Position numbers and translations under genes: made by a program. From assembly GCF_003018255.1 (NCBI RefSeq), contig NZ_CP027440.1: DNA of 64,000 nucleotides, one strand, 5' to 3'. Source of the DNA: Escherichia coli. Its GTDB lineage: Bacteria; Pseudomonadota; Gammaproteobacteria; Enterobacterales; Enterobacteriaceae. A model generated the notes under the pieces. It worked only from the letters and a program-made list of their open reading frames with translations, was not told the origin of the DNA and did no database searches. How positions within the stretch are numbered: position 1 is the first letter of the stretch; every line of letters starts with the position of its first letter. Below are positions 1 through 64,000 of this stretch, piece by piece.

Positions 1-79
1 CCGGAATGCACTGAAAGGACCGATTACTGCGCTGGCGGAAGATCTGGCGCAACTTCGCGGTGTGCTGGGGCTGGACTAA
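1..79 (+). CDS. efeO: 3' end of efeO (periplasmic iron-uptake protein), partial; stop TAA at 77-79
   Basis: Open frame ending ...[15 protein letters not shown] directly upstream of efeB; matches the EfeO C-terminus from memory. Confidence 0.6.
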
Positions 80-84
80 GCGTT

Positions 85-1356
85 ATGCAGTATGAAGATG
101 AAAACGGCGTGAATGAACCGTCACGCCGACGTTTACTGAAAGGGATTGGTGCGCTGGCGCTGGCGGGAAGTTGTCCGGTCGCTCATGCACAAAAAACGCA
201 AAGTGCGCCGGGTACGCTTTCACCGGATGCACGCAATGAGAAACAGCCGTTTTATGGTGAGCATCAGGCAGGGATCCTGACGCCACAACAGGCTGCAATG
301 ATGCTGGTGGCGTTTGATGTGCTTGCCAGCGATAAAGCCGATCTTGAACGGTTGTTTCGCTTGTTGACTCAGCGTTTTGCTTTTCTGACTCAGGGCGGAG
401 CGGCACCAGAAACGCCAAATCCGCGCCTGCCACCACTCGATTCCGGCATTCTTGGCGGCTACATTGCGCCCGATAATCTCACCATAACGTTATCGGTGGG
501 CCACTCATTGTTTGATGAGCGCTTTGGCCTTGCGCCACAGATGCCGAAAAAGTTGCAGAAGATGACGCGTTTCCCCAACGACTCGCTGGATGCGGCGTTA
601 TGTCATGGTGATGTGTTGCTACAAATTTGCGCCAACACCCAGGACACGGTGATCCATGCGCTGCGCGATATCATCAAACACACGCCGGATTTGCTCAGCG
701 TGCGCTGGAAGCGGGAAGGGTTTATTTCCGACCACGCGGCGCGTAGTAAAGGTAAAGAGACACCGATTAATTTGCTGGGTTTCAAAGACGGCACTGCCAA
801 TCCCGATAGCCAGAATGCGAAGTTGATGCAAAAAGTGGTGTGGGTGACGGCAGATCAGCAGGAGCCTGCGTGGACAATCGGTGGTAGCTACCAGGCGGTG
901 CGGTTGATTCAGTTTCGGGTGGAATTTTGGGACAGAACGCCGCTGAAAGAACAGCAGACGATATTTGGGCGTGATAAGCAAACCGGCGCGCCGCTGGGAA
1001 TGCAGCATGAGCATGATGTGCCTGATTACGCCAGCGATCCGGAGGGGAAGGTGATCGCGCTGGACAGCCATATCCGGCTGGCGAATCCCCGCACGCCAGA
1101 GAGTGAGTCAAGTCTGATGCTGCGTCGTGGCTACAGTTATTCGTTGGGCGTCACCAATTCCGGGCAACTCGATATGGGGCTACTGTTTGTCTGCTACCAA
1201 CACGATCTGGAAAAGGGCTTCCTGACAGTACAAAAAAGGTTGAATGGAGAGGCGCTGGAGGAATATGTCAAACCTATCGGTGGCGGCTATTTCTTTGCGC
1301 TGCCGGGTGTGAAGGACGCGAACGATTATCTCGGAAGCGCATTATTGCGGGTTTAA
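85..1356 (+). CDS. efeB: Deferrochelatase / dye-decolorizing peroxidase EfeB, Tat-secreted
   Basis: 423-aa ORF; N-terminus has a twin-arginine signal ([17 protein letters not shown]...AHA); length matches EfeB. Confidence 0.95.
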
Positions 1357-1362
1357 TGTTTT

Positions 1363-1492
1363 TAGGCGGATAAGGCGTTTACGCCGCACCAGGCGTTCGT
1401 GCGCTGATGCGACGCTTGCGCGTCTTATCATGCCTACAATCGGTGCGGGTTCGGTAGGCCGGATAAGGCGTTCACGCCGCATCCGGCAAGCT
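1363..1492. repeat. REP/BIME cluster (repetitive extragenic palindromes)
   Basis: Several copies of the GCCGGATAAGGCGTTYACGCCGCATCCGGC-type palindromic unit in alternating orientation between efeB and phoH. Confidence 0.7.
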
Positions 1493-1539
1493 TTTACCAG
1501 TACTGCGAATCCTGCTGAAAGCACACAGCTTTTTTATCA

Positions 1540-1557
1540 CTGTCATCACTTTGTCAT
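1540..1557 (+). promoter_or_regulatory. Pho box (PhoB binding site) of the phoH promoter
   Basis: CTGTCAT-cact-TTGTCAT: two 7-bp direct repeats with 4-bp spacer, matching the PhoB box consensus, upstream of phoH. Confidence 0.6.
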
Positions 1558-1981
1558 CTTTCCAGTAGAAACTAATGTCACTGAAATGGTGTTTTATGGT
1601 TAAATATAAGTGAATATATTGTTGCAATGAATGCGAGATCTGGTGTAATTATTAAGTAGCAGCGGAAGTTCCCGGCAGTGATAGTCAGTCACTATGGAGA
1701 TCGCGGATGGTAACGTCCTGTACTGGACAATGTTTTGTTAAGCAAGGCTCCACCACTCGCGGAGATTTCTCCTCCGGTAGCAACTTCGTCACTCTGTATT
1801 TTTCTCACTTCCTCTCTTTACTCGTGTTACCGACGCCGCAAACGGTGTGCGTAGCCGTTTTTCGGCATTTTATCCAAAAGCAAACTATGGCTTACAAGGA
1901 AGCCAACCCTCTGATGTTCGTGCGCATAATCGCGCTGCCAACGGCGCGTGTGATGAATACAAACAACTCAAGGTGCTCTCC

Positions 1982-2770
1982 ATGGGAAGACAAAAAGCAG
2001 TGATCAAAGCTCGTCGCGAGGCAAAACGTGTGCTGAGACGGGATTCGCGCAGCCATAAGCAGCGTGAAGAAGAATCGGTCACCTCGCTTGTGCAAATGAG
2101 CGGCGTAGAAGCCATTGGTATGGCCCGCGATAGTCGCGATACCTCGCCCATCCTCGCGCGAAATGAAGCGCAATTGCACTATCTGAAGGCTATTGAGAGT
2201 AAGCAGCTGATATTCGCCACGGGCGAAGCCGGGTGCGGAAAAACCTGGATCAGCGCAGCAAAAGCGGCAGAGGCCCTGATACATAAGGATGTCGACAGGA
2301 TTATCGTCACCCGTCCAGTTCTGCAAGCCGATGAAGATCTTGGCTTCTTACCTGGTGATATCGCAGAAAAGTTTGCTCCCTATTTTCGCCCGGTCTACGA
2401 CGTGCTGGTTCGGCGCTTAGGGGCTTCCTTTATGCAGTACTGCCTGCGACCGGAAATAGGGAAGGTGGAAATTGCGCCGTTCGCCTATATGCGTGGACGT
2501 ACCTTTGAAAATGCAGTCGTCATTCTTGACGAGGCGCAGAATGTGACTGCCGCGCAAATGAAAATGTTTTTAACCCGCCTCGGGGAGAACGTGACGGTTA
2601 TCGTCAACGGTGATATCACGCAATGCGATTTGCCTCGCGGCGTGCGCTCCGGATTAAGTGACGCGCTGGAACGTTTCGAAGAAGATGAAATGGTCGGGAT
2701 CGTCCGATTCGGTAAAGAGAATTGCGTACGTTCGGCACTTTGCCAACGTACGCTACATGCATACAGTTAA
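1982..2770 (+). CDS. phoH: Phosphate-starvation-inducible ATPase PhoH (start uncertain; see findings)
   Basis: Walker A motif GEAGCGKT and PhoH-family core; ATG at 1982 preceded by AAGG. The ORF track opens at GTG 1847 in the same frame; a separate upstream ORF (ATG 1707) is in another frame. Confidence 0.85.
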   Translation: MGRQKAVIKARREAKRVLRRDSRSHKQREEESVTSLVQMSGVEAIGMARDSRDTSPILARNEAQLHYLKAIESKQLIFATGEAGCGKTWISAAKAAEALIHKDVDRIIVTRPVLQADEDLGFLPGDIAEKFAPYFRPVYDVLVRRLGASFMQYCLRPEIGKVEIAPFAYMRGRTFENAVVILDEAQNVTAAQMKMFLTRLGENVTVIVNGDITQCDLPRGVRSGLSDALERFEEDEMVGIVRFGKENCVRSALCQRTLHAYS

Positions 2771-2819
2771 GTGTATTATCGGCGCAGAGCCCGGGCGAAC
2801 CGGGCTTTGTTTTGGGTGT

Positions 2820-3233
2820 TTATACCCGGACTAGCGTTTTTTCTGAAACCACCATTTTTATTTGTCCCTGACTGGTGAAGTGTACGCTCATCCTGTGGCT
2901 TTTTTGTAGTTGCTGATAAAGCTCATCAGGTATTGCTAAGCTCTCTGCATATTCTTGCGGCGTATATTGGTATGCTGCATGATGCTGCTGTTTTTTAAAA
3001 CGCAGCTTATTGTACAATGCCCAGACGATTAACACGACGGCATTCGCCACTGCCAGCAAAAAATAGAACTGAAGTCGGCTTCTGGCCTCGCTTTGCCAGT
3101 AATAACCCGTCAGCAGATCAATGGCGAATAAGAATATGAACAAAGCAAATAATGTCCACAAGATGGTTGTGGCAACATAATCAACCAGTAAACGTACTGG
3201 CGATTGTCGGGTCGTAATAATTAGATTGTTCAT
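2820..3233 (-). CDS. pgaD: PGA biosynthesis protein PgaD
   Basis: 137-aa membrane protein immediately downstream of pgaC; length and sequence match PgaD. Confidence 0.9.
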
Positions 3234-3234
3234 A

Positions 3235-4560
3235 TTAACCTCTCAGAATCCCACGATCGGGACTTACCCAACGAGCGCGTTGTTTTTTAGGCATCAACAT
3301 GACTCGTGTAAATGATACCAATGTCGTTGCCAGGCTTAGCATCCAGAAAATAACCGGAAACCAAATAATCCAGAAAAGCGATGAAGCCAGATTGTGCTCA
3401 TAGCGATTCTCAATTACCAGACTGACAATAAATTGCAGTAAACATAACGTGCACAATAATATTCCGGCAGTATGTGTCGCTGCGATATGTGTCAATTCAA
3501 TATTTAACGGTACACCTGCAAGTTGGACTGCGTAAATAATGAAACCGACCAGGCAGGTAAAGGCCCATATTGTCGTCAGGCAGTATTCAAAAAACAGTGG
3601 CCACATTCGAAAGTTTTCTTTTCGCCACAACCTTGTCATATTTTTGAGGAATACTTCTGCACCGCCCTGAGCCCAGCGCAGGCGCTGTTTCCACAGCCCT
3701 TTTAACGTTTCAGGCATTAATATCCAGCACAGCGCCCGTGGCTCGTAAAAAATCGTCCACTGATTCAACTGCAGCTTCCAGCTAATATCAATATCTTCGG
3801 TGATCATATCGTCACTCCAGTAACCCACTTCTGCCAGGGCGCTGCGACGAAATGCGGCAATAACACCGGAAACGGTAAATACATTTCCATAGATACGCTG
3901 GGTCCGCTTGATCAAACCAATAATTGAGGAATACTCGCCAACCTGAATTTTACCCACTAGGGTAGAACGTGTGCGAATACGAGGATTACCGGTTACGGCA
4001 CCCACACGTGGGTTGTACAACATCGGTTCCACAATATATGCCGCTGCATCGCGGTCTAATAACGCGTCGCCATCAATGCACACCAGATATTCACTTTTCG
4101 CCGCGGCAGCTCCGGTTTTAAGCGCAATGGCTTTCCCCTGGTTTTGCGCCAGATGAATGACCCGCAGACGGGGAATTTGTGCAGCCATGCGATCCAGGAT
4201 GGCACGGGTTTTGTCTGTTGAACCATCATTTACGGCAATAACTTCAATGTTCTCATAACGCTGTGCTAAAGCGGCATGTATGGTTTCCTCAACGTTTTTC
4301 TCCTCATTAAAACAGGGAATGATAATGGAGATAGATGGATTATCTTTCAACTGGGGGGCTGGTGCGTTTTCTCCCCACGGCCAGTGGCGTTCACGATAGA
4401 CCCAGAAATAGACGCCGCCAATAATCCACATAATGGACATAAAAAACGGCCAGAAGAAAACGAACCTCATCATCAGTTCACCAGAGTGAAAGTACGCTAC
4501 GCATAGAGGTATGCATAACACCAGACATAATATAAAAAACGATACGATGCGATTAATCAT
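3235..4560 (-). CDS. pgaC: Poly-beta-1,6-N-acetylglucosamine synthase PgaC (GT2 glycosyltransferase)
   Basis: 441-aa ORF with GT2 motifs ([23 protein letters not shown]). Confidence 0.95.
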
Positions 4561-6571
4561 TTTTCGGATACCAGGCTGTTGAAAACTCAGGACGAATAAC
4601 GTCTATTTCAGGTTGGTTATGCAGAAAATTGTCGGGATAATAACCATAATTTTTCACTCCATTCAGTTGTAATAGGCTCATCCAGTGAGCGAGTTGTTGT
4701 GAAGAAATAGCCTGATGCTGACCATTTTTCTGCCAGTTTTGTGCCTGTAATTCTAAAATTGATTTGTCTTTAGCCTGCGGGATGCTTTTCATCTGATTGG
4801 TCAATTGTGTTAACCATTGATCAGCCGATTTTTCTGTGACGCCTTCCATATAAGGCATAGCCATAATAGCGGTCCAGTCATAGCTTTTTAGGAAATCAGC
4901 ATAATTCTGTGCAAACCAAGCTTCACTTTCAGGTTGTATTACCGGAAGTGCAAAAATATTTCGTGCAGTTTTAACATGTGGACCACGAATGGCTTTTACG
5001 CGCGCACTAAGTTCTAAAGTGAAGTCAGTTAACGCACGACTTTTAAAGCGGGTCCACTGTTTGAATTGCTCCGGGTTTTGTCGAATTTCGCTCAGACTCC
5101 CGCTAAAGCCAGCTTGCTGATAAGCCGCGATAGCCGCTGCACTGGCATCTTCATAATCTGAAAGCAAAGCATCATCGTGGAACAATATGCCATCAAAAGC
5201 AGCATGTCCGGCAAGATCATCATATAACATGCCAACTTGTGCTCTGACCCTGTCATCGAAAGGGGAGAGACGGCGGTATTGTTCAGGATGAATTTGTGCT
5301 TTTTTCTCCCCAGTTGGTAAGTATTTTACTCGCGTTAATGTGGGATCTAAATCCCAGCTTAATACCGGCATCCACGCATAGATGTTTACACCTGAGCGGG
5401 TACGCAATTGCCAGGCAACCCGACTAAAAATATCTGCTTTCATTGGTAGCAAACGATTTGGAAACCAGACCTCTTTAACCAGCCCATCACCATCGGGATC
5501 AGCAAATGCTTGTAAATACACGGTAGATATTTGCATATCTTTTACCCTCTGAATTAGCACATCAATATTGCGATCCATTTGCTGGCGGTTTTCGTCATAA
5601 ATGTAATCAAGATCGATATGCATTACCCGTTGTAGTGGTTTTTCCTGTACGGTAATAATTTGCTGGGCAAACTCTTTTAATGAGGGATTATTGGCGATTA
5701 ATACTCGCGGAATGGAATCTAATTGCGACGCATTTGCCAAACCTGATTCAAGGGTGAAGAACATGTCATAACCGAGTTTTTTTAATTCCGCGATTGCTAT
5801 GCCATTCGCTTCGCCATAAGGCCAAACAAAAACGTGTGGATTTACCTCAGCCTTTGTACGCAGGTATTCCGTCATTTTTACAGCATCCAGACGAATTCTT
5901 TCCCGGTATTCTGCTGCGGTTTCATACCGTGCGTGGTCAGTAAAATATGCACGATTTACATATACAGGCAATAAGCTGCCGGTGGCATTAGCCTGAATAC
6001 CGTAGTGAGAATTCCATGTATGAGAAGCGACCTCAACGAGCCGGGAACGCGCAACTTCTCGCACTTGTTGCCACGTGGCAAAATATTCTCGACTGACCAT
6101 CTCATCGCCAAATTTTACTTGTTCATCCGCTGGCGTATCGACCCAACTGCCGACGGGGGCCCATACAGCAGGCCACTGGAAGGCCTGAAGAATTGGGAAG
6201 ACGCGGGTATAAAAACTCTGGTAGCCGTCATCAAAAGTCAGCACTACTGCTTTTTCCGGTAGCGGTTTTCCTCCTCGATGTGCTTCACGAATTTGAGCAA
6301 TACTGACCGGTTGATAACCGTTCTCGCGCAGCCAGGCAAATTGTTCACGCAGTGCTGATGTCCGCACTGACATAAAACGCTGGTCGGCAGCTTCGTCTTC
6401 AACGTTATGCCATGAAATCGCCACAAAACCATTATGCGGCCACGGTTGCTCGGCGAGTAAAGATTCGCGATCCTGTGGCGGTATAAATGATGTTCTTGAC
6501 TGGCTAATGCACGCAGTGAGCATAATTATACTCACCAGCATCAGGATATATTTATTTCCATTACGTAACAT
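4553..6571 (-). CDS. pgaB: PGA N-deacetylase lipoprotein PgaB
   Basis: 672-aa ORF with lipoprotein signal (LTAC) and polysaccharide deacetylase region; overlaps pgaC start by 8 nt. Confidence 0.95.
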
Positions 6572-6579
6572 ATTTATCC

Positions 6580-9003
6580 TTAAAATCTGAATGTCATATC
6601 GAATTCAACGTATAAGTTGTGTTCTCTGTCACCGTCATAAGGTCGTTTTTCCCAGCGTAGCGTTGCGCCAGCATCAATCACGTCATTCCAGCTAATACGT
6701 TGCCCGTAGCCGAGTTGGGTGACGACATCCGTGCCATAATGTTTTTGCCAGGAGGCACCAACACCTGCGCTGAAGATTTGCTCCCAGCTATTTTCATAGC
6801 TTCGCCATAACAAATGACTTGCCTCAAATGCCGGAACAATATCGAACGTTTTTATAGGGTTGTAGTATGGAGTGTCGTGTTCTGTATTTTGTTCGTAATA
6901 CAGATTGGGTAGGAAATCGACAATCAAATATGGTGAAGACCAGATGCGTTCCTGACCCTCAAGTGAGACTTCCTGACGCTGGTTACTGTCGGAAAAATCA
7001 GTGAAAGCCCAGGAGACACCGTACTTACGCCGCTCATTTTGATACCAGCGAACATAAGCCTGAGCACTGTTGCCTGTAACACCATTTTTCATTGCCCGTA
7101 ATGGAACGCGGTGAGAGAGGCGTTCCAGTTGCGAACCAATACGCCAGTTATCATTAAAATCATACCAGCCAGACAGGCGCGCGCCGGGTTTATGCTCATG
7201 ATTGAAAACGCGTTCAGCGTACTCCGCCTCGAGCCAGATATTACGTGACCGCCACTCAACACCCGCCAGCCAGTCGCGAACAATCCCTTTTCCTTCGCTA
7301 AATTGTCCATCGGCATAACCGAATCCAGCAAAACCGCGCCAGTTATCCTTCAGCGGTGGTGAATAAACGATGGTGGTTAAGTCGACATCATGTTTACCAC
7401 TATCCGGGCCTTCGGCATCAATTCCTGTTGAACCAGCTATACGAAGCTCTGCAAGATTATGTACATCAACCGCACGTTTTAAACGTACAACGCCGGGATC
7501 TTGCGGTTCACGTTCGACAACATCGTGCGTTAAGACAGCTGCCTGCTGCCATTCTTGTAACGTTAATGCTGTCCATGCTTGTTCAACCTCCAGATTAATA
7601 TTACGTGGCTCGATCACTTCTGCTTTTTTTAATTCATTTTCTGCTGCACGAGGCCAACCGCGGGCTTGTAACACACTCGCGTAATCAATGCGCAGTCCCT
7701 GATTTCCTGGTGCGTTATAAGCAAGCTCTCTGGCTATCATTTCAGCCTGAGGAAGATCATTACTATATTTTGCTACGGTTGAGAGAAACGAATGCCCCTG
7801 TAACCAGGTATCATTCGGGATGCTCGTAGGCGTGCCCATTAACCGAAGGAAAGGCGGCGAAGTATTAATGGTATGTTGGGTGACAGTTAGCGCGCCGGGA
7901 TAATTTTCACTCTCCAGGTGGCTGTAAAAGAGATCCGCAAGTTCTTCATCGGATAAATCCGGGGCAATGGTCTCCTTGTGATAAAAGAGCTCTGTCATTA
8001 TTGACTGTGCTTTTTTTGGCTGCTGTTCTTTGAGATAAGCCGACGCAACCCAATATTGCGCCCAGGGCGGAATAATTTGCCTCGTATTTTTTAAACGCTG
8101 ATAGTGAGAAATAACGTCTTTATAACGATCGCGAGTTAATAACGCGCCAAGATGATCAACCTGAATACGCTGGTACTGGGCAGTGCGGTCTGAGTTATCG
8201 TGCCACAGAATTTCTAATGCAGCGTATTGGGCGAGGGCGCGATCGGCAATGGCATAACGTTCACTTTCACTGCGCGTAGGCATAAACGACAGTCTGATCA
8301 GTTCGGCATGAATATCAGCGCGAATATCTGGCGTTAAATTGGCATCGTCAATCGCGGCAGCTAGTTGATTATTACGTAATGCCTGCACGTATTCTGTGGG
8401 ATATTGTTGCTTAGATGCATTTTCAGGTAATGACTCTGTCATCGCCCGTAATTCATCCTGATGACGCCCCGTCAGTTTATAGATATAGGCTTCTGCGAGT
8501 AAATTGGCTTTGTCCGGCGCTCCAGATTTAAGCTGCTTAAGTTTAACCAGCGCAGTATCATAGTGACCCGCATCTGCCAGGGTTAAAATTTGTCCCCGTT
8601 GATAATCCTTATTTTGCGGCTCCAGAGAGAGCGCCTTTTGCCACAGTGTAAGCGAGTTTTGCCATTGTTGCAGGTTACGATAAGCGACGGCGACAGCTGC
8701 ATAACCACGCGCTGGTAATTGCTGATGACGGTAGCGGCTGTAAACGGTAATGACCTGTTTATCTTGCCCGGCCCATAAGGCAATTTGTAACCAGTCAGCA
8801 ATTTGGTTATTACTGAGTGTTGATTTTTGTGCAAACCATGACAAAGCTGGCTGAGTATTTCCTTTGCGAGCTTCAATAATCAATGCATCATAGGCGTTAT
8901 TAACAGCACTCTTCGCCGCGGGACTCGCTGCTAAAAATGCGGCAGTAAGAAGTTTCAAAGCCCATTTGGTTTTCGGGCACCTTTTTCTGCTACTTGAATA
9001 CAT
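6580..9003 (-). CDS. pgaA: PGA outer-membrane export porin PgaA (TPR plus beta-barrel)
   Basis: 807-aa ORF with signal peptide; length and sequence match PgaA. Confidence 0.95.
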   Translation of the reverse strand: MYSSSRKRCPKTKWALKLLTAAFLAASPAAKSAVNNAYDALIIEARKGNTQPALSWFAQKSTLSNNQIADWLQIALWAGQDKQVITVYSRYRHQQLPARGYAAVAVAYRNLQQWQNSLTLWQKALSLEPQNKDYQRGQILTLADAGHYDTALVKLKQLKSGAPDKANLLAEAYIYKLTGRHQDELRAMTESLPENASKQQYPTEYVQALRNNQLAAAIDDANLTPDIRADIHAELIRLSFMPTRSESERYAIADRALAQYAALEILWHDNSDRTAQYQRIQVDHLGALLTRDRYKDVISHYQRLKNTRQIIPPWAQYWVASAYLKEQQPKKAQSIMTELFYHKETIAPDLSDEELADLFYSHLESENYPGALTVTQHTINTSPPFLRLMGTPTSIPNDTWLQGHSFLSTVAKYSNDLPQAEMIARELAYNAPGNQGLRIDYASVLQARGWPRAAENELKKAEVIEPRNINLEVEQAWTALTLQEWQQAAVLTHDVVEREPQDPGVVRLKRAVDVHNLAELRIAGSTGIDAEGPDSGKHDVDLTTIVYSPPLKDNWRGFAGFGYADGQFSEGKGIVRDWLAGVEWRSRNIWLEAEYAERVFNHEHKPGARLSGWYDFNDNWRIGSQLERLSHRVPLRAMKNGVTGNSAQAYVRWYQNERRKYGVSWAFTDFSDSNQRQEVSLEGQERIWSSPYLIVDFLPNLYYEQNTEHDTPYYNPIKTFDIVPAFEASHLLWRSYENSWEQIFSAGVGASWQKHYGTDVVTQLGYGQRISWNDVIDAGATLRWEKRPYDGDREHNLYVEFDMTFRF

Positions 9004-9237
9004 CCTGTATTACTCCATGTATTGCCAAAATCTCTCTCTATATCTAATTACAGGTAACTGAAAAGAAAGATATTTTTGCATCTCATAATCCGTTATTAAA
9101 CGCGGAAGAGACACGTGAATTGTTGATGATGAGAAGAAGAAATGATGAGCAGATTGTCCATATAAAATCCTTTTCTCGCCCGAAAATCCATTCCAATGAT
9201 GAGGATCTTCAGGAATACGGCATAAATCCCAATGCCT
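9004..9237 (-). promoter_or_regulatory. pgaA 5' leader with multiple GGA motifs (CsrA-binding leader)
   Basis: AT-rich untranslated region upstream of the pgaA start with at least six GGA motifs on the transcribed strand, one adjacent to the start codon (GGATG). Confidence 0.5.
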
Positions 9238-9590
9238 TTTTCAAAATAAATTAGGATTAAAATAATTAAATCAGTAAATTCCGATGCATAATTTCGGATT
9301 TTTCGAAAGTCCTGATGAAAGGCAGCGCTACTGCACTCACGAATTTAATTGTTATTCCTAATGTATCTATTAATTAATGCTTTATAAGGATTTTATTATA
9401 ATCCTTTATAAGTATTTGCAAGCCTGCCTTGCAGCAAAAAATGTATAAAGCATTAAAGTGATAATAATTACATTCTGCAACTATCATCATCGGTATTGTT
9501 TGTGGGTGGATTTTCATATTGACAACAGTACAGTTCTTATATCTATTAATAATAAAAAGGGATCTACAACCTACAGGTTGGTGTAGCTTT

Positions 9591-10958
9591 ATGGAAAAAG
9601 ACTATTTGGGAATTAGTAGTACTGTATTAGTGAGCTTATTGTTTGGGCTTGCATTGGTTTTGGTTAATAGTTGGTTCAATCAGCCAACCGTTGAGGAAGT
9701 TGTTCCACGATCAACCTATCTGATGGTTATGATTGCTTTATTTTTTATCGATACTGTTGCATTTATTTTTATGCAGTTGTATTTCATTTATGACCGTAGG
9801 CAATTTTCAAACTGTATACTTAGTTTGGCTTTTCTAAGTTGTTTGATTTACTTTATTAAAACCGTCATTATCATTCAGCAAATTATTGAGGGGCGTTTGA
9901 CAAGCAGTGTTGTTCAAAATGACATTGCAATTTATTATTTGTTTCGTCAGATGAGTTTGTGCGTATTAATATTTCTGGCATTGGTAAATAAAGTTAGTGA
10001 AAACACAAAACAGCGCAATTTGTTTTCCAAAAAAGTGACTTTGTGCATAACTTTGTTTTTTGTTCTTGGGGGGCCGATAGTTGCTCACATATTTTCTAGC
10101 CATTATGAGAGCTACGATTTACACATTGCCGAGTTAACCAATAAAAATGGTCAGGTGGTTTGGAAAGCCTCATATGTTACCATAATGATTTTCATGTGGT
10201 TAACCTTGCTTTCGGTTAATCTATACTTTAATGGTTTACGCTGTGATATCTGGAACGGGGTGTCGGTGATTGCTTTTTGTGCCGTGCTGTACAATATCTC
10301 TCTGTTATTTATGAGCAGGTATAGCGTGTCCATTTGGTATATTAGTCGCACTATTGAAGTAGTCAGTAAGTTAACCGTTTTGGTAATTTTTATGTGCCAT
10401 ATATTCAGTGCGCTACGAGTAACAAAGGACATTGCACATCGCGATCCCTTAACCAATATATTTAACAGAAATTATTTTTTTAATGAACTGACGGTTCAAT
10501 CAGCATCGGCCAAAAAAAAACCTTATTGCGTCATGATTATGGATATTGACCACTTCAAAAAAGTCAACGACACCTGGGGACATCCGGTTGGCGATCAAGT
10601 GATAAAGACAGTGGTGAATATCATTGGGAAAAGCATACGACCAGATGACCTTTTAGCGCGCGTTGGCGGCGAAGAGTTTGGCGTCTTGCTGACGGAGATC
10701 GATACTGAATGTGCGAAAGCTTTAGCGGAAAGGATTCGGGAAAATGTTGAACGTTTAACTGGCGATAATCCTGAATACGCCATACCACAAAAAGTGACAA
10801 TTAGTATTGGCGCTGTTGTAACGCAGAAAAATGAGTTAAACCCTAAGGAGATCTATCAACTGGCTGATAACGCACTTTACGAGGCGAAAGAGACCGGGCG
10901 TAATAAGGTGGTAGTAAAAGAGGCAGAAATTCTTATCAACCGCAAGGATGATGAATGA
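9591..10958 (+). CDS. dgcT: Membrane-anchored diguanylate cyclase (GGDEF) YcdT/DgcT
   Basis: Multi-TM N-terminal half plus C-terminal GGDEF domain (RVGGEEFGVLL); start placed at ATG 9591 (MEKDYLGISS), downstream of the ORF-track start. Confidence 0.85.
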   Translation: MEKDYLGISSTVLVSLLFGLALVLVNSWFNQPTVEEVVPRSTYLMVMIALFFIDTVAFIFMQLYFIYDRRQFSNCILSLAFLSCLIYFIKTVIIIQQIIEGRLTSSVVQNDIAIYYLFRQMSLCVLIFLALVNKVSENTKQRNLFSKKVTLCITLFFVLGGPIVAHIFSSHYESYDLHIAELTNKNGQVVWKASYVTIMIFMWLTLLSVNLYFNGLRCDIWNGVSVIAFCAVLYNISLLFMSRYSVSIWYISRTIEVVSKLTVLVIFMCHIFSALRVTKDIAHRDPLTNIFNRNYFFNELTVQSASAKKKPYCVMIMDIDHFKKVNDTWGHPVGDQVIKTVVNIIGKSIRPDDLLARVGGEEFGVLLTEIDTECAKALAERIRENVERLTGDNPEYAIPQKVTISIGAVVTQKNELNPKEIYQLADNALYEAKETGRNKVVVKEAEILINRKDDE

Positions 10959-11020
10959 GTCTGTCGCTAGTTGTCGACCTCCGCCTGGGGCTTCTCATCC
11001 CCCAGTGTGTGAAATATACG

Positions 11021-11048
11021 AAAAAAAGCTCGCACTTTCGTACGAGCT
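11021..11048 (-). terminator. Intrinsic terminator downstream of serX
   Basis: Hairpin AGCTCG...CGAGCT followed by a U-run on the minus strand, just 3' of the tRNA. Confidence 0.45.
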
Positions 11049-11060
11049 CTTCTTTAAATA

Positions 11061-11148
11061 TGGCGGTGAGGGGGGGATTCGAACCCCCGATACGTTGCCG
11101 TATACACACTTTCCAGGCGTGCTCCTTCAGCCACTCGGACACCTCACC
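11061..11148 (-). tRNA. serX: tRNA-Ser (anticodon GGA), encoded CCA, long variable arm
   Basis: Reverse complement reads GGTGAGGTGTCCGAGTGGCTGAAGGAGCACGCCTGGAAAGTGTG...GGTTCGAATCCCCCCCTCACCGCCA; anticodon loop CUGGAAA gives anticodon GGA. Confidence 0.93.
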
Positions 11149-11182
11149 AAATTGTCGTTCCTGTCTTGCTGGAACGGGCGCT

Positions 11183-11211
11183 AATTTAGGGAAATCATGA
11201 CCTGAGGTCAA
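11183..11211 (-). promoter_or_regulatory. Putative sigma70 promoter of serX
   Basis: TTGACC - 17 nt - TAAATT on the minus strand, followed by a GC-rich discriminator, about 30 nt upstream of the mature tRNA 5' end. Confidence 0.5.
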
Positions 11212-11329
11212 CAAACTTTTTTAAAAAATCGCTCGATTATTCAAACTTCAATCAATATGCAGTTTTAATAAGCGAAATTTGCTTTTTTTGCCACCGACCA
11301 CGGATTTGTTATGCTGCTGGTCTTTGTAG

Positions 11330-12319
<990 letters not shown>

Positions 12320-12373
12320 TAAAGCATCAGGTTTCCTGCTATCCTTGGCGGGAATTGAATACAGGAGAGAGTT

Positions 12374-13111
12374 ATGTATCCCGTCGACCTTCATATGCAT
12401 ACCGTTGCCAGCACGCATGCATATAGCACATTGAGTGATTACATTGCCCAGGCCAAACAAAAGGGCATTAAACTTTTTGCGATCACCGATCATGGCCCGG
12501 ATATGGAAGATGCGCCGCATCACTGGCACTTCATTAACATGCGTATCTGGCCGCGAGTGGTTGATGGGGTTGGGATCCTGCGCGGCATCGAAGCTAACAT
12601 TAAAAATGTTGACGGTGAAATTGACTGCAGTGGCAAAATGTTTGATTCGCTGGATCTGATTATTGCCGGTTTTCATGAGCCGGTGTTTGCGCCGCATGAC
12701 AAAGCGACCAATACGCAAGCGATGATCGCCACTATCGCCAGCGGCAATGTGCATATAATAAGCCATCCCGGAAATCCGAAATATGAAATAGATGTTAAAG
12801 CCGTTGCTGAAGCAGCCGCGAAACATCAGGTGGCGCTGGAAATCAATAATTCCTCATTTTTACACTCACGTAAGGGCAGTGAAGACAACTGTCGGGCGGT
12901 AGCCGCAGCGGTACGTGACGCTGGAGGTTGGGTGGCATTAGGCTCGGATTCTCACACTGCGTTTACCATGGGGGAATTTGAAGAGTGTCTTAAAATCCTC
13001 GACGCGGTAGATTTTCCGCCAGAGCGCATTTTGAATGTTTCTCCGCGCCGCTTACTTAACTTCCTTGAATCTCGCGGTATGGCACCGATTGCGGAATTTG
13101 CAGACCTTTAA
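12374..13111 (+). CDS. ycdX: PHP-family metal-dependent phosphatase YcdX
   Basis: 245-aa ORF beginning [10 protein letters not shown] with His-rich PHP motifs. Confidence 0.93.
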
Positions 13112-13134
13112 TTACTAGTAATGGAAATATATTA

Positions 13135-13689
13135 ATGAATGAGTTTTCTATCCTCTGTCGTGTGCTGGGTTCGCTCTATTACCGCCAACCGCAAGATCCT
13201 TTACTGGTGCCGTTGTTTACCCTGATTCGTGAGGGGAAACTGGCTGCGAACTGGCCACTGGAGCAGGATGAGTTACTGACGCGTTTACAGAAAAGCTGTG
13301 ATATGACGCAAGTCTCTGCCGATTACAATGCGTTGTTTATCGGCGATGAATGTGCTGTGCCGCCATATCGTAGCGCATGGGTTGAGGGCGCAACGGAAGC
13401 GGAAGTGCGCGCTTTTCTTTCCGAACGAGGGATGCCACTAGCGGATACGCCAGCCGATCACATCGGCACATTGCTGCTTGCGGCTTCCTGGCTGGAAGAT
13501 CAGTCAACGGAAGATGAGAGCGAAGCACTGGAAACACTGTTCAGTGAGTATCTGTTACCCTGGTGTGGTGCGTTCCTTGGCAAAGTGGAGGCCCATGCAA
13601 CTACGCCTTTCTGGCGCACCATGGCACCGCTAACCCGCGATGCTATTAATGCAATGTGGGACGAGCTGGAAGAAGATTCTGAAGAGTAA
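13135..13689 (+). CDS. ycdY: TorD-family chaperone YcdY
   Basis: 184-aa ORF immediately downstream of ycdX; matches YcdY. Confidence 0.9.
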   Translation: MNEFSILCRVLGSLYYRQPQDPLLVPLFTLIREGKLAANWPLEQDELLTRLQKSCDMTQVSADYNALFIGDECAVPPYRSAWVEGATEAEVRAFLSERGMPLADTPADHIGTLLLAASWLEDQSTEDESEALETLFSEYLLPWCGAFLGKVEAHATTPFWRTMAPLTRDAINAMWDELEEDSEE

Positions 13690-13790
13690 ATGTGATCTGC
13701 ATCACTCATAACTGCAACGGGTAATTTGTTGTTGCATAAAATGTGTGCTCGATCTCATTCATGGCCGCGTTTTCTGCTATCATGCGCGGC

Positions 13791-14282
13791 ATGAACATAC
13801 TTCTCTCTATTGCAATCACAACAGGCATTCTCTCCGGTATCTGGGGATGGGTGGCTGTTTCCCTGGGCTTACTAAGCTGGGCGGGCTTCCTGGGCTGTAC
13901 GGCCTACTTTGCCTGCCCACAAGGTGGGCTGAAAGGGCTGGCGATCTCCGCTGCAACCCTGCTTAGTGGCGTGGTGTGGGCGATGGTCATTATTTACGGT
14001 AGTGCACTGGCACCACATCTGGAAATACTCGGTTATGCCATAACCGGTATTGTCGCGTTTCTGATGTGTATCCAGGCCAAACAGCTGCTGCTTTCATTTG
14101 TTCCGGGGACGTTTATAGGCGCATGCGCGACGTTTGCCGGGCAGGGTGACTGGAAACTGGTGTTACCTTCGCTGGCGCTTGGACTGGTATTTGGTTACGC
14201 AATGAAAAACAGCGGCCTGTGGTTGGCGGCGCGTAGTGCAAAGACGGCTCACCGTGAGCAGCAAATCAAAAATAAAGCGTGA
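13791..14282 (+). CDS. ycdZ: Inner membrane protein YcdZ (DUF1097)
   Basis: Hydrophobic 163-aa product from ATG 13791 (MNILLSIAITTG...); the ORF track begins 16 codons upstream. Confidence 0.85.
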   Translation: MNILLSIAITTGILSGIWGWVAVSLGLLSWAGFLGCTAYFACPQGGLKGLAISAATLLSGVVWAMVIIYGSALAPHLEILGYAITGIVAFLMCIQAKQLLLSFVPGTFIGACATFAGQGDWKLVLPSLALGLVFGYAMKNSGLWLAARSAKTAHREQQIKNKA

Positions 14283-14345
14283 GGGGCACTCACGCTTTCG
14301 CTTAAACCGTAAAATGTCGGATGATAATTCCGGCATTTTTATCTA

Positions 14346-15179
14346 TCAGGATTCCGGTGGAACCGACATATGGCGGTATTTCACTAGAATGTCATTCTGC
14401 CGTTCTGCTTTATTTTGCAAATCCCAAAGACCGCGGTCGATACCATCATTAATCAGGAAAATGACGCCTGTTTCGATAGCCGACATCAGGCACAGCATAA
14501 CGGGTTCGTTCGAGGTGTAACCTACTTCCCCTTCCAGCAAGCGCTGGTAGTCAATAAAGCGGAAGACCCCCGCCTGAACTTCATAGGAAAGTATCGTCTT
14601 ACTGGTGTTCACCGAGGAGAGGATCTCGCCGGTACTCACATTGACGACGCGCAGGTTCACGGCAATCTGATCAAGCTGGTATTGCGTGTCTGCACCGATC
14701 CCAAAATATCTTGCCCCAACCCCGCCCGATTTAACGTTGCTTTCATAACCGATAATTGAACCTTCAACCATGATATTTGCCGCCGTTAAAGATTGCAGCG
14801 GGATTCGGTTATTAATGGCAACCGTGCCGTTTTCTTGTGCCGCACGAATAATCTTGCGCTCGTTAAGCAGGTTTTGTAAGCCTTGGCGCTCCAGCGGTAT
14901 AAACCAGCGAGAATCTTTCAATGCCGTGACCAGCATTGCCGTGGCGCTTTGCGGAACAGCAGTGGAGAAGTTACTTGCCGGGTAGGGTTTAAATTGCCCG
15001 GTTTCGTCCTGAATGTTGTATACCGAAACAAAGATCTTACCCGTCGGCGCTGGCAGATGGGTCAAATCTTTGTAGCTCTGAGCACGAGGCATTAATGTCG
15101 GTCTGGCGGCTTCTTTAGGCGGGGCGGTTAAGCATCCGCTCAGTAACATGACGGCAACCAAAAGAAATAAGCGCTGCAT
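14346..15179 (-). CDS. csgG: Curli secretion channel lipoprotein CsgG
   Basis: 277-aa ORF with lipoprotein signal (LLSGC); matches CsgG. Confidence 0.95.
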   Translation of the reverse strand: MQRLFLLVAVMLLSGCLTAPPKEAARPTLMPRAQSYKDLTHLPAPTGKIFVSVYNIQDETGQFKPYPASNFSTAVPQSATAMLVTALKDSRWFIPLERQGLQNLLNERKIIRAAQENGTVAINNRIPLQSLTAANIMVEGSIIGYESNVKSGGVGARYFGIGADTQYQLDQIAVNLRVVNVSTGEILSSVNTSKTILSYEVQAGVFRFIDYQRLLEGEVGYTSNEPVMLCLMSAIETGVIFLINDGIDRGLWDLQNKAERQNDILVKYRHMSVPPES

Positions 15180-15205
15180 GATTATTTTCCTTATGAAGCT
15201 GGGGC

Positions 15206-15622
15206 TTAAAAATCGGTTGAGTTATTTTGTAAACCCGAAACCTGGATGGTCGAGGTTTGTCCGGTTTTACGATCTGTCACGTTCAACTGCAATTGACCAT
15301 CGCGGTTAGCAATATCAACAATATAATCGTTGGTCACCATGCGGCCCGGTTTACCGGTATTAATATTCGACAGTAGCCCACCCAAAATTTGTGACTGGAT
15401 GGCCTGAGTAAAGTTATCTAACGCCGAGGGCGTTTCAATACCAAAGTCATCGTTATAGCTCGGATCTTTATAAGAGTTTTGGGCCTGAGCGCTATTTAAC
15501 AAAAAAGCGCCATTATTTGGGTTACCACCAAAGTTTGGATTACGGAACTGGAAAGTCATGGTTCCAGCCCAACTTAATGGCGAAATAAGCATGAGTAGAA
15601 CTACTGCATGTTTGACACGCAT
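15206..15622 (-). CDS. csgF: Curli assembly protein CsgF
   Basis: 138-aa secreted protein in the csgDEFG operon. Confidence 0.93.
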
Positions 15623-15646
15623 TGCAGCCTCCGAACAATTTATTAT

Positions 15647-16036
15647 TTAAAATTCATCATGCGCCAAATCGCCCGTACTTAATAACGCTTGGTTTATCTG
15701 GCGACGATTTAGTGCTTCTTCAGTTTGAATCAGTGCAAAGACGACAGTTTTCTCGAAGTCTCTTTTCAACGGAAATAAAAAAGTCTGGAAAATAACGTCC
15801 TGATTCACCGTTATTGTGATCCAGCTTCCCCATCGTGCACTGGGCCTTTCATTAATCGTTAAGTTACCCGTATAGTCACTTTCCCATTTATCACTAAAGG
15901 CTCGGTAAAAATCATGGCCAATAGATGAAACAGTATGGTCAGTTAACAATCCCGGGACTTCTACCTCAACGGCGTGAAGATTCCCTGCGGCGAACAGAAA
16001 TTCTGCCGCCACAATCCAGCGTAAATAACGTTTCAT
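15647..16036 (-). CDS. csgE: Curli secretion specificity factor CsgE
   Basis: 129-aa ORF between csgD and csgF. Confidence 0.93.
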
Positions 16037-16040
16037 GGCT

Positions 16041-16691
<651 letters not shown>

Positions 16692-17444
16692 GATGAAACC
16701 CCGCTTTTTTTATTGATCGCACACCTGACAGCTGCCTCTAAAATAGAAGCACCAGAAGTACTGACAGATGTTGCACTGCTGTGTGTAGTAATAAATCAGC
16801 CCTAAATGGGTAAAATATAAAACTAATGGATTACATCTGATTTCAATCTAGCCATTACAAATCTTAAATCAAGTGTTAAACATGTAACTAAATGTAACTC
16901 GTTATATTAAAATGTTAATCTTAAGGTTTTATTAAGTTTAGAAATGATAGAAAAGTTGTACATTTGGTTTTTATTGCACAATTTTAAAAAATCATACAAA
17001 TGGTGCTAACTTACTAATAATGCATATAAAAAATATTTCGGTGTAGTCCTTTCGTCATGTAAAACGTTCTTGTTTTTTCTCCACACCTCCGTGGACAATT
17101 TTTTACTGCAAAAAGACGAGGTTTGTCACGGCTTGTGCGCAAGACATATCGCAGCAATCAGCGACGGGCAAGAAGAATGATTGTCTGGTGATTTTTGATA
17201 GCGGAAAACGGAGATTTAAAAGAAAACAAAATATTTTTTGCGTAGATAACAGCGTATTTACGTGAGTTTTAATACTTTGGTATGAACAAAAAAAGAAAAA
17301 TACAACGCGCGGGTGAGTTATTAAAAATATTTCCGCAGACATACTTTCCATCGTAACGCAGCGTTAACAAAATACAGGTTGCGTTAACAACCAAGTTGAA
17401 ATGATTTAATTTCTTAAATGTACGACCAGGTCCAGGGTGACAAC
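16692..17444. promoter_or_regulatory. csgD-csgB divergent intergenic control region (csgDEFG and csgBAC promoters, csgD 5' UTR)
   Basis: About 750 bp AT-rich non-coding DNA between divergent csgD and csgB; well known as a multi-regulator hub. Confidence 0.6.
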
Positions 17445-17900
17445 ATGAAAAACAAATTGTTATTTATGATGTTAACAATACTGGGTGCGCCTGGGATTGC
17501 AGCCGCAGCAGGTTATGATTTAGCTAATTCAGAATATAACTTCGCGGTAAATGAATTGAGTAAGTCTTCATTTAATCAGGCAGCCATAATTGGTCAAGCT
17601 GGGACTAATAATAGTGCTCAGTTACGGCAGGGAGGCTCAAAACTTTTGGCGGTTGTTGCGCAAGAAGGTAGTAGCAACCGGGCAAAGATTGACCAGACAG
17701 GAGATTATAACCTTGCATATATTGATCAGGCGGGCAGTGCCAACGATGCCAGTATTTCGCAAGGTGCTTATGGTAATACTGCGATGATTATCCAGAAAGG
17801 TTCTGGTAATAAAGCAAATATTACACAGTATGGTACTCAAAAAACGGCAATTGTAGTGCAGAGACAGTCGCAAATGGCTATTCGCGTGACACAACGTTAA
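17445..17900 (+). CDS. csgB: Minor curlin subunit (nucleator) CsgB
   Basis: 151-aa product from ATG 17445 (MKNKLLFMMLTILG...) with signal peptide and curlin repeats. Confidence 0.93.
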   Translation: MKNKLLFMMLTILGAPGIAAAAGYDLANSEYNFAVNELSKSSFNQAAIIGQAGTNNSAQLRQGGSKLLAVVAQEGSSNRAKIDQTGDYNLAYIDQAGSANDASISQGAYGNTAMIIQKGSGNKANITQYGTQKTAIVVQRQSQMAIRVTQR

Positions 17901-17940
17901 TTTCCATTCGACTTTTAAATCAATCCGATGGGGGTTTTAC

Positions 17941-18396
17941 ATGAAACTTTTAAAAGTAGCAGCAATTGCAGCAATCGTATTCTCTGGTAGCGCTCTGGCA
18001 GGTGTTGTTCCTCAGTACGGCGGCGGCGGTAACCACGGTGGTGGCGGTAATAATAGCGGCCCAAATTCAGAGCTGAACATTTACCAGTACGGTGGCGGTA
18101 ACTCTGCTCTTGCTCTGCAAGCTGACGCCCGTAACTCTGATCTGACCATTACCCAGCACGGCGGCGGTAACGGCGCAGATGTTGGCCAAGGTTCTGATGA
18201 CAGCTCAATCGATCTGACTCAGCGTGGTTTCGGCAACAGCGCTACTCTTGATCAGTGGAATGGTAAAGATTCTACTATGACTGTTAAACAGTTCGGTGGT
18301 GGTAACGGTGCTGCTGTTGACCAGACTGCATCTAACTCCAGCGTCAACGTCACTCAGGTTGGCTTTGGTAACAACGCGACCGCTCATCAGTACTAA
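17941..18396 (+). CDS. csgA: Major curlin subunit CsgA
   Basis: 151-aa ORF with signal peptide and five Ser-X5-Gln-X-Gly-X-Gly-Asn repeats. Confidence 0.95.
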   Translation: MKLLKVAAIAAIVFSGSALAGVVPQYGGGGNHGGGGNNSGPNSELNIYQYGGGNSALALQADARNSDLTITQHGGGNGADVGQGSDDSSIDLTQRGFGNSATLDQWNGKDSTMTVKQFGGGNGAAVDQTASNSSVNVTQVGFGNNATAHQY

Positions 18397-18413
18397 TACA
18401 TCCTCTGTATTAA

Positions 18414-18442
18414 AGAAACAGGGCGCAAGCCCTGTTTTTTTT
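18414..18442 (+). terminator. Intrinsic terminator after csgA
   Basis: AAACAGGGCGCAAGCCCTGTTTTTTTT: perfect hairpin plus T-run. Confidence 0.6.
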
Positions 18443-18454
18443 CGGGAGAAGAAT

Positions 18455-18838
<384 letters not shown>

Positions 18839-18839
18839 G

Positions 18840-19219
<380 letters not shown>

Positions 19220-19313
19220 GTTTCTGAACAACTCACGTTGCTGAGCAGAAAAATGCGATTTAACCAAAAAGCCTGCTGTACACTTAAGAAACAAGAAGGT
19301 GTAAGGAGGCGTT

Positions 19314-19847
19314 ATGAAAACGCGTATTCATGTTGTGCAGGGTGATATTACCAAACTGGCCGTTGATGTGATTGTGAATGCGGCTAATCCGTCATTAATG
19401 GGAGGCGGCGGCGTCGATGGGGCCATTCATCGCGCAGCGGGTCCGGCCCTGCTGGATGCCTGTTTAAAAGTCAGGCAGCAGCAGGGCGATTGCCCTACGG
19501 GGCATGCCGTTATTACGCTTGCAGGCGATCTTCCCGCGAAAGCCGTAGTGCACACCGTCGGGCCAGTCTGGCGTGGTGGTGAACAAAACGAAGACCAGCT
19601 TTTGCAGGATGCCTATCTCAATAGCCTGCGACTGGTGGCAGCAAACAGCTATACGTCAGTGGCTTTTCCTGCAATCAGTACTGGAGTTTATGGTTACCCT
19701 CGTGCGGCAGCGGCTGAAATCGCAGTAAAAACCGTTTCAGAATTTATTACCCGTCACGCTTTACCCGAACAGGTATACTTTGTCTGTTATGATGAAGAAA
19801 ACGCCCACCTCTACGAAAGACTCCTTACTCAACAAGGAGATGAATGA
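19314..19847 (+). CDS. ymdB: Macrodomain protein YmdB (O-acetyl-ADP-ribose deacetylase)
   Basis: 177-aa ORF with macro-domain motifs ([24 protein letters not shown]). Confidence 0.93.
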
Positions 19848-19848
19848 T

Positions 19849-21270
19849 TTGCCCCGGCTGGCGAGTGCGGTGCTGCCACTGTGTTCGCAACATCCCGGTC
19901 AGTGTGGCATTTTTCCTCTGGAGAAAAGTCTGGATGCGTTTGCCGCCCGGTATCGTCTGGCCGAAATGGCAGAGCATACGCTGGATGTTCAGTATTACAT
20001 CTGGCAGGACGATATGTCGGGTCGGTTACTCTTTTCCGCCCTGTTAGCCGCAGCAAAGCGTGGCGTTCGCGTCCGTTTGTTGCTGGACGACAACAATACG
20101 CCCGGACTTGACGACATTTTACGCTTGCTTGACAGTCATCCCCGCATTGAAGTCCGGCTTTTTAATCCTTTCTCGTTTCGCTTGCTACGTCCGCTTGGTT
20201 ATATCACCGACTTTTCCCGTCTCAATCGCCGTATGCACAATAAAAGTTTCACTGTCGATGGCGTGGTGACGCTGGTAGGGGGGCGAAATATTGGTGATGC
20301 CTATTTTGGGGCAGGGGAAGAGCCACTTTTTTCGGATTTAGATGTCATGGCAATAGGACCAGTTGTAGAGGACGTTGCCGATGATTTCGCCCGCTACTGG
20401 TATTGCAAATCGGTTTCACCCCTACAGCAGGTGCTGGATGTCCCGGAAGGTGAAATGGCGGATCGCATCGAGTTACCAGCATCCTGGCACAACGATGCCA
20501 TGACGCATCGTTATTTACGCAAAATGGAATCCAGCCCGTTTATAAATCATCTGGTTGATGGAACGTTGCCGCTTATCTGGGCGAAAACACGTTTATTAAG
20601 TGATGATCCGGCGAAAGGGGAAGGCAAGGCAAAACGGCATTCACTGTTACCGCAGCGCCTGTTCGATATCATGGGCTCACCCAGTGAACGCATCGATATT
20701 ATCTCTTCCTATTTTGTACCGACACGCGCAGGTGTGGCGCAACTCTTACGGATGGTGAGAAAAGGGGTAAAGATTGCGATCCTAACCAATTCTCTTGCCG
20801 CTAACGATGTTGCTGTCGTCCATGCCGGATACGCGCGCTGGCGCAAAAAATTGCTCCGCTATGGCGTGGAATTATATGAACTCAAGCCGACGCGTGAACA
20901 AAGTAGTACGTTACACGATCGCGGCATAACCGGTAATTCCGGTGCCAGCTTGCATGCTAAAACCTTTAGCATCGATGGTAAAACGGTGTTTATCGGCTCT
21001 TTCAATTTCGATCCGCGTTCAACATTGCTCAATACTGAAATGGGCTTCGTGATAGAGAGCGAAACGCTGGCACAGTTAATTGATAAACGCTTTATTCAGA
21101 GCCAGTATGATGCGGCCTGGCAGCTCCGTCTGGACAGGTGGGGACGGATCAACTGGGTTGATCGTCATGCAAAGAAAGAGATTATTCTCAAAAAAGAACC
21201 CGCCACCAGTTTCTGGAAGCGGGTTATGGTCAGACTGGCGTCGATATTGCCCGTGGAATGGTTATTATAA
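19849..21270 (+). CDS. clsC: Cardiolipin synthase C (phospholipase D family, two HKD motifs)
   Basis: Two HxKxxxxD motifs (HNKSFTVDG, HAKTFSIDG). Start placed at TTG 19849, 9 nt after AAGGAG, giving 473 aa; the in-frame ATG at 19840 overlaps the ymdB stop. Confidence 0.88.
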   Translation: MPRLASAVLPLCSQHPGQCGIFPLEKSLDAFAARYRLAEMAEHTLDVQYYIWQDDMSGRLLFSALLAAAKRGVRVRLLLDDNNTPGLDDILRLLDSHPRIEVRLFNPFSFRLLRPLGYITDFSRLNRRMHNKSFTVDGVVTLVGGRNIGDAYFGAGEEPLFSDLDVMAIGPVVEDVADDFARYWYCKSVSPLQQVLDVPEGEMADRIELPASWHNDAMTHRYLRKMESSPFINHLVDGTLPLIWAKTRLLSDDPAKGEGKAKRHSLLPQRLFDIMGSPSERIDIISSYFVPTRAGVAQLLRMVRKGVKIAILTNSLAANDVAVVHAGYARWRKKLLRYGVELYELKPTREQSSTLHDRGITGNSGASLHAKTFSIDGKTVFIGSFNFDPRSTLLNTEMGFVIESETLAQLIDKRFIQSQYDAAWQLRLDRWGRINWVDRHAKKEIILKKEPATSFWKRVMVRLASILPVEWLL

Positions 21271-21277
21271 GCGTGGC

Positions 21278-22435
21278 TTAACGGGCTGGTGCTTTATCGT
21301 TCTCACGCTTGACAACCGGTTTACCAGAGAACAAAAACTTCAGTAACGGGATGCGTAAATGAATTTCATACAGAATTATCGCAATCCCTACTACGAATAT
21401 CAGGCCACAGAGAAAACCAAGCCAGTTGGAGGTGATGTGCGGTGTAATGTATGCGCCGAAAAACAGCGTTAACGGGTGGTGAACCAGATAGATAAACAGC
21501 GATGCGTTAACAAAATAAGTCACCCGCGCTGACTGGAAGTTAAGCAAACGGTGGCCAAAGGAGAAGACCACATTCACCATCCACAGACCGAGGACCATGG
21601 TGATCACCGACTCGGTTTCGTACATCCAGGCATCGCCACTGCCATAGCGCTGGTTGAGTAAATAAGCGACAAATGCCAATGCTGCTGCAAGGGTACAGCC
21701 ACGAGACGGCGTGGTAAACAAGGCTTTAAGATGAGGGAAAATGAAAGCCAGTGCGCCGAGGATAAAGAACGGCAAATAAAATAGCGTTTGCATGACAATA
21801 AAATTGAACATGCCATTACTCAGAATGGGCGGATACACAATAAAAATCGTTCTTCTTATTACCGCATAACCGATGCCGAGGCACAAAAAAATCACCGATA
21901 GTTTTACCATCGAGAATTTTTTATTCGTTTTATCAGAATTTTCTAAATTATTTCTGATGCGTTTAAATATCCATACGCACAGCGTCGTCATGACTACTAA
22001 CACCAGTAAAAACCACAGGTGTGATATTAATTCCCAGGCCAACGTATTATATTTGTCATACAATGATAGCCCAGGCCAACTTTCCGCTTTCCCTTTGACG
22101 TATTGCAGCATAATAAATTGCGGTAATGTCAGTAGGGGGATGGCTGTTAACATCGGGATACCTACACGTTCGACACGTACTTTCCACCATTTTTTCAAGG
22201 GATAGCGTAAAAAAAGCATGTAGGAAAAGTACCCGGATATAACGAAAAATACCTGCATGCGGAACGAGTGGATGAAGTCATTAAAAAGGGTCAGCCACAA
22301 TGACGGTTCGGCGCTATTCACATGCCATGTATGGCTCGAATAGATTAAAGAAATATGAAAAGGGATCCCTAACAACATCAGCCAGGCGCGGATGGAGTCG
22401 AGGAAATATTCACGTTGCGCGGGTACTGGATTCAT
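21278..22435 (-). CDS. opgC: Osmoregulated periplasmic glucan succinyltransferase OpgC (acyltransferase-3 family membrane protein)
   Basis: 385-aa polytopic membrane protein convergent with clsC; matches OpgC/MdoC. Confidence 0.92.
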
Positions 22436-22717
22436 ATATGGTTAACTAATCTCGGATTTTTCGTCTTATCCCTGTCGGGTTATGCCTTTAGGCTTGTTGC
22501 CATAGCGACACCGACCTGACCGCGCCAGGCGCAGGCTTCAAGGTTTTTATGCATAGCATCATCGCTACCACTAACCAGAATGGAAGCGTCTGTAAGACGG
22601 TTGATAAATAAATTTGCTGGCAAACCCTACACGAAGTCGATGCTTCTGTCTTTAGGAGAAGCACGGAAAGTGAAAACGGTTGCAATCAGGTGCTTAATCC
22701 ATGAGCCAGCGTGCTGA

Positions 22718-26900
<4,183 letters not shown>

Positions 26901-26907
26901 AAACGTA

Positions 26908-27010
26908 GTTGCCTGATGCGCTACGCTTATCAGGCCTACATCGTTCCTGCAATTTATTGATTTTGCAAGATTTTGTAGGTCGGGTAAAGCGTTCACGCCG
27001 CATCCGGCAA
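26908..27010. repeat. REP/BIME element pair
   Basis: Two inverted REP units (GCCTGATGCGCTACGCTTATCAGGCC and GTAGGTCGGGTAAAGCGTTCACGCCGCATCCGGC) downstream of opgH. Confidence 0.7.
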
Positions 27011-27023
27011 AAACAACGAGCCA

Positions 27024-27058
27024 ATAAAAATACCGGCGTTATGCCGGTATTTTTTACG
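27024..27058 (+). terminator. Intrinsic terminator downstream of opgH
   Basis: TACCGGCGTTATGCCGGTATTTTTTA: hairpin plus T-run. Confidence 0.5.
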
Positions 27059-27071
27059 GAAGAGGTATCAA

Positions 27072-27299
27072 ATGCGTTTAATTGTGATGAGCATAATGGT
27101 GACCTTGCTGAGTGGCTGTGGCAGCATCATTAGTCGCACTATACCGGGGCAGGGGCATGGCAACCAATATTATCCCGGTGTGCAATGGGACGTGCGTGAC
27201 TCCGCCTGGCGTTACGTCACGATCCTTGATCTGCCATTCTCCCTGGTTTTCGATACTTTACTGCTGCCGATCGACATTCATCATGGCCCGTATGAGTGA
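27072..27299 (+). CDS. yceK: Lipoprotein YceK
   Basis: 75-aa ORF with lipobox (LLSGC). Confidence 0.85.
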   Translation: MRLIVMSIMVTLLSGCGSIISRTIPGQGHGNQYYPGVQWDVRDSAWRYVTILDLPFSLVFDTLLLPIDIHHGPYE

Positions 27300-27674
27300 T
27301 TAACGTTCATCCCACTCATCAGCTGCTGCGCGTCCTTCCTCGGTATCCAGCGGTGGCTCAAGCTGAAATTCCCCCTCGTCCCATTCATGTAATGTATTCT
27401 CTTCCTGCCACTCCTGGCGGATCTCTATCTCATCATAGTCGCCATCAAAAACACTTTGCGCGGCTTCACCGCTAAGCATAGGTAAACATTCACCTTCTTC
27501 CCCTTCGTCGGCAAAAAACTCAACTTGCCACATGATGTCGCCGTCCTGCAAAACGTATTTTTGGGCATTGAACTGTTGCACATTCGCATTTTCGGCGTCG
27601 ATGCCGGGGTTGTCTGCAAGAAATTCTTCGCGTGCAGCGTCAATGGCTTCTTCAAGCGTTGCGTACATGGTCAT
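27300..27674 (-). CDS. msyB: Acidic protein MsyB
   Basis: 124-aa highly acidic product from ATG (MTMYATLEEAIDAAR...). Confidence 0.9.
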   Translation of the reverse strand: MTMYATLEEAIDAAREEFLADNPGIDAENANVQQFNAQKYVLQDGDIMWQVEFFADEGEEGECLPMLSGEAAQSVFDGDYDEIEIRQEWQEENTLHEWDEGEFQLEPPLDTEEGRAAADEWDER

Positions 27675-27756
27675 CACGATTCTCCCTTTGAGTTGATGAG
27701 GTTTCAGGGAAAAGGATAGCTGATTCTCCGCTTTTGCAAGTATGAAAGGCGAAAAA

Positions 27757-28983
27757 TCAGTTCGATACCTGGGGTATTCGACGACGACGTAGACTGTTCC
27801 ATGAATAGACTGCGTTGAATAACACGACGCCAGCGGTGACGAGAAATACCGCTCTGAAACCGTAGTTCGCTGAAATCGCTGCTCCCATCAATGGTCCGGT
27901 AACGTTGCCAATATCACGAAACGATTGGTTATAGCTGAAGATACGCCCGGCGATTTGGTTGCTCGAGTTGTAAACCAACAGTGTCTGTACGGCGGGGAGT
28001 AGTGCACCATCGGCGGCACCGAGCAAAAAACGTAAAATCCCAAGTTGTAATGGCGTCTGAACGTAAGACATTGGGATCAACAGCAGTACAGAAAAGATCA
28101 GCGCCGTAATCAGGATCTTTTCGGGTCCGATTCGATCGCCAAGTTTGCCGAGTCGTGGTGCACTTAGCAGAGCCGCCACGCCTGGCACCGAGGCGATCAT
28201 GCCACTGATAAAGGCGACGTTACTGACGTTACCCGCCAGTTCGCGGACATACAGCGTCAGAATGGGGGCAATTGAGCCCGTCGCCACCTGGATGATTAAC
28301 GTAGTGACAAACAGGCTGAGTACCAGTTTCGGGTTTTTAAGTGACGTCACCACTTCCCGCATGTGCAGCATCTCTTTTTTGCTGACCGGCTGGAATTTTT
28401 CTCTGATGCAAAACAGGGTGACGAAAAAGCAGAGTATGAGCACACTGGCGGTAATAAAGAATACCGGACGTAAGCCGTAGCTATCGGCGAGCAGGCCGCC
28501 AGCCATTGGGCCGAGCAACGCACCGCTAACGCCGCCTGTGGAAAGCGTCCCCAGCGCCCAGCCGCTTTTATTACGCGGTACTTGTGTGGCGATAAGAGCA
28601 TTAGCGTTGGGGACAAATCCGCCAAGTAACCCAAGAAGCGCCCGCAGGATCAAAAACTGCCAGATATTTTGTGCCAGTCCCATCAACACCATCACGATGC
28701 CCATGCCGAGGGCAGAGCGTAATAGCATGAGTTTTCGGCCTTTACGGTCGGCGAGTCCACCCCAAAACGGTGAGGCGATGGCCGAAAATAAAAATGTAAT
28801 GCTGAAGACAATACCGGACCACATATTCAAGGCGGAGTGGCCCGTAACGCCAAGCTGCTCAACGTAGAGGGGTAAGAAGGGCATTACCAGGCTGAAGGCG
28901 GCACCCGTAAGAAAACAGCCTAGCCAGGCGACGATCAGGTTTCGTTTCCAGTTTATAGGGGTGTCATTTTCACAGGGTGACAT
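27757..28983 (-). CDS. mdtG: MFS multidrug efflux transporter MdtG
   Basis: 408-aa, 12-TM MFS protein; matches MdtG. Confidence 0.93.
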
Positions 28984-29154
28984 AGCAATCCGCTGTTGGT
29001 GCGCCAGGCGCGGTGAACATAAGAAGAAAAGATAAGCACACTAATTATGCGCCCGACTTCCAGGGGGCGCAATCCAGAGAGCTTTTATCGCTAAATCAGG
29101 GGGATTTGCTGTGGTAATGCCGGATGCTATTCTCAAGCATCCGGCTTGGGAGAT

Positions 29155-30075
29155 TTAATAGCGTGAAGGAACGCCTTCCGGACGTGTTTTAAAGCGACGG
29201 TGTAACCACATATACTGCTCTGGTGCCATCATGATGCATTTTTCGACCACTTTGTTCATCCACGCGGCGGTAGTTTCGGCATCATCCAGCGGCGGAGAAC
29301 ACTCTGGCGGCAGCATAATCAACTGATACCCTTTGCCATCTGGCTTACGGCGTGGAACGAAGGGCACCAGACATGCGCCGGACATCCGTGCCAGCATCCA
29401 GGTTCCGGTCGTGGTCGCAGCCTGCTCAACGGCAAACAACGGGACAAAAACGCTTGAGCGCGGGCCGTAATCATGATCCGGTGCGTACCAGACCACTTCG
29501 CCTTTTTTCAGGGTTTTAATCATGCCTTTTAAATCTTTGCGGTCGAGCATCGATTTATTTGAGCGCAAACGGCCCCAGGTTTGTAGCCAGTCAATCAGTG
29601 GATTATCGTTCGGGCGGTAAACGCCAATCCCCGGTTCCTGCATACCAAACTGCCGCGCACCAAGCTCCAGTGTCAGAAAATGGATGCCAACTAACAGGAT
29701 GCCGCGTTTTTGCGCCTGCACGTCACGAATGTGTTCCATGCCGATCACTTCCGTCCAGCGGGCGATTCTGCGGTCCGGCCAGAACCACGCCATGCCGGTT
29801 TCCATCAGGCCCATGCCAACGGATTCGAAATTCTTCACCACCATTTTACGGCGTTCTTGTTCGCTCATTTCCGGGAAGCACAGTTCCAGGTTGCGATGCA
29901 CAATTTTTGCGCGTCGTTTCATAAAACGTAACGCAAGTTTTCCTAATCCACAACCGAGGCGGTAGATAACCGGGTAGGGCAATTGCACGACTAACCAAAG
30001 TACGCCAATACCCAACCAGGTTAACCAATAACGCGGATGAAGCAGTGCGGTGGAGAACTTGGGTAGATTCGTCAT
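29155..30075 (-). CDS. lpxL: Lipid A biosynthesis lauroyltransferase LpxL (HtrB)
   Basis: 306-aa product from ATG at 30075 ([17 protein letters not shown]...). Confidence 0.93.
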
Positions 30076-30299
30076 ATCAATCCTGTTTTTCAACCTATAC
30101 GGGCAATTGTATGTATTGTCGCATTTTTTCGCCCGCAACCAAAATTTGTGGCTGAAGACTGGGCGAAATTGCCGCGCTTGTAAATAACAAATAATTTTTA
30201 ATGCGCAAATGTAGCGTAAAATGTGTGGATGTTAATTATCGATAATTGCTATATCATGCCGCGGATTTTTACTTTCCCATCTCGCAGGAACCGTACACC

Positions 30300-31352
30300 A
30301 TGCCAGTGTTACACAACCGCATTTCCAACGACGCGTTAAAAGCCAAAATGTTGGCTGAGAGCGAACCGCGAACCACCATTTCGTTTTACAAGTATTTCCA
30401 CATCGCCGATCCTAAGGCGACCCGTGACGCTTTATATCAGCTGTTTACCGCGCTGGATGTTTTTGGGCGAGTGTATCTGGCGCATGAGGGCATTAACGCG
30501 CAAATCAGCGTACCTGCGAGCAATGTTGAAACATTTCGCGCGCAGCTTTATGCCTTCGACCCGGCTTTAGAGGGCTTACGCCTGAATATCGCGTTGGATG
30601 ATGACGGGAAATCCTTCTGGGTACTGCGCATGAAGGTCCGCGATCGTATCGTTGCCGACGGTATTGACGATCCTCACTTTGATGCCAGCAATGTGGGTGA
30701 GTATCTGCAAGCGGCGGAAGTGAACGCCATGCTTGACGATCCCGATGCATTGTTTATCGACATGCGTAACCACTATGAGTATGAAGTGGGGCACTTTGAA
30801 AACGCGCTGGAAATTCCGGCAGATACCTTCCGTGAGCAGCTGCCAAAAGCAGTAGAGATGATGCAGGCACATAAAGATAAAAAAATCGTTATGTACTGCA
30901 CCGGCGGCATTCGTTGTGAAAAGGCCAGTGCCTGGATGAAACATAACGGATTCAATAAAGTCTGGCATATCGAGGGCGGAATTATTGAATACGCCCGCAA
31001 GGCGCGCGAGCAGGGTTTACCGGTACGTTTTATTGGCAAAAATTTTGTTTTTGACGAGCGGATGGGCGAACGTATATCTGATGAGATTATCGCGCATTGC
31101 CACCAGTGCGGTGCGCCGTGCGACAGCCATACCAACTGTAAAAATGATGGCTGCCACCTGCTGTTTATTCAGTGTCCAGTATGTGCAGAAAAATACAAAG
31201 GTTGTTGTAGTGAAATTTGCTGCGAAGAAAGCGCGTTACCGCCAGAAGAACAGCGACGCCGTCGGGCAGGACGTGAAAATGGCAATAAGATCTTTAATAA
31301 GTCTCGTGGACGTCTGAATACAACACTGGGCATTCCTGATCCAACAGAATAA
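30300..31352 (+). CDS. yceA: Rhodanese-domain tRNA uridine(34) hydroxylase YceA/TrhO
   Basis: 350-aa product from ATG 30300 ([16 protein letters not shown]...) with rhodanese active-site Cys (YCTGGIRCE) and Cys-rich C-terminus. Confidence 0.9.
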
Positions 31353-31360
31353 ATATCATT

Positions 31361-31381
31361 GCCGGATGCGTGCCATCCGGC
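31361..31381. terminator. Hairpin between convergent yceA and yceI
   Basis: GCCGGATGCGTGCCATCCGGC palindrome in the 41-bp convergent gap. Confidence 0.45.
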
Positions 31382-31393
31382 AACATTTCACTC

Positions 31394-31969
31394 TTACTTC
31401 TGCTGTACGCCTTCCACTGAAATAATCAGATCCACTTCCTGAGAAGCTGGACCTAAATCTGTCTTGATATTGAAGTCCTTGAGCTTAATTTTGCCTTCGG
31501 CCTCGAAGCCTGCACGTTTACCACCCCATGGGTCGTCGCCCTGACCAATTAATTTCGCTTCCAGCGTGACGGGTTTGGTTACGCCATTCAGCGTCAGATC
31601 GCCGGTAATATCCAGTTCGTCACCGTCTTTCTTCACGCTGGTGGAGGTGAATGTTGCCTGTGGATATTTTGCAGTATTGAGGAAATCTGCACTGCGAAGA
31701 TGTTTATCGCGTTCGGCGTGATTAGTATCGACGCTGGTGGTGTTAATTGTCACATTCACTTTATCGGCAGCTGGATTTTTTTCATCAAAGGTAAAAGTAC
31801 CGTCGAAATCTTTAAAGGTGCCGTATAACCAGCTATAGCCAAGGTGCTGTATGCGGAAGTTAACAAAGGCGTGCTGACCTTCTTTGTCAATTTTGTAATC
31901 GGCGGCAACCGCTGAACCGGCAGAGAACATCAGGGAAGCGAAGGTTAAACCAAGCAGGCTTTTTTTCAT
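31394..31969 (-). CDS. yceI: Periplasmic polyisoprenoid-binding protein YceI
   Basis: 191-aa ORF with signal peptide; matches YceI. Confidence 0.9.
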
Positions 31970-31972
31970 TTT

Positions 31973-32539
31973 TTATACTCCATAGTCAGATGACGACTTT
32001 CCCAGCATGCGCTTCAGAGTGTCGTCTTTATCGATGAAATGATGCTTCAGGGCCATAAATCCGTGCATAACGGACAGTACTACGACGCTCCACGCGAGCC
32101 AAAAATGCAGGGCACCGGCAAAGTCAGCCTGTGCGCCAGCGTCGGCGAGGGTCGCGGGGACGTCAAACCAGCCAAAAACGCTGATCGGTTTACCATCGGC
32201 AGTTGAGATCAGATAGCCGCTGATGCCGATGGCGAACAGCAATAAGTACAATGCGAGATGTCCAGCCTTTGCGCCAAGACGAGTCATGGGCGAATAACTC
32301 TGCAGCGGACCCGGCGGTGGAGATATGACGCGCCACAGAACGCGAATAACCAGCCCCATCATTAACAAAATACCGATGCTTTTATGCAGTTCGGGTGCCT
32401 GGTGATACCAGCCATCGTAATAACTGAGCGTGACCATCCACAGACCTAAAGCAAACATGCCGTAGACAATAATTGCGCTTAGCCAATGGAAGGCCGCAGA
32501 TATAACACCATAGCGTTCAGGGGTATTTGTGAATGACAT
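31973..32539 (-). CDS. yceJ: Cytochrome b561 homolog YceJ
   Basis: 188-aa membrane protein from ATG at 32539 (MSFTNTPERYGVISAAFHW...). Confidence 0.88.
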   Translation of the reverse strand: MSFTNTPERYGVISAAFHWLSAIIVYGMFALGLWMVTLSYYDGWYHQAPELHKSIGILLMMGLVIRVLWRVISPPPGPLQSYSPMTRLGAKAGHLALYLLLFAIGISGYLISTADGKPISVFGWFDVPATLADAGAQADFAGALHFWLAWSVVVLSVMHGFMALKHHFIDKDDTLKRMLGKSSSDYGV

Positions 32540-32799
32540 AAGTGCATCCAAAACGACTTTGCGAGAGAAAGAAAATGGCGTGTCGGAGAATGAATTGCAA
32601 CACAAAAATAACAATTTGAATGATATTTATTTTTATTTCAATAATTTTGAATTAATAATGAAAGAATCTTCATAAGTTTAGTGGGTTCAGCATCAGAGAT
32701 GTCTGGTGAGTGCTGTTGAAGCAGGAATAATCTCATTCAATTTTTCACGCTAAATGAAAGGGAGATTAAATATTTGTCAGTTTATGTCAGTGCGGAAAA

Positions 32800-32940
32800 C
32801 TAAAAATAATACACATAGATCAGATCCATAATTGCCAACAATCCCCAGAGAAAAAGATAAAGCATCAGATGCTCGCGAATATTATTGATGAGATAGTGCA
32901 ACAGCCGACGCATTAAATACTCCTGTAAAAACGGCCTCAT
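32800..32940 (-). CDS. yceO: Small membrane protein YceO (46 aa)
   Basis: Minus-strand [49 protein letters not shown]; below the ORF-track length cutoff, matches YceO. Confidence 0.6.
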
Positions 32941-32960
32941 TCTGGAGGCCGTAATGATGA

Positions 32961-34079
32961 TTATTGGAAGCGGGAAAGCCTGAATGGCGTCAAATCAAAA
33001 TCGCTTTTTTTGTCTTGCGCAAAATCGGCAGCTATTTCCCCTAAAACTGACGCAAATTTAAAACCGTGCCCACTCAGGCCGGTAATGAGCAGTGTATTAT
33101 CGTGGCCGGGTAGGGTATCGATAATAAAATCTTCGTCAGGCGAATTATCATAGGTGCAGGCGGCGCCGTACAGGCAGCAACCGATACCCGGCAATACATT
33201 GCGCAAGAACGGGAAGGCTTCCGAACCATCGCTGACCACTTCCGCAAACGGAACACGTTCATCCGCTGAATGGATAACCTGGCCTCCGTTATGTTTGCCA
33301 ATCTTCAACGCGTCGTTTTCTGCCGGAAAACCATAATATTGATCGCCATTGGGAAGTTCACCGGTAAACGCCGGGAATTTATTCTTCACGCTATAGCGCC
33401 CATCGGCCTGATACCAGGCAAATACTTTGCGTACGGGCTGGACAGGCAACTCCGGGAGCAGGTCTTTTACCCATGTTCCCGCGCAGACAATCGCTTTTTT
33501 CGCCTGATACTCACCGTCAGCCGTTTCAATAGTTACGCCATCATCGTCATGACGAATTGCGGTGACCGGGCAGTTGAACAGCTGCGCACAGCCCGCTTCC
33601 TTCGCCAGTTGGATCCAGGTTTTAATCGCCAGTTCGCTGCGTAAAAAGCCGGAATCAGTCTCAAATAAGCCGATGTAGTTGTCCGGGACGCGTATTTCAG
33701 GCCAGCGGGCCATAATCCCTTGCGCATCGAGCTTTTCAACGTTGAGTTGCCATTGTTCGGCGCTGTGGGCGACGTTGGCGAGAAATGTGGAATCAGCCGG
33801 GCCAAGGTTAATGACGCCAGAGCGTACAAAAATGGGATCTTCTTCGTTGTGGCGGGAGAGTTCATCCCACAGCGTTTGCGCGCGGAGAACCAGCGGGACA
33901 TACTTTTCGCCTTCACCATAAGCATGGCGAATTAATCGCGTATCGCCGTGGTGGCTGCCGTGTTGATGCGGTGGCATATGGGCGTCGGTCATTAGCACGT
34001 TTAAACCGGCACGGGTTGCATAATACCCGGCGGCAGCGCCTACGGAACCGCTGCCAATAATGATGAGATCGTATTTCAT
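32961..34079 (-). CDS. solA: N-methyl-L-tryptophan oxidase SolA (FAD-dependent)
   Basis: 372-aa ORF with N-terminal FAD-binding GxGxxG ([14 protein letters not shown]). Confidence 0.93.
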
Positions 34080-34193
34080 TTTTTTCTCTCTGCTCTCATG
34101 GTTTAAGCAGAGTAATTAACTGAATGCAGATATACAACCCAGAAATGGTAAAGGCACCGGTGAGGTGCCTTTTGGGTGGATGGTCATGTCATG

Positions 34194-34448
34194 TTAATGA
34201 CGCCGATACTCGTTTACCGGGAAATCACCGGATTCAATTTTGGCGATTCCTGCTTCTAATATCGAAATAAATTGTCTGGCAACATCAGTGGTTAACCAGA
34301 GCGTCTGACCAACTTCAGTCCCTTCCTGCTCGGACTTATTTGGGGTCTGGTAGTGCAAACGCAACATCAGCGCATCATAGCTATCAACGGTGCTGATGTC
34401 CCACCCTACGAGCGGATGAGTCTGAATGACTTCATTATTTTTTTCCAT
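34194..34448 (-). CDS. bssS: Biofilm regulator BssS
   Basis: 84-aa product (MEKNNEVIQTHPLVGWDIST...). Confidence 0.9.
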   Translation of the reverse strand: MEKNNEVIQTHPLVGWDISTVDSYDALMLRLHYQTPNKSEQEGTEVGQTLWLTTDVARQFISILEAGIAKIESGDFPVNEYRRH

Positions 34449-34737
34449 CATGGCCCCCTAATTCGTGTTACTAGACAACGTTATTCGAGGTTCAATGCGT
34501 TTTTATCTGAAGCAACTTCAGTATACCAATAAGTAAGGGTATTCACCGAATTTTTAAAGGGGGGAACAGATAAATTTTTGCTTTTAAGATTTATATGAAC
34601 AATAAAACAGCATGTCATTCATATTTTTTTAGCATATTGTGCAATTATTTTGAGGAAGTGTAGAAATTTTGTACTCACAATTCGCAAGTAAAATAAAAAA
34701 GCCGGGGCGACCCGGCAAAAACAAAAATCACTGCATA

Positions 34738-34983
34738 TTATTCGCTGACAAACCAGTCATCGGCGCTTTCCCACGTTTCCTGGAGAATTTCGCTAATGCG
34801 CTGTTTATCTTCTTTTGTCGCGCCAATAACCGATAAATTATTCGCTGCGGCATAACGTACCGATACGTGGCCTTCATTATCAGGAAACGCATACTGAATA
34901 CGGCGGGAAAGTTCGCCAGCCAGGGCGTCAATAGCCCCAGCTGGCAATGGAGAAGTTTTCGCTATGGTGACTTCAATTCGCAT
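34738..34983 (-). CDS. dinI: DNA damage-inducible protein DinI
   Basis: 81-aa product from ATG at 34983 (MRIEVTIAKTSPLPAGAIDAL...). Confidence 0.9.
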   Translation of the reverse strand: MRIEVTIAKTSPLPAGAIDALAGELSRRIQYAFPDNEGHVSVRYAAANNLSVIGATKEDKQRISEILQETWESADDWFVSE

Positions 34984-35002
34984 AATAGCCCCCTGTTGAA
35001 TA

Positions 35003-35021
35003 TACTGGTTATTTATACAGT
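35003..35021. promoter_or_regulatory. LexA box (SOS operator) of dinI
   Basis: ACTG-N10-CAG palindrome (tACTGgttatttataCAGt) 20-38 nt upstream of the dinI start. Confidence 0.6.
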
Positions 35022-35056
35022 TAAAATAACCTAATGACAACAGGAAGCTACGATTT

Positions 35057-36103
35057 TTATTGTTTAACGGACCAGCGTACCGTTTCCCCGGCGAGGAATG
35101 GCACCAGCGTGTCATCAGTCAATGCGATGCTTTCAGCAACCTGTTGCTCTTTGCGGACCAGTTCGATGAATGTGTCGTTGACCGGCAAGCCATAGAACTG
35201 TGGGCCGTTTACAGAACAGAATGCTTCAAAGTGCTGCAGAGCATTCATCTCTTCAAAGACGGTAGCGTAACTGCCCAGCGCGGTTGGGGCGTTGAAGCAG
35301 CCCGCGCAGCCGCAGCTGCTCTCTTTGCGATGACGTGCATGCGGCGCAGAATCCGTACCGAGGAATACGCGATTAAAACCGCTGGCGACCAGTTCACGCA
35401 ATGCCTGTTGGTGGATATTGCGTTTGAGGATGGGTAGACAATACAGGTGCGGACGCACGCCACCAACCAGCATATGGTTGCGGTTAAACATCAGATGCTG
35501 CGGAGTGATGGTGGCAGCCAGCCGTTCATTTCCGTCACGGACATAGTCGGCAGCGTCTTTGGTGGTGATGTGCTCAAAAACGACTTTCAGCGCAGTCAGA
35601 CGCTGGCGTAGCGGTTCCATCACGCTTTCTATAAAGCGCGCTTCACGATCAAAAATGTCGATATCTGCATGTGTCACTTCACCATGCACCAGTAGCGGCA
35701 TACCGATTTTTTCCATGCGCTCTAATACCGGCATGATTGCGTCAACTGACGTCACGCCGTGACTGGAGTTAGTGGTTGCGTTTGCCGGGTAAAGTTTTGC
35801 AGCGGTGAACACGCCTTCGTTAAATCCGCGCTCCAGCTCATTAGGGTCTAGTGAATCTGTCAAATAACAGGTCATCAATGGGGTGAAATCATGCCCGGCA
35901 GGTACGGCGTCAAGAATGCGCTGGCGATACGCCACGGCAGCCTCAACGGTGGTCACGGGCGGAGCCAGATTGGGCATTACGATAGCCCGTCCATAAATTT
36001 CGCTGGTATACGGCACGACAGTTTTTAACATGTCGCCATCGCGGAGGTGAAGGTGCCAGTCGTCTGGGCGGCGGATCTTTAATACCTGGGATGGTGCAGT
36101 CAT
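35057..36103 (-). CDS. pyrC: Dihydroorotase PyrC
   Basis: 348-aa ORF ([24 protein letters not shown]...) with HxH metal-binding motif. Confidence 0.95.
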
Positions 36104-36164
36104 TAATCTCTATGCTCCGGCTGAAGGGATGTTTTTGCCGGACACAAAGGATAAGCGGAAACGT

Positions 36165-36180
36165 TTTCCTTTGCACGAAA
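36165..36180. promoter_or_regulatory. PurR operator in the pyrC promoter
   Basis: GGAAAACGTTTCCGC palindrome resembling the PurR box consensus, upstream of pyrC. Confidence 0.5.
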
Positions 36181-36208
36181 AATAAAGGGCGCGAATGCGC
36201 CCTCGTGA

Positions 36209-36769
36209 TTAATCAGTAAACGGAATGACAATTTCGCCTGGCTTCACTTCAATGCCTTTCGCCAGTTTCTTCGCCATTGCTTCGCCCTGGCTGCCATCTT
36301 CGCGCAGGACGTAAGCAGGTTGCTGGTTAAAGTAATTGCGTAATGTCTGGTTTAAATAGGGAAGCAACGTTTGCATCACCGTTTGCATTTTTTCCGGTTG
36401 TACCGTCGCATCGACCACTTCCATCTCTTTCAGGAAGATAGCGCCTTTTTCTTTATCAAACACGGGCAGCGCTTTCAGCTTCAGTTTCATGGTCGCTTTC
36501 TGGCTACCGAACAGGGAGTTCATGTCCAGATTGGCGTCTCCGGTTAGGGTAACCTTATTCGGCTCTTCGCGACCAATTTGGCTGGTCAGGTTTGTCAGAA
36601 CAATATGGGCGTCAGCCACGCCGGGTAAACCGATATCTTTTGAGAAATTATTATGTTTCGCAAGCGACTGGTTAATTTCTTGTTCGGTGATGGTGTATTG
36701 GGTGAGTTGATTACAGCCAACGAGCAGGCCACTGACGATCAATGCAGCGGCAAATAAAAACTTGTTCAT
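36209..36769 (-). CDS. yceB: Lipoprotein YceB (DUF1439)
   Basis: 186-aa product from ATG at 36769 (MNKFLFAAALIVSGLLVGC...) with lipobox; a GC hairpin plus U-run at 36181-36203 looks like its terminator. Confidence 0.88.
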   Translation of the reverse strand: MNKFLFAAALIVSGLLVGCNQLTQYTITEQEINQSLAKHNNFSKDIGLPGVADAHIVLTNLTSQIGREEPNKVTLTGDANLDMNSLFGSQKATMKLKLKALPVFDKEKGAIFLKEMEVVDATVQPEKMQTVMQTLLPYLNQTLRNYFNQQPAYVLREDGSQGEAMAKKLAKGIEVKPGEIVIPFTD

Positions 36770-36902
36770 GGTAGTCCTCGACATGAAATCTGCGTCAATA
36801 TCCTGACACAACGCAGCATGTGTCACCAGCGATAAACGCGCCAGCAGAAAAAACTGAAAACGGCGGCAACCCGCGAATACAGGCTGCCGCGGCGGGTCAG
36901 GA

Positions 36903-37550
36903 TTAAATCGCCATTGATGATAACAAATTGATTTGTGTCTGTTTCGCCATATTATCGCGGTAATCAGCAACGCGGCTTGGCCAGTTAATTCCGGCTACCA
37001 GCGTCAGATTACGCAGCAGCGGAAATAGCTGAATATCATCTTCCGAAAGTTCGCCATTCACGGCGTTCGGTTTGACGATCAGTTTGTCCAGCGCACGTAA
37101 ATCATCGCTGATATTCTTAATCAGACCGTCAGAGTGGGCCAGCAGGTCGGCAAAATTACCCGCGCTAGCCTCTTTCTTGTCGACGAAATATTTGCGCGCG
37201 GCGGGAGTAGAAAACTCATCAAATGCCGATTTGGCAAAACGCGGCAACAGCAGTTTGTTGGCGTAGCCATTGACCTTGCGCAGCCACTCTTCAATGGCAG
37301 GGGAACGTTTGCCGGTCAGTAACGGTTTGCCGTCGAGTTTATCGACATAGTGAACGATGTCCATGCTTTCTGGCATATAGCGGCTGTCATCTTTTTGCAG
37401 AATGGGAACCTGTTTTTGACCGACCATCCGGGTGGGTGTTTCTGCGTCGTCGTTGAGCAGAACATGTAATTCGACGGGGATATTTTTCAGGCCGAAAATC
37501 ATGCGGGCTTTGAGGCAGTAAGGGCAGTGATCGTAAATGTATAGCTTCAC
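36903..37550 (-). CDS. grxB: Glutaredoxin 2
   Basis: 215-aa ORF with CPYC active site (MKLYIYDHCPYCLKARMIF...). Confidence 0.93.
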   Translation of the reverse strand: MKLYIYDHCPYCLKARMIFGLKNIPVELHVLLNDDAETPTRMVGQKQVPILQKDDSRYMPESMDIVHYVDKLDGKPLLTGKRSPAIEEWLRKVNGYANKLLLPRFAKSAFDEFSTPAARKYFVDKKEASAGNFADLLAHSDGLIKNISDDLRALDKLIVKPNAVNGELSEDDIQLFPLLRNLTLVAGINWPSRVADYRDNMAKQTQINLLSSMAI

Positions 37551-37613
37551 GTGACTCCTCCATTTGGCTGTCAGTTCACTTTCAGTATGGAGGAGTCATG
37601 GGGGAGTATCAAA

Positions 37614-38822
37614 TCAGGCGTCGCGTTCAAGCAAACGACGCGTGGCGCGTTTCTGGCTAAACTGCCAACCCAGCGCAAGGAAAGTGAAGATGCCAATAAT
37701 GCCCAGCATCATCCACGGAAGCTCTGGCTGGTGCGCCGATTTGCCCAGGTCAAACAGCCAGCCGCCACCGATGTAACCAATAGCGCCGCCAATCGCCAGA
37801 CCCAGACGGCTAAACCCCATATAGCTGCCGCGAGCTCTTGCGTCCGCCAGCGAAGCACTTAAGGTTTCACGCGCAGGCTCGGCAATGATTGACCCGATAT
37901 AAAACAGACAAATCAGGGTGAAAAGTTGTTGCAGACCGCTGACCATGCCCACCGGCATCATGCTTAATGACATTATCAATAGCCCAGCCATCAACCGGTG
38001 TTCCAGACGAAAATGCTTTTCACTCCAGCGGGCGATAGGATAGAGCAACGTTAACGACAGACACGCTTCAATGGCATACATCCATTTAACGGCAGAGGGC
38101 GCGCCCGCCACGTCGTTGACCATAATTGGCAGCATCAGCATCACTTGTACAGCCAGCATGTAGTAACCCGCCAGCGTCAGTACATAGGTGACAAAACGCT
38201 TGTCGCGCATCACGCGGGTCATGCCTTCGCGAACGGGCGTGCGTACGGTGGAGAGTTTCCATGCCGGTAACAACCACGCATTGAACGCTGCACACAGCAC
38301 AAACAAAACTGCCCCTGTGGCGCAGACCAGGCGAAAGTCGTATTGCAACAGCCAGCTCCCCAACAATGCGCCAATGACCGCACCGGCACTGTCCTGCATC
38401 ATCAACAGCGAGAAAAAACGACCACGCTGCTGTGGACGGATTAATTTCACCACCAGCGCCGAACGCGGAGGATCAAACAACGTGCCGCCGAGTCCCGAAA
38501 GCAGGCATGAAAACCACAATAGCCACGGTTCGTGGGCGATACCCATTGTGGCGAATCCGGCGGCACGCATCAGCATACCGGTAACAATCATCGGTTTGGC
38601 ACCAAAGCGGTCGGCAATTGCACCGCCGAAAATACCCAGACCTTGCTGAATAAATTGACGTAGACCGAGGGCAATACCGACCATGACGGCGGCCCAGCCC
38701 ATTTGATCAACAAAGCGGATAGAGATCAGCGGGAAGACAACAAAGAACCCCAGCACGACCAGCATATTATCGATGAGCAGGAAATATTTACCCAGGTTCC
38801 TGGCCTGCGACACGCGGGACAT
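37614..38822 (-). CDS. mdtH: MFS multidrug resistance protein MdtH
   Basis: 402-aa product from ATG at 38822 ([21 protein letters not shown]...). Confidence 0.92.
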
Positions 38823-39057
38823 TTCCCCTCCCGGGAAATAAAAGATGAGCACTTTCTATTCTGCATTGCCGCTAAGACTTTTCCCATCACTTCGGGGACA
38901 ATATTTTTTTATCAAAACGTCGCTTTGATAGAGAGTTTTTATCAAATATGTGAATAATGCAGAAAATGGCATTCTGGACTTTTCACAGGGTCTGGTTGCG
39001 CAGGTATAGTAATACTTACAGCGTATTAAAGACGTTACGGGAAGGAGTAGGTATAGA

Positions 39058-40300
<1,243 letters not shown>

Positions 40301-40301
40301 A

Positions 40302-41225
40302 GTGAAAAAATTACGTATCGGCGTAGTGGGATTAGGCGGCATTGCGCAAAAAGCGTGGTTACCGGTGCTGGCGGCAGCGTCTGACTGGATGTTACAAGGA
40401 GCCTGGTCGCCTACGCGCGCGAAAGCCCTGCCAATTTGTGAAAGCTGGCGCATTCCTTATGCCGATTCGTTATCCAGCCTTGCCGCCAGTTGCGATGCGG
40501 TTTTTGTGCATTCCAGCACCGCCAGCCACTTTGACGTGGTCAGTACGTTACTCAATGCGGGGGTACATGTCTGTGTCGATAAACCGCTGGCAGAAAATCT
40601 GCGCGATGCTGAACGGTTGGTGGAACTGGCGGCGCGGAAAAAACTGACGTTGATGGTCGGTTTTAACCGTCGTTTCGCACCACTCTACGGAGAGTTAAAA
40701 ACGCAACTCGCCCCCGCAGCCTCGCTAAGAATGGATAAACATCGTAGCAATAGCGTCGGGCCACACGATCTTTATTTCACGTTGCTGGATGATTATTTGC
40801 ATGTGGTGGATACCGCGCTGTGGTTGTCGGGCGGCAAAGCTTCTCTGGATGGCGGTACGCTACTGACTAACGACGCTGGCGAAATGCTGTTTGCCGAGCA
40901 CCATTTTTCGGCCGGTCCTTTGCAGATCACCACCTGTATGCATCGCCGTGCCGGAAGTCAGCGTGAAACCGTGCAGGCCGTGACTGACGGTGCGCTCATC
41001 GACATTACGGATATGCGCGAATGGCGTGAGGAGCGCGGGCAGGGCGTAGTGCATAAACCGATTCCTGGTTGGCAGAGTACGCTTGAGCAACGTGGATTTG
41101 TCGGCTGTGCGCGGCACTTCATTGAATGCGTGCAAAATCAGACAGTTCCGCAAACCGCCGGCGAACAGGCAGTGCTGGCGCAACGTATCGTTGACAAGAT
41201 CTGGCGCGATGCGATGAGTGAATAA
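40302..41225 (+). CDS. yceM: Gfo/Idh/MocA-family oxidoreductase YceM (MviM)
   Basis: GTG start at 40302 giving 307 aa (MKKLRIGVVGLGGIAQKAW...) with Rossmann GxGxxG. Confidence 0.88.
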   Translation: MKKLRIGVVGLGGIAQKAWLPVLAAASDWMLQGAWSPTRAKALPICESWRIPYADSLSSLAASCDAVFVHSSTASHFDVVSTLLNAGVHVCVDKPLAENLRDAERLVELAARKKLTLMVGFNRRFAPLYGELKTQLAPAASLRMDKHRSNSVGPHDLYFTLLDDYLHVVDTALWLSGGKASLDGGTLLTNDAGEMLFAEHHFSAGPLQITTCMHRRAGSQRETVQAVTDGALIDITDMREWREERGQGVVHKPIPGWQSTLEQRGFVGCARHFIECVQNQTVPQTAGEQAVLAQRIVDKIWRDAMSE

Positions 41226-41247
41226 ACCCTGTAACATCTGGCGGTAG

Positions 41248-42870
<1,623 letters not shown>

Positions 42871-42879
42871 AAAGGCATT

Positions 42880-42900
42880 CCGGCCTGCAGTGCAGGCCGG
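42880..42900. terminator. Palindromic hairpin between convergent murJ and flgN
   Basis: CCGGCCTGCAGTGCAGGCCGG perfect inverted repeat in the 39-bp convergent gap. Confidence 0.4.
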
Positions 42901-42909
42901 AGATAATCT

Positions 42910-43326
42910 TCAGATCGAAATCTTTTTACTGCCGCGATGGGTTGTTGAGGTCTGACCGTTCGCTCCATATAGCGTCGGTTCCTGATGCGGTTTCAACATT
43001 TCCAGCGCCTGTTGATTGCGCTCAATCTGTCCTTCCAGTAACCAGCCGTTATGTTGATTCATTTGGCGTAGTTGCTGCGTTTTCACAGTAATTTCCTGCC
43101 AGCGTTGACTAATATCAACGCTATTTGCTGCATTGGGTTCTTTCCTGCGTAACTGTTCGAGGTAATCCAGCGTCGCCAGCAGAGAGCTTTTTTGTTCTGT
43201 AATCCATTGCAACTGGCTGCCGTTGATCTGCCCCATAGAGAGATGTTGCTGCTCTTGATCCATTACCGTTTTGAGATCGTTAAGCACAGCGGACATCTGG
43301 TCGAGGATCTCTGCAAGACGCGTCAT
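42910..43326 (-). CDS. flgN: Flagellar export chaperone FlgN
   Basis: 138-aa ORF downstream of flgM. Confidence 0.93.
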   Translation of the reverse strand: MTRLAEILDQMSAVLNDLKTVMDQEQQHLSMGQINGSQLQWITEQKSSLLATLDYLEQLRRKEPNAANSVDISQRWQEITVKTQQLRQMNQHNGWLLEGQIERNQQALEMLKPHQEPTLYGANGQTSTTHRGSKKISI

Positions 43327-43330
43327 ACGA

Positions 43331-43624
43331 TCAGTTACTCTGCAAGTCTTGCTGCGCTTCGTTGATCAGCGCATCGGCAATTTTGCCGGTGTCCATTTTT
43401 AGTTCACCGTTACGAATCGCTAGTTTTAACGCTTCGACACGTTCAAGATTGATATCACTGCTGCCGGGTTGCATCAGTTTTGCTTGCGCGTCGCTTAACG
43501 TCACACTGGTGCTGGTGGAGGCGGTTGTTTTTGCCGCCCGGGTGTTCGTTACCGGCGCGTCAGTGGTTTCGCGCGGTTGAACGGTGCTTACGGGCTTCAG
43601 AGGCGAAGTGCGATCAATACTCAT
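43331..43624 (-). CDS. flgM: Anti-sigma-28 factor FlgM
   Basis: 97-aa ORF ([22 protein letters not shown]...). Confidence 0.95.
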
Positions 43625-43667
43625 GGTTTATTCCTCATTGAGGGCGCTTTTATCATGTGTTGCTTAT

Positions 43668-43694
43668 TTATCGGCAAGGGACGGGTAATCTTTA
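43668..43694 (-). promoter_or_regulatory. Sigma28 (FliA) class 3 promoter for flgMN
   Basis: Minus strand reads TAAAGATT - 11 nt - GCCGATAA, matching the sigma28 consensus TAAAGTTT-N11-GCCGATAA, in the flgA-flgM gap. Confidence 0.65.
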
Positions 43695-43699
43695 ACAGC

Positions 43700-44359
43700 T
43701 TACAGGTTTATAAGAATATTCCCATCTGCATCAACAACGCCGCTGACCACTTGTCCCGATACCATGCGCACCCGCGCATTCTGTGCGACGGCAGCATTGT
43801 TCAGCGCCTGACCTTCTGCGTTGGCGCTAAACCCATCACCGCTGGCGATCACGTTGACGCGTTGTCCCGCTTTTACCCGCCATGCCTGGCGAAACTGGGT
43901 TAACTGGATAGGTTGATCGGGTGATAGATCGCGCAGGCTAACGGCATCAACAAGTTGATTGATATCCAGCACCGTACGCGGTGGCAAGGTGTCCAGCCGT
44001 CCGCGTTTCAGTTTGACATTGCCAGCTTCCAGCTTTCCTCCCCGCACAATGGGCATTGCGGCAACCACATAATTTCCTGTGGCCTGCACATTAACCTGTA
44101 AATATCGTTTGTCGTTACCGCAGCGTGCCAACACATTCACATTGCCCCACAGGCGGGAATTATTGCTCATCGAAAGCAATGGCTGCTCGCACGGCGGTAG
44201 TAGATTGGGCGCTGTACGAATAGAAACACGAACCTCATCACTTACCCCCGCGAGCTGGGCGCTAAAAAAGGTGTGCAATTGCGATGTGAGATTGCTCGCC
44301 GCACTTAACGGACTGAACAGTATCGCGATGATCGCCACGCTACGTTTTATTGCCAGCAT
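43700..44359 (-). CDS. flgA: Flagellar P-ring assembly chaperone FlgA
   Basis: 219-aa ORF with signal peptide, divergent from flgB. Confidence 0.93.
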   Translation of the reverse strand: MLAIKRSVAIIAILFSPLSAASNLTSQLHTFFSAQLAGVSDEVRVSIRTAPNLLPPCEQPLLSMSNNSRLWGNVNVLARCGNDKRYLQVNVQATGNYVVAAMPIVRGGKLEAGNVKLKRGRLDTLPPRTVLDINQLVDAVSLRDLSPDQPIQLTQFRQAWRVKAGQRVNVIASGDGFSANAEGQALNNAAVAQNARVRMVSGQVVSGVVDADGNILINL

Positions 44360-44513
44360 TTTCGCCCCCTGCCATTTCTACAACGTGAATTGTACCTGTC
44401 CGCAATGACCATCAACGGCATAAATAGCGACCCATTTTGCGTTTATTCCGCCGATAACGCGCGCGTAAAGGCATTTAAGCTGATGGCAGAATTTTGATAC
44501 CTGCGGAGGAGAT
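44360..44513. promoter_or_regulatory. flgA / flgB divergent class 2 flagellar promoter region (FlhDC-dependent)
   Basis: 154-bp divergent intergenic region between flgA and flgB; assignment from known flagellar regulon architecture. Confidence 0.5.
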
Positions 44514-44930
44514 ATGCTCGATAAGCTCGACGCCGCCTTACGTTTTCAACAAGAGGCGCTCAATCTGCGCGCCCAGCGTCAGGAAGTGCTGGCAGCAAAC
44601 ATCGCCAATGCCGATACCCCTGGTTATCAGGCGCGCGATATCGATTTTGCCAGTGAACTTAAAAAAGTCATGCAACGTGGACGGGATGCAACCAGTGTGG
44701 TTGCACTGACGATGACCTCAACGCAACACATTCCGGCGCAGGCGCTGACGCCTCCTACCGCAGAACTGCAATACCGTATTCCGGACCAGCCTTCGCTTGA
44801 CGGTAATACCGTCGATATGGATCGCGAACGCACCCAGTTTGCCGATAACAGCCTGCAATACCAGATGAGCCTTAGCGCGTTGAGCGGGCAAATCAAAGGC
44901 ATGATGAACGTTTTACAGAGCGGAAATTAA
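44514..44930 (+). CDS. flgB: Flagellar proximal rod protein FlgB
   Basis: 138-aa ORF; rod-protein N-terminal motif ([11 protein letters not shown]). Confidence 0.95.
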
Positions 44931-44933
44931 CGG

Positions 44934-45338
44934 ATGGCACTGCTGAATATTTTTGATATCGCCGGGTCGGCGTTAACTGCCCAGTCCCAGCGCCTGAACG
45001 TGGCGGCCAGTAATCTGGCGAATGCTGATAGCGTGACCGGTCCCGATGGACAGCCATATCGGGCAAAACAGGTGGTATTCCAGGTTAACGCTGCACCAGG
45101 TGCTGCGACAGGCGGCGTAAAGGTTGCCGATGTTATAGAAAGTCAGGCCCCGGACAAACTGGTTTATGAACCGGGTAATCCGCTGGCGGATGCAAAGGGC
45201 TACGTGAAAATGCCAAACGTTGATGTCGTCGGGGAGATGGTTAACACCATGTCGGCGTCACGCAGCTATCAGGCCAATGTTGAAGTGCTCAACACGGTGA
45301 AAAGCATGATGCTGAAAACCCTTACGCTCGGTCAATAA
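44934..45338 (+). CDS. flgC: Flagellar proximal rod protein FlgC
   Basis: 134-aa ORF; SNLANADS motif. Confidence 0.95.
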
Positions 45339-45349
45339 AGGAGAAAGCT

Positions 45350-46045
45350 ATGTCCATTGCGGTAACCACCACCGATCCGACAAATACCGGCGTTAGTACC
45401 ACCAGCAGTAGTTCGCTCACGGGCAGCAACGCCGCAGATTTACAAAGCAGTTTTCTGACTTTGTTGGTGGCGCAGCTGAAAAACCAGGACCCGACCAATC
45501 CAATGGAAAACAACGAGCTGACGTCGCAATTGGCTCAAATCAGCACGGTCAGCGGGATTGAAAAACTCAATACCACGCTCGGATCTATTTCCGGACAGAT
45601 TGATAACAGCCAGTCGTTACAGGCCAGTAACCTGATCGGTCACGGCGTGATGATCCCCGGCACCACTGTTCTTGCGGGAACCGGCAGTGAAGAAGGGGCT
45701 GTGACCACGACCACGCCGTTTGGTGTTGAGCTGCAACAGGCGGCAGACAAAGTTACGGCCACCATCACCGATAAAAATGGCGCGGTTGTGCGCACCATTG
45801 ATATTGGTGAACTGACCGCCGGAGTCCACAGTTTCACCTGGGACGGTACGTTGACTGACGGCACCACTGCGCCGAACGGTTCTTACAACGTAGCGATTAG
45901 CGCCAGTAACGGTGGTACACAACTGGTTGCCCAGCCGCTGCAGTTTGCTCTGGTGCAGGGTGTGATCCGCGGCAACAACGGTAATACGCTGGATCTCGGC
46001 ACTTACGGCACCACCACCCTCGACGAAGTACGGCAGATAATTTAA
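45350..46045 (+). CDS. flgD: Flagellar hook capping protein FlgD
   Basis: 231-aa ORF following flgC. Confidence 0.95.
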   Translation: MSIAVTTTDPTNTGVSTTSSSSLTGSNAADLQSSFLTLLVAQLKNQDPTNPMENNELTSQLAQISTVSGIEKLNTTLGSISGQIDNSQSLQASNLIGHGVMIPGTTVLAGTGSEEGAVTTTTPFGVELQQAADKVTATITDKNGAVVRTIDIGELTAGVHSFTWDGTLTDGTTAPNGSYNVAISASNGGTQLVAQPLQFALVQGVIRGNNGNTLDLGTYGTTTLDEVRQII

Positions 46046-46069
46046 GCCTTCACATTTCAGGAGTCAGTC

Positions 46070-47275
46070 ATGGCCTTTTCTCAAGCGGTTAGCGGATTAA
46101 ACGCTGCCGCCACCAACCTCGATGTTATTGGCAACAATATCGCCAACTCCGCCACCTACGGCTTTAAATCAGGCACGGCCTCTTTTGCCGATATGTTTGC
46201 CGGTTCGAAAGTGGGACTGGGGGTAAAAGTTGCTGGTATCACTCAGGACTTTACCGATGGCACGACCACCAACACCGGGCGAGGTCTGGACGTTGCTATC
46301 AGCCAGAACGGTTTTTTCCGTCTGGTAGACAGCAACGGTTCGGTGTTCTACAGCCGTAACGGACAATTTAAGCTGGATGAAAACCGTAACCTGGTGAATA
46401 TGCAAGGTTTACAGCTGACGGGTTACCCGGCAACCGGTACGCCGCCGACTATTCAGCAAGGGGCGAATCCGACCAATATTTCGATTCCGAATACCCTGAT
46501 GGCAGCGAAAACTACCACCACGGCGTCGATGCAGATCAACCTGAATTCCAGTGATCCGCTTCCCTCTGTTAACGCATTTGATGCTAGCAATGCGGATAGC
46601 TATAACAAAAAAGGTTCGGTGACTGTTTTCGATAGTCAGGGTAATGCTCATGACATGAGCGTCTACTTTGTGAAGACCGGGGATAATAACTGGCAGGTCT
46701 ACACCCAGGATAGCAGTGATCCAACAGGTACAGCTGAGCCTGCAATGACGCTGGTGTTTAATGCCAATGGCGTTCTGACCTCAGATCCAACAGCGAATAT
46801 TTCCACTGGCGCAATTAACGGTGCAGAACCCGCCACGTTTAGCCTGAGCTTCCTCAACTCCATGCAGCAAAATACCGGCGCTAACAACATAGTGGCAACC
46901 ACCCAGAACGGCTACAAACCGGGCGATCTGGTGAGTTATCAAATCAATGATGACGGTACGGTTGTCGGCAACTATTCCAACGAACAAACCCAACTGCTGG
47001 GGCAGATTGTACTGGCGAACTTTGCCAACAACGAAGGTCTGGCATCCGAAGGCGACAACGTCTGGTCTGCGACGCAATCTTCTGGCGTGGCGCTGTTGGG
47101 GACAGCCGGGACGGGCAACTTTGGCACCCTGACCAACGGTGCGCTGGAAGCGTCCAACGTCGATCTCAGTAAAGAACTGGTCAATATGATCGTTGCTCAG
47201 CGTAACTATCAGTCTAACGCCCAGACCATCAAAACCCAGGACCAGATCCTCAACACGCTGGTTAACTTACGCTAA
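46070..47275 (+). CDS. flgE: Flagellar hook protein FlgE
   Basis: 401-aa ORF (MAFSQAVSGLNAAATNLDVIGNNIANSAT...). Confidence 0.95.
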   Translation: MAFSQAVSGLNAAATNLDVIGNNIANSATYGFKSGTASFADMFAGSKVGLGVKVAGITQDFTDGTTTNTGRGLDVAISQNGFFRLVDSNGSVFYSRNGQFKLDENRNLVNMQGLQLTGYPATGTPPTIQQGANPTNISIPNTLMAAKTTTTASMQINLNSSDPLPSVNAFDASNADSYNKKGSVTVFDSQGNAHDMSVYFVKTGDNNWQVYTQDSSDPTGTAEPAMTLVFNANGVLTSDPTANISTGAINGAEPATFSLSFLNSMQQNTGANNIVATTQNGYKPGDLVSYQINDDGTVVGNYSNEQTQLLGQIVLANFANNEGLASEGDNVWSATQSSGVALLGTAGTGNFGTLTNGALEASNVDLSKELVNMIVAQRNYQSNAQTIKTQDQILNTLVNLR

Positions 47276-47294
47276 TCGCTGACGGGATAGCTCA

Positions 47295-48050
47295 ATGGAT
47301 CACGCAATTTATACCGCGATGGGAGCAGCCAGCCAGACGTTGAATCAACAGGCGGTAACCGCCAGTAATCTGGCCAATGCCTCAACGCCCGGTTTTCGCG
47401 CGCAGTTAAACGCCTTGCGCGCAGTGCCGGTGGAAGGGCTTTCACTGCCTACGCGCACGCTGGTAACGGCGTCAACGCCGGGTGCAGACATGACGCCCGG
47501 CAAGATGGATTACACCTCGCGCCCGCTGGACGTTGCGTTGCAGCAGGATGGCTGGCTGGCCGTGCAGACCGCTGACGGTAGCGAAGGGTATACGCGTAAT
47601 GGCAGCATTCAGGTTGATCCCACCGGGCAACTGACAATTCAGGGACATCCGGTGATAGGCGAGGCTGGGCCAATTGCTGTGCCGGAAGGGGCGGAAATCA
47701 CTATTGCTGCCGATGGCACAATCTCGGCGCTGAATCCGGGCGATCCGGCAAATACGGTTGCGCCAGTGGGGCGTCTGAAACTGGTGAAAGCCACGGGCAG
47801 CGAAGTCCAGCGCGGTGACGACGGCATTTTTCGTTTAAGCGCAGAAACCCAGACCACGCGTGGGCCGGTACTGCAGGCAGATCCAACCTTGCGTGTGATG
47901 TCGGGTGTTCTGGAAGGCAGTAACGTCAATGCCGTTGCGGCAATGAGCGACATGATTGCCAGCGCGCGGCGTTTTGAAATGCAGATGAAGGTGATCAGCA
48001 GCGTCGATGATAACGCAGGCCGAGCCAACCAACTGCTGTCGATGAGTTAA
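47295..48050 (+). CDS. flgF: Flagellar proximal rod protein FlgF
   Basis: 251-aa ORF. Confidence 0.95.
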   Translation: MDHAIYTAMGAASQTLNQQAVTASNLANASTPGFRAQLNALRAVPVEGLSLPTRTLVTASTPGADMTPGKMDYTSRPLDVALQQDGWLAVQTADGSEGYTRNGSIQVDPTGQLTIQGHPVIGEAGPIAVPEGAEITIAADGTISALNPGDPANTVAPVGRLKLVKATGSEVQRGDDGIFRLSAETQTTRGPVLQADPTLRVMSGVLEGSNVNAVAAMSDMIASARRFEMQMKVISSVDDNAGRANQLLSMS

Positions 48051-48076
48051 TTGAAAGGATACATGACAAGTATAAG

Positions 48077-48178
<102 letters not shown>

Positions 48179-48202
48179 AAGACAGATGCACTTTGTCACT
48201 AA

Positions 48203-49003
<801 letters not shown>

Positions 49004-49055
49004 GGCATAACCGGTGGCAGATTCACCGGTTTACTGATTTTTGAAGATGATAGCC

Positions 49056-49754
49056 ATGCAAAAAAACGCTGCGCATACTTATGCCATTTCCAGCTTGTTG
49101 GTGCTTTCACTAACCGGCTGCGCCTGGATACCCTCCACGCCGCTGGTACAGGGGGCGACCAGTGCACAACCGGTTCCCGGTCCGACGCCCGTCGCCAACG
49201 GTTCTATTTTCCAGTCTGCTCAGCCGATTAACTATGGCTATCAACCGCTGTTTGAAGATCGTCGACCACGCAATATTGGCGATACGCTGACCATCGTGTT
49301 GCAGGAGAACGTCAGCGCCAGCAAAAGCTCCTCTGCGAATGCCAGCCGTGACGGTAAAACTAATTTTGGCTTTGATACTGTGCCGCGCTATTTGCAGGGG
49401 CTGTTTGGTAACGCTCGTGCCGATGTCGAAGCCTCCGGTGGTAACACGTTCAACGGAAAAGGCGGGGCCAATGCCAGTAATACCTTTAGCGGCACGTTGA
49501 CGGTGACGGTTGACCAGGTACTGGTTAACGGCAACCTGCATGTGGTGGGTGAAAAACAGATCGCCATTAATCAGGGTACCGAATTTATTCGCTTCTCTGG
49601 CGTGGTTAATCCACGCACTATCAGCGGCAGCAATACCGTACCGTCTACTCAGGTGGCGGATGCGCGCATTGAATACGTAGGCAATGGCTACATTAACGAA
49701 GCGCAAAATATGGGCTGGTTGCAGCGTTTCTTTCTTAACCTGTCTCCAATGTAA
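49056..49754 (+). CDS. flgH: Flagellar L-ring lipoprotein FlgH
   Basis: 232-aa product from ATG 49056 ([22 protein letters not shown]...) with lipobox. Confidence 0.93.
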
Positions 49755-49765
49755 GTGAGGCTGTG

Positions 49766-50863
49766 GTGATTAAATTTCTCTCTGCATTAATTCTTCTACT
49801 GGTTACGACGGCGGCTCAGGCTGAGCGTATTCGCGATCTCACCAGTGTTCAGGGGGTAAGGCAAAACTCACTGATTGGCTATGGCCTGGTGGTGGGGCTG
49901 GATGGAACTGGTGACCAGACAACTCAGACGCCGTTTACCACACAAACGCTTAATAACATGCTCTCACAGCTGGGAATTACCGTTCCGACGGGCACTAATA
50001 TGCAGCTAAAAAACGTCGCTGCGGTTATGGTGACAGCGTCACTTCCACCGTTTGGACGTCAGGGGCAAACCATTGACGTGGTGGTTTCTTCCATGGGAAA
50101 TGCCAAAAGTCTGCGTGGCGGTACGTTATTGATGACACCGCTTAAGGGCGTTGACAGTCAGGTGTATGCGCTGGCGCAGGGCAATATTCTGGTTGGCGGC
50201 GCAGGGGCCTCCGCTGGCGGTAGCAGTGTTCAGGTGAACCAACTGAACGGTGGACGGATCACCAATGGTGCGGTTATTGAACGTGAATTGCCCAGCCAGT
50301 TTGGCGTCGGGAATACCCTTAATTTGCAACTTAACGACGAAGATTTCAGCATGGCACAGCAAATCGCTGACACCATCAACCGAGTGCGTGGATATGGCAG
50401 CGCCACCGCGTTGGATGCGCGGACTATTCAGGTGCGCGTACCGAGTGGCAACAGTTCCCAGGTCCGTTTCCTTGCCGATATCCAGAATATGCAGGTTAAT
50501 GTTACCCCGCAGGACGCTAAAGTAGTGATTAACTCGCGCACCGGTTCGGTGGTGATGAATCGCGAAGTGACCCTCGACAGCTGCGCGGTAGCGCAGGGAA
50601 ATCTCTCAGTAACAGTTAATCGCCAGGCCAATGTCAGCCAGCCAGATACACCGTTTGGTGGTGGACAGACTGTGGTTACTCCACAAACGCAGATCGATTT
50701 ACGCCAGAGCGGCGGTTCGCTGCAAAGCGTACGTTCCAGCGCCAGCCTCAATAACGTGGTGCGTGCGCTCAATGCGCTGGGCGCTACGCCGATGGATCTG
50801 ATGTCTATTTTGCAATCAATGCAAAGTGCGGGATGTCTGCGGGCAAAACTGGAAATCATCTGA
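49766..50863 (+). CDS. flgI: Flagellar P-ring protein FlgI
   Basis: 365-aa product from GTG 49766 ([19 protein letters not shown]...) with signal peptide. Confidence 0.93.
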
Positions 50864-51804
50864 TGATCAGCGACAGCAAACTACTGGCAAGTGCGGCCTG
50901 GGATGCACAATCGCTCAACGAACTTAAGGCGAAAGCGGGCGAAGATCCGGCGGCAAATATCCGTCCGGTGGCCCGCCAGGTGGAAGGGATGTTCGTGCAG
51001 ATGATGTTGAAAAGCATGCGCGACGCTTTACCAAAAGATGGCCTGTTCAGCAGCGAGCACACTCGCCTGTATACCAGTATGTATGACCAGCAGATTGCCC
51101 AACAGATGACGGCGGGCAAAGGTCTGGGGCTGGCAGAGATGATGGTTAAACAGATGACGCCAGAACAACCATTGCCAGAGGAGTCCACGCCAGCAGCACC
51201 GATGAAATTCCCGCTCGAAACCGTGGTGCGTTATCAAAATCAGACGCTTTCGCAGCTGGTGCAAAAGGCCGTACCACGTAACTACGATGATTCGCTGCCG
51301 GGTGACAGTAAAGCATTCCTCGCGCAACTCTCGTTGCCCGCCCAACTGGCAAGCCAGCAAAGCGGTGTGCCACATCATTTGATCCTCGCTCAGGCGGCGC
51401 TGGAATCTGGCTGGGGACAACGGCAAATCCGCCGTGAAAACGGCGAGCCGAGCTATAACCTGTTTGGCGTCAAAGCCTCTGGCAACTGGAAAGGGCCAGT
51501 CACTGAAATCACCACGACTGAATATGAAAATGGCGAAGCGAAGAAAGTAAAAGCGAAGTTTCGGGTCTACAGCTCGTATCTGGAAGCATTGTCGGATTAC
51601 GTTGGGCTGTTAACGCGTAACCCGCGCTACGCCGCCGTGACGACCGCCGCGAGTGCGGAGCAGGGGGCGCAGGCCCTACAGGACGCGGGCTATGCCACCG
51701 ATCCTCACTATGCCCGCAAACTCACCAGCATGATTCAGCAGATGAAATCGATAAGCGACAAGGTGAGCAAAACCTACAGCATGAACATTGATAATCTGTT
51801 CTGA
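50863..51804 (+). CDS. flgJ: Flagellar rod assembly protein / peptidoglycan hydrolase FlgJ
   Basis: 313-aa product; start ATG overlaps the flgI stop (TGATG); C-terminal glucosaminidase domain. Confidence 0.93.
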   Translation: MISDSKLLASAAWDAQSLNELKAKAGEDPAANIRPVARQVEGMFVQMMLKSMRDALPKDGLFSSEHTRLYTSMYDQQIAQQMTAGKGLGLAEMMVKQMTPEQPLPEESTPAAPMKFPLETVVRYQNQTLSQLVQKAVPRNYDDSLPGDSKAFLAQLSLPAQLASQQSGVPHHLILAQAALESGWGQRQIRRENGEPSYNLFGVKASGNWKGPVTEITTTEYENGEAKKVKAKFRVYSSYLEALSDYVGLLTRNPRYAAVTTAASAEQGAQALQDAGYATDPHYARKLTSMIQQMKSISDKVSKTYSMNIDNLF

Positions 51805-51809
51805 ATAAC

Positions 51810-51836
51810 TCAAGTCCGGCGGGGCGCTGCCGATAA
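51810..51836 (+). promoter_or_regulatory. Possible sigma28 promoter for flgKL
   Basis: TCAAGTCC - 11 nt - GCCGATAA; the -10 element matches sigma28 consensus exactly, the -35 only partly. Confidence 0.35.
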
Positions 51837-51869
51837 TACTCTGTAATTGAAGGCTTATAAGGAACCTCC

Positions 51870-53513
51870 ATGTCCAGCTTGATCAATAACGCCATGAGCG
51901 GACTGAACGCGGCCCAGGCGGCGTTAAATACGGCAAGTAATAATATCTCCAGCTATAACGTTGCCGGATATACCCGCCAAACCACTATTATGGCGCAGGC
52001 CAATAGCACGTTGGGCGCTGGCGGCTGGGTTGGCAATGGCGTCTACGTTTCTGGTGTGCAGCGTGAGTATGATGCGTTTATTACCAACCAGTTACGTGCT
52101 GCGCAGACGCAAAGTAGCGGCCTGACCGCCCGCTATGAGCAGATGTCGAAAATCGACAATATGCTCTCCACCAGTACCTCTTCGCTGGCAACACAGATGC
52201 AGGATTTCTTCACCAGCCTGCAAACGCTGGTGAGTAACGCGGAAGATCCGGCAGCGCGCCAGGCGCTGATTGGGAAATCAGAAGGGTTGGTGAATCAGTT
52301 TAAAACCACCGATCAATATCTGCGCGACCAGGACAAACAGGTCAATATCGCGATAGGTGCCAGCGTTGATCAGATCAACAATTACGCTAAACAAATCGCC
52401 AGCCTGAACGATCAAATCTCCCGCCTGACAGGCGTGGGGGCAGGGGCGTCACCTAACAATCTGCTGGATCAACGCGATCAACTGGTGAGCGAATTAAACC
52501 AGATTGTTGGTGTAGAAGTCAGCGTTCAGGATGGTGGCACTTATAACATCACGATGGCCAATGGTTACTCACTGGTTCAGGGAAGTACGGCTCGGCAACT
52601 GGCGGCAGTTCCTTCCAGCGCTGACCCTTCTCGTACGACTGTCGCTTATGTTGATGGGACGGCAGGCAATATTGAGATCCCGGAGAAATTACTGAATACC
52701 GGGTCGCTGGGCGGCATTCTGACATTCCGTTCTCAGGATCTGGACCAGACGCGTAATACGCTTGGACAACTGGCGCTGGCATTTGCCGAGGCTTTCAACA
52801 CCCAACACAAAGCCGGATTTGATGCTAACGGCGATGCCGGTGAAGATTTCTTTGCTATCGGTAAGCCCGCGGTTCTGCAAAACACGAAAAACAAAGGTGA
52901 CGTTGCGATCGGTGCAACGGTAACTGATGCCTCCGCGGTACTGGCGACAGATTACAAAATCTCGTTCGATAATAATCAGTGGCAGGTCACCCGCCTTGCC
53001 AGTAATACCACTTTTACGGTGACGCCGGATGCCAGCGGTAAAGTGGCATTTGATGGTCTGGAGTTGACGTTTACAGGAACGCCTGCCGTTAACGACAGCT
53101 TCACGCTGAAACCGGTAAGTGACGCCATCGTCAACATGGATGTATTAATCACCGACGAAGCGAAAATCGCCATGGCGAGCGCAGAAGATACAGGTGATAG
53201 CGACAACCGCAACGGTCAGGCCCTGCTCGATCTGCAAAGCAACAGTAAAACGGTGGGCGGTGCGAAATCCTTTAACGACGCTTATGCCTCGTTAGTGAGT
53301 GATATCGGTAATAAAACCGCGACGTTGAAAACCAGTAGCACCACGCAAGGTAATGTGGTGACGCAGCTTTCCAATCAGCAGCAGTCGATTTCCGGTGTCA
53401 ATCTCGATGAGGAGTACGGAAATCTGCAACGTTTTCAGCAGTATTACCTGGCGAATGCGCAGGTTCTGCAGACGGCAAACGCGATTTTTGATGCGCTGAT
53501 TAACATTCGCTAA
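51870..53513 (+). CDS. flgK: Flagellar hook-associated protein 1 FlgK
   Basis: 547-aa ORF. Confidence 0.95.
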   Translation: MSSLINNAMSGLNAAQAALNTASNNISSYNVAGYTRQTTIMAQANSTLGAGGWVGNGVYVSGVQREYDAFITNQLRAAQTQSSGLTARYEQMSKIDNMLSTSTSSLATQMQDFFTSLQTLVSNAEDPAARQALIGKSEGLVNQFKTTDQYLRDQDKQVNIAIGASVDQINNYAKQIASLNDQISRLTGVGAGASPNNLLDQRDQLVSELNQIVGVEVSVQDGGTYNITMANGYSLVQGSTARQLAAVPSSADPSRTTVAYVDGTAGNIEIPEKLLNTGSLGGILTFRSQDLDQTRNTLGQLALAFAEAFNTQHKAGFDANGDAGEDFFAIGKPAVLQNTKNKGDVAIGATVTDASAVLATDYKISFDNNQWQVTRLASNTTFTVTPDASGKVAFDGLELTFTGTPAVNDSFTLKPVSDAIVNMDVLITDEAKIAMASAEDTGDSDNRNGQALLDLQSNSKTVGGAKSFNDAYASLVSDIGNKTATLKTSSTTQGNVVTQLSNQQQSISGVNLDEEYGNLQRFQQYYLANAQVLQTANAIFDALINIR

Positions 53514-53524
53514 GGGGAGATAAG

Positions 53525-54478
53525 ATGCGTTTCAGTACCCAGATGATGTACCAGCAAAACATGCGTGGTATCACCAATTCTCAGGCAGAATGGATGAAGT
53601 ACGGCGAACAGATGTCGACGGGTAAGCGAGTCGTTAACCCTTCAGATGATCCCATTGCTGCATCACAAGCTGTTGTTCTCTCCCAGGCACAGGCGCAAAA
53701 CAGCCAGTACACGCTGGCGCGTACTTTCGCCACTCAAAAAGTGTCACTGGAAGAGAGTGTACTTAGCCAGGTCACCACCGCTATCCAGAATGCTCAGGAA
53801 AAAATTGTCTACGCCAGCAATGGCACCTTGAGTGACGATGACCGGGCCTCGCTGGCTACGGATATTCAGGGGCTTCGTGACCAGTTGCTGAATCTGGCGA
53901 ACACCACTGACGGTAACGGGCGCTACATTTTTGCCGGTTATAAAACAGAATCCGCACCGTTTAGCGAGGCGGATGGAAAATACGAAGGCGGAGCAGAAAG
54001 TATTAAACAACAGGTCGATGCTTCGCGTTCGATGGTGATAGGGCACACGGGTGACAAAATTTTCGACAGTATTACCAGCAACGCGGTAGCGGAACCAGAC
54101 GGTAGCGCTTCTGAAACCAATCTTTTTGCCATGCTGGATAGCGCCATCGCAGCCCTGAAAACGCCGGTCGCGGATAGCGAAGCGGATAAAGAAACCGCCG
54201 CTGCGGCACTGGATAAAACCAACCGCGGACTGAAAAACTCGCTGAACAATGTGCTGACTGTTCGCGCGGAATTAGGCACGCAGCTGAACGAACTGGAGTC
54301 GCTGGATTCATTAGGTAGCGATCGCGCTTTAGGGCAAACGCAGCAGATGAGCGATCTGGTTGATGTGGACTGGAATGCAACTATTTCATCTTACATCATG
54401 CAGCAAACGGCATTGCAGGCGTCGTATAAAGCATTTACCGATATGCAGGGATTGTCGCTCTTCCAGCTCAACAAATAA
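53525..54478 (+). CDS. flgL: Flagellar hook-associated protein 3 FlgL
   Basis: 317-aa ORF; a GC hairpin plus T-run downstream (about 54520-54556) looks like its terminator. Confidence 0.95.
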   Translation: MRFSTQMMYQQNMRGITNSQAEWMKYGEQMSTGKRVVNPSDDPIAASQAVVLSQAQAQNSQYTLARTFATQKVSLEESVLSQVTTAIQNAQEKIVYASNGTLSDDDRASLATDIQGLRDQLLNLANTTDGNGRYIFAGYKTESAPFSEADGKYEGGAESIKQQVDASRSMVIGHTGDKIFDSITSNAVAEPDGSASETNLFAMLDSAIAALKTPVADSEADKETAAAALDKTNRGLKNSLNNVLTVRAELGTQLNELESLDSLGSDRALGQTQQMSDLVDVDWNATISSYIMQQTALQASYKAFTDMQGLSLFQLNK

Positions 54479-54572
54479 TTTCGCTTTAAAACATATCATG
54501 AAACTGGGTATGTTTTGTCTGCCTGCTCTGGGATCGCCGGGGCGGGCATTTTTTTGCATGAGACATAACGAA

Positions 54573-55357
<785 letters not shown>

Positions 55358-55384
55358 AAATATATCCTTCGGCTTTGCGTGGAT

Positions 55385-55425
55385 GATAATTATACAGTAC
55401 ATGTAACGCTAATGTCATTACAGCA
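55385..55425 (-). promoter_or_regulatory. Putative promoter/operator of the toxin-antitoxin operon
   Basis: Minus strand: ATGACA - 18 nt - TATAAT, with palindromes TAATGACATTA (over the -35) and TACATGTA (in the spacer). Confidence 0.4.
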
Positions 55426-55440
55426 AAGATGCTACCCCTG

Positions 55441-55470
55441 AAATAAAAAAGCCCTGGCAGTTACCAGGGC
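55441..55470 (-). terminator. Intrinsic terminator of rne
   Basis: Minus strand reads GCCCTGGTAACTGCCAGGGC followed by TTTTTT, 20 nt after the rne stop. Confidence 0.55.
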
Positions 55471-55490
55471 TTGATTACTTGAGCTAATTA

Positions 55491-58400
55491 TTACTCAACA
55501 GGTTGCGGACGCGCAGGAGCGGCAGAGGCATGATGCGTTGCCGTATGACCACCTGCGGCACCTTTGCCTTCGAAGGCAAAAGTAGGGCGCTGCCAGTCAC
55601 TGTGACGCGGTGCCTCCGGAACATATTCCGGTGCCGGAGCGCGCGTCATTGGCGCGGTAGCGTGGTTATGCTCAACGGTGATCTCTGGTTCAACCGCGGC
55701 TACCGTTTCAACTTCTGCTGCGACTTCAGCGACGACTGGCGCGGCAGGTTGAGCAACAACTTCAGGTTCAGCAACCACAACCTCAGCAGTTTCGGCAACT
55801 TCTTCAATATCAGCCGTCTCTTCCTGCGGTTCAACCACCGGTTCTGCGTGTTCTGCAACTTCCTGGGCTACGGCAACATCAGACTCGGTAATCACCTGCG
55901 GCTGTTCAGTTACCGCGGCGGCAATTACTTCAGGATGCGTCGTTTCAGCCACTTCCGGTTGCGGTTCGGCAACCTGAACGGGGGCTTCTACAACTTCAGC
56001 CACTTCTTCAACAACTGGCGCGCTAACAACCGGTTCGACAGCGGCGGCGACAGGGACCTCAGTCACCATCGGCTGCACTTGTACTTCTTCCTGTTCGCGC
56101 TGCTCTTCGACCTGTACATCTTGCGGACGTACAATTGGATAGCGGATCCAGACTTTGCCAGAGGCCAGTTCCGGAGACGCGCACGCTACGGTCAACGGCA
56201 TTGGCGATTGGGTTGGATAACGCTCGTCACGATAGCGACGACGACGCTGACCACTCACGCGCAGGTGACGAGGCGAGCGGCGAGAACGACGCGGCATGCC
56301 ACCGTTGTCACGGTTATCAGCATTGTTCTCTTCTTGCTGTTCTGGTGCAGTTTGCGCTACGACTGGCAGCGGGACTTTCACCAGTTCTGTGCGTGGAGCT
56401 GGTGCTTCCTGAACAATTGGTTCGGCAGCGACAGTTTCTTCAACCACCGGTGCGACTACCGCTTCTTCGGCTACGCTTTGCTCGTAACGCACTTTCTGAT
56501 TGAGCTGACGCTGTTTACGACGCGGCTGAACCGGACGTACACGTTCTTCCTGTTCGGTTTCCTGAACAGATTGCTCTTCAACATTCAGCGCCTTCGCTTC
56601 TTGTTGCGCCTGACGTTTATCATCGTTACGGCGGCGGCTACGTTCACGACGCGGCGCTTGCTGCTCGTCGGTGGTACGTGCTTTTTCCGTTACCTCAGCC
56701 TGCTGACGGCTCTCACGCGTCTCGGCAGTCTGCTGCTGTGCCTGGCGACGATTACGACGGTTTTCTTCGCGATTATCGCTGCCTTCAGTACGTTCACTAC
56801 GGGTGTCGCGGCGCTCATTACGGTCACGGCGGTTGTTCTGACGAGGCTTGCGACGATCCTGTTGACGTTCCGGTTTCGCTTCTGCTTTCGGTGCTGGTTG
56901 CTCGGCCGGTTTGGTTTCTTCACCACCGCTGAACAGCGCTTTCAGTGCGCCGAAGAAGCGGCTCAACAACCCTGGTTGTGCAGGAGATGCTGGTGTTGCC
57001 GTTGCAGCTTTAGGTGCTGGGGCTACAACAGGCGCGGCAGGTTCAGCTGGGGTTGGAGCTGGCGGCACATCCGGCATGGCAAAGGTTGCCAGCGCAGGTT
57101 GTTCAGGACGCTTACGTTCAGCGAACTCTTCTTCAGACGGCAGCGCCATCGCTTCTTCATGCAGCTTCGGCAGCATGTAGCTTAAGGTTGGAGTTTCTTC
57201 CCCTTTACGCACGCGCAGCACATGGTAGTGCGGGGTTTCCATCTGATCGTTTGGCACAATCACACAGCGCACGCCGTCCTGACGAGTTTCAATCGCATTC
57301 ACTGCAGAACGTTTTTCATTCAGCAGGTAAGACGCGATTGGCACAGGAACAATGGCGTGAACTTCCTGAGTGTTCTCTTTCAGCGCTTCTTCTTCGATCA
57401 GACGCAGAATAGAGAGCGACAACGATTCGTTGTCACGCACGGTACCGGTACCGGAGCAGCGCGGGCAGACGTGATGGCTGGATTCACCCAATGATGGGCT
57501 CAGACGCTGACGGGACATTTCCAGCAGGCCAAAGCGAGAAATATGGCTGATTTGAATACGCGCCCGGTCCTGACGCACCGCTTCACGCAGACGGTTTTCT
57601 ACCGCACGCTGGTGGCGTACTGGCGTCATGTCGATGAAGTCGATAACAATCAGGCCGCCGAGGTCACGCAGGCGCAGCTGACGAGCAATCTCATCGGCAG
57701 CTTCGAGGTTGGTGTTAAACGCGGTTTCTTCGATATCGCCGCCGCGGGTCGCGCGTGCGGAGTTGATGTCGATGGCGGTTAACGCTTCGGTGCTGTCGAT
57801 AACAATGGAACCACCAGATGGCAGACGAACTTCACGCTGGAAGGCGGACTCAATCTGTGACTCAATCTGGTAGTGGCTGAACAGCGGGATCTCGCCGGTG
57901 TACAGTTTGATTTTGCTGCTGAAATCCGGGCGACCTAATGCAGCGATATGCTGGCGTGCCAGTTCGAGCACTTTCGGGTTATCGATAAGGATTTCGCCGA
58001 TATCCTGACGTAAGTAATCGCGGAATGCGCGAACGATGACGTTGCTCTCCTGATGAATCAGGAACGGAGCTGGGCGGCTTTCAGCGGCTTTTTTGATGGC
58101 TTCCCAGTGTTTCAGACGGAAGCTTAAATCCCATTGCAGCGCCTCAGCAGATTTGCCGACGCCAGCGGTGCGCACGATAAGCCCCATGCCTTCCGGCAGT
58201 TCAAGGCTTGCCAGTGCTTCTTTTAATTCGGTACGGTCGTCGCCTTCGATACGACGAGAAATGCCACCCGCGCGCGGGTTGTTCGGCATCAGAACCAGAT
58301 AGCTACCCGCCAGACTGATAAAGGTAGTTAATGCCGCGCCTTTGTTGCCGCGCTCTTCTTTATCGATCTGAACAATGACTTCCTGACCTTCACGCAACAC

Positions 58401-58676
58401 ATCTTTAATGTTGGGACGACCATGAGCACTGTAGTTAGCAGGGAAATATTCGCGGGCAATTTCTTTTAGTGGGAGGAAACCGTGACGTTCAGCGCCGTAA
58501 TCAACAAAAGCAGCTTCCAGACTCGGTTCAATGCGGGTGATTTTACCTTTGTAGATGTTTGCCTTTTTCTGCTCGTGCCCTGGACTTTCGATATCCAGGT
58601 CATACAGACGCTGCCCATCTACAAGGGCAACGCGCAACTCTTCCTGCTGAGTTGCGTTGATTAACATTCTTTTCAT
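55491..58676 (-). CDS. rne: Ribonuclease E
   Basis: 1061-aa ORF: N-terminal catalytic domain ([30 protein letters not shown]...) and Arg/Pro/Glu-rich low-complexity C-terminal scaffold. Confidence 0.97.
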
Positions 58677-59037
58677 CGTAACTTACTCATTATTCTTACA
58701 TTGACGACTAAGCTGCGGGCAAAGTAACGCCTTTCCGGGTGTGAACCGATGGCCTCGTGTCTAGTCGCGTCGCCAACCTCACGGTTATCGTCAGCTCAAA
58801 GAGGCGCAGAGTGTCGGTTGCCCGTTTTTCATGCGGAAAAACAGCGCAATTATCAAAGAAACAGACTGGGTATTACTCTCCAGAAATATTTCCATCTACC
58901 GGTAAGGACTGCAACCCGCAGCCCGCTAACTGCCTGAAAGATCAATACGTCTTACGCCATTGCTGCGTGGATGATCGGTCGGGCAAAATGGGTTATTCCG
59001 TAAAATTTCTTGTTTTAACAAGGATGGACACGGAAAC
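58677..59037 (-). promoter_or_regulatory. rne 5' untranslated leader (autoregulatory) and promoter-proximal region
   Basis: About 360 nt of non-coding sequence between the rne start and the divergent rluC region; extent taken from the known long rne leader. Confidence 0.55.
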
Positions 59038-59248
59038 GGCCTCATTATTCCACTGCAAGCCTTGTTATAGCAAGATGACTTTTACCATTTATCACCCGCT
59101 TACTCACAGTTTTTTCACTTCTTGCTGGTGATTGGTTTAATAACCATCAATAAAGTGATCACGTAGTGAAGTAATAAGGTGCAAAACTAAATATAAGCAT
59201 AGAAAAATGAGTGGCGCGAATCCTGTTGGCTAATTAGAATCGCCCACC

Positions 59249-60208
59249 ATGAAAACAGAGACTCCATCCGTAAAAATTGTTGCTATCAACGCTGACGAAG
59301 CGGGGCAACGTATCGATAACTTTTTGCGTACCCAATTGAAAGGCGTACCAAAAAGTATGATTTACCGTATTTTGCGTAAAGGCGAAGTGCGGGTGAACAA
59401 AAAACGTATTAAGCCTGAATATAAACTCGAAGCGGGTGATGAGGTGCGTATCCCACCGGTTCGCGTTGCTGAACGGGAAGAAGAGGCGGTTTCGCCACAT
59501 CTGCAAAAGGTGGCGGCGCTGGCGGACGTCATCTTATATGAAGATGACCATATCCTGGTGCTGAATAAACCTTCCGGTACGGCGGTACATGGCGGCAGTG
59601 GTTTAAGCTTCGGCGTTATCGAAGGTTTGCGGGCGTTGCGCCCGGAAGCGCGGTTCCTTGAACTGGTTCATCGTCTCGACCGGGACACTTCAGGTGTGTT
59701 GCTGGTAGCGAAAAAACGCTCGGCGTTGCGTTCTCTGCATGAGCAATTACGTGAAAAAGGGATGCAAAAAGATTACCTGGCGCTGGTGCGCGGTCAGTGG
59801 CAGTCGCATGTGAAGAGCGTTCAAGCGCCGTTGCTGAAAAATATTCTGCAAAGCGGCGAACGTATCGTGCGTGTGAGTCAGGAAGGCAAACCGTCGGAAA
59901 CACGCTTTAAAGTGGAAGAACGCTATGCTTTTGCCACCCTGGTGCGTTGTAGCCCGGTAACAGGGCGTACTCATCAGATCCGTGTGCATACACAGTATGC
60001 GGGTCATCCGATTGCCTTTGACGATCGCTACGGTGACCGTGAATTTGACAGACAGCTCACTGAAGCAGGCACAGGATTAAATCGTCTGTTCCTGCACGCC
60101 GCAGCGTTGAAGTTTACCCATCCGGGGACCGGTGAGGTGATGCGTATCGAAGCGCCGATGGATGAAGGTTTGAAGCGTTGTTTGCAAAAGCTGCGTAACG
60201 CGCGCTAA
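59249..60208 (+). CDS. rluC: 23S rRNA pseudouridine(955/2504/2580) synthase RluC
   Basis: 319-aa ORF with S4 domain and RluA-family catalytic motif (HRLDRDTSGVLLVAK). Confidence 0.93.
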   Translation: MKTETPSVKIVAINADEAGQRIDNFLRTQLKGVPKSMIYRILRKGEVRVNKKRIKPEYKLEAGDEVRIPPVRVAEREEEAVSPHLQKVAALADVILYEDDHILVLNKPSGTAVHGGSGLSFGVIEGLRALRPEARFLELVHRLDRDTSGVLLVAKKRSALRSLHEQLREKGMQKDYLALVRGQWQSHVKSVQAPLLKNILQSGERIVRVSQEGKPSETRFKVEERYAFATLVRCSPVTGRTHQIRVHTQYAGHPIAFDDRYGDREFDRQLTEAGTGLNRLFLHAAALKFTHPGTGEVMRIEAPMDEGLKRCLQKLRNAR

Positions 60209-60239
60209 TACAAGCATATAAACCTGATAATGGGCGGTT

Positions 60240-60316
60240 GGCCTTGATAAGGCGTTTACGCCGCATCAGGCCGCCAGCACCGATTGCCGGATGCGACGTA
60301 ACCGCATCCGGCGCAG
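60240..60316. repeat. REP/BIME element pair
   Basis: GGCCTTGATAAGGCGTTTACGCCGCATCAGGCC and GCCGGATGCGACGTAACCGCATCCGGC between rluC and yceF. Confidence 0.65.
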
Positions 60317-60320
60317 AAAA

Positions 60321-60905
60321 CTATCCCATCAGCGGGTTTTTCCCTTCCCGACGTAACATCTGACACAGCGCGATTAGCGGTAAACCAACCAGCGTGTTAG
60401 GATCTCGCCCCTCTAAACGCTCAAACAGCGTAATGCCAAATCCTTCACTCTTAAAGCTACCCGCGCAGTGCAGGGGATGCTCTTTACGCACGTAATTATC
60501 AATCTCCGCCTCGCTCAGGTGACGGAAATGGACGTCAAAAGGCTCCACTTCTGTTTGTAGATGCCCATTCGCCGAATTAAACAACGCCAGTCCAGTATAG
60601 AAGGTGACGATATTGCCGCTGGCTTTGCGTAATTGCAGACGGGCATTTTCTTCCGTTAACGGTTTACCGGTGATTTCGCCATCAAGAACACATACCTGGT
60701 CTGAACCAATAATTAAATGATCCGGATAACGTGACGCCAGAGATTGCGCTTTTTCTTGTGCCAGTCGAAGCACCAACTGTCGCGGTGATTCGTCGCTGCG
60801 TGGAGTTTCGTCGACCTCGGGTGCTGCACATTCAAAAGAGATTTGCAGTTTTTCCAGAAGAGCGCGACGCCAGGGCGAGGTGGAGGCTAAAATAAGTTTA
60901 GGCAT
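60321..60905 (-). CDS. yceF: Maf-like nucleotide pyrophosphatase YceF
   Basis: 194-aa product from ATG at 60905 ([20 protein letters not shown]...). Confidence 0.9.
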
Positions 60906-61091
60906 ATTTTTTTCCATCAGATATAGCGTATTGATGATAGCCATTTTAAACTATGCGCTTCGTTTTGCAGGTTGATGTTCGTTATCAGCACTGAACGAAA
61001 ATAAAGCAGTAACCCGCAATGTGTGCGAATTATTGGCAAAAGGCAACCACAGGCTGCCTTTTTCTTTGACTCTATGACGTTACAAAGTTAA

Positions 61092-61625
<534 letters not shown>

Positions 61626-61664
61626 TTGGTGCTCCCCGTTGGATCGGGGATAAACCGTAATTGA

Positions 61665-61849
<185 letters not shown>

Positions 61850-61930
61850 ATCACGCGTCTGCGTGATGAAGCTTAGTGAGGATTTTCCCCAGGCAACTGG
61901 GGAAAGACCAAACCGGGCGGCGACGATACC

Positions 61931-63001
61931 TTGACACGTCTAACCCTGGCGTTAGATGTCATGGGAGGGGATTTTGGCCCTTCCGTGACAGTGCCTGCAG
62001 CATTGCAGGCACTGAATTCTAATTCGCAACTCACTCTTCTTTTAGTCGGCAATCCCGACGCCATCACGCCATTACTTGCTAAAGCTGACTTTGAACAACG
62101 TTCGCGTCTGCAGATTATTCCTGCGCAGTCAGTTATCGCCAGTGATGCCCGGCCTTCGCAAGCTATCCGCGCCAGTCGTGGGAGTTCAATGCGCGTGGCA
62201 CTGGAGCTGGTGAAAGAAGGTCGAGCGCAAGCCTGTGTCAGTGCCGGTAATACCGGGGCGCTAATGGGGCTGGCAAAATTATTACTCAAGCCCCTGGAGG
62301 GGATTGAGCGTCCGGCGCTGGTGACGGTATTACCGCATCAGCAAAAGGGCAAAACGGTGGTCCTCGATTTAGGGGCCAACGTCGATTGTGACAGTACAAT
62401 GTTGGTGCAATTTGCCATTATGGGCTCAGTTCTGGCTGAAGAGGTGGTGGAAATTCCTAATCCTCGCGTGGCGTTGCTCAATATTGGTGAAGAAGAAGTA
62501 AAGGGTCTCGACAGTATTCGGGATGCCTCAGCGGTGCTTAAAACAATCCCTTCTATCAATTATATCGGCTATCTTGAAGCCAATGAGTTGTTAACTGGCA
62601 AGACAGATGTGCTGGTTTGTGACGGCTTTACAGGAAATGTCACATTAAAGACGATGGAAGGTGTTGTCAGGATGTTCCTTTCTCTGCTGAAATCTCAGGG
62701 TGAAGGGAAAAAACGGTCGTGGTGGCTACTGTTATTAAAGCGTTGGCTACAAAAGAGCCTGACGAGGCGATTCAGTCACCTCAACCCCGACCAGTATAAC
62801 GGCGCCTGTCTGTTAGGATTGCGCGGCACGGTGATAAAAAGTCATGGTGCAGCCAATCAGCGAGCTTTTGCGGTCGCGATTGAACAGGCAGTGCAGGCGG
62901 TGCAGCGACAAGTTCCTCAGCGAATTGCCGCTCGCCTGGAATCTGTATACCCAGCTGGTTTTGAGCTGCTGGACGGTGGCAAAAGCGGAACTCTGCGGTA
63001 G
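61931..63001 (+). CDS. plsX: Phosphate acyltransferase PlsX
   Basis: 356-aa ORF from TTG 61931 ([17 protein letters not shown]...). Confidence 0.93.
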
Positions 63002-63068
63002 CAGGACGCTGCCAGCGAACTCGCAGTTTGCAAGTGACGGTATATAACCGAAAAGTGACTGAGCGTAC

Positions 63069-64000
63069 ATGTATACGAAGATTATTGGTACTGGCAGCTA
63101 TCTGCCCGAACAAGTGCGGACAAACGCCGATTTGGAAAAAATGGTGGACACCTCTGACGAGTGGATTGTCACTCGTACCGGTATCCGCGAACGCCACATT
63201 GCCGCGCCAAACGAAACCGTTTCAACCATGGGCTTTGAAGCGGCGACACGCGCAATTGAGATGGCGGGCATTGAGAAAGACCAGATTGGCCTGATCGTTG
63301 TGGCAACGACTTCTGCTACGCACGCTTTCCCGAGCGCAGCTTGTCAGATTCAAAGCATGCTGGGCATTAAAGGTTGCCCGGCATTTGACGTTGCAGCAGC
63401 CTGCGCAGGTTTCACCTATGCATTAAGCGTAGCCGATCAATACGTGAAATCTGGGGCGGTGAAGTATGCTCTGGTCGTCGGTTCCGATGTACTGGCGCGC
63501 ACCTGCGATCCAACCGATCGTGGGACTATTATTATTTTTGGCGATGGCGCGGGCGCTGCGGTGCTGGCTGCCTCTGAAGAGCCGGGAATCATCTCCACCC
63601 ATCTGCATGCCGACGGTAGCTATGGTGAGTTGCTGACGCTGCCTAATGCTGACCGTGTGAATCCAGAGAATTCAATTCATCTGACGATGGCGGGCAACGA
63701 AGTCTTCAAGGTTGCGGTAACAGAACTGGCGCACATCGTAGATGAGACGCTGGCGGCGAATAATCTTGACCGTTCTCAACTGGACTGGCTGGTTCCGCAT
63801 CAGGCTAACCTGCGTATTATCAGTGCAACAGCGAAAAAACTCGGCATGTCGATGGACAATGTCGTGGTGACGCTGGATCGCCACGGTAATACCTCTGCGG
63901 CCTCTGTCCCGTGCGCTCTGGATGAAGCTGTACGCGACGGGCGCATTAAGCCGGGGCAGTTGGTTCTGCTTGAAGCCTTTGGCGGTGGATTCACCTGGGG
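63069..64000 (+). CDS. fabH: Beta-ketoacyl-ACP synthase III FabH, 5' partial (runs off window end)
   Basis: ATG 63069 ([34 protein letters not shown]...) with active-site Cys context (AAACAGF); not in the ORF track because no stop lies in the window. Confidence 0.93.

Follow-up and report, generated by a model that had tools for sequence, protein, structure and literature searches.

The flgA-flgM gap and its gene context

The window analyzed here, by which we mean the whole 64,000-nt stretch of Escherichia coli DNA under study, contains the flg flagellar gene cluster, in which flgN, flgM, and flgA lie on one strand, divergent from flgB to flgL (Table 1). The gene identities assigned in a first-pass annotation of this stretch were correct. 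In a search of 5426 complete E. coli genomes, a 1.3-kb query around the flgM promoter region (here flgMp) matched 5425 and was 100% identical to strain DETEC-S792, whose annotation likewise has murJ, flgN, flgM, and flgA running one way and flgBCDEFGHIJKL the opposite way.

Table 1. Features of the flg cluster discussed in the text, in window coordinates
Feature	Position	Strand	Remarks
flgA, upstream class 2 gene	43700..44359	-	Read-through flgAMN transcript also spans flgM
flgM, anti-sigma28 factor	43331..43624	-	
flgN, FlgK/FlgL export chaperone	42910..43326	-	Second gene of the flgMN unit
Terminator-like hairpin plus T-run after flgN	42901-42879	-	Likely end of the flgMN and flgAMN transcripts
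flgMp -35 octamer TAAAGATT	43694-43687	-	7/8 to consensus TAAAGTTT
flgMp spacer ACCCGTCCCTT	43686-43676	-	Exactly 11 nt
flgMp -10 octamer GCCGATAA	43675-43668	-	8/8 to consensus (extended -10 GC plus core CGATAA)
Class 3 flgM mRNA 5′ UTR	43625..43659	-	Short; Shine-Dalgarno GAGGA at 43636-43632
flgKp TCAAGTCC-N11-GCCGATAA	51810-51836	+	-35, 5/8; -10, 8/8; spacer, 11 nt
flgK and flgL, hook-filament junction proteins	51870..54478	+	Transcribed from flgKp plus read-through from flgB
FlgO sRNA from the flgL 3′ UTR	54478..54555	+	K-12 annotation b4826

Between the flgA stop codon (TAA, 43702-43700) and the flgM start codon (ATG, 43624-43622), the minus strand has a gap of exactly 75 nt (43625-43699), the same interval in which the first-pass annotation had placed a near-perfect FliA (sigma28) promoter. 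Read along the minus strand, ...CTG TAA GCTGT is followed by TAAAGATT, ACCCGTCCCTT, GCCGATAA, and ATAAGCAACAC..., and the sequence from the -10 octamer to the flgM ATG is ATAAGCAACACATGATAAAAGCGCCCTCAATGAGGAATAAACC. The octamers, the 11-nt spacing, and the coordinates were all confirmed. The motif begins 5 nt past the flgA stop codon, and 43 nt separate its -10 octamer from the flgM ATG on the same strand. Compared with the sigma28 consensus given by Hollands et al. (TAAAGTTT-n11-GCCGATAA; PMC2859248), 15 of 16 positions agree; the only departure is at -35 position 6 (43689), where the consensus has T and flgMp has A.

The window comes from an E. coli strain other than K-12, and all 75 positions of the gap, which in K-12 MG1655 holds the annotated flgMp (RegulonDB ECK120009891), are identical in the two, with no difference anywhere within it. 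With consensus sigma28 promoters, such as that of tar, flgMp shares the octamers, their spacing, and, as predicted, a start about 7 to 8 nt downstream. Salmonella flgM has a class 3 promoter (Gillen and Hughes 1993 and Wozniak and Hughes 2008, both as cited by later authors) with the same architecture, which also lies just past the flgA stop codon; in S. enterica subspecies, the sequence upstream of flgM is TAAAGATT-N11-GCCGAT(G/A)A. flgMN and flgKL are among the eight sigma28 promoters that Hollands et al. list as “well characterized,” and the same authors cite mutagenesis of the Salmonella flgM promoter (PMC2859248).

A terminator scan of 42800-44600 revealed no terminator-like site between flgA and flgM on the minus strand, as would be expected if flgAMN and flgMN overlap. 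In a sigma70 scan of the same interval, promoter-like matches occurred at chance level, and the sole relevant feature was the hairpin and T-run past flgN, at which the flgMN transcript probably stops. An Rfam scan of 42700-55200, a range that covers both the flgM leader and FlgO, returned no family at gathering thresholds.

Within E. coli, a 51-nt core of flgMp is identical in 5193 of 5426 complete genomes. For a wider footprint, we took one genome per species and located the regions with a degenerate pattern anchored within the flgM coding sequence, so that the promoter had no role in choosing them. The 106 distinct regions obtained upstream of flgM span about 22 genera of the Enterobacteriaceae and Erwiniaceae, including Salmonella, Citrobacter, Enterobacter, Kosakonia, Buttiauxella, Pantoea, Erwinia, Mixta, Serratia, and Chimaeribacter, and every one of them (106/106) carries the motif with an 11-nt spacer. 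TAAAG of the -35 element is present in 106/106 and GCCGAT of the -10 element in 105 to 106 of 106, while spacer positions 1 to 9 are near random. Among random 140-nt windows drawn from the same loci, only 2.3% come within four mismatches of the motif, a figure that itself includes genuine promoters.

Two further positions stand out in this set. The last spacer base (43676, minus strand) is T in 103 of the 106 flgM promoters, and -35 position 6 (43689, minus strand) is A, rather than the consensus T, in 95 of them, meaning that the apparent mismatch in flgMp is itself the conserved state. Judged by sequence comparison, the last-spacer T and the A at -35 position 6 are promoter-specific conserved features that go beyond the textbook consensus.

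FliA occupancy and the transcripts reaching flgM

The presence, position, and conservation of the motif are observations of the present analysis; FliA occupancy and FliA-sufficient transcription have been published for K-12, whose sequence here is identical. Fitzgerald, Bonocora and Wade (2014) reported 52 FliA ChIP-seq sites in E. coli (PMC4183435, Table 2 and Table S3), and those of flgMN and flgKL are the only two within the flg cluster. The motif reported for flgMN is TAAAGATTACCCGTCCCTTGCCGATAAA (FAT 48) and that for flgKL is TCAAGTCCGGCGGGTCGCTGCCGATAAT (FAT 47); the 28-mer at the flgM motif in our window is exactly the former. ChIP-qPCR at flgMp gave a value of 22.0, versus 0.0 in the untagged control, and we mapped the amplicon used to window positions 43636-43739.

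In the same study (PMC4183435), transcripts were quantified by qRT-PCR relative to the wild type (set to 1). flgM mRNA stood at 0.016 in the absence of flhD, at 3.37 when that strain carried fliA on a plasmid, and at 0.23 in the absence of fliA (P = 0.001); the corresponding values for flgK were 0.003, 1.44, and 0.21. For flgA, the level was 0.009 without flhD and 0.012 after the addition of plasmid-borne fliA. flgB behaved similarly to flgA in these two backgrounds (0.0012 and 0.0018) and stood at 0.65 without fliA. In other words, FliA supplied without flhD restores flgM and flgK but not flgA or flgB, and the FliA dependence anticipated in the first-pass annotation is thereby borne out at the transcript level. 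The flgA and flgM amplicons map to 43722-43844 and 43418-43514 of the window, respectively. Given that flgM, but not flgA, is restored by FliA in the absence of flhD, a FliA-sufficient promoter lies between 43722 and 43514, and the flgMp motif is the sole candidate promoter in that interval. Its orientation and its distance to flgM are right for driving flgMN, as had been proposed, and the published FliA-sufficient flgM mRNA agrees with this placement. We consider it very nearly certain that the motif in the flgA-flgM gap represents flgMp, the class 3 promoter already described for flgMN in E. coli.

The same work places flgMp within a larger regulatory layout. The flgA/flgB intergenic region is occupied by FlhD and FlhC, and FlhDC controls the class 2 operons flgAMN and flgBCDEFGHIJ, with which flgMN and flgKL overlap; the overlapping pairs flgAMN/flgMN and flgB-J(KL)/flgKL are both supported (PMC4183435). 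With only two FliA sites in the cluster, each overlapped by a class 2 operon, the suggestion that these sites mark class 3 entry points into an otherwise class 2 cluster holds. Besides being transcribed from flgMp, flgMN receives read-through that originates at the FlhDC-dependent class 2 promoter before flgA, which puts flgM under dual class 2/class 3 control. Such dual control of flgM was described by Gillen and Hughes (1993), as relayed by a review.

How much flgMp contributes is a separate matter. One possibility, which we regard as real though doubtful, is that flgMp is a genuine, FliA-bound promoter of minor importance, with most flgM mRNA supplied by class 2 read-through during ordinary growth and flgMp mattering only when FliA activity is high, as in filament repair or swarming. 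RNA-seq in the study of Fitzgerald et al. can be read in this way, since flgM gave 451 in the wild type and 318 without fliA, a difference that was not significant and that suggests that the contribution of flgMp in those conditions may be small; the authors themselves concluded that FliA adds little to dual-regulated transcripts under their conditions (PMC4183435). Their qRT-PCR data, however, point the other way: loss of fliA produced a 4.4-fold drop in flgM, whereas flgB was only modestly reduced in the same comparison, and FliA in the absence of FlhDC brought flgM to 3.4 times the wild-type level. The share of flgM mRNA that originates at flgMp is something that we infer, in distinction to the existence of the promoter.

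Start site, leader, and the 5′ end at 43690

Two sources bear on where transcription from flgMp begins. The RegulonDB +1 for flgMp maps to 43661 in the window, with the evidence code HIPP, that is, human inference of promoter position (Table S3 of PMC4183435). Romilly et al. described a construct running from “+1 to 105” that comprises 23 codons (PMC7549644), which implies a 36-nt leader and hence a +1 at 43660. The A at 43660, 8 nt past the -10 octamer, is conserved in 102 of the 106 sequences. Taken together, these data suggest that the flgMp start lies at 43660/43661, 7 to 8 nt after the -10 octamer. A FliA-dependent 5′ end mapped to the nucleotide was not found for E. coli flgM in the accessible literature.

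The genome-wide 5′-end map of Kim et al. (2012) contains a single flgM end, at window position 43690 on the minus strand (14 reads), which would correspond to a 66-nt leader (PMC3415461). This position falls inside the -35 octamer of flgMp, and the data set has no end at 43660/43661. In those data, however, the canonical fliC start is missing, the read counts for fliA are 6 and 3, and flgB and motA have no entry (PMC3415461). The flagellar regulon was thus practically silent, and the absence of a sigma28-type start is uninformative.

The 43690 end nevertheless raises the question of whether the conserved block mainly serves some role other than that of a sigma28 promoter, for example, as a processing site or as a sigma70-type start for basal flgM expression. 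We think this very unlikely. That a 5′ end was recorded there while the flagellar regulon was off does speak for such a role, but upstream of 43690 each of the sigma70 hexamers is matched at only 3 of 6 positions, and a block consisting of TAAAG, 14 variable positions, and GCCGAT is the signature of sigma28 and of nothing else. Furthermore, another role would be compatible with sigma28 function, which has direct published support. One may speculate that the 43690 end represents a third start, independent of both FlhDC and FliA, or a processing site, either of which might supply basal FlgM and FlgN, and further that the leader of E. coli and E. albertii, shorter by ca. 17 nt, alters posttranscriptional control relative to Salmonella; we hold these proposals to be improbable.

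The leader itself varies in length among the genomes compared. Between the -10 octamer and the flgM ATG lie 43 nt in both E. coli and E. albertii, compared with 59 nt in Salmonella; the figure is 58 to 66 nt in most other Enterobacteriaceae and 67 to 74 nt in Pantoea and Erwinia. The E. coli/E. albertii leader lacks an internal segment of ca. 17 nt, and the Enterobacteriaceae retain the element CCCTC(G/A)ATGAGGA surrounding the Shine-Dalgarno sequence. Folding of the flgM 5′ UTR together with the early coding sequence gave nothing beyond what shuffled sequences give (z = -0.02), and we therefore do not propose that the Shine-Dalgarno sequence is sequestered by the CCCTCAATGAGG element. Romilly et al. 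report that two small RNAs, OmrA and OmrB, pair with the early flgM coding region (PMC7549644).

Match strength, the flgK promoter, and the FliA-FlgM loop

A consensus search of the window that allowed up to three mismatches returned 3 matches, where 0.72 would be expected. For a quantitative comparison, a log-odds weight matrix was trained on 23 other FliA ChIP-seq sites (FAT above 4, with flgM and flgK excluded), and the null was taken from the best match in each of 40 simulated first-order Markov sequences of 64 kb; the resulting maxima ranged from 10.9 to 18.5 bits, with a median of 14.5. The flgM site scored 27.4 bits, more than any other site in the window; placed among the training sites, it would come second. 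The flgK site scored 16.0 bits, which lies within the null range and below an intragenic match in flgD (17.8 bits); several other matches in the window reach 12 to 14 bits. On these scores flgMp is callable from sequence alone, whereas flgKp is not distinguishable from chance in this way.

Short composite motifs do arise by chance, as the flgD match and those at 12 to 14 bits illustrate, but the idea that the flgM motif is such a match, devoid of promoter function, is refuted by the margin of its score over the null maximum, by its retention in all 106 orthologous regions despite turnover of the spacer, and by the published FliA occupancy and FliA-sufficient transcription (PMC4183435), and we give it practically no credence.

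flgKp sits within the 65 nt that separate flgJ from flgK, and 33 nt lie between it and the flgK ATG at 51870. The K-12 promoter (RegulonDB ECK120009892) has the same octamers at the same position, and its RegulonDB +1 maps to 51843 in the window, the evidence again being human inference of promoter position only (Table S3 of PMC4183435). Upstream of flgK, TCAAGT-N13-G(C/T)CGATAA is kept in 8/8 distinct regions. The first-pass annotation had called this site the weaker candidate, a description that is accurate for its match to the consensus but that does not carry over to ChIP occupancy, which is equal at the two promoters (FAT 47 versus 48; PMC4183435). Its position, its conservation (8/8), and the published data support flgKp as a genuine published FliA site.

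The flgJ-flgK gap is identical to that of K-12 at 64 of 65 nt, the one difference being a spacer base at 51824 (plus strand), where the window has G and K-12 has T. An exact match to the 51-mer of the window, with G at 51824, was obtained in 434 of the 5426 complete E. coli genomes; the search required a 28-nt word and so missed genomes with the K-12 allele, which makes this a lower-bound view of a minority allele.

The intragenic match in flgD, CAAAGTTA-N11-ACCGATAA (45748-45775, plus strand), outscores the genuine flgK promoter. We asked whether it might be a third class 3 entry point and decided against this. The motif is identical in K-12 but is not among the 52 FliA ChIP-seq sites (PMC4183435), and it begins with C at -35 position 1, where a T-to-C change lowered the activity of the aer promoter about 10-fold (PMC2859248). 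(The -10 octamer of aer had been mutated earlier, from GCCGATAA to GCGCTCAA.) Across genera, moreover, the flgD motif decays, with 3 to 14 mismatches that include both synonymous and amino acid changes. The stretch encodes DKVTATITDK, and the motif is probably a by-product of this coding function.

The mechanism that flgMp serves can be outlined as follows. RNA polymerase carrying FliA recognizes TAAAGATT at -35 and GCCGATAA at -10, 11 nt apart, and would begin transcription ca. 7 to 8 nt downstream, at 43660/43661, yielding a short-leader mRNA (36 to 37 nt) for FlgM and FlgN. FlgM keeps FliA inactive until it is exported by the hook-basal body (PMC4183435 and a review). On completion of the hook-basal body, FlgM is exported and FliA freed, and the free FliA drives flgMp, a negative feedback on its own activity. 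Free FliA also drives flgKp and with it the production of FlgK and FlgL, the clients of FlgN, and of the sRNA FlgO. flgMp closes the negative-feedback loop that links FliA, the sigma factor, with its anti-sigma factor FlgM and that makes late flagellar gene expression depend on a finished hook-basal body. This loop is established for Salmonella and E. coli, so our finding confirms an annotation and adds no new biology. Its by-products are small: the 106/106 footprint, the recognition of A at -35 position 6 as a conserved state, and the observation that flgKp would escape a call made on its motif score.

FlgO is sigma28 dependent and is processed from the flgL 3′ UTR (bioRxiv 10.1101/2021.08.05.455139), which makes it a downstream product of flgKp. 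In the window it differs from the K-12 sequence by one substitution (CGCTGGGG to CGCCGGGG), located in the terminal hairpin region. The flgL-rne interval beyond it, from about 54570 onward, also differs: strain DETEC-S792, identical to the window, has a gene for a GNAT-family N-acetyltransferase there, whereas K-12 goes straight to rne, and this difference is strain specific.

Follow-up and report, generated by a model that had tools for sequence, protein, structure and literature searches.

The stretch of DNA analysed here (the window) comprises 64,000 nt of an Escherichia coli genome, and the interval of interest lies within it at the end of the flagellar flgKL operon. Three open reading frames, all on the minus strand, converge on flgL from the right: a toxin gene, a 97-aa gene and rne. 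The flgL stop codon (TAA) occupies 54476-54478 and the stop codon of the toxin gene (TAG, minus strand) 54573-54575, which leaves a gap of exactly 94 bp between flgL and the toxin stop, 54479-54572, in full agreement with the interval delimited by the first-pass annotation of this DNA. The features of the locus are given below, with the evidence for each in parentheses.

51870-53513, plus strand: flgK (open reading frame list)
53525-54478, plus strand: flgL coding sequence for 317 aa, the gene that closes the flgKL operon (open reading frame list; RefSeq annotation of near-identical genomes)
54478-54555, plus strand: flgO, gene for a 78-nt sRNA described as 3' UTR-derived, sigma-28-dependent and Hfq-binding (match to MG1655 b4826)
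54487-54517, plus strand: FlgO stem-loop 1, an AT-rich hairpin (folds; pairing kept in aligned sequences)
54520-54555, plus strand: intrinsic terminator of flgKL and flgO, a 12-bp hairpin at 54520-54548 followed by T7 at 54549-54555 (scan, folds, conservation)
54558-55440, minus strand: accessory segment of 883 bp replacing an ancestral 65-bp spacer, right edge ambiguous over 55422-55440 (allele alignment)
54558-54572, minus strand: 15-bp tail specific to the toxin-antitoxin (TA) allele, ATGAGACATAACGAA on the plus strand (alignment of TA-positive and TA-negative alleles)
54573-55067, minus strand: GNAT-family toxin gene, 164 aa from the RefSeq ATG (PDB, Pfam, RefSeq)
55064-55357, minus strand: TacA/DUF1778 (RHH) antitoxin gene, 97 aa (PDB, Pfam, RefSeq)
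55389-55418, minus strand: promoter-like site of the TA operon, ATGACA, 18-nt spacer, TATAAT, 11/12 match (consensus match only)
55441-55472, minus strand: rne intrinsic terminator, hairpin 55472-55449 plus T-run (scan; common to TA-negative genomes)
55491-58676, minus strand: rne

The sRNA gene flgO fills most of the interval

The curated MG1655 record places the ncRNA flgO (b4826) at 1140986-1141063, a 78-nt gene whose first base is also the final one of the flgL stop codon and whose end falls on the T-run of the terminator. Positions 54478-54555 of the window are identical to it at 77 of 78 bases, and the primer SM041, used by Melamed et al. (2023) to clone flgO, matches exactly at 54478-54500. 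The position in the flgL 3' UTR, the identity to the curated gene and the arrangement of two stem-loops followed by a U-tract all agree with this assignment. By sequence match, then, 77 of the 94 interval bases belong to the known Hfq-binding sRNA gene flgO, and because of this the interval is not an anonymous junction.

FlgO has been described as a sigma-28-dependent doublet of ~75 nt that is processed from the flgL mRNA; it ranked fourth among Hfq-enriched RNAs, had almost no RIL-seq targets and gave no phenotype upon overexpression (Melamed et al., eLife 2023, PMC10578931). For the copy in the window, we assume sigma-28 dependence, processing from the flgL mRNA and Hfq binding from its near-identity to K-12. 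The value of the assignment is mostly one of annotation: the stretch consists of flgO and the flgKL terminator, and genomes annotated with PGAP omit flgO, which the curated MG1655 record has. All components of the locus are already known or already annotated.

On the plus strand, flgO has a fold of -31.4 kcal/mol in which the two hairpins form and U7 follows them. We examined the pairing across 8 distinct aligned sequences, Salmonella included, and 97.7% of the pair cells held standard pairs, compared with 31-55% when the partners were slid. All cells of stem-loop 1 paired in 8/8 sequences, the Salmonella one among them, and the GC hairpin was paired in 95.8% of its cells. In comparison with Escherichia sp. 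E4385, the flgO region (54479-54557) is 97.5% identical, while the flgL coding sequence reaches 90% and rne 89.5-91.4%; this degree of conservation fits purifying selection on the sRNA and its terminator. We noticed that both stems of flgO in E. albertii differ from those of E. coli in sequence and that two hairpins still fold there.

An Rfam scan of 54300-55600 at a permissive threshold returned no family over the interval, flgO itself being unmatched in the Rfam copy used; the sole match in this range, asX2 on the rne terminator, was judged to be a chance one. Two weak sigma-70-like matches (9/12 each) lie near the gene, one on the minus strand within the toxin 3' end and pointing to flgO (54616-54643), the other on the plus strand just upstream of the flgO 5' end (54452-54479). 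Such matches are at chance level (3 found against 1.9 expected in the region), and FlgO is reported to be a processed rather than a primary transcript.

Strand asymmetry of the flgKL/flgO terminator

The GC hairpin and T-run had been read in the first-pass annotation as the terminator of flgL, a reading borne out by the curated MG1655 flgO, which ends on the same T-run. Folded on the plus strand, the hairpin has 12 pairs (8 G-C, 1 A-U and 3 G-U) and a 5-nt loop, and it shows the GC-rich stem followed by a U-tract of an intrinsic terminator. The terminator is kept in TA-negative E. coli, E. albertii, Citrobacter koseri and Salmonella.

The two strands differ markedly in folding. The 111-nt plus-strand RNA folds at -32.4 kcal/mol, against -20.7 ± 3.4 kcal/mol for its shuffles (z = -3.46; 0/200 as good), while the minus strand of the same region reaches -21.5 kcal/mol (z = -1.99; 9/200 shuffles as good). 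Taken in isolation, the GC hairpin has a folding energy of -22.1 kcal/mol on the plus strand versus -8.7 kcal/mol on the minus strand, and the AT-rich hairpin -8.5 versus -4.6 kcal/mol. Read on the minus strand, the GC hairpin has A7 before it and GACAAAACAUAC after it, with no U-tract. On the minus strand, C-A mismatches stand in place of the three G-U pairs, and for this reason the flgO terminator, which is the intrinsic terminator of flgKL, should act in one direction only.

A predicted TacAT-type operon converges on flgL

The toxin matches 7ak7_A (E = 3e-76), 5zgn_C (KacT; 4e-20) and other GNAT toxins in the PDB; it also matches Pfam GNAT domains and carries the RefSeq label GNAT family N-acetyltransferase. 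For the antitoxin, the PDB match is 7ak7_C (E = 1e-45), with KacA matching as well, the Pfam match is PF08681 TacA1 (E = 1e-26) and the RefSeq label is TacA family antitoxin. Neither protein was matched in the NCBIfam search. We take 7ak7 to be Salmonella TacAT2; a literature search on the PDB code 7AK7 returned nothing relevant. The two genes overlap by 4 bp (55064-55067). With a toxin of the TacT/KacT/AtaT-like GNAT fold and an upstream, overlapping DUF1778/TacA antitoxin gene, the two minus-strand reading frames are predicted to form a TacAT-type type II TA operon.

The start of the toxin differs between sources, being GTG 55082 (169 aa) in the open reading frame list and ATG 55067 (164 aa) in RefSeq. 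From the latter start, the toxin gene overlaps the antitoxin stop in the sequence ATGA, as is typical for genes of TA operons. Upstream, a short palindrome, TAATG-T-CATTA (55405-55415), shares bases with the -35 region of the promoter-like site. The homologue on a Salmonella plasmid keeps it in part, and it is a candidate TacA operator.

Boundaries and distribution of the accessory segment

We aligned the window to TA-negative alleles from K-12, LF82, O157:H7 and one divergent strain. TA-negative genomes align with the window without a break as far as ...GGGCATTTTTTTGC, whose last base is 54557; a 65-bp spacer comes next, situated between the flgO and rne terminators, after which these genomes rejoin the window at AAATAAAAAAGCCCTGG, in the rne terminator, from 55441. 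The left breakpoint falls at 54557|54558, 2 bp past the T-run of flgO; it lies 15 bp beyond the toxin stop and thus inside the interval, where the first pass had expected the left boundary of a TA insertion to lie. The 15-bp tail between this breakpoint and the toxin stop constitutes the entire insert-borne 3' UTR of the TA operon. The 883-bp segment as a whole contains the TacT-like GNAT toxin gene, the TacA antitoxin gene and their promoter.

The right breakpoint is ambiguous over 18 bp. On this side, likeness to the Klebsiella and Salmonella TA homologues stops near 55421, and the 8-mer CAAAGATG (55424-55431) is the same as the 8 bp with which the K-12 spacer ends, a match that the replacement does not account for.

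We also noticed two peculiarities at the left junction. The locus of E. coli HS-02 (NZ_CP172818.1) seemingly goes without the 15-bp tail, with the toxin stop abutting ...TTTTTTTGC, and its apparent junction uses a CTATTT microhomology that occurs both around the toxin stop and where the TA-negative spacer begins. We distrust this loss of the tail, as most of the TA operon in that record is homopolymer-rich nonsense, and the HS-02 locus is almost certainly an assembly or polishing artefact. Second, a 57-aa reading frame on the minus strand (54386-54559), antisense to the flgL 3' end, has its ATG formed exactly at the junction (54559-54557); it is without a Shine-Dalgarno sequence and is probably a chance reading frame.

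A 120-nt probe across the left junction found a full-length match in 685 of 5426 complete E. coli genomes, TA-negative genomes breaking at probe position 60, which corresponds to 54557 of the window, and a probe for the K-12 spacer was matched at full length in 4735/5426. The insert is hence present in ~13% of E. coli and missing from 87%. Among 686 genomes bearing the cassette, it is chromosomal, single-copy and always situated between flgL and rne. One TA-positive strain, 104 (NZ_CP029164), is 99.9% identical to the window at this locus. E. albertii, E. fergusonii, C. koseri and Salmonella are TA-negative at the locus.

Where transcription of the TA operon may end

The insert lies between two core terminators that protect it from transcription arriving from flgKL and rne. 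The flgO terminator keeps flgKL transcription from entering the toxin gene in antisense, and the rne terminator, which belongs to the core DNA bordering the insert on the right, stops read-through from rne into the TA promoter and operon.

As for transcription that leaves the insert, scans of the minus strand with two implementations gave no terminator-like site until ~365 nt beyond the toxin stop, where a weak 5-bp stem at 54208-54196 is the first. A stable hairpin followed by a U-tract, as expected of an intrinsic or bidirectional terminator, is absent from the minus-strand 3' UTR. These scans, together with the fold of -8.7 kcal/mol and the GACAAAACAUAC tail, uphold the earlier statement that the interval has no obvious minus-strand terminator for the TA operon, and the operon appears to have brought no intrinsic terminator with it. 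At homologous TA loci in other bacteria, a terminator-like site lies within 150 nt of the toxin stop in 3/43.

At steady state, Rho-dependent transcripts of E. coli end just past stem-loops that are free of a U-tract, with C exceeding G downstream (Dar & Sorek, NAR 2018, PMC6061677). For the 78 nt that follow the toxin stop, the C/G ratio is 1.53, at the 90th percentile of the window, and for 54375-54298 it is 1.93, at the 98th percentile; when 120 nt after the stop are counted, C and G are nearly balanced (27 versus 26). The bias downstream of the toxin is modest, which counts against a Rho-dependent ending, as does the weakness of the mirrored hairpin. The suggestion of the first pass that the toxin transcript may extend in antisense into the flgL 3' end is reasonable from the sequence. 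We propose that polymerase leaving the toxin gene would cross flgO in antisense and be released by Rho, within a few hundred nt, on untranslated RNA richer in C than in G. The stable 3' end of the TA transcript may then be trimmed back to either weak mirrored hairpin, near 54520 or 54486, and a mature end there would overlap part or all of flgO. As the TA promoter is presumably autorepressed, the read-through may be quantitatively negligible. Overall, we consider it probable that the interval is the flgL 3' UTR with flgO and its terminator, that the neighbouring spacer was anciently replaced by a terminator-less TacAT operon, and that Rho ends TA transcription.

Conversely, the flgO terminator might be bidirectional in vivo, perhaps with the aid of head-on collisions with polymerases transcribing flgKL, so that TA transcription would stop near 54520, cover no more than part of flgO and never enter the flgL coding sequence. 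The flgKL and TA genes are indeed convergent, a residual hairpin of -8.7 kcal/mol persists on the minus strand, and a model of collision-assisted bidirectional termination was reportedly put forward in a 2022 bioRxiv preprint (10.1101/2022.10.23.513370). However, the stem contains three C-A mismatches on that strand, GACAAAACAUAC stands where a U-tract would be needed, and the scan rules find nothing there. Moreover, collisions would be conditional, because flgKL is transcribed only when the flagellar genes are on. We therefore regard bidirectional termination as rather unlikely.

It is also conceivable that the missing terminator is functional, with TA read-through serving as a cis-antisense regulator of FlgO and the flgL 3' end, via RNase III cleavage or Hfq titration. 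The geometry guarantees perfect complementarity to all 78 nt of FlgO, the junction is unchanged across ~10% sequence divergence, and FlgO is strongly Hfq-enriched yet nearly without known targets or phenotype (PMC10578931). Nevertheless, FlgO and its terminator are the same in TA-positive and TA-negative genomes, giving no sign of co-adaptation; 40 of the 43 homologous TA loci also go without a terminator, which makes this a default of the family rather than a local adaptation; and 87% of E. coli do without the insert altogether. We hold a regulatory role of this kind to be doubtful.

In the ~13% of E. coli that carry the insert, the read-through RNA would be perfectly antisense to FlgO, and upon de-repression of the TA operon under stress FlgO might be depleted or cleaved together with the 3' end of flgL, an outcome to which we assign only a small chance. 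If true, a persistence-type toxin module would be coupled to flagellar RNA control in a strain-specific manner. We consider an interaction between TA read-through and FlgO unlikely to matter.

Polarity and age of the replacement

The spacers of E. coli and E. albertii are clearly related (local score 53, against 15.2 ± 2.6 for shuffles; 0/500 as good), and the spacer is also homologous in a divergent Escherichia. Neither the spacer nor the filler of the TA-positive allele showed homology to the flgL-rne intergenic region of Salmonella, E. albertii being the informative outgroup. Since the spacer is homologous in E. albertii, the spacer allele is ancestral and the TA allele derived, by spacer replacement. 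We also compared the spacer with the TA cassette, and no significant similarity was seen, 68/300 shuffles scoring as well; on these grounds, we rejected the idea that the spacer is a decayed remnant of the cassette.

The replacement is old. In Escherichia sp. E4385, 89.6% identical to the window over 5.5 kb, this operon occupies the corresponding site and its junctions are identical; the 15-bp tail differs there by 2 substitutions and is longer by 1 base. Identity to the window is 92.9% for the toxin and 95.9% for the antitoxin. The replacement is thus present in at least one cryptic Escherichia lineage besides E. coli. Codon differences against E4385 are predominantly synonymous in both genes (22 synonymous versus 8 others in the toxin, 9 versus 3 in the antitoxin), an excess which indicates that both TA genes are under selection. 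Judged by these shared junctions in an Escherichia that has diverged by ~10%, the insertion is an ancient one. What the first pass tentatively called a TA insertion is more aptly named a replacement than a clean insertion: 65 bp of spacer were replaced, and the event is an old one.

The opposite polarity, in which the TA allele is ancestral and the 65-bp spacer a deletion scar after loss of the TA operon, could draw on the age of the TA allele, present in the diverged E4385, and on the short matches between spacer ends and cassette ends (CTATTT and CAAAGATG). The insignificant similarity of spacer and cassette (68/300 shuffles as good), the clear homology of the spacer among E. coli, the divergent Escherichia and E. 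albertii, and the lack of the TA operon at this locus in E. albertii, E. fergusonii, C. koseri and Salmonella all speak against it, and we deem it very improbable. Judging by the exact breakpoints, the locus presents an accessory TA module that settled in a small pocket between two convergent core terminators, its edges unchanged across ~10% divergence.

Mobility and possible donor

The first-pass annotation had raised the question of short direct repeats at the breakpoints. Alignment to TA-negative genomes gave the breakpoints, and no direct repeat of at least 5 bp and no inverted repeat of at least 7 bp was found between the two junctions. Apart from the two TA genes, the insert holds no gene; no transposase, integrase or other mobility gene is present. 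Target-site duplication, terminal repeats or attC, a mobility gene and occurrence at many sites, by which a transposon or integron cassette would be recognized, are all lacking.

We noticed that the 16-nt string CCCCTGAAATAAAAAA (55435-55450), which spans the right junction of the insert, recurs in inverted orientation on the Salmonella IncHI2 plasmid NZ_OM317741, where it lies 56 bp past the toxin stop of a TacAT homologue with ~70% similarity, and is missing from the other homologous loci compared. This recurrence could be due to chance in A-rich DNA or be a trace of the donor context.

That the TA operon arrived as a discrete mobile element (an IS or transposon, an integron cassette or a MITE-borne unit), with a terminal repeat or target-site duplication in the interval, is exceedingly improbable: the inverted recurrence of CCCCTGAAATAAAAAA near the TA operon of the Salmonella IncHI2 plasmid might favour it, but the junctions have neither direct (at least 5 bp) nor inverted (at least 7 bp) repeats, the insert encodes no transposase or integrase, the cassette is single-copy at one site in 686 genomes, and 65 bp of target DNA were replaced rather than duplicated.

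No donor can be named, because the nearest non-Escherichia toxins are only ~79% identical. Our toxin search of genome contigs yielded no close relative and no representative from Escherichia or Salmonella, its best matches being ~70% identical and scattered across Proteobacteria. The plasmid collection held only homologues of 70-72%, in addition to mislabelled chromosome records. Several "plasmid" records, of 0.16 to 5.4 Mb, bear flgL-rne or chromosomal TA loci and are evidently mislabelled chromosomes or fragments; one of them is a Salmonella "IncHI2 plasmid" with flgL and rne. A literature search found no paper on a TA operon between flgL and rne.

Comparison with known systems

On the plus strand, the hairpin of the window resembles canonical Rho-independent terminators in its GC-rich stem followed by U7. 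It is unlike bidirectional terminators, as the GUUUUGUC located 5' of the plus-strand hairpin gives the opposite strand no U-tract.

The TA operon resembles the TacAT/KacAT/AtaRT family in its antitoxin-first bicistronic order and 4-bp overlap, and its two proteins have their best matches within a single PDB entry, 7ak7, the toxin in chain A and the antitoxin in chain C. The nearest solved toxin is ~75% identical, as counted from the alignment, and acetylation of aminoacyl-tRNA is a predicted activity for the toxin described here.

In terms of transcript ends, the locus is similar to the Rho-dependent 3' ends described by Dar & Sorek (PMC6061677) in having a stem-loop that lacks a U-tract, a mild excess of C over G and an operon without an intrinsic terminator. 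Their stem-loops, however, had energies like those of intrinsic terminators, while the mirrored hairpin in the window is far weaker (-8.7 kcal/mol).

Finally, the FlgO of the window and that of K-12 share the same position, the length of 78 nt and the two stem-loops followed by a U-tract, and the sRNA itself is unchanged. Its downstream neighbour alone differs: 2 bp past the T-run, the spacer of K-12 gives way to the 3' end of a convergent TA operon.

What the first reader, a model, noticed from the sequence alone, without database searches (positions are those of the whole stretch)
55385..55425. Palindromic operators overlapping the promoter of the TA operon
Immediately upstream of the antitoxin start the minus strand carries a sigma70-like promoter (ATGACA - 18 nt - TATAAT). 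Two short perfect palindromes, TAATGACATTA over the -35 and TACATGTA in the spacer, are arranged as expected for autorepression by an RHH antitoxin or antitoxin-toxin complex. This region lies directly after the rne terminator, so read-through from rne could also feed the operon.
Basis: seen in the sequence. Interest (0 to 1): 0.5.

Follow-up and report, generated by a model that had tools for sequence, protein, structure and literature searches.

The report
TacAT2-like toxin-antitoxin promoter and operator

Summary
This pair is an E. coli relative of Salmonella TacA2/TacT2. It is present in 685 of 5426 complete E. coli genomes and replaces 64 nt of the K-12 rne-flgL spacer.

Neither palindrome is rarer than chance (about 0.1 and 0.34 in shuffles of the spacer). 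Comparison of 62 related promoters, from Enterobacterales to Acidobacteria, shows one conserved element instead. It is GTAATGACAT-NNN-CGTTAC (55421..55403), a perfect palindrome GTAATGACATTGTCATTAC in distant taxa. It sits 7-8 nt upstream of the -10 box and contains the -35 box.

TAATGACATTA is simply the left arm and centre of this element. TACATGTA is perfect in 1 of 58 distinct orthologous promoters. Its exact allele occurs in only 81 of 686 E. coli carriers, against 404 with TACATGCG.

The best model is two RHH dimers of an A4T2 complex binding the two arms and occluding the -35 box, by analogy with KacAT-DNA. Binding itself is untested. Read-through from rne cannot be assessed; the terminator looks strong. 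The element is ordinary: a new member of a known kind.

The parts
55449..55472 (-). Intrinsic terminator hairpin of rne. The U-tract continues to 55441. The same sequence is present in K-12.
54558..55438 (-). Accessory cassette: promoter, antitoxin, toxin and a 15-nt tail. It replaces 64 unrelated nt of the K-12 rne-flgL spacer and is present in 685 of 5426 complete E. coli genomes. Boundaries are approximate to a few nt.
55403..55421 (-). Proposed antitoxin operator, the 19-bp imperfect inverted repeat GTAATGACAT TAG CGTTAC. Positions 1-10, 14 and 17-19 carry 1.4-2.0 bits and position 16 about 0.95 bits across 58 distinct orthologous promoters.
55413..55418 (-). -35 hexamer ATGACA, embedded in the left arm of the operator.
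55389..55394 (-). -10 hexamer TATAAT, 8 nt downstream of the operator. A -10-like hexamer sits at the same distance (7-8 nt) in the orthologues.
55410..55420 (-). It is a sub-feature of the operator's left arm and centre, not an independent unit.
55398..55405 (-). It is fortuitous and allele-specific; only the TAC at 55405..55403 belongs to the operator.
55365..55370 (-). Shine-Dalgarno sequence GAAGGA, 7 nt upstream of the antitoxin ATG.
55064..55357 (-). Antitoxin CDS of 97 aa. It matches Pfam TacA1/DUF1778 (PF08681) and has an RHH N-terminus ([10 protein letters not shown]). It is closest to PDB 7AK7 chain C, which is Salmonella TacA2.
54573..55067 (-). GNAT toxin CDS of 164 aa, with Y137, K29 and F17 present. 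Its start overlaps the antitoxin stop (ATGA). It is closest to PDB 7AK7 chain A, which is TacT2 Y137F.
54520..54548 (+). Terminator hairpin of the convergent flgL gene. It is backbone sequence shared with K-12 and bounds the cassette.

Best explanation
The region is the autoregulated promoter of an accessory TacAT2-type toxin-antitoxin cassette (DUF1778/RHH antitoxin plus GNAT tRNA-acetylating toxin) inserted between the rne and flgL terminators.

Transcription starts from a sigma70 promoter, ATGACA-18-TATAAT. A single 19-bp inverted repeat, GTAATGACAT-TAG-CGTTAC (55421..55403), covers the -35 hexamer and the upstream half of the spacer. I propose it is the operator.

The proposed mechanism is that two ribbon-helix-helix dimers of the antitoxin bind the two arms. 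They would be held together by toxin in a T-A2-A2-T hexamer and insert their beta-strands (S13-N15-R17) into the major groove at the outer GTAA and TTAC. This would block RNA polymerase access to the -35 box. Excess toxin would be expected to loosen the complex (conditional cooperativity).

What is shown: the sequence elements, their conservation and position, and the protein family. What is inferred: binding, stoichiometry on DNA, repression and toxin-ratio dependence.
For: - Promoter: it matches 11 of 12 consensus positions.
- Proteins: the antitoxin matches Pfam TacA1/DUF1778 and the toxin is a GNAT. The closest structure is 7AK7, with E-values of 1e-45 and 8e-76. 7AK7 is identified as TacA2/TacT2 Y137F from residues Y137, K29 and F17 and by elimination against 6G96 (TacT3) and 5FVJ (TacT).
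- Motif at the expected place: in 62 related loci from many phyla, the 19-mer lies at the same place upstream of the antitoxin and 7-8 nt before a -10-like box.
- Information content: positions 1-10, 14 and 17-19 carry 1.4-2.0 bits and position 16 about 0.95 bits, against roughly 0-0.5 bits upstream of the element and up to about 0.9 bits downstream.
- Symmetry: the motif is a perfect palindrome, GTAATGACATTGTCATTAC, in L062, and 8 of 9 arm pairs match in several other distant loci.
- Specificity: 55 of 62 promoter sites score at least 12 of 15, against 16 such hits in 610,538 other positions.
- Reading head: the RHH beta-strand (R/K)RETLN(L/I)RIKP is nearly invariant across the same loci.
- Within E. 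coli: variation spares the high-information positions.
- Mobility: the promoter belongs to the cassette, not to the backbone.
- Stoichiometry: 7AK7 holds 4 antitoxin and 2 toxin chains.
- Analogy with KacAT-DNA: the A4T2 hexamer binds a 21-bp odd-centred palindrome, TGTACGGTTA-T-TAACCGTACA. KacA R12 and D10 contact G5 and C8 of GTAC. The two GTAC cores are 15 bp apart, the same spacing as GTAA(1-4) and TTAC(16-19) here. KacA R8, D10 and R12 align with S13, N15 and R17 here.
Against: - No binding, footprint, transcription-start or expression data exist for this locus in anything I could read.
- In the window alone the repeat matches at only 6 of 9 arm positions, about 1% per position by chance, so it is not significant without the comparison.
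- The left arm is better conserved than the inner right arm in Enterobacterales. Part of that conservation may therefore reflect -35 function rather than repressor contacts.
- Many loci are close relatives (Pectobacterium), which inflates the counts.
- For Salmonella TacAT1, two binding sites were inferred in the -81..-6 region (PMC5449658). A second, weaker site here is not excluded.
- The two Grabe et al. papers (2021, 2024), which may cover TacA operators, are not held.
Confidence: 0.8

Rival explanations
1. One reading: two separate short palindromic operators, TAATGACATTA over the -35 box and TACATGTA in the spacer, each bound by an RHH dimer.
For: Both palindromes exist and lie about 13.5 bp apart centre to centre. 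In shuffles of the spacer, both occur together with P = 0.035.
Against: TACATGTA is a perfect palindrome in only 1 of 58 distinct orthologous promoters, and positions 20-25 carry about 0-0.7 bits. Within E. coli, the exact 41-nt allele is in 81 of 686 carriers, while TACATGCG is in 404 and TACATGTG in others. TAATGACATTA is perfect in 17 of 58 and is broken by an A->G allele. This model ignores the conserved G1 and CGTTAC.
Confidence: 0.04
2. The conserved 19-mer is purely a promoter element (-35 box plus spacer or upstream contacts for RNA polymerase or an activator), and the antitoxin binds elsewhere or not at all.
For: The -35 hexamer lies inside the best-conserved left arm. The right inner arm is variable in Enterobacterales.
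Against: Sigma70 promoters do not require GTAA upstream of the -35 box or a symmetric (C)NTTAC in the spacer. The element is a full palindrome in distant taxa. The partner protein has an invariant RHH reading head. Homologous complexes bind such palindromes.
Confidence: 0.08
3. The operon is fed mainly by read-through from rne, so this promoter/operator is of minor importance.
For: The strand is the same, and the operator starts only 19 nt after the terminator's U-tract.
Against: The terminator is strong. The promoter travels with the cassette and is conserved in genomes where the cassette is not next to rne. A near-consensus promoter is present.
Confidence: 0.05

Closest known systems
Salmonella enterica TacA2-TacT2 (PDB 7AK7; Rycroft et al. 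2018, PMC5959882)
   Same: The antitoxin aligns over all 97 residues (E = 1e-45) and the toxin over 162 residues (E = 8e-76). The toxin has Y137, K29 and F17. The gene order is the same. The Salmonella diarizonae orthologue (L018) carries the same operator core, GTAATGACATCTGCGTTAC, at the same distance from its -10 box.
   Different: This cassette is in E. coli, at a different chromosomal site (the rne-flgL spacer). About 15-25% of residues differ. The three central operator bases differ (TAG against CTG). I could not find a published operator for tacAT2 in the library.
Klebsiella KacA-KacT / E. coli O157 AtaR-AtaT operator complexes (PDB 5ZGN; PMC6698736)
   Same: These are also GNAT toxins with DUF1778 RHH antitoxins. 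The A4T2 hexamer binds one roughly 20-bp odd-centred palindrome in its own promoter. The outer tetranucleotides are 15 bp apart. The key Arg (KacA R12, R17 here) is conserved.
   Different: The antitoxins are distant (E = 1e-7). The operator sequence differs (TGTACGGTTA-T-TAACCGTACA). The KacA site spans the transcription start, whereas this one covers the -35 box. KacA D10 and R8 are replaced by N15 and S13.
Salmonella TacAT1 and TacAT3 autoregulation (VanDrisse 2017, PMC5449658; Grabe 2024 as summarised in PMC11951105)
   Same: These are the same family. The TA complex binds its own promoter. Excess toxin drives a hexamer-to-octamer transition and derepression.
   Different: These are paralogues with different reading heads (LNLRAK and LSLRVS). 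Two sites were inferred for TacAT1, whereas I find only one conserved site here. The primary papers by Grabe et al. could not be read.

Membership tests
GNAT/DUF1778 (TacAT-type) type II toxin-antitoxin | The antitoxin has a DUF1778/TacA domain with an N-terminal ribbon-helix-helix. | tested here: met
   Pfam PF08681 TacA1, E = 1.5e-26, residues 14-88, with a weak RHH_1 match. It aligns to the TacA, KacA and AtaR structures.
GNAT/DUF1778 (TacAT-type) type II toxin-antitoxin | The toxin has a GNAT fold with the catalytic tyrosine. | tested here: met
   Pfam Acetyltransf_7, _10 and _1. Y137 aligns with the Y137F position of 7AK7_A.
GNAT/DUF1778 (TacAT-type) type II toxin-antitoxin | Bicistronic operon with the antitoxin first and overlapping stop/start codons. 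| tested here: met
   Antitoxin at 55357..55064 and toxin at 55067..54573, with an ATGA overlap.
GNAT/DUF1778 (TacAT-type) type II toxin-antitoxin | The toxin acetylates aminoacyl-tRNA and is neutralised by the antitoxin. | not testable with these tools
   Shown only for the Salmonella homologue TacT2 (PMC5959882).
TacAT2 orthologue group | Closest characterised relative is TacA2/TacT2 rather than TacAT1, TacAT3, KacAT, AtaRT or ItaRT. | tested here: met
   7AK7 scores far above all other PDB relatives. E. coli HS, the source of ItaRT, and O157:H7, the source of AtaRT, lack this cassette at the rne-flgL site, so those systems lie elsewhere. NCBIfam gave no hit.
TacAT2 orthologue group | Same genomic context as in Salmonella. 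| not tested
   The flanks of L018 differ upstream, but the genes there were not identified.
Autorepressed TA promoter with an RHH operator | Inverted repeat overlapping the core promoter elements of the TA operon. | tested here: met
   The 19-bp repeat at 55421..55403 contains the -35 box and ends 8 nt before the -10 box.
Autorepressed TA promoter with an RHH operator | The site is conserved with the cognate antitoxin across divergent hosts while the flanks are not. | tested here: met
Autorepressed TA promoter with an RHH operator | The antitoxin or TA complex binds the site and represses transcription; the toxin:antitoxin ratio modulates this. | not testable with these tools
   Inferred from the KacAT, AtaRT and TacAT literature.
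Sigma70 promoter | -35 and -10 hexamers with a 16-18 nt spacer. | tested here: met
   ATGACA-18-TATAAT, 11 of 12 matches.
Sigma70 promoter | Mapped transcription start site. | not testable with these tools
   No transcript data were available.

The most novel reading that the evidence does not exclude
The operator and RHH reading-head pair (GTAATGACAT..GTCATTAC with RETLNLRIKP) is kept almost unchanged from Acidobacteria to E. coli. It is shared by co-resident paralogous cassettes, for example the two copies in Pectobacterium aroidearum (L015 and L016). TacAT2-clade modules that are insulated at the toxin-antitoxin interface could therefore still cross-repress one another's promoters. A subclade (L009, L042) appears to have escaped by changing both the operator (GTAATGAGATAAGCTTTAC) and residue 12 (E->V/A). 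In E. coli, the placement 19 nt behind the rne terminator could additionally couple TA transcription to rne read-through.
Probability: 0.2. Interest if true: 0.45.

Novelty: new member of a known kind. Interest (0 to 1): 0.2.

Why it matters
The main value is in getting the annotation and the experiment design right. Anyone testing autoregulation of this E. coli TacAT2-like module should target the 19-bp repeat, specifically its GTAA and TTAC arms, and not TACATGTA, which most E. coli carriers lack. The family-wide consensus gives a ready operator model for a widespread clade of GNAT/RHH toxin-antitoxin systems. It also raises a testable question about transcriptional cross-talk between paralogues. 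It does not change how such systems are understood.

Tried and rejected
- NCBIfam scan of both proteins returned nothing. RefSeq's "TacA family" name therefore does not come from an HMM I could reproduce.
- The primary papers most likely to describe TacA operators (Grabe 2021 and 2024) are not held, by DOI or by PMC id. Full-text searches for the operator sequence and for tacAT2 with promoter found nothing relevant.
- I considered whether the cassette is ItaRT (E. coli HS) or AtaRT/AtaT2 (O157:H7). This was rejected because those strains have an empty rne-flgL spacer.
- I looked for a second operator copy. The window has no other good match; the best others have 3 mismatches, which is at chance level. 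No second conserved block lies between the -10 box and the start codon outside the Enterobacterales.
- I looked for symmetric compensatory changes between the arms. They are seen in L034 (GTAGTG...CACTAC) but not systematically, so I did not use them as evidence.
- Rfam at permissive thresholds gave only sub-threshold chance hits.
- The 112-aa ORF starting at 55402 inside the promoter is rejected as an artefact. Homologues, the RefSeq annotation and the Shine-Dalgarno sequence all support the ATG at 55357.
- ARAGORN found no intact tRNA immediately upstream of the cassette in 13 related loci.

Full report
**What is there**

Read on the minus strand, the region runs as follows:

- The rne CDS ends with its stop at 55491.
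- An intrinsic terminator follows, with the hairpin at 55472..55449 and a U-tract to 55441.
- The sequence GGGGTAGCATCTTTGCT comes next.
- Then GTAATGACATTAGCGTTAC (55421..55403), ATGTACTG, and TATAAT (55394..55389).
- The Shine-Dalgarno sequence GAAGGA lies at 55370..55365.
- The ATG at 55357 opens a 97-aa ORF that ends at 55064.
- A 164-aa ORF (55067..54573) overlaps it by ATGA.
- The terminator of the convergent flgL gene follows.

The consensus scan gives ATGACA-18-TATAAT, 11 of 12 matches, as the best promoter-like site in 1.3 kb. TAATGACATTA lies at 55420..55410, with 5-nt arms and a central A. TACATGTA lies at 55405..55398.

**Are the palindromes more than chance?**

No. The 64-kb window holds 228 perfect 8-bp palindromes (one per 281 bp) and 90 palindromes of the 5+1+5 type (one per 711 bp). 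In 20,000 shuffles of the 88-nt spacer, at least one 8-bp palindrome appears in 34%, a 5+1+5 palindrome in 10%, and both in 3.5%.

**What the genes are**

- The antitoxin matches Pfam TacA1/DUF1778 (PF08681, E = 1.5e-26) and, weakly, RHH_1.
- The toxin is a GNAT.
- The nearest solved structure for both is 7AK7, with E = 1.4e-45 over all 97 residues and E = 7.7e-76 over 162 residues.

I identify 7AK7 as Salmonella TacA2/TacT2 on the following grounds:

- 6G96 is TacT3 Y143F, and its sequence is the one found in 7AK9 and 7ZG5.
- 5FVJ is TacT and pairs with 7AK8.
- TacT2 is described with catalytic Y137, K29 (E29 in Typhimurium) and F17.
- The window's toxin has Y137, K29 and F17, and 7AK7_A carries F at the position aligned with Y137.

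The cassette is therefore an E. coli TacAT2-type module with the "active" K29 form of the toxin. That the 7AK7-7AK9 series comes from Grabe et al. 2021 is from my own memory; I could not read that paper.

**Where it sits**

The window is E. coli.

- The full cassette is in 685 of 5426 complete genomes, always on the chromosome between rne and flgL. K-12, O157:H7, ST131 and HS lack it.
- Alignment with K-12 shows that the backbone is identical up to the terminator tail (…TTTTTTATTTCA) and again from GCAAAAAAATGCCCGCC onward.
- In between, K-12 has 64 unrelated nt and the window has about 880 nt.
- The promoter therefore belongs to the mobile cassette, not to the rne 3' region.

**The comparative test**

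A scan of one genome per species with the antitoxin returned 66 loci. They come from Enterobacterales, Xanthomonas, Marinobacter, Betaproteobacteria, Alphaproteobacteria, Desulfobulbaceae and Acidobacteria.

Their upstream regions cannot be aligned except for one block, GTAATGACAT-N3/4-(C)GTTAC or -CATTAC. A -10-like hexamer follows 7-8 nt later.

- In the window, the block is GTAATGACATTAGCGTTAC.
- In distant taxa it becomes a full palindrome: L062 has GTAATGACATTGTCATTAC with 9 of 9 arm pairs. L046, L052 and L058 have 8 of 9.

Over 58 distinct sequences:

| Positions | Information content |
|---|---|
| 1-10, 14 and 17-19 | 1.4-2.0 bits |
| 16 | about 0.95 bits |
| 11-13 and 15 | 0.5-0.7 bits |
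| Upstream of the element | about 0-0.5 bits |
| Downstream of the element | up to about 0.9 bits |

Fifty-five of 62 promoter sites score at least 12 of 15 against the core. Only 16 such hits occur in 610,538 other positions of the same loci, and one of those is the neighbouring paralogue's promoter.

The antitoxin's beta-strand, (R/K)RETLN(L/I)RIKP, is nearly invariant in the same loci. In the window alone, the repeat pairs at only 6 of 9 positions. That is roughly a 1% event per position, so a reader without comparative data could not have recognised it.

TAATGACATTA covers positions 2-12 of the 19-mer. It is a perfect palindrome in 17 of 58 orthologous promoters, because positions 11-12 are variable.

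TACATGTA covers positions 17-24. It is a perfect palindrome in 1 of 58, the window itself, and no other 8-bp palindrome takes its place in the others.

Within E. coli, the 116-nt promoter region falls into identity bands of 142 genomes at 99% or more, 141 at 95-99%, and 403 at 90-95%. Six sampled alleles differ as follows:

- a G indel and a C/T change upstream of the operator;
- operator position 12, where A->G breaks TAATGACATTA and improves the dyad symmetry of the 19-mer;
- the two bases that turn TACATGTA into TACATGTG or TACATGCG;
- a few positions in the 5' UTR and the CDS.

All high-information operator positions, and both promoter hexamers, are invariant. Searching with exact 41-mers finds the window's allele in 81 genomes and the TACATGCG allele in 404. 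Most carriers therefore lack the second palindrome.

**Mechanism**

This part is inferred.

- 7AK7 contains four antitoxin chains and two toxin chains. This is the same A4T2 composition as KacAT and AtaRT.
- The KacAT hexamer (T-A2-A2-T) binds a single odd-centred pseudo-palindrome with its two RHH dimers. KacA R12 contacts G5 and D10 contacts C8 of GTAC, and R8 and R12 are essential for binding.
- The crystallised KacA operator is AAATGTACGGTTATTAACCGTACATGA. Its two GTAC cores are 15 bp apart, centre to centre.
- Here, GTAA (positions 1-4) and TTAC (positions 16-19) are also 15 bp apart.
- KacA R8, D10 and R12 align with S13, N15 and R17 of this antitoxin.

I therefore propose that two RHH dimers of one hexamer occupy the two arms and cover the -35 hexamer and the upstream half of the spacer. 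This would exclude RNA polymerase.

Conditional cooperativity is extrapolated from two sources: KacAT and the summary of Grabe 2024, in which excess toxin drives a hexamer-to-octamer transition, DNA distortion and derepression.

The stronger conservation of the left arm is expected, because it also has to serve as the -35 box.

**Read-through from rne**

The strand orientation allows it. However, the terminator has a 10-bp stem with 6 G-C pairs, a 4-nt loop and a U-tract. The 66-nt stretch that contains it folds at -25.1 kcal/mol, z = -3.9. It is identical in strains without the cassette. The cassette keeps its own promoter wherever it is found. No transcript data were available, so I cannot tell.

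**Comparison and novelty**

This is a new member of a known kind: a TacAT2-type module with an RHH operator over its promoter.

I found no description of this operator sequence in the searchable library. The two most relevant papers are not held, so prior description cannot be excluded. From memory, Grabe 2024 dissects tacAT3, a distant paralogue whose antitoxin matches this one only at E = 1e-5.

The element is ordinary, and I score interest low. The useful outcome is the corrected operator definition.

Noticed in passing
L074 (E. coli HS-02, NZ_CP172818.1), locus 901-1675: This is a decayed copy of the cassette. The promoter and operator are retained up to just past the -10 box. The antitoxin and the N-terminal part of the toxin are then replaced by an A-rich stretch, and RefSeq marks the GNAT remnant as a pseudogene. 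It shows that the module can be lost by deletion of antitoxin and toxin together.
   Followed up: partly
L004-L016, L018-L023, L030, L032, L038, L042; about 20-80 nt upstream of the operator: Many Enterobacterales copies have a shared sequence just upstream, such as CGGTTCGTTCCTTTGGTTCGATTCCC. It resembles the T-arm/3' part of tRNA-Phe. ARAGORN finds no intact tRNA there, but an intact tRNA-Phe lies 1-2 kb downstream in L022 and L031. This suggests the cassette rides at the edge of tRNA-Phe-associated islands in those genomes, unlike in E. coli.
   Followed up: partly
L009 (Pectobacterium carotovorum) and L042 (Affinibrenneria salicis), operator region: This subclade has a diverged operator (GTAATGAGATAAGCTTTAC and GTAATGGGATAATCTTTAT). 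It also has E12->V/A just before the RHH beta-strand (KRVTLNLRIKP and KRATLNLRIKP). L009 sits 4 kb from a canonical copy (L010) on the same contig. This is a possible case of operator and reading-head co-divergence that insulates paralogues, but with only two examples.
   Followed up: no
window 55425-55441 against K-12 L001 722-735: The octamer CATCTTTG occurs at the left junction both in the cassette-bearing allele (…TAGCATCTTTGCTG…) and in the K-12 'empty' spacer (…TTTCATCTTTGAATC…). It may be microhomology at the replacement junction or coincidence.
   Followed up: no
window 55357-55402, minus strand: The mechanical ORF list extends the antitoxin frame to an ATG at 55402 inside the promoter, giving 112 aa (MYCIIIIHAKPKDIF…). 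This is an artefact. RefSeq, the homologues and the Shine-Dalgarno sequence all support the ATG at 55357.
   Followed up: yes
window 54573-55067: The E. coli toxin carries K29, the residue that distinguishes the more toxic S. Enteritidis TacT2 from the weakly toxic S. Typhimurium E29 form (PMC5959882). It also has the catalytic Y137, so it is predicted to be an active toxin.
   Followed up: partly
window 55398-55403, minus strand: The allele-specific ATGTAC right after the operator resembles one half-site (TGTAC) of the KacA/AtaR operator. There is only one copy, and it is absent from most E. coli alleles, so it is probably coincidence.
   Followed up: no

Follow-up and report, generated by a model that had tools for sequence, protein, structure and literature searches.

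The 572-bp spacer between the divergent genes rne and rluC (58677..59248 of the window, i.e. of the 64,000-nt stretch of Escherichia coli DNA analysed here) raises the question of whether a long plus-strand open reading frame (ORF) that it contains is a gene, a sign of an antisense RNA or an accidental frame. On its left, rne (RNase E, 1061 aa; 55491..58676, minus strand) was assigned from the ORF list and from annotated E. coli RefSeq records of the same or nearly the same sequence, and on its right, rluC (23S rRNA pseudouridine synthase, 319 aa; 59249..60208, plus strand) was assigned from Pfam matches (PseudoU_synth_2 and S4) and RefSeq annotation. The measured length agrees with the ∼570 bp given in the original prediction, which had been made from the sequence alone, and the 124-aa plus-strand ORF described there is present at 58757..59131, with a GTG start. 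The prediction had also placed this ORF at the position of the doubtful K-12 gene yceQ. This was correct: yceQ (b1085, ‘DUF2655 domain-containing protein’, 106 aa) maps to 58811..59131 and shares the frame and the stop codon with the ORF. K-12 and the window differ at three positions of the spacer (59164, 59187 and 59245), none of which lies within the ORF. The region 58600-59330 was found at an identity of at least 95% in 5425 of the 5426 complete E. coli genomes and at 100% in one strain.

yceQ was once included in the Keio and PEC lists of essential genes. The literature (Price 2016, Goodall 2018, Rousset 2018) now agrees that no gene is present and that the ‘essentiality’ of yceQ stems from the promoter and leader of rne; both this status and the elements of the spacer are already known. 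Our analysis leads us to conclude that the yceQ frame is very probably an accidental plus-strand frame lying opposite the rne leader and promoters. With equally high confidence, which applies to this explanation as a whole, all conserved bases between rne and rluC would belong to known non-coding elements, nearly all of them on the minus strand, and the plus strand from 58677 to about 59210 would encode nothing functional.

Both the codon-periodicity analysis and the conservation analysis of the ORF were negative for coding, which bears out the earlier view that it does not encode a protein. The period-3 signal-to-noise ratio was 1.08 for the ORF, compared with 4.74 for rluC and 5.39 for rne. 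When codon log-odds scores were trained on the 31 long ORFs of the window and compared with those of 93 real-gene windows, the ORF scored -0.17 bits/codon, inside the wrong-frame distribution, whereas the real genes had a minimum of 0.07 and a mean of 0.27. The GC content at the first codon position (GC1) was 0.40 in the ORF and 0.65–0.72 in real genes. As for its length, when the spacer was dinucleotide-shuffled 2000 times, an ORF of at least 124 codons appeared on either strand in 1.1% of the shuffles, and we estimate that a genome with hundreds of such spacers holds a few such frames by chance. The ORF had no match in the current Pfam-A and NCBIfam libraries even at E ≤ 1, and a sequence search of the PDB yielded no relative. 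The name DUF2655 persists in source annotations only. Among the RefSeq records listed, PGAP calls no gene between rne and rluC except for IS transposases in two strains.

We next consider the comparison among species, which was based on the rne-rluC spacers of 80 Enterobacteriaceae species (82 spacers were scored in the conservation scans). The spacer is 567–578 bp long in most of the species sampled. The frame is open in all five Escherichia sequences examined (the window, three further E. coli and one E. albertii) and in six other species, but it is broken in 71 of the 77 non-Escherichia species by stop codons, non-triplet indels or frameshifts, or large (∼125-nt) repeat insertions. With the nucleotide identity of about 85% that the RNA enforces, an open frame is expected to be inherited in some species. 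Across the species compared, the third codon position of the ORF does not stand out as variable: the variability at the first, second and third positions was 0.19, 0.12 and 0.17, compared with 0.025, 0.008 and 0.318 in rne and 0.068, 0.033 and 0.425 in rluC. Similarly, the median dN/dS of the ORF was 0.83 (interquartile range, 0.71–1.03), with values of about 0.85 against E. albertii and 0.78–1.08 in the species that keep the frame open, as compared with 0.003–0.05 in rne and rluC. The ‘synonymous’ sites of the ORF are far more conserved (pS, 0.10–0.19) than those of the flanking genes (0.37–0.72), indicating that selection acts on the nucleotides at all three codon positions. A search of 5.8 billion proteins with the ORF yielded only 32 clusters, all enterobacterial, of 68–156 aa and with ragged, unrelated ends. 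We considered whether these clusters represent a protein family and rejected this, because the part that they share is only the peptide opposite the invariant core of the RNA described below; antisense translation explains all of them.

On the minus strand, the spacer contains the 5′ untranslated region (UTR) of rne, a cis-acting autoregulation element that extends over 361 nt (58677..59037) when transcription starts at the promoter P1. RNase E senses the second hairpin of this leader (hp2) and accelerates the decay of its own mRNA, as has been shown for the identical K-12 sequence. The feedback through the rne 5′ UTR is reportedly the subject of work by Jain and Belasco in 1995, Diwa et al. 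in 2000 and Schuck et al. in 2009. The leader was identified by the Rfam family rne5 (RF00040), which matched 58701..59037 on the minus strand over its full length (model positions 1–333 of 333) with 260.1 bits, against a gathering threshold of 180, and E = 6.9e-82; the matched element lies just upstream of rne and on the same strand, the rne ATG being at 58676. This score upholds the original prediction, which assigned most of the spacer to the structured 5′ UTR of rne. The prediction had further placed the ORF entirely inside the leader. This is true of the longer transcript from the promoter P3, whose leader is the only one to cover the whole ORF, but not of the P1 leader, which overlaps 281 of its 375 nt; the last 94 nt of the ORF (59038..59131) lie over the P1 promoter, a further transcription start site (TSS) at 59071 and a pair of DnaA boxes.

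The structure of the leader is supported by covariation. The RNAalifold consensus obtained from 58 distinct leaders consists of 66 base pairs, 12 of which show compensatory double changes. In the alignment, 98.6% of the cells at these positions are paired, and the value falls to 27–42% when the partners are slid by 1–3 columns; none of 500 column shuffles matched the observed pairing values. A long-range helix of 11 bp (helix 5; 58710..58924 on the minus strand), in which 58914-58924 pair with 58710-58720 and 99.8% of the cells are paired, encloses the 3′ domain of the leader. The second stem-loop (58931..58985, minus strand; consensus helices 2–4, with five compensatory pairs) has the invariant core ACGCAGCAAUGGCGUAAGACGU, and no other block of the spacer is as conserved (identity, 0.95–0.97). 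From its position, we infer that this stem-loop corresponds to hp2, the sensor hairpin reported by Diwa et al. 2000. The opposite strand of this core encodes a 19-residue peptide, which is the ‘conserved’ part of YceQ. The leader also contains small minus-strand ORFs of 20–39 aa.

The pairing also tells which strand is under constraint. G.U pairs make up 8% of the paired cells of the leader, and three pairs of the long-range helix stay G.U in at least 80% of the sequences. Because conserved G.U pairs would become A.C mismatches in a plus-strand RNA, the constraint must act on the minus-strand transcript. Minimum-free-energy folding gave no information on strand or function: the leader had a z-score of -0.66, and its complement one of -1.91.

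In 21 of the 82 Enterobacteriaceae species, including those of Klebsiella, Raoultella, Kluyvera and Pseudocitrobacter, some Citrobacter, Pluralibacter and others, the rne leader contains an insertion of ∼90 to ∼260 nt, and most of these insertions are ∼120–128 nt long or about double that length. They share one site, an unpaired linker after the equivalent of 58895, and one locus (L007) has another insertion after the equivalent of 59004. The inserted element is a dispersed repeat, of which further copies are present in the same loci and which occurs at a median of five places in each E. coli genome. We take it to resemble the ERIC/IRU repeats, since the closest-matching insertions have 4–7 mismatches over 22 nt to the ERIC1R and ERIC2 primer sequences. 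In Yersinia, RNase E has been reported to target ERIC copies that are transcribed, so the ERIC-like insertions in the leader might alter autoregulation in the species that carry them.

The promoter scan located the rne promoter P1 at 59044..59073 on the minus strand, with a -35 hexamer TTGCTA (59073..59068), an 18-nt spacer that includes a TG and a -10 hexamer AATAAT (59049..59044), and its TSS at 59037. Both hexamers are invariant in all 82 spacers. Published TSS tables list minus-strand rne starts at 59026 and at 59037, the latter of which gives the 361-nt UTR in the supplement of Kim et al. 2012. The same supplement has a further rne TSS at 59071 (395-nt UTR; 12 reads), which possibly corresponds to the promoter P2. 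The promoter P3 (59190..59217, minus strand) has a -10 hexamer TATATT (59195..59190), a -35 hexamer GCGCCA (59217..59212) and a TSS at about 59186, which yields a leader of about 510 nt. This assignment follows Mendoza-Vargas 2009, the supplement of which reports a TSS at -510, 4 nt from the known rnep3, with the -10 sequence CTTATATT. The P3 promoter-like site is kept in 69 of the 82 spacers. P1 and P3 on the minus strand and the rluC promoter on the plus strand are the only conserved promoter-like sites in the 82 spacers.

A double DnaA box, TTATCACCC-gc-TTACTCACA (59089..59108, plus strand), was found in the window upstream of P1; it is known from a DnaA ChIP-seq peak labelled ‘(yceQ) rne’ (PMC11317965). 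The double box overlaps the zone upstream of the TSS at 59071 and abuts the -35 hexamer of P1. The block that holds the boxes (59087-59108) shows an identity of 0.88 across the 82 spacers, and this conservation in Enterobacteriaceae suggests, at the level of sequence, that the reported DnaA binding is functional. Another conserved segment, 59196..59217 (CATAGAAAAATGAGTGGCGC), is located between the back-to-back P3 and rluC promoters; its conservation is 0.93–1.00 in 82 species, and that of the neighbouring 59117-59189 is just 0.52. Since the segment is conserved beyond the need of the promoter hexamers, it may contain a regulator site. Two E. coli strains contain insertion sequences in the spacer: strain H8 has an IS1 at 59190-59198, in the -10 hexamer of P3, with a 9-bp duplication, and strain O121 201805972 has an ISEc11 at 59112-59114, upstream of the DnaA boxes and P1. 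P1 and the leader are intact in both, and P3 is therefore dispensable in these strains.

The plus strand carries the rluC promoter (59211..59249), which has a -10 hexamer TAGAAT at 59235..59240 and is kept in 80 of the 82 spacers at this -10 site. Its TSS is at 59249, the A of the rluC ATG; Kim et al. 2012 give a UTR length of 0 with 58 reads, and rluC is cited as a known leaderless gene (PMC8794815, PMC8921622). Consistent with this, the window sequence has no Shine-Dalgarno or AGGAG-like motif before the rluC ATG. The rluC and P3 promoters are arranged back to back, with their starts about 63 bp apart. Because rluC is leaderless and starts at its own ATG, this divergent promoter zone is compact: the rluC transcript overlaps neither the P1 leader nor the leader that starts at 59071, and of the P3 transcript, just the initial ∼60 nt lie under the rluC promoter region.

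Three observations on the surroundings of this spacer were also made. The low-complexity C-terminal half of rne has a 560-codon open frame on its antisense strand (55503..57185, plus strand), which is a further long non-genic frame of the yceQ kind. A two-gene module (54573..55402, minus strand), which encodes a GNAT acetyltransferase (169 aa) and a TacA/DUF1778-like antitoxin (112 aa), separates flgL from the 3′ end of rne; at this site, K-12 has flgO alone, and the GNAT plus TacA/DUF1778-like arrangement was found in 684 of the 5426 complete E. coli genomes. Finally, the gap between rluC and yceF contains a REP-like palindrome (60240..60313), which matched the Rfam family naRNA4 on both strands with 46–47 bits, below the gathering threshold of 59.5.

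The published genetic data can be read against this map. Transposon insertions in yceQ were recovered only when an outward promoter of the transposon can drive rne (Price 2016, Goodall 2018), and the toxicity of dCas9 at yceQ was confined to the rne-blocking orientation (Rousset 2018). Taken together, the published CRISPRi and transposon data show that, of the two strands, growth depends on transcription of the minus (rne) strand alone. Price et al. (10.1101/038851) found no ribosome-profiling reads on yceQ in any of three conditions and report that some E. coli strains carry a disrupted frame. Thus none of the three findings that the original prediction had named as refuting it (strong three-base periodicity, conservation as a protein and ribosome footprints) has appeared. 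In genome-synthesis experiments, three serine codons of yceQ refuse synonymous replacement. We placed these codons by eye, by matching the spacing of the TCG and TCA codons of the yceQ frame to the published positions, and mapped them to 58814-16, 58829-31 and 58853-55, where the first interval is 15 nt as against the published 14. In this placement, the conserved leader helices include the first codon completely and two of the three bases of the second.

Two other readings of the locus have to be weighed against an accidental frame. The original prediction held that anything functional here is more likely an antisense RNA than a protein, and such a cis-antisense RNA, a plus-strand transcript running across the rne leader, would modulate rne through duplex formation and RNase III cleavage or through transcriptional interference. 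We consider this very unlikely. Pervasive antisense transcription is common in E. coli, and the plus-strand RNA folds stably (the z-score of -1.91 mentioned above), but conserved G.U pairs of the leader fit the minus strand only. The plus strand of the leader does contain one weak promoter-like site (-35 TTTTCA at 58826 and -10 AATTAT at 58848; 8 of 12 matches). However, this site did not reach the 15 hits in the 82 spacers from which the conservation scan reported a position, the rluC promoter is the only conserved site on that strand, and the TSS table of Kim et al. contains no plus-strand start between rne and rluC. The rluC mRNA, which starts at its ATG, contributes no overlap either. ExcludonFinder places rne-yceQ among 16 divergent overlaps of E. 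coli, seen in at least 50% of 58 transcriptomes; we did not accept this listing as evidence for an antisense RNA, because its boundaries are set relative to annotated CDSs and it thus presupposes yceQ. Furthermore, blocking plus-strand transcription with dCas9 had no fitness effect, plus-strand interruptions by transposons are tolerated, and the ∼125-nt repeat insertions at one site of the leader in 21 of the 82 species would disrupt a conserved antisense RNA. The preference for an antisense RNA is accordingly not sustained.

Even less probable, in our judgement, is that yceQ is a real, Escherichia-restricted small protein of 106–124 aa with eight cysteines, i.e. a young de novo gene expressed only in conditions that have yet to be tested. 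The frame is open in all five Escherichia sequences, its length is in the 1.1% tail of the shuffles, and the K-12 annotation still reads ‘DUF2655 domain-containing protein’. An SD-like AGAGG is also present 6 nt upstream of the GTG at 58811, but it is a weak point in favour of a gene, since it is the complement of an invariant leader helix. Against these points stand the lack of periodicity (1.08) and the non-coding codon usage, a dN/dS of about 0.85 against E. albertii and about 1 against the frame-keeping species, the lack of ribosome-profiling reads and the frame disruptions reported by Price et al., and the O121 isolate, in which the ISEc11 at 59112-59114 replaces the last codons of the ORF. 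A young gene would also have to be reconciled with the lack of a PGAP call among the RefSeq records listed, of a Pfam or NCBIfam family, of a PDB relative and of a plus-strand promoter for its mRNA. There is, in addition, a slight chance, about as small as that of the antisense RNA, that a scarce plus-strand transcript, or a YceQ micro-product specific to Escherichia, arises inside the rne leader region and tunes RNase E synthesis in conditions that have not been profiled. If so, for example by an RNase III-sensitive pairing with the hp2/hp3 region, it would add a second layer of autoregulation.

We therefore prefer the reading of yceQ as an accidental frame, and the locus would then work as follows. 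Transcription of rne would start mainly at P1 (59037), with additional starts at 59071 and, from P3, at about 59186; a pair of DnaA boxes lies just upstream of P1. The resulting leader, 361 to roughly 510 nt long, would fold into the conserved multi-hairpin structure, and RNase E would recognize it via hp2, leading to faster decay of its own mRNA, a step taken from the literature. The sole functional element of the plus strand would be the short rluC promoter, which fires at the rluC ATG and produces a leaderless mRNA. The complement of the conserved RNA happens, on this account, to be free of stop codons in Escherichia, which would leave a frame of 124 codons. Both the apparent homologues of yceQ and its apparent essentiality are attributable to the rne leader and promoter beneath it.

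On these results, yceQ should be regarded neither as a gene nor as an essential protein, a conclusion on which independent comparative tests agree. Annotation pipelines, essential-gene lists and recoding designs that use the yceQ CDS are in reality touching the leader or promoter of rne. The map of the divergent rne/rluC control region in this strain may also be useful for engineering RNase E expression.

Finally, the locus can be compared with known systems. Relative to yceQ of K-12, the DNA is identical, and the ORF of the window gains 18 codons from the upstream GTG. Like the excludon and cis-antisense systems, the window has divergent genes and a long 5′ UTR, but it differs from them in that it has no documented overlapping plus-strand transcript; the mutual overlap is missing, as rluC is leaderless. 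In this latter respect rluC belongs with rhlB, racR and dicA, which are among the few leaderless examples in E. coli: its TSS is likewise the A of the ATG, it has no Shine-Dalgarno sequence, and its -10 hexamer is 8 nt upstream, the one difference from K-12 being an SNP in the discriminator region (59245, C in the window and A in K-12). The rne leader shares its position, strand, covarying helices and 361-nt P1 transcript with the rne5 type element (RF00040), from which it shows no difference, the leader of the window being identical to that of K-12, the type example for E. coli.
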